DNA of 17,427 nucleotides from Gammaproteobacteria bacterium (GTDB lineage Bacteria > Pseudomonadota > Gammaproteobacteria > Eutrophobiales > Eutrophobiaceae), in assembly GCA_965215365.1 (NCBI GenBank), contig CBDCDS010000002.1, positions 1-17,427 on the forward strand, given 5' to 3'. The translations under genes and the position numbers were made by a program. The notes beneath the pieces were generated by a model. The model had not been told where the DNA came from. It made no database searches and worked only from the letters and a program-made list of their open reading frames with translations. Shown in pieces: positions 1 through 17,427 of this stretch (its first letter is position 1; each line of letters opens with the position of its first letter).

Positions 1-1
1 G

Positions 2-3000
2 AGCGAAGGCAAGAAGTACACCATTACCGTGGGCGGTCAGACGGGTGGGCTGAACGACTCCGTGCTCAAGCTGCTCGACAGCAAGGGCGGTCTGATTATG
101 GAGAACGATGATGTGATGCCGAGGAAGGGCGATTTATCCTCGAAGATAGAGTTCACGCCCGAGGCGGGCAGTGGCACGCAGACCTATTACCTGAGTGTGA
201 GTGGTTATGCGGCCAACCCGGGCGTCGTGAACACCGGCGCTTACACAGTGAAAGTGATGGAAGTGGTGGTGTTGCCGGTGGGCGCTGGGGCTGATATTAC
301 TGGCACGGACAAAGACGACAAGCTTATCGGCACCAACGGTGCTGAGAAGATTATGGGTAAGGATGGCGACGATACCTTGGACGGCATGGGCGGCGATGAC
401 ACCTTGCACGGTGGGCCTGGCAACGACCTGCTTATCGGTGGTCCGGGTGCGGATAAGTTGCAGGGGCAGGCCGGGACCGACACCATCTCCTACCAGGGCT
501 CGGCCATGGGCGTGACCATTAACCTGCGTGACGGCAGTGCCATGGGCGGCGATGCCGAGGGCGATACGCTTGGCAGCGATATTGAGAACGTGATTGGTTC
601 TGACCAGGACGACATGATTACCGGCACCGACAAAGTGTCCCCGGAAGTAGACAATCGACTGTGGGGCCTGGGCGGCATGGACCGTCTGTATGGCGGTGAA
701 GGCAATGACATGCTCTACGGCGGCCCCGGCGATGACATACTCAATGGCGGCGATGAAGACGATACACTCGAAGGCGGCCCCGGTGCCGATGAGCTGACCG
801 GCGGTCGTGGTGATGATAGAGCGTCCTATGCCAGTTCCGCCGCCGGTGTCACTGTACGCCTGCACTCCGGTCAGGCCAGGGGCGGTGATGCTGAGGGGGA
901 TACCTGGGGCAATCTGGAACCGAACGAAGTAGGTGACATGACCGAGATGGTGCCTGACATCGAGAATCTGACCGGCTCGGCTCACGCTGATGTGCTGGCC
1001 GGTGACGGCCGGAATAACGTCATCAGGGGTGGTGCCGGCGACGACCGCATCTACGGCGGTCCGGGTGGTGGTGACGACATGCTGTACGGCGATGCTGGCA
1101 ACGACCGGATCTACGGTGGCCGGGGTGATGACGAACTCTACGGTGGCCCCGGCAATGACCATCTCTGGGGCAACAGTGGTACAGATATCCTGGAAGGCGG
1201 CCCTGGCAACGATACGTATTACTTACATGCGAGCGCGGCGGGTGAAGTAGTAGATACCGTCACTGAGTCAGCCATGGCCGGTACCGACACTGTCACCTTT
1301 GCGGGTTCGCGTTTCGGGGTTACCAGCAGTTATACCCTCGGCCCTAATGTCGAGAATGTTATCGGCAGCTCGGAGAATGACACCCTCGTCGGTAATGCCT
1401 TATCGAATATCATTGAGGGCGGTGACGGTGCTGATGTGCTGACAGGTCAGTCCGACGATACCCTGTCCTACGCCAGTTCCGACCGGCGTGTGCGGGTGAA
1501 CCTCAGCGACAACTCAGCCTCCGGCGGCCACGCTGCAGGCGACACAATTTCCGGGTTTACCAACATCATGGGCTCGGCGCACGGTGATGTCATCACCGGC
1601 GACGGGAGTGTCAACACCCTGTGGGGTCTTGGCGGTGACGATACCCTAGACGGTGGTGCCGGTAACGACACCTTAGAAGGTGGCGCTGGTGCTGATGAGC
1701 TCGATGGCGGTAAGAGTGGCGCAGCGGGTGCGGCGAACACCGAAGTAAACACCCTGTCCTACGCCATGTCGAATGCGGCCGTGATGGTGAATCTGGCCAC
1801 GGCCACTGCCTCGGGCGGTCACGCCGACGGGGACGATATTGAGACCTATGAATACACCGGTCCGGAAGGTGATAAGGATGAAATAGATGTAGCCACCTTC
1901 GTCAACGTCACCGGCTCCGACCACAATGACCGCCTCACCGGCGACCGCTTCGGCAACACCCTCGCTGGCGGCAAAGGCAATGACACCTTGCGCGGTGGCG
2001 CTGGCGGTGACACCCTCAACGGTGGCCCGGGTGCTGATATGCTGGACGGCGGCGGTGCCATGGGTGACGAAGACTGGGCGGTGTACCGCGCGGCCTCGGC
2101 GGGTGTGACGGTGAACCTGAATACCAACACCGGTACGGGCGGTGAGGCCATGGGTGATACGCTCAAGAATATCGAATTAGTATGGGGTTCCAGGCAAGAC
2201 GACACGTTCATCGCCAGTGAAGGCGCCGACATCATCCACGGTGACGGCGGCAGTGATACCGTGTCCTATGCGGCATCGAAGCAGGGCGTGACCGTTGTGT
2301 TGACAGGTAACGGTAGTACAACGTTCGATGCTGACGGCCCCGACGATATCGCGGGCAATGACGATGATAATGCGTTTCTTGCAGCCACCGATGCCATTGT
2401 TGGCTATTGGCGGGCTGGTGGGAGCGATGACGGCGCTAATAGCGACAGGCCAACCCCTGTCCAGGCAGCTAGTGGTACCGTAAGAAGCTTCGCCGAAGGC
2501 GATATTCTGGCCAGCATTGAGAATGTGACCGGTTCCAGCCTCGACGATACGATTACCGGCGATGCTGTTGCCAACGTTATCCAGGGCGGTGCCGGGAAGG
2601 ACACGCTCATGGGCGGAGGCGGCGACGATACCATTCACGGTGATGCCGGCGACGATATCATTCACGGTGATGCCGGCAACGACACGCTGAAAGGCATGGC
2701 TGGTAGCGATAAAATCAGAGGCTTTGCCGGCAACGATACCATCGAAGGCGGTGCCGGTGATGATGAGCTCACGGGTGACGGTGACACAAATGATCCTGAC
2801 GGTGGCGACGGTACTGCCGGTCGTGATACCTTCGTCTTTGCGCCCGGTCATGGCAGTGATGTCATTACGGATTTTAATGCGGGTAATGACGGTGTAGGCG
2901 GCGACAGGATTGACCTGTCCGCCTTTGACCTGACTGCCGCCGCCCTCAAAGCGGTTATCATGGTGCGTGCCGGTAATACCATCATTAATCTCGAAGGTTA

Positions 3001-3175
3001 TGGGGGTGGCAGGATTACTCTTCAGGGTCTAAGTGACTTGGACCTGTTGGATATTGAAGCGAATGGTGATACTGATGAAGATAATGACATCGACACACTG
3101 AGCGAATTTAAGGACATGAATGGTGATGATGCTGGTGTCGGTGATGGTGGAACAGACGGCATCTTCATCCTCTAA
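2..3175 (+). CDS. RTX-family Ca2+-binding repeat protein (T1SS substrate, adhesin/S-layer-like), 5'-truncated, with a PPC-like domain at the window edge
   Basis: The frame is open from base 2 (SEGKKYTITVGGQ...), so the GTG at 29 is probably not the true start. Many GGxGxDxLx nonapeptides and about 7 'DTxSYxxS..GVTxNL..GGxAEGD..IENxxGS' modules. The N-terminal 'DSVLKLLDSKG...TYYLSVSGY...GAYTVKV' resembles a PPC domain. Serralysin-like tail 'GRDTFVF..GSDVITDF..DRIDLS', ending DGIFIL. Confidence 0.93.
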   Translation, partial: SEGKKYTITVGGQTGGLNDSVLKLLDSKGGLIMENDDVMPRKGDLSSKIEFTPEAGSGTQTYYLSVSGYAANPGVVNTGAYTVKVMEVVVLPVGAGADITGTDKDDKLIGTNGAEKIMGKDGDDTLDGMGGDDTLHGGPGNDLLIGGPGADKLQGQAGTDTISYQGSAMGVTINLRDGSAMGGDAEGDTLGSDIENVIGSDQDDMITGTDKVSPEVDNRLWGLGGMDRLYGGEGNDMLYGGPGDDILNGGDEDDTLEGGPGADELTGGRGDDRASYASSAAGVTVRLHSGQARGGDAEGDTWGNLEPNEVGDMTEMVPDIENLTGSAHADVLAGDGRNNVIRGGAGDDRIYGGPGGGDDMLYGDAGNDRIYGGRGDDELYGGPGNDHLWGNSGTDILEGGPGNDTYYLHASAAGEVVDTVTESAMAGTDTVTFAGSRFGVTSSYTLGPNVENVIGSSENDTLVGNALSNIIEGGDGADVLTGQSDDTLSYASSDRRVRVNLSDNSASGGHAAGDTISGFTNIMGSAHGDVITGDGSVNTLWGLGGDDTLDGGAGNDTLEGGAGADELDGGKSGAAGAANTEVNTLSYAMSNAAVMVNLATATASGGHADGDDIETYEYTGPEGDKDEIDVATFVNVTGSDHNDRLTGDRFGNTLAGGKGNDTLRGGAGGDTLNGGPGADMLDGGGAMGDEDWAVYRAASAGVTVNLNTNTGTGGEAMGDTLKNIELVWGSRQDDTFIASEGADIIHGDGGSDTVSYAASKQGVTVVLTGNGSTTFDADGPDDIAGNDDDNAFLAATDAIVGYWRAGGSDDGANSDRPTPVQAASGTVRSFAEGDILASIENVTGSSLDDTITGDAVANVIQGGAGKDTLMGGGGDDTIHGDAGDDIIHGDAGNDTLKGMAGSDKIRGFAGNDTIEGGAGDDELTGDGDTNDPDGGDGTAGRDTFVFAPGHGSDVITDFNAGNDGVGGDRIDLSAFDLTAAALKAVIMVRAGNTIINLEGYGGGRITLQGLSDLDLLDIEANGDTDEDNDIDTLSEFKDMNGDDAGVGDGGTDGIFIL

Positions 3176-3220
3176 TCCCAAGTAGTAACCCAACTTCCCG
3201 TTCACGGAAGTAAACGAACC

Positions 3221-3269
3221 CAGGGGCTACCCGGCAGCGCACGCTGCTGACGTAGCCCCTGTTTTATTT
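3221..3269 (+). terminator. Rho-independent terminator-like hairpin after the RTX gene
   Basis: CAGGGGCTAC...GTAGCCCCTG outer stem, CGGCAGCG-CA-CGCTGCTG inner stem, followed by TTTTATTT. Confidence 0.75.
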
Positions 3270-3317
3270 GTACCTCCCTGCCTTTGCCCAGCCCGAACAG
3301 CAAAACCTTCACAGCTT

Positions 3318-3333
3318 TGTGAGAAAACTCACA
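3318..3333. promoter_or_regulatory. CRP-family binding site upstream of gene A1
   Basis: TGTGA-gaaaac-TCACA, a perfect CRP core. Its centre is 26.5 bp upstream of the start of the TTGACA hexamer (class I spacing). Confidence 0.65.
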
Positions 3334-3351
3334 AAACCCAACAAAAAACCA

Positions 3352-3379
3352 TTGACAACACCCCCGGATACCCTATACT
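3352..3379 (+). promoter_or_regulatory. sigma70-type promoter of gene A1
   Basis: TTGACA (3352-3357), 16 nt, TATACT (3374-3379). SD AAGGAG at 3417-3422. Confidence 0.75.
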
Positions 3380-3429
3380 GGAAAACACGATAACCCGTTG
3401 TACCAAACCGGATACGAAGGAGACAGAAC

Positions 3430-3846
3430 ATGTCCATGGAACTCATTGCAATTATAAGCGCCACCATCGCGCTCGCCGGCCTCATTCTCAACGGCCAACG
3501 CGCCCAACGAGAAGAAACGCGCACCCTTCGCGCAGAGACACAGGCAGAATTCAAAGCCGTGCGCGCAGAGATGCAAGCCCAGCGCGCAGAGACACAGGCA
3601 CAATTCCAGGCCCAACGCGAAGAAATGCAAGCCCAACGCGCAGAGACACAGGCAGAGTTCAAGGCCCAGCGCACAGAGACACAAGCCCAATTCAAAGCCG
3701 TGCAAGAAGAATTCAAAACCACGCGAGCAGAGATAGGCGAGTTACGCGAACGCATGGCGCACTTAGAAGGCCTGGTGGGGGGACTGAGCGATGCGCTACT
3801 CAGCCGCCGCGTGGCGGAAGAGCCAGCAAAGTACGGCACCGACTGA
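3430..3846 (+). CDS. Family A coiled-coil protein A1 with hydrophobic N-terminus (138 aa; 11+7 residue repeats)
   Basis: AAGGAG SD and promoter upstream, hydrophobic LIAIISATIALAGLIL, RAETQAEFKAV/RAEMQAQ repeats, paralog at 4697. Confidence 0.85.
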   Translation: MSMELIAIISATIALAGLILNGQRAQREETRTLRAETQAEFKAVRAEMQAQRAETQAQFQAQREEMQAQRAETQAEFKAQRTETQAQFKAVQEEFKTTRAEIGELRERMAHLEGLVGGLSDALLSRRVAEEPAKYGTD

Positions 3847-3922
3847 GCCAAGCCACAGCCAACGGTTGCAGTCTGAATCCCGGCAGCAACCCAGCCTTCC
3901 CGTCCACAGAAGTAAACAAACC

Positions 3923-3970
3923 CAGCGGCTACCCGGCAGCGCATGCTGCTGACGTAGCCCCTGTTTTATT
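3923..3970 (+). terminator. Terminator-like hairpin after A1 (linker copy 2)
   Basis: Same hairpin as 3221 with one outer-stem mismatch (CAGCGGCTAC), then TTTTATT. Confidence 0.65.
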
Positions 3971-3988
3971 GCAGGGAGTGGTTTATTT

Positions 3989-4030
3989 TCCCACCGGACA
4001 CGGTAGTTCCCGCTAACCTCGGTAAGACAG
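3989..4030. repeat. REP/MITE-like palindromic element copy 1 (related to 12717-12780)
   Basis: GTAGTTCCCGCTAACC (4003-4018) is the exact reverse complement of 12745-12760. Both copies share the loop TCGG(T/C)AAGACAG. Confidence 0.6.
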
Positions 4031-4058
4031 CTGGGCGTAAAACGGGTAAGTTCTGCAG

Positions 4059-4145
4059 TTACTTCAAATTCCGGGTGGCCCTGTAGGCCATGTAACAAAA
4101 CACCAAGCCGACGCTCACCATCATAAGTGCGACAAACATATCCAT
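4059..4145 (-). CDS. Small 28-aa single-TM peptide MDMFVALMMVSVGLVFCYMAYRATRNLK
   Basis: Translated by hand (below the ORF-track cutoff). AAGAGGA SD lies in the last codons of the upstream 75-aa gene, and the ATG follows its stop after 2 nt. Hydrophobic core with a basic tail. Confidence 0.55.
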   Translation of the reverse strand: MDMFVALMMVSVGLVFCYMAYRATRNLK

Positions 4146-4147
4146 AG

Positions 4148-4375
4148 CTATTTCCTCTTTAGTTTCTTAATGAAACTTTCGGTGCTTGAACCAATAAACA
4201 CGACGAAACCTGTCGTCAGAAAGACCAACAGAGCAGCCCCGGTCACTAACCACTGTGGCGCCGAAAGATAGTTGTTTGCGAGCCAGCCACACAAACTGAT
4301 GTCCGTGACCAGCAGCACCCCAAGCCAGAGCTTATAGTAGCCGATTATTTCCTTTTCGTAGTCAAATCCCGACAT
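4148..4375 (-). CDS. Small two-TM membrane protein (75 aa), unknown function
   Basis: Two hydrophobic segments (LWLGVLLVTDISLCGWL; WLVTGAALLVFLTTGFVVFI), basic C-terminus, GGGGA SD, and an extended -10 TGtTATAGT on the minus strand at 4426-4434. Confidence 0.75.
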   Translation of the reverse strand: MSGFDYEKEIIGYYKLWLGVLLVTDISLCGWLANNYLSAPQWLVTGAALLVFLTTGFVVFIGSSTESFIKKLKRK

Positions 4376-4584
4376 TATTAAATCCCCACGTAAAGCATTA
4401 CGTACACCAAGCCGGTGACGATCAAACTATAACATCCATATTACCTGATCGACAAAACTTTTTTCGTCTTGCGAAAACGGCAGCGCCTCCCCGAGCTTCG
4501 CCCAGGTATTGCCATCCAGCCCTTACTGCGCGCAGGTTGAGGCGATATTCGCATCACTTGGTGAGATATGCGGGTTGGCAGTTT

Positions 4585-4646
4585 TGTGACAAACCCCACA
4601 AAACCCAACAAAAAACCATTGACAACACCCCCGGATACCCTATACT
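4585..4646 (+). promoter_or_regulatory. Degenerate CRP-like box plus sigma70 promoter of gene A2
   Basis: TGTGA-caaacc-CCACA (4585-4600), TTGACA 4619-4624, 16 nt, TATACT 4641-4646. Confidence 0.7.
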
Positions 4647-4696
4647 GGAAAACACGATAACCCGTTGTACCAAACCGGATACGAAGGAGACAGAAC

Positions 4697-5026
4697 ATGT
4701 CTATGGAACTCATCGCCATCATCAGCGCCGCCATCACGCTCATCGGCGCCATCATCGCCCTCGCCGGCCTCATTCTCAACGGCCAGCGCGCCCAACGCGA
4801 AGAAACGCGCACCCTTCGCGCAGAGACACAGGCAGAATTCAAAGCCGTGCGCGCAGAGATGCAAGCCCAACGCGCAGAGACACAGGCAGAATTCAAAACC
4901 ACGCGAGCAGAGATAGGCGAGTTACGCGAACGCATGGCGCACTTAGAAGGCCTGGTGGGGGGGCTGAGCGATGCGCTACTCAGCCGCCGCGTGGCGGAAG
5001 AACCGGCAAAGTACGGCACCGACTGA
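4697..5026 (+). CDS. Family A coiled-coil protein A2 (109 aa), paralog of A1
   Basis: Same SD and start. It has 7 more residues in the hydrophobic N-terminus and 36 fewer in the coil than A1, with an identical C-terminus. Confidence 0.85.
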   Translation: MSMELIAIISAAITLIGAIIALAGLILNGQRAQREETRTLRAETQAEFKAVRAEMQAQRAETQAEFKTTRAEIGELRERMAHLEGLVGGLSDALLSRRVAEEPAKYGTD

Positions 5027-5102
5027 GCCAAGCCATAACCAACGGTTACAGCCTGAATCCCGGCAGCAACCCAGCCTTCCCGTCCACAGAAGTCAACGAA
5101 CC

Positions 5103-5151
5103 CAGGGGCTACCCGGCAGCGCACGCTGCTGATGTAGCCCCTGTTTTATTT
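5103..5151 (+). terminator. Terminator-like hairpin after A2 (linker copy 3)
   Basis: CAGGGGCTAC...GTAGCCCCTG plus TTTTATTT. Confidence 0.72.
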
Positions 5152-5200
5152 GTACCTCCCTGCCCTTTGCCCAGCCCGAACAGCAAAACCTTTGCAGTTT

Positions 5201-5263
5201 TGTGAGAAAACTCACATTTTTCCGAAAAAAAACATGCAGCCCCACCCCTCAACAGGCTATAAT
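5201..5263 (+). promoter_or_regulatory. CRP box plus -10 element of gene B1 (class I CRP-dependent geometry)
   Basis: tttTGTGAgaaaacTCACAttt (core 5201-5216) and TATAAT at 5258-5263 with a poor -35. Box centre is 49.5 bp upstream of the -10 start. Confidence 0.68.
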
Positions 5264-5316
5264 CAGTTTCAGTGATCAAAACAAGGGGCCCTCACGGCTT
5301 CCGGGAGATAGTACCA

Positions 5317-5730
5317 ATGGACAAACAGACCATACACCTGATAACGCTGATCATAGCCATTGTAGGCTCCAGCACTTGGAGCCATACCAACCTGTCCGGC
5401 CGCATTGTCGCGGTGGAAAACCGGCTATCGGTCAGGATCAGTGAGGTGGAGAGTAAGCTGTCTGACAGGATCAATGAGGTGGAGAACAAGCTGTCCGCCA
5501 GGATCAATGAGGTGGAGAACAAGCTGTCTGACAGGATCAATGAAGTGGAGAAAAGACTGTCCGACCGAATTGCTGCGTTGGATGTACGCATGACAGACCT
5601 AGAGACAAGCGTGGTGAAGATTGATAAGCGCCTTGTTATTGTGGAAACCAGTCTGAAGGCCAATAACCAGTATATTGCCAGTGTTCTCGACCAACAGTTG
5701 CAACGCCTTGAAGCTCCTGGCGCGCAGTGA
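5317..5730 (+). CDS. Family B hendecad coiled-coil protein B1 (137 aa) with hydrophobic N-terminus
   Basis: ATG 5317 with GGGAG SD at 5303-5307, preferred over GTG 5272. LITLIIAIVG is followed by six LSxRIxxVExK-type 11-mers. Confidence 0.85.
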   Translation: MDKQTIHLITLIIAIVGSSTWSHTNLSGRIVAVENRLSVRISEVESKLSDRINEVENKLSARINEVENKLSDRINEVEKRLSDRIAALDVRMTDLETSVVKIDKRLVIVETSLKANNQYIASVLDQQLQRLEAPGAQ

Positions 5731-5808
5731 CAGGATTTTTCTCCTGCCTGCAAGCTGAGATCGGGATACTTCCAAGTCCAACTTCCCGTTCACGAAAGTC
5801 AACAACCC

Positions 5809-5857
5809 CAACGGCTACCCGGCAGCGCACGCTGCTGATGTAGCCCCTGTTTTATTT
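5809..5857 (+). terminator. Terminator-like hairpin after B1 (linker copy 4)
   Basis: Same hairpin with a weakened outer stem (CAACGGCTAC), then TTTTATTT. Confidence 0.6.
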
Positions 5858-5906
5858 GTACCTCCCTGCCCTTTGCCCAGCCCGAACAGCAAAACCTTTG
5901 CAGTTT

Positions 5907-5969
5907 TGTGAGAAAACTCACATTTTTCCGAAAAAAAACATGCAGCCCCACCCCTCAACAGGCTATAAT
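5907..5969 (+). promoter_or_regulatory. CRP box plus -10 element of gene B2
   Basis: Identical to 5201-5263 at offset 706. Confidence 0.68.
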
Positions 5970-6022
5970 CAGTTTCAGTGATCAAAACAAGGGGCCCTCA
6001 CGGCTTCCGGGAGATAGTACCA

Positions 6023-6469
6023 ATGGACAAACAGACCATACACCTGATAACGCTGATCATAGCCATTGTAGGCTCCAGCACTTGGAGCCATACCAACCTG
6101 TCCGGCCGCATTGTCGCGGTGGAAAACCGGCTATCGGTCAGGATCAGTGAGGTGGAGAGTAAGCTGTCTGACAGGATCAATGAGGTGGAGAACAAGCTGT
6201 CCGCCAGGATCAGTGAAGTGGAGAGCAAGCTGTCCGCTAGGATCAATGAGGTGGAGAACAAGCTGTCTGACAGGATCAATGAAGTGGAGAAAAGACTGTC
6301 CGACCGAATTGCTGCGTTGGATGTACGCATGACAGACCTAGAGACAAGCGTGGTGAAGATTGATAAGCGCCTTGTTATTGTGGAAACCAGTCTGAAGGCC
6401 AATAACCAGTATATTGCCAGTGTTCTCGACCAACAGTTGCAACGCCCTGATACCCCTGGCGCGCAGTGA
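6023..6469 (+). CDS. Family B hendecad coiled-coil protein B2 (148 aa), paralog of B1 with one extra 11-aa repeat
   Basis: Identical to B1 except for an inserted LSARISEVESK and RPDT versus RLEA near the C-terminus. Confidence 0.85.
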   Translation: MDKQTIHLITLIIAIVGSSTWSHTNLSGRIVAVENRLSVRISEVESKLSDRINEVENKLSARISEVESKLSARINEVENKLSDRINEVEKRLSDRIAALDVRMTDLETSVVKIDKRLVIVETSLKANNQYIASVLDQQLQRPDTPGAQ

Positions 6470-6482
6470 CAGGATTTTTCTT

Positions 6483-8162
6483 CTGCACGATAACTCGCCG
6501 CAACAAACGGAAGTCTGGCCCCAACTTGCAGAGCATGGCAGGCGTATGGTCAGGCTGTGTATGAAGCAGGAATTTGCGCAAGACCCGGGGCGGGCGCAGC
6601 GGTTTTCTCTGGGTTTGGAACAGCTTTTTGTCGATTTCTCCAAAAATCTGATCACTGATGAAACCCTGTCGCTGCTGCTCCGCCTGGCAGAACAGCGCGG
6701 GTTGAGTGAACGGATTGAGGCGTTGTTCTCAGGACATGAAGTCAATACCACGGAACGGCGGCCGGCGCTGCATACGTTGCTACGGGCGCCGGCAAGTCAG
6801 GGCGAGGTCTCCCCCGGACCGGCTTCCGGTCTGGCCCGGAATGCCACCCCCTCCTTGCGCAAGCAGGGAGCATCAGCGGCCGCTGACAAACTGTCCGATA
6901 TTATCCGCACAACGCGACACGAACAGGAACGGATGTTCGAGTTCGCTCGGGCCTTGCGCAACGGGGCGGTTATGGGCGCGGCGGGGAAACCCCTGTCGAA
7001 GGTCGTGAACATCGGCATCGGCGGTTCCGACCTGGGGCCGAGGTTGGTGGTTGAAGCGTTATCCGCCGGTCAGCAGAACGCTCCGGACATCGATTTCGTC
7101 GCCAACATTGACCCCGCCGATATCGAACGCGCGCTGGCACGCGCCGAGCCGGAAACAACGCTGTTTATAGTTGCCTCCAAATCCTTTACCACTACGGAAA
7201 CCCTGGTTAACGCCCGGCGCGCATGGGCCTGGCTGCACGATAACGGCTGCACCCACCCTGGCCGGCACTTCCTGGCCGTGTCGGGCAACGCCGCTGCGGT
7301 CGAGCGCTTTGGCATTGATAAGGATCGTTATTTCAGGATCGAGGACTGGACCGGCGGGCGTTATTCAATCTGGTCCTGCATCGGCATGAGTGCGGCCATC
7401 AGTATCGGGGTAGAGCGCTACCGGCAGTTCCTGGCCGGCGCGCACGCGCTGGACCGGCACTTTGCCACCGCCAAATTCGCCGACAACGTCCCCGTGCTGC
7501 TGGGATTGATCAGCATCTGGCACAACAATTTCCTCGATATCGGCGCGCACGCAATCATCCCCTACGACCAGGGCTTGGAACGGTTGCCAGCCTACCTGAG
7601 CCAGTTGGTCATGGAAAGCAATGGCAAGTCAGTCAACGCGGCCGGCGACAAGGTGGGGCTTTGCACCACTCCGGTGATCTGGGGCGGTGTCGGCAGCCCG
7701 GCTCAACATGGGGTGTTCCAGTACCTGCACCAGGGCACGCACCGGTCGTCCATCGACTTCCTGTTACCCCTGACCAGTCGCCACAATCAGGAGCAACACC
7801 AACTGCTGGTCGCCAACTGTCTGGCCCAGGGCGAGGCGCTGCTGCGGGGCAACCCCGACGCGGCCGAACCCCACCGCCGCTGCCACGGCAACCGGCCCAG
7901 CACCACCCTCCTCTACCAGCGCCTGGACCCCTACACCCTGGGCCTGCTGCTGGCGCTGTATGAACACAAAACCTTCGTCGAAGCCGCCATCTGTGGCATC
8001 AACCCCTTCGACCAATGGGGCGTAGAACTGGGCAAAACCTTGGCCGGGCAGATCGCCACCGGACTGTCGGGCGCCGCACCAGCCGGGTCACATGATTCAT
8101 CGACGGAGCAGTTGCTGGACAGGTATCGCTCCGCCCTAAGCCCTCTTTGTCGGCCTTTGTGA
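6483..8162 (+). CDS. pgi: Glucose-6-phosphate isomerase (start uncertain: CTG 6483, ATG 6546 or TTG 6414)
   Basis: Motifs DFSKN, NIGIGGSDLGP, VASKSFTTTET, GGRYSIWS, QLVMESNGK, NPFDQWGVELGK. Confidence 0.95.
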   Translation: MHDNSPQQTEVWPQLAEHGRRMVRLCMKQEFAQDPGRAQRFSLGLEQLFVDFSKNLITDETLSLLLRLAEQRGLSERIEALFSGHEVNTTERRPALHTLLRAPASQGEVSPGPASGLARNATPSLRKQGASAAADKLSDIIRTTRHEQERMFEFARALRNGAVMGAAGKPLSKVVNIGIGGSDLGPRLVVEALSAGQQNAPDIDFVANIDPADIERALARAEPETTLFIVASKSFTTTETLVNARRAWAWLHDNGCTHPGRHFLAVSGNAAAVERFGIDKDRYFRIEDWTGGRYSIWSCIGMSAAISIGVERYRQFLAGAHALDRHFATAKFADNVPVLLGLISIWHNNFLDIGAHAIIPYDQGLERLPAYLSQLVMESNGKSVNAAGDKVGLCTTPVIWGGVGSPAQHGVFQYLHQGTHRSSIDFLLPLTSRHNQEQHQLLVANCLAQGEALLRGNPDAAEPHRRCHGNRPSTTLLYQRLDPYTLGLLLALYEHKTFVEAAICGINPFDQWGVELGKTLAGQIATGLSGAAPAGSHDSSTEQLLDRYRSALSPLCRPL

Positions 8163-8768
8163 CAAATCCAGAACAGTGGATTCCCTGGACGGCGCAAGTT
8201 CAAACCCGGGTCGGGATGGCTCCATGAATGTAATAGCTTCGTAGAAATTATCCAATGCGATGAAAAGACCATTTTCCTCGGCCCATTTGCGCATGCTCTG
8301 GTTACATGAATGAGCCCATGACAGAATTTCAACCTGCCAGCCACGTTTATGCATCCTTTCTAGGGTGCTGTGGAAACCTGCTCCCTCGTAATACCCTGCT
8401 CCGTCACCGGTCAGCAGAACTACTATGCCCGGTGTGCCATTGTAGTCCAGTGCATCTTCTAACATTCTCAGTTGTAGCAAACGATCAGGTATTTCCTGCT
8501 CTCCCCTGCCGGGAATGCCCCGATCGAATAAGCGAACCTCTACCCCCATACTCTCAATACGGTTCCATAGCTGACGCATTTCAGGTGGAACAGAGCCGGC
8601 AGCCAGGGCCTTCTGCAAATGGCGATCGGCATGAGCGAGACGCAACATATTGTCGAAGTTAATGCGTACACGGTAACGGGCACCGCTTCCTTCTTCCCGT
8701 TCTTCTGCGAGACGCTGCGCCTCGTGGAAAATATTTGAGTTATCCCAATAAATGAATACGTTATCCAT
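8136..8768 (-). CDS. NYN-domain (LabA/DUF88, PIN-like fold) protein, putative RNase
   Basis: FIYWDNSNI first motif, EQEIPD, VVLLTGDG, 'RMHKRGWQVEILSW...FIALD'. The pattern of acidic residues is typical of NYN domains. Confidence 0.82.
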   Translation of the reverse strand: MDNVFIYWDNSNIFHEAQRLAEEREEGSGARYRVRINFDNMLRLAHADRHLQKALAAGSVPPEMRQLWNRIESMGVEVRLFDRGIPGRGEQEIPDRLLQLRMLEDALDYNGTPGIVVLLTGDGAGYYEGAGFHSTLERMHKRGWQVEILSWAHSCNQSMRKWAEENGLFIALDNFYEAITFMEPSRPGFELAPSRESTVLDLSQRPTKRA

Positions 8769-8853
8769 CTCGGACTGCCTCCGGATATCAACTGATCAAT
8801 TCAGAACTGTCCGTTCTAAACCTTCATGATCAGGGTGCTGCACACCCCGACAG

Positions 8854-8878
8854 TATGTAAATCTGTAAAATTTACATA
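8854..8878. promoter_or_regulatory. Perfect inverted repeat, candidate operator in the divergent NYN/phosphonate intergenic region
   Basis: TATGTAAAT-ctgtaaa-ATTTACATA, with TATAAT at 8885-8890. Confidence 0.4.
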
Positions 8879-9005
8879 GCAAAGTATAATAAAAGTCTGA
8901 ACATAGACAGGGTAAGTAGCAGGAACCTCTATTTTTTTAGATGGTGCCTTACCATAACATCAGCCCGGCATTATAGTCTGAAAAAATCACATGGGAATTT
9001 AATTT

Positions 9006-9755
9006 ATGAAAGCCATCATCCTGGCTGCCGGGCGCGGACAGCGACTTGGAGAAGCTGCGGGGGGGCGCCCTAAGTGCCTGTTGCAATACGGAGGGAAGAC
9101 TCTGCTGCAACGGCATATCGAAATCCTGGATGGCCTGGGTGTGGCACGGATTTTTGTAGTGACGGGGTACGGGCGCGACCAGATCTTCGAGACGCTGTCT
9201 GAGCTGGACTGTCGAACGCCCGTTACCACCCTGACCAACCTGAAATTTGAATGGGGCAGTGTCGTCAGCCTGTTCCAGGCCAGTGAGGCGCTCAGCGACG
9301 GCGCCGATACCATTTTGATGGATGCCGATGTGCTTTATGACCCGGCCATCCTGGAGCGGTTGTTCAGCTCGCAGGCCAGCAACTGCCTGCTGCTGGATCG
9401 GGACTTTGAACCTGGCGATGAACCGGTAAAAATCTGCGTATCCGGCGCCACACCGGTGGAATTCAGGAAACTGCCCGACCCGGCGATAAGCTGGGACTAC
9501 CAGGGTGAGTCAGTGGGTTTTTTTCGTTTCGACGCGGACATGTCGGCACGGTTGCGGCAGAAGACCAGGGAATATATTGAGCAAGACCGGGTTTATGAGC
9601 CTTATGAAGAAGTCATCCGCGACCTGCTTAGAGAGACGCCGGCGCTGTTCCACATTGAGGACATCACCGGCCTGGACTGGCTTGAGATAGATTTTCCCGA
9701 GGATATGGCCCGCGCCCTGGAACTGTTCAACGACGCAGCCGGACGCTGGCACTGA
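9006..9755 (+). CDS. LicC/PntC-like NTP transferase (phosphocholine/phosphonate cytidylyltransferase family)
   Basis: MKAIILAAGRGQRL...PKCLL, ILMDADVLYD, WLEIDFPED. Directly upstream of pepM. Confidence 0.85.
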   Translation: MKAIILAAGRGQRLGEAAGGRPKCLLQYGGKTLLQRHIEILDGLGVARIFVVTGYGRDQIFETLSELDCRTPVTTLTNLKFEWGSVVSLFQASEALSDGADTILMDADVLYDPAILERLFSSQASNCLLLDRDFEPGDEPVKICVSGATPVEFRKLPDPAISWDYQGESVGFFRFDADMSARLRQKTREYIEQDRVYEPYEEVIRDLLRETPALFHIEDITGLDWLEIDFPEDMARALELFNDAAGRWH

Positions 9756-9775
9756 CCAACCCGGCGGCGCCGACA

Positions 9776-9784
9776 TGCTATAAT
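9776..9784 (+). promoter_or_regulatory. Extended -10 promoter upstream of pepM
   Basis: Perfect TGnTATAAT (TGCTATAAT) in the intergenic gap. Confidence 0.5.
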
Positions 9785-9862
9785 GGTGCCGCTATGAGAC
9801 CCGACCCGGCACTATTTCCATTTAATTCTGGCCTGTTCAGCGTCACACAGCAACAGTAACGG

Positions 9863-11491
9863 ATGCCTGTGCCCCCCTCAAGTAAAAGTAAACAGTTACG
9901 CGGCCTGCTCGAGTCGCCCGAGCTGGAATTCATCCTCGAAGCCCATAACGGCATCTCCGCCAAGCTGGTGCAGCAGGCGGGGTTCAAGGGTATCTGGGCG
10001 AGCGGCCTGGCGCTATCAGCGCAGTTCTGCGTGCGTGACAGCAACGAGGCAAGCTGGACCCAGGTGGTGGACATGCTGGAGTTTATGGCCGATGCCACGG
10101 ACATCCCTATCCTGCTCGACGGCGACACCGGCTACGGCAACTTCAACAACATGCGGCGGCTGGTGCACAAACTCGAACAGCGCGGCATCGCCGGCGTGTG
10201 CATTGAAGACAAGCAGTTTCCCAAGACCAACAGCTTCATCGACAGCGGCAGGCAGACCTTAGCCGATATTGATGAGTTCTGCGGCAAGCTCCGGGCCGGC
10301 AAGGACAGCCAGCAGGACTCGGATTTCTGCATCGTTGCCCGGGTGGAGGCCTTGATCGCCGGCTGCGGCATGGACGAGGCCCTGCAACGGGCCTCGGCTT
10401 ATTGCGCCGCCGGCGCCGATGCTATCCTGATACACAGCCGGCAATCCCGCGCCGATGAAATCCTGACCTTTGCCGAGGCCTGGGACGGCGCCTGCCCATT
10501 GGTCATCGTCCCGACCAAATACTACAGCACACCGGTGCAGGTGTTCCGCAAAGCCGGGGTCAGCCTGGTCATCTGGGCCAACCACATGATCCGCGCCTCG
10601 GTGCGGGCTATGGAACAGGTGAGCAGGGAGGTTTTCTGCCAGGAGTCCCTCACCGGCGTGGAAGACCGCATCGCCGCTGTGGACAGCATCTTTCAGCTGC
10701 AGGGCGCCGACGAGCTGCTGCGCGCGCAGGAACGCTACCTGAACCGGGCCGGGGCAGTGCGGGCGCTGGTGCTGGCTGCAAGCCGCGGCAACAACCTGTA
10801 TGAACTGACCGAGGACCGGCCCAAGGCGATGTTGAACATTCGCGGCAAACCGCTACTGCAAAGGCTGGTGGACGAGTTTCGCAAGCGCGCCGTGAACGAC
10901 ATCACGGTGATTGCCGGCTACAAGTCGGACACACTGACCGTCGGCGGCGTCGATATATGCTTAAATACCCGCTTTGACGCCACCGGCGAATTGTACTCCC
11001 TGGCCTGCGCCCGCGACCGATTCAGTGACGACATGGTGCTCATGTACGGCGACCTGCTGTTCCGTTCCTATATCCTGCAAGACCTGCTGGAACGGGACGG
11101 CGAGCTGGTCATCGTTGTCGATTCCCTCATGGAAGAGGTGGAAATCACCGGCACGCCCGATTATGTCTGGTGCGACCGTGCTGACGATCGCTCGCTGTTC
11201 ATGCAGGAGGTGCAACTGCAACGGGTCGCTGAAGAGCAGGTCCCGGAGGATCCGCCCTGCGGACGCTGGACCGGCATGATGCGGGTCAGGTCGCAGGGGA
11301 GGCTCTGGCTGGAGCAGGCGCTAGACGAACTATCCGCCCGCCCCGACTATGAACAACTGACGCTGCCCGACCTGCTCAACCATCTGACCGGTAACGGCCG
11401 GCCGGTCACGGTACACTACATCAACGGCCACTGGCTGGATGTGAACAGCGTCAACGACATCGACCGGGCCGGCGATTTTACCTCGGATTGA
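9863..11491 (+). CDS. pepM: Phosphoenolpyruvate mutase fused to a C-terminal cytidylyltransferase-like domain (AepX type)
   Basis: PepM signature EDKxxxxxNS ([10 protein letters not shown]), [25 protein letters not shown]-terminal domain LAASRG...RPKAML...YGDLLF...WLDVN. Confidence 0.95.
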
Positions 11492-11536
11492 GGATGACTG
11501 AGCTGCGTCACCTGTGGATAAATCTGCTACGGATGT

Positions 11537-12706
11537 ATGATAAAAATGATCAACGCTGAAGCCTTCATTGAGACTGCCTGCGCGCACGGGTTTTCCCGCT
11601 ACATCGGCGTGCCTTGCTCCTACCTCACGCCGTTCATCAATTACGTCATCAACGACAAGCAGCTTACCTATATCTCCTCCGCCAATGAAGGCGACGCGGT
11701 TGCCACCGCAGCCGGTCTGACCCTGGACGGGGGACGGGCGGTGGCGATGATGCAGAACTCTGGCCTGGGTAACGCCGTGAATCCGCTGACTTCGCTGGCG
11801 CTGATGTTTGCTGTGCCGATGTTGCTCATCGTCACTCACCGCGGCAGGTTGGGGCAGGAGGATGAGCCGCAACATGCAATGATGGGCCGGATTACCGGCG
11901 GCCTGTTCGAGCTCATGGACATTCCCTGGGAGCCGTTTCCAACCCATGAACGGGACATCAAACCAGTGCTGCAACGGATCGACCGCTATTGCACCGAGCA
12001 GCAAAGACCTTATGCCTTGTTGATGGAACGCGGTGCCGTGGCGATGCATGCATTACAGGCTGAAACCATTCCGTCCGGGGTCGGTGCGCGCGGCCTGCGT
12101 AACAATGTCGCAGGGAACAGCATACAGCCCTCCAGAAACGACGCGCTCAGGGAGATCATCCGCCACACCCCTGCAGACGGGTCAATCCTGATCAGCACCA
12201 CCGGCTACACCAGCCGGGAGTTATACGCCATTGACGACCGCAGCAATCAGCTCTATGTGGTCGGCTCTATGGGGTGCGCCTCCGCCTTTGCCTTGGGCGT
12301 ATCCCTGGCCCGGCCTGACCTGCAGGTCACCGTGATAGATGGTGACGGCGCCGCGCTCATGCGTCTGGGTAACTTCACCACCATCGGCAGTTACGCGCAC
12401 AACAACCTGACGCATGTACTGCTGGATAACGGTGTGCACGAATCCACCGGGTCGCAGGCCACCGTGTCCGCAAACGTCAACTTCGCAGATATCGCCGCAG
12501 CCTGCGGCTACGGCCTGGCTCTGGACGGCGCCGATCTGGCTGTGATTAAGGAGTTGTACTCCCGCAAAGACATAACTGGACCCCGCTTTGCGCACCTGAG
12601 AATAAAACCGGGCATACCGGGCAAGCTGCCCCGCCCGGAGACATCACCGCAGGAGGTGTTACGGCGCTTGATGAAACACATTAACAAGAACGGGCATTAC
12701 AGGTGA
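11537..12706 (+). CDS. aepY: Phosphonopyruvate decarboxylase (TPP-dependent; alternative start ATG 11546)
   Basis: GVPCS, NEGDAVA, MQNSGLGN, DEPQH, GSMG and the TPP motif DGDGAALM...DNG. Follows pepM. Confidence 0.94.
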   Translation: MIKMINAEAFIETACAHGFSRYIGVPCSYLTPFINYVINDKQLTYISSANEGDAVATAAGLTLDGGRAVAMMQNSGLGNAVNPLTSLALMFAVPMLLIVTHRGRLGQEDEPQHAMMGRITGGLFELMDIPWEPFPTHERDIKPVLQRIDRYCTEQQRPYALLMERGAVAMHALQAETIPSGVGARGLRNNVAGNSIQPSRNDALREIIRHTPADGSILISTTGYTSRELYAIDDRSNQLYVVGSMGCASAFALGVSLARPDLQVTVIDGDGAALMRLGNFTTIGSYAHNNLTHVLLDNGVHESTGSQATVSANVNFADIAAACGYGLALDGADLAVIKELYSRKDITGPRFAHLRIKPGIPGKLPRPETSPQEVLRRLMKHINKNGHYR

Positions 12707-12716
12707 ATGACAGCCA

Positions 12717-12780
12717 TTCCCGCCAGCCTCGGCAAGACAGGCGGGGTTAGCGGGAACTACTGACCCGGCATCCGGTGAGA
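12717..12780. repeat. REP/MITE-like palindrome copy 2, possibly a bidirectional terminator between convergent aepY and dxs
   Basis: TTCCCGCCAGCC...GGTTAGCGGGAA stem ending in CTAC. Related to 3989-4030. Confidence 0.6.
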
Positions 12781-12782
12781 TA

Positions 12783-14657
12783 CTACGCCGCCGCCGCTTT
12801 GCCAATATACTCCAACAACCCCTCCTTAGTCAGCTGCGCATCATCCAGCATGTCCTGCTGCGAGCCGTGCTGCAGCAAGCGGTCGGGCAGGCCGTAGTTG
12901 AGAATGCGACAAGCGAGCCCCTGCTCAGCCAGATATTCGTTCACCGCGCTACCGGCGCCGCCTTGCACCACGTTTTCTTCCACCGTCACCAGTAATTCGT
13001 GAGAGGCGGCCAGCTCGGCGATCAACTCCCCGTCCAGCGGCTTGACAAAACGCATGTTCGCCACCGTCGCATCCAGCGCCTCACCGGCCTCCAATGCGAT
13101 CTGCCACACGCTGCCGAAGGACAGTAATGCAATTTTTTTACCCTGCCGGCGCACTTCCCCCTTGCCCAACGGCAACGCCGTCATCTCCCGCTCAACATCG
13201 ACGCCCGGGCCACCGCCCCGGGGATACCGCACCGCCACCGGCTGCTCCAGCAAAAAGCCGGTATATAGCATCTGCCGGCATTCGTTCTCGTCCGCCGGCG
13301 CCATGACTACCATGTGCGGGAGACAGCGCAGGTAGGTAAAATCGTAAGACCCGTTATGGGTGGGGCCATCGGCGCCGACCACACCGGCGCGGTCGATAGC
13401 AAACAACACCGGCAACTTCTGGTTGACCACGTCATGGACGACCTGGTCGTAAGCGCGTTGCAGGAAGGTTGAATAGATCGCCACCACCGGCTTGAGGCCG
13501 TCGCAGGCCATGCCGGCAGCCACGGCAACGCTGTGCTGTTCGGCGATGGCCACGTCAAAATAACGATCCGGGTACTCCTGTTCAAAGCGCACCAGAGCCG
13601 ACCCCTCGCGCATGGCGGGCGTGATCGCTACCAGACGCGGGTCCAGCGCCGCCATATCGCAGACCCAGTCACTGAACACCTGACTGTAAGTGGGCTTAGG
13701 CGGCTTAGCCGGTTTGGAAGCTGCCGTTTTGCCGGTCTGCGGGTCAAACGGCTTGCTCACCGCATGCCATTTCACCGGGTCATCCTCGGCCGGACCGTAG
13801 CCCTTGCCCTTGCGGGTGATGATGTGCAGGAACTGCGGCCCCTCCAACTCGCTGATGTTGCGGATGGTCGCCAGCAGGGTGGGCAGGTGGTGACCATCCA
13901 CCGGGCCGATGTAATTGAACCCGAACTCTTCGAACAGCGCGCCCGGCACGATCATGCCTTTTAAGTGTTCCTCGGCGCGCCGGGATATTTCCAGCGCCCC
14001 CGGCACCTTCGACAGCACCTTCCGGCCCTGTTCGCGCATGGTGGTATAGAACTTTCCGGACAACAACTGGGCGAAGCGGTTTGACAGCGCGCCCACATTG
14101 GGCGATATCGACATATTGTTGTCGTTCAGTATCACCAGCAGGTTGGCGCCGATGTCACCGGCATGGTTCAGGGCTTCAAAAGCCATGCCTGCGGTCAGCC
14201 CGCCGTCGCCGATGATGGCCACACATTTGCGCCCGCTACCGGTATTACGGGCGGCGACAGCCATGCCCAGAGCGCCGCTGATGGAGGTACTGGAATGCCC
14301 CACGCCGAAGGTGTCATACGGGCTTTCGTCCCGCTTCGGGAACGGCGCCAGCCCGCCATGCTTCCTGATGGTGTGCAACTGGTCCCGGCGCCCGGTGAGG
14401 ATTTTGTGCCCGTAAGCCTGGTGGCCGACGTCCCAGACCAACCGGTCTTCCGGGGTGTTGTAAATGTAATGCAGGGCAATGGTAAGTTCCACCGCGCCCA
14501 GGCTGGCGGCAAAATGGCCGCTATTGCTACTGGCCCAATGCAGCAGAAAGGCGCGCATCTCATGCGCCAGCGCCTCCAGTTGTTCTTCAGGCAGGCGTCT
14601 TAAATCATCCGGCGCTTCAATCCCGTTGAGCAAGGGTGTCTGTATTTGTGCCGACAT
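12783..14657 (-). CDS. dxs: 1-deoxy-D-xylulose-5-phosphate synthase (ATG 14657; alternative GTG 14669)
   Basis: [72 protein letters not shown]. Confidence 0.97.
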
Positions 14658-14687
14658 ATTAGTTTCCACATCACCATAAAAACGTTG

Positions 14688-14716
14688 ACTCTAAACAGAA
14701 ACGCGCCTTGTTGCAA
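14688..14716 (-). promoter_or_regulatory. Candidate sigma70 promoter of dxs
   Basis: Minus strand TTGCAA, 17 nt, TAGAGT. Confidence 0.35.
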
Positions 14717-14796
14717 GTGCGGAGCAGTCGCGCACAGAAGCCCGCAGATCTCACCCAGTGATGCGAAGATCGCGCCGGATTGGTGCTGCCTGCGGG

Positions 14797-15765
14797 CTAT
14801 AGAAAATCCTTCCCGGCATGGTCCCTGAACAACTCCGCGTCGCGTATATATCCCATCACTGTTTCCGGGTTGGTGTGCCGGGTAATCTGCATGATCTTGT
14901 CCAGCCGCGCATTGTGCGCCGCCGCGCTGGTGACAAAACCTGCCCGCAATGAATGACCGGAGATCTCGTCCGGATTCAAACCGATCATTTTCCCATAATG
15001 CTTCAACAAGCGGGGCACATCGGCATGATGCAGGGGACGGCCGCGCACGTTGCCACTGCGCGTCACGGACTGGAATATATGTCCCCACCTGATAGCGGAG
15101 ATACGCAGCCAATCCTCCAGCCGCTTTATGGGTCTTATCGCATTCCCCTCAGGTATCGCAATGCGTTGCCCTTTCCCTTCCTGATCGGTCTTCGACCTTC
15201 TTATGTTGATAAACATTTGACGATGCTCAGCACCATTGATCGATGGAATAATCTGAATATCATCCATCGTAAGAGCGCATATTTCAGACCGTCGCAAGGC
15301 CGCCGAGAACCCAAGTGAAATAAGCGCCGCATCACGCAGGCCAATCGGGTTATCGCCGCACTGCTCCAGCATGCTCAGGATGTGATGCTCGCGCAAGGCC
15401 AGTACCCGGCGCCGGGCCGTGCCACGCATCCGCGCCAGTCCTTTCATAATCACGTCCACCTTGGGGTGAGCAGTGGGTGACAACTGGTGCGCCTCTACAA
15501 ACTTTCTGTTGATCGCACTCCGGTACAAACTCAGTGTTGAAAATGACAAGCTCTTGCCATTGATCATATTAGTCCGTGAGCCCATGATGATAAAAAAATC
15601 GGCCACGTCATCAGGCGCCGCCGCCAGTGCGTCGATACCCACATCCTTGCAATAGACCTGAAAACAGGCCCAACCCTTATCGTAGGCAATGCGAGTATTG
15701 TTCGCCAGCGCCGAAAAAAGCACGTCATCATAAAATCTGCTTTGGTTTTCAGTTGATTTCAGCAT
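14797..15765 (-). CDS. Cre-like site-specific tyrosine recombinase
   Basis: Catalytic set R (LRRSEI), K (RRSKTDQ), HxxR (GHSLRAG), H (TRHT) and Y (MGYIR). N-terminal helical core-binding region. GAGGA SD. Confidence 0.92.
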   Translation of the reverse strand: MLKSTENQSRFYDDVLFSALANNTRIAYDKGWACFQVYCKDVGIDALAAAPDDVADFFIIMGSRTNMINGKSLSFSTLSLYRSAINRKFVEAHQLSPTAHPKVDVIMKGLARMRGTARRRVLALREHHILSMLEQCGDNPIGLRDAALISLGFSAALRRSEICALTMDDIQIIPSINGAEHRQMFINIRRSKTDQEGKGQRIAIPEGNAIRPIKRLEDWLRISAIRWGHIFQSVTRSGNVRGRPLHHADVPRLLKHYGKMIGLNPDEISGHSLRAGFVTSAAAHNARLDKIMQITRHTNPETVMGYIRDAELFRDHAGKDFL

Positions 15766-15892
15766 GATTATTTCCTCATAAATCAGTTTGTTGTTTTGAC
15801 ATACAAATTTTTTGCAGGTTCATGTCCCCCTGCTCGTCACTCATTGCATCGTTACCGCTCTGATTTCCAAAAACACCTGTGAAAATCTATCC

Positions 15893-15921
15893 TTTCCATA
15901 TTCCTGAAAATACCTTATACT
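15893..15921 (+). promoter_or_regulatory. Candidate sigma70 promoter of the T1SS ABC gene
   Basis: TTTCCA, 17 nt, TATACT. Confidence 0.35.
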
Positions 15922-15968
15922 GCGCCGCTTGAATGGAGCAGGTCTTCAGCATACCCCGGTAATTTCAC

Positions 15969-17427
<1,459 letters not shown>

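Follow-up and report, generated by a model that had tools for sequence, protein, structure and literature searches.

The window, the whole stretch of 17,427 nucleotides analysed here, derives from an uncultured marine gammaproteobacterium and carries a string of small genes 3' of a gene for a secreted RTX protein (Table 1). A repeat search and direct reading of the sequence bear out the order given by the first-pass annotation, RTX-L-pA-A1-L(interrupted)-pA-A2-L-pB-B1-L-pB-B2-pgi, where A and B are two gene families, pA and pB their promoters and L is a repeated linker. Likewise, the similarity between the A and B upstream regions ends exactly where that annotation had placed it, directly after TCACA (3333 and 5216). 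The four L copies are 92-94% identical over up to 144 nt. The second of them, matched over its first ~80 nt only, had been described as truncated; it is instead a full L with a 610-nt insertion inside, beyond which a decayed box is left. Family searches gave no match for either of the two ORFs in this insertion. B1 and B2 start at an ATG (MDKQ...), as in all homologues, and not at the GTG proposed by the ORF finder.

Table 1. Features of the array and its surroundings in the window
Feature	Position	Strand	Evidence or remark
RTX-repeat protein gene, 3' part (1057 codons), ends ...DGIFIL	2..3175	+	Pfam HemolysinCabind E=2.8e-84, 20 stretches; contig begins inside gene
L1: small hairpin, conserved single-stranded stretch, G+C-rich hairpin, U run (predicted)	3190..3270	+	Fold z = -4.6
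L2: promoter-upstream segment common to A and B units	3271..3317	+	Repeat comparison
Box TGTGAGAAAACTCACA before A1, perfect 6-4-6 palindrome, TGTGA-N6-TCACA	3318..3333	+	Centre 3325.5
Predicted pA promoter of A1, TTGACA-16-TATACT	3352..3379	+	Consensus scan, 11/12 matches
A1, 138 aa: N-terminal hydrophobic helix, 3.5 copies of 18-residue repeat, constant C-terminus	3430..3846	+	
L1 copy 3' of A1	3892..3970	+	Repeat search, fold
610-nt insertion in place of L2	3971..4580	.	100% identical to C3:302203-302812
Insertion ORFs: 75 aa (hydrophobic by eye) and 28 aa	4148-4375 and 4059-4145	-	
35-nt dispersed-repeat piece ending insertion	4542-4576		35-mer has >80 genome copies
Decayed box TGTGACAAACCCCACA before A2, 3 mismatches	4585..4600	+	Sequence reading
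Predicted pA promoter of A2	4619..4646	+	Consensus scan
A2, 109 aa: hydrophobic helix 7 residues longer, fewer repeats	4697..5026	+	
Full L between A2 and B1: L1 5072-5152, L2, box 5201-5216	5072..5216	+	
Candidate pB TATAAT of B1, no usable -35 (TGCAGC, 2/6)	5258..5263	+	By reading, not listed by scan
B1, 137 aa: N-terminal hydrophobic segment, 4.7 copies of 11-residue repeat, constant C-terminal block DKRLVIVETSLKANNQYIA	5317..5730	+	
Full L between B1 and B2: L1, L2, box 5907-5922	5778..5922	+	
Second candidate pB TATAAT	5964..5969	+	By reading
B2, 148 aa, one 11-residue repeat more than B1	6023..6469	+	No L after; runs into pgi upstream region

It is highly improbable that this arrangement arose because paralogous repeats were collapsed or misjoined in the assembly of a short contig. 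Such an artefact is conceivable because the window comprises an entire 17.4-kb contig whose first letters fall within a repeated RTX gene. In addition, its final 826 nt recur without a difference at the beginning of another contig (C1), and a 2-kb stretch is 92% identical to an array on a third (C3), including the 610-nt block at 100%. However, contigs from public runs of three studies, with one of the runs possibly being the source sample, each carry some of the window junctions with 0-2 differences. The junctions seen are RTX to L, L1 to the insertion and on to pA, L2/box to pB and B1, the B1 3' end to L, L to pB and B2, and B2 to pgi; the search of these public runs found neither a read nor a contig that extends over the complete array. 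Moreover, B1 is one repeat shorter than B2 and has a different tail, and comparable arrays are found on complete single-contig genomes of sister species.

Predicted terminator, operator and core promoters

L consists of two separable parts, L1 (about 80 nt) and L2 with the 16-bp box. L1 is predicted to be the intrinsic terminator of one RTX subfamily, held in common by the A and B genes. In this genome, it follows all three RTX genes of the subfamily, each of which leads through L1 into an A array, and none of the 19 other RTX-motif ORFs. In a sister species (G005), all 11 L1 copies are located ~15-25 nt after open frames that end in ...G(I/V)F(I/M)(L/I/V) and resemble the window RTX protein in their C-terminal ~90 residues; family A is matched only twice in that genome, and family B not at all. 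When 35 copies from several species are aligned, 4 of 12 pairs contain compensatory changes, and covariation of the inner stem extends over the genus. L1 shares 95-99% identity with its sister-species copies, compared with 82-97% for neighbouring coding DNA, and includes an almost invariant unpaired stretch (CACGGAAGTAAACGA), two properties that a plain terminator does not explain.

L1 would halt transcription arriving from the RTX gene or the preceding unit. The proposal that each unit is separately transcribed stands insofar as every gene has its own predicted promoter and, except for B2, a predicted terminator at its 3' side. For the B genes, no terminator-like fold was detected downstream of B2 (fold z = 0.25), and the consensus promoter scan did not call pB, for which reading yields only a TATAAT without a -35 partner. 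The 3' side of the box is strictly conserved within each family, with 96 nt at 100% identity between A1 and A2 and 100 nt at 100% between B1 and B2.

The box matches the half-sites of the CRP consensus, and its centre is situated about 61 nt upstream of the transcription starts predicted for pA and pB (about 60-61 nt for A1, with the start deduced from the -10 hexamer of the scan, and about 61.5 nt for pB). The 2.73-Mb genome contains seven exact copies of the 16-mer, each of them 5' of an A or B gene, while composition predicts about 1.7 TGTGA-N6-TCACA sites of any kind. Of the 22 same-genus genomes, 17 have the exact 16-mer, compared with none of 18 others; the reversed 16-mer, used as a control, is missing from all 41 genomes. 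In other species, the box-to-ATG spacing is preserved and the palindrome is longer (CAAAAATGTGAG-AAAA-CTCACATTTTTG). There, the box also precedes unrelated genes, whose products start like acetolactate synthase, DnaN, isocitrate lyase and others. Thus, L does not act as the special standard joint that had been proposed, but is composed of two independent elements that also occur apart, L1 after array-less RTX genes and the box before these unrelated genes.

A candidate for the cognate factor is the one protein in the genome that scores above the cut-off for HTH_Crp_2. Its helix, ...HREAVSRE..., was read as carrying an RE..R recognition motif. Among NCBIfam models, CRP matches it best, at 53 bits far below the cut-off of 266. 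At E <= 1e-20, 21 of the 22 same-genus genomes encode an orthologue and none of the 18 others does. In three species, the 3' end of the regulator gene and an exact box are separated by 56-283 nt. Among the genomes searched, the box, the CRP-like regulator and family A are each limited to one genus. These elements suggest a model in which the genus-specific CRP-family regulator would bind the box near -61.5 and activate transcription. Since pB lacks a -35 element and pA is close to consensus, the regulator may be essential at pB and modulating at pA.

Families A and B

A and B are two unrelated, uncurated and genus-restricted families, with 533 and 142 homologues, respectively. They are alike in layout: the hydrophobic helix at the N-terminus and the C-terminal end are constant, and the number of in-frame repeats between them varies (18 residues or 54 nt in A, 11 residues or 33 nt in B), so that protein length would change through repeat gain and loss. 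Among the sequences read and aligned, the length steps correspond to whole 7-, 11- or 18-residue blocks. The constant blocks are under purifying selection: the A C-terminus differs from four sister-species copies by 10-13 synonymous versus 3-4 non-synonymous changes in 30 codons, and the B C-block shows 53 synonymous versus 17 non-synonymous changes over 9 x 24 codons.

Each protein would form a single long helix, about 80-170 residues in length, whose N-terminal part is a hydrophobic membrane segment; its membrane insertion and oligomeric state are properties that we infer. In the AlphaFold2 model of B2, residues 3-140 form one helix (mean pLDDT 92.5). The 11/7-periodic coiled coil put forward for both families holds for B, whose hydrophobic period of 3.60-3.61 is attained in 1 and 0 of 500 shuffled sequences. 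The term is weak for A, where 154 and 193 of 500 shuffles equal the Kyte-Doolittle signal and the periodicity thus lacks significance, although the 18-residue repeats are clear. As A has no K/R before its hydrophobic helix and four after it, its topology is most likely N-out/C-in, with the long helix facing the cytoplasm, and the charge pattern does not support the idea of envelope stalks for this family. In B, the N-terminal segment may be cleaved off as a signal peptide (most homologues have GSNA|W) instead of serving as an anchor.

These features bear on the possibility that A and B are periplasm-spanning stalks of graded length that partner the secreted RTX protein, for instance by spacing or anchoring a surface layer, which we consider unlikely. 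The arrays do follow RTX genes of one subfamily, at all three loci in this genome and four of six long loci elsewhere, with an RTX remnant at a fifth (L019); a type I secretion ABC gene is located within the window; B is modelled as a single helix of ~20 nm with a narrow hydrophobic stripe; and the lengths of A and B vary in repeat steps. However, the cytoplasmic helix predicted for A conflicts with this idea, and a cytoplasmic orientation is likewise expected of the tail-anchored DUF1640 proteins, whose genes stand in such arrays in another species. In addition, B is present in only 7 of 22 species and G005 retains its 11 L1-bearing RTX genes almost without A and without B, suggesting that the RTX proteins do not need these genes, and a predicted terminator separates the RTX gene from the array. 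The functional tie to the RTX protein would be one of adjacency only. Our guess is that A and B are regulated, membrane-tethered helical scaffolds or spacers, made under a condition signalled by the cyclic-nucleotide regulator.

Growth of the array and comparison with known systems

As anticipated by the first-pass annotation, the array is modular and variable. A linker search of this genome returned 13 matches, at three RTX-linked arrays (the present one and two further ones) and one solo B gene, and L is found in 17 of 22 same-genus genomes. Two syntenic loci of a sister species differ from this genome in gene number, kind and order. At L019, the order is RTX remnant-L-pA-A(117 aa)-35 nt-B(90 aa)-pgi; L014 contains an A-B operon where this genome has only pB-B, and L020 reads RTX-A-A-A-A-B, with B 3' remnants after two of the A genes. 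Given that the repeated linker is an RTX-gene terminator joined to a promoter region with a CRP-type site, we regard the region as probably a lineage-specific multigene array that has grown through ordinary duplication, deletion and homologous recombination of units, each of which would comprise the RTX-type terminator L1, the promoter-upstream segment L2 with its CRP-type operator, a core promoter and a small gene.

Chromosomal integron arrays, such as those with the Vibrio repeats, hold many small ORFs between ~120-140-nt repeats that are >90% alike, with toxin-antitoxin genes interspersed. The present arrays resemble them in their small ORFs between similar repeats of ~144 nt, in content, copy number and order that vary between relatives, and in interleaved toxin-antitoxin-type genes, here and in other species (a putative VapBC-like pair, by reading, in the C1 array; HipA and Fic in L016). 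Together with a tyrosine recombinase gene in the window (14797-15765), this likeness raises the question of whether L is the target of a site-specific recombinase that inserts, excises and reorders self-contained cassettes. We judge this very unlikely. The recombinase gene lies about 8 kb away, beyond housekeeping genes. Only this one copy exists, which is not in the vicinity of the other arrays, plus a 56-residue fragment at another site; integron-integrase models gave no match that passed the cut-off. No recombinase was found at the arrays themselves. By eye, L lacks attC-like R''/R' core sites, its hairpin being a G+C-rich terminator stem followed by a U run, and its two halves are found independently elsewhere. 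Unlike in integrons, the repeat is a terminator plus promoter region, and every cassette has its own promoter. Finally, the A-3'UTR|L1 and B-3'UTR|L1 junctions are common to several loci and species, as inherited duplication junctions would be. Since there is neither an adjacent integrase nor any attC feature visible by eye, and each gene has its own promoter, a new shuffling machinery or dedicated cassette system is not our favoured reading; none was seen, and the arrays look like the products of ordinary duplication.

At the regulatory level, the predicted arrangement resembles the class I CRP-dependent promoters of Escherichia coli, of which lac is the type, with TGTGA-N6-TCACA centred about 61.5 nt before the predicted start, a weak core promoter (pB) and a CRP-family regulator with a cNMP-binding domain. 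It differs in that the regulator is a distant relative of CRP limited to one genus, that the spacer and its orientation are conserved as well, and that the exact site occurs only before A and B genes here.

Among helical proteins, PspB, YhcB/ZapG, FtsB/FtsL and phage Mu releasin (DUF2730) share with A and B an N-terminal membrane helix followed by a coiled-coil-prone helix. No match attained a family cut-off. The matches to DUF2730 were weak and sub-threshold (E = 9e-4); in the ESM Atlas, "Mu-like releasin" is among the closest named clusters (scores 0.80-0.84), which we take as leads only. A phage context was sought by scanning viral contigs twice, and no relatives were found. Unlike A and B, these proteins are single-copy and do not vary in repeat number. 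The DUF1640/CCDC90-like family (PF07798) is described as small prokaryotic membrane proteins with a coiled-coil stalk (PMC4786415). Its members have a C-terminal hydrophobic segment and a globular N-terminal head, unlike A and B. In one other species, the array includes true members (48.8 and 55.4 bits; cut-off 33.5), which also vary in the number of 11-residue repeats; their genes directly follow B or C genes. Membership of A and B themselves was considered and rejected, with weak matches in 3 of 18 A sequences and no B, and hhalign probabilities of 4% (A) and 2% (B).

The Bdr (Borrelia direct repeat) proteins of Borrelia have a helical design and a C-terminal segment as membrane anchor, whereas the hydrophobic segment of A and B is N-terminal. 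Their genes reside on plasmids or prophages, whereas the A and B genes are chromosomal and follow RTX genes. By description rather than sequence comparison, A and B nevertheless resemble them as lineage-restricted, multi-copy, small proteins with a variable repeat number; Bdr is reported to comprise lineage-restricted multi-copy small proteins whose internal repeat number varies by strain and whose copies are reassorted by homologous recombination (PMC3303823).

Layout of the array and its counterparts in the genus

The window is one whole contig (C2) of a three-contig genome of 2.73 Mb with 57.9% G+C, and its sequence bears out the order reported in the first-pass annotation: RTX-L-pA-A1-L-insertion-box-pA-A2-L-pB-B1-L-pB-B2-pgi. 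Here, A and B are two families of small repeat-bearing helical protein genes, pA and pB their core promoters, and L a ~144-nt linker that consists of L1 (its first ~80 nt) and L2, which includes a 16-bp box. The L copies of the window share 92-94% identity. Downstream of the box, 96 nt are identical between A1 and A2 and 100 nt between B1 and B2, and pairwise comparison of the upstream regions confirmed that the similarity between the A and B families extends up to and including the final base of the box and no further. The proposal that the same linker might bound genes elsewhere also proved correct, as a genome-wide search returned 13 L matches, which belong to the array of the window and to two further arrays on the other contigs, C1 and C3.

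Features of the window and layouts of related loci
Feature	Position	Strand	Remarks
RTX-repeat gene, 3' part	stop at 3175		Pfam HemolysinCabind, E = 2.8e-84
Full L before A1	3190-3333		repeat comparison
A1	3430-3846		downstream of L and pA
L copy stopping after ~80 nt	3892-3970		3' of A1
Insertion, 610 nt	3971-4580		between partial L copy and decayed box
A2	4697-5026		preceded by decayed box and pA
B1	5317-5730		between L-pB and next L
B2	6023-6469		last array gene, then pgi
Tyrosine recombinase	14797-15765	-	Phage_integrase, 63.6 bits; flanked by dxs and a type I secretion ABC gene
C1 array			RTX-L-A(127 aa)-L1-...-A remnant-L1-VapBC-like pair (our reading)-A pseudogene
C3 array			RTX-L-A(141 aa)-L1-610-nt insertion of the window-A(109 aa)-L1-...-A(163 aa)-L1 and further A(109 aa)
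Solo pB-B gene	C3:1649109-1649593		
Sister-species locus L019			23 nt identical to RTX 3' end beside MITE-like ends, L, pA, A(117 aa), 35 nt, B(90 aa), pgi

The 610-nt insertion is present in two arrays, with a 100% identical copy at C3:302203-302812. It holds two small minus-strand ORFs that appear hydrophobic by eye, one of 75 aa (4148-4375) and one of 28 aa (4059-4145) that begins just past the stop of the former, as well as a predicted promoter (4455-4426). Neither ORF matched a family in Pfam or NCBIfam where scanned, and an Rfam search of positions 3000-6700 gave no match near a gathering score. A 35-nt piece of the insertion (4542-4576, ...TTCGCATCACTTGGTGAGATATGCGGGTT) adjoins the decayed box of A2 and is repeated in the genome, with over 80 copies, some of them spaced 243 nt apart.

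C2 starts inside the repeated RTX gene and ends with 826 nt (16602-17427) that are 100% identical to C1:1-826. The two contigs probably join, which would place their arrays roughly 45 kb apart and in opposite orientation. Contigs from public sequencing runs of three studies (17 runs listed, none of them recorded as RNA; four examined, all with short contigs) each show some of the array junctions with 0-2 differences, and none spans the whole array; they include junctions such as 3878->5778, for which paralogous arrays can be the source. An assembly artefact is unlikely, because comparable arrays are found in sister species whose genomes are complete single contigs.

In seven loci from named metagenome-assembled genome (MAG) records, A and B genes are again clustered, often 3' of RTX genes ending in ...IFIL. 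Locus L019 is syntenic with the window (90.8% identity in pgi, 91.3% in the PEP mutase gene) and carries, at 6932-7268, a pair of ends like the 35-nt piece at the place of the lost RTX gene. Another locus (L014) has an A-B operon at the position syntenic with the solo B gene, and a third (L020) reads RTX-A-A-A-A-B, with B 3' remnants behind two of the A genes. A further family, C, has an N-terminal module in common with A (hhalign probability 98%) and the C-terminal tail of A, with a different core, and two proteins of locus L018 join an A-type front to a C-type back. The L016 array contains true DUF1640 genes, ending in ...AQGGLVVALIKLL, together with HipA and Fic genes. Genes of toxin-antitoxin type occur among the arrays: the VapBC-like pair at C1:31400-32200, which we assigned by reading rather than by family scan, and, at L016 2953-4544 and 6713-7738, HipA with an unscanned upstream ORF and Fic.

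The surroundings of the array in the window include a phosphonate-type cluster (9006-12706), which encodes an NTP transferase, a 542-aa fusion of a PEP mutase with a second nucleotidyltransferase domain, and a TPP enzyme resembling phosphonopyruvate decarboxylase. An NYN-domain gene on the minus strand (8136-8768) shares 97% DNA identity with the sister species, whereas pgi shares 90.8% and the next gene 86.5%.

The linker and a candidate CRP-like regulator

In the predicted fold of L1, an unpaired stretch separates a small hairpin from a strong G+C-rich one, after which comes UGUUUUAUUU (z = -4.6). In an alignment of 35 L1 copies, taken from the genome of the window and from nine genomes of sister species, no variation occurs in the outer stem, the U run or TGTTTTATTT, and four of the 12 pairs of the inner stem are changed on both sides and thus compensated. 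On the basis of this stable G+C-rich hairpin, the adjoining U run and the compensatory changes, we conclude that L1 is an intrinsic (rho-independent) terminator. In the sister-species genome G005, all 11 L1 copies lie directly 3' of long open frames, whose C-terminal ~90 residues resemble those of the RTX protein in the window and end in ...G(I/V)F(I/M)(L/I/V), and there are only two matches to family A and none to B. Among the 22 ORFs with four or more GGxGxD motifs in the genome of the window, L1 follows only three, all of this RTX subfamily, and A genes follow all three. The G005 copies and these three genes argue that L1 is primarily the terminator of one RTX subfamily. Between two species, L1 is 95-99% identical, as compared with 82-97% for the neighbouring genes, and the alignment contains a nearly invariant unpaired CACGGAAGTAAACGA ahead of the terminator hairpin. 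This higher conservation of L1, including CACGGAAGTAAACGA, exceeds what a plain terminator would explain; L1 may have a function of its own as an RNA element of the 3' UTR.

L2 ends in the 16-mer box TGTGAGAAAACTCACA, whose half-sites we take to be those of the E. coli CRP consensus. The exact 16-mer has seven copies in the genome, every one of them before an A or B gene, and TGTGA-N6-TCACA sites of any kind number nine, as against about 1.7 expected. Of 22 same-genus genomes, 17 contain the exact 16-mer, as against none of 18 others; the reversed 16-mer, used as a control, is absent from all 41 genomes. A consensus promoter scan detected pA twice (TTGACA-16-TATACT, 11/12 matches) and made no call for pB, in which we read TATAAT (5258-5263 and 5964-5969) preceded by a poorly matching -35 element (2/6). 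With box centres at 3325.5 and 5208.5 and -10 elements ending at 3379 and 5263, the box centre lies about 60.5-62.5 nt upstream of the start predicted from the -10 element. The palindrome would thus be centred at about -61.5, a class I position.

The genome encodes a CRP-family regulator: a protein of 244 aa is the only one with HTH_Crp_2 above the cut-off (45.4 bits). Its helix reads ...HREAVSRE..., its gene adjoins a cyclase-related gene, and CRP is the top-scoring NCBIfam model, with 53 bits and hence below the cut-off of 266 bits. Orthologues (E <= 1e-20) occur in 21 of the 22 same-genus genomes and in none of the 18 others. The exact box lies 56 nt (G003), 112 nt (G009, where the case consists of two identical contig ends) and 283 nt (G017) from the 3' end of the regulator gene. 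Their common genus-restricted range and their proximity, within 300 nt, in three species that as kin are not independent are suggestive of a link between box and regulator.

In other species, the box is often lengthened to a 28-bp palindrome, CAAAAATGTGAG-AAAA-CTCACATTTTTG, and precedes genes whose products, judged by our reading of their N-termini, start like acetolactate synthase, DnaN, isocitrate lyase, a TonB-type receptor and Uma2-type proteins. The context is also longer there (loci L034-L053; genomes G004, G009, G018 and G020), reading ...AAGAAAAAAATCAGCAAAAA-box-TTTTTG.GAAAA... before diverse housekeeping genes. A repeat element may have spread part of these boxes, since several copies have about 150 nt of flanking sequence in common. 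In the genome of the window, box copies with one mismatch (TGTGGGAAAACTCACA) and a pB-like continuation are found at C3:1145466, 1146837 and 1148186, ~180 nt upstream of three tandem Uma2-type genes. The A and C genes at L017 1766-1945 and at L018 9242-9420 and 9918-10100 share a ~130-nt leader between promoter and start codon, in which two G+C-rich hairpins are visible by eye; this leader, which the genes of the window lack, may be a regulatory 5' UTR.

The A and B proteins

Neither A nor B matched any family above the cut-off in Pfam or NCBIfam. The searches retrieved 533 homologues of A and 142 of B, nearly all unnamed metagenome proteins, the few named ones being 'hypothetical proteins' of gammaproteobacterial MAGs. 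Homology between the two families was ruled out (hhalign probability 1.7%). Alignments reveal constant N-termini (MSMELIAII... in A, MDKQTIHLITLI... in B) and constant C-terminal blocks around a variable number of central repeats, with units of 54 nt in A and 33 nt in B. Counts of synonymous and non-synonymous changes, anchored on DKRL for the B C-terminus, indicate purifying selection on the constant blocks of both families. The predicted model of B2 is a single helix (residues 3-140, mean pLDDT 92.5), and B has an amphipathic period of 3.60, matched by 0-1 of 500 shuffles; the periodicity of A is not significant, with 154 and 193 of 500 shuffles reaching its value. The hydrophobic segment spans residues 4-21 in A and 5-21 in B. 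In A, K/R are absent ahead of the hydrophobic helix and number four behind it, so that the positive-inside rule predicts a cytoplasmic position for the long helix. As read from the sequence, the topology of B is ambiguous, and B might carry a cleavable signal, to judge from GSNA|W.

The first-pass annotation had suggested a comparison with DUF1640/CCDC90 (PF07798), and membership of that family was not supported. A1, A2, B1 and B2 gave no PF07798 match at E <= 1 and did not reach the Pfam gathering score. Three of 18 A homologues match at E <= 0.01 (best, 2.9e-6), and for 17 B sequences PF07798 is absent from the 25 families listed. Profile-profile comparison yielded hhalign probabilities of only 4.2% (A) and 2.1% (B) against a reference of just three DUF1640 proteins, all from L016. 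Moreover, DUF1640 proteins have an N-terminal head and a C-terminal membrane segment, whereas the hydrophobic segment of A and B is N-terminal. With the Bdr family of Borrelia, the likeness is one of design only.

A PDB sequence search returned only weak coiled-coil matches (best E = 5e-4 for B, 2e-3 for A), PHROGs weak matches to families of unknown function, and PADLOC coiled-coil noise. The nearest ESM Atlas clusters are unnamed, with named clusters, which we regard as leads only, scoring 0.80-0.87. The viral contigs searched contain no relative of A or B, and searches of the open-access literature on DUF1640, on sponge symbionts, RTX and coiled coils, on bdr and on releasin retrieved no account of these families or arrays.

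Family A is present in 21 and B in seven of the 22 same-genus genomes, both being absent from the 18 others; 399 further genomes of the class, one of them not scored, yielded one weak coil-only match. Among the genomes searched, A, B and C are limited to one genus of uncultured gammaproteobacteria that are apparently associated with sponges, in which their number can rise to twelve or more per genome. They add two uncurated small-protein families and a third, C, with the N-terminal module of A. In addition, a lineage-specific CRP-like regulator with a predicted operator readable from genomes makes regulon predictions testable in unculturable organisms. None of this bears on a long-standing open question. 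It is conceivable, if in our estimate improbable, that the arrays form a single genus-specific module with L1 and the RTX genes, in which the regulator switches on the A, B, C and DUF1640 helices and L1 serves as a coupling 3'-UTR RNA. If so, a cyclic-nucleotide-sensing CRP-like regulator would drive length-graded, membrane-tethered helices whose N- and C-terminal modules are interchangeable, the helices would work jointly with type-I-secreted RTX proteins, and L1 would be a 3'-derived small RNA or a stability or localisation signal that couples RTX genes and arrays.

Origin of the arrays and comparison with integrons

Four kinds of events suffice to explain all junctions: tandem duplication of [L1-L2-promoter-gene(s)] units that begin at the RTX terminator, segmental duplication that includes RTX genes, deletions, and homologous exchange among L, promoter and gene ends that are nearly identical. 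The junctions between A or B 3' UTRs and L1 recur at different loci in two species. Because of this recurrence and because nothing points to a dedicated recombinase, we take the linker, earlier regarded as a 'standard joint', to have arisen as a side effect of duplication.

A succession of small genes separated by a common linker might alternatively represent the gene-cassette array of an integron. However, no IntI lies beside the array; the only tyrosine recombinase is located about 8 kb away, is not near the other arrays, has no second full copy in the genome, and reaches best NCBIfam scores of 37-46 bits against cut-offs of 220-335. By eye, L contains no RYYYAAC...GTTRRRY pair, its hairpin being the terminator stem with its U run. 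Finally, the units are not promoterless, since pA was detected twice and pB has a TATAAT element and the box, and a terminator separates them. Such duplication would provide a natural example of a terminator and a regulator-bearing promoter segment that are carried along with duplicating genes and yield what looks like an engineered cassette array.
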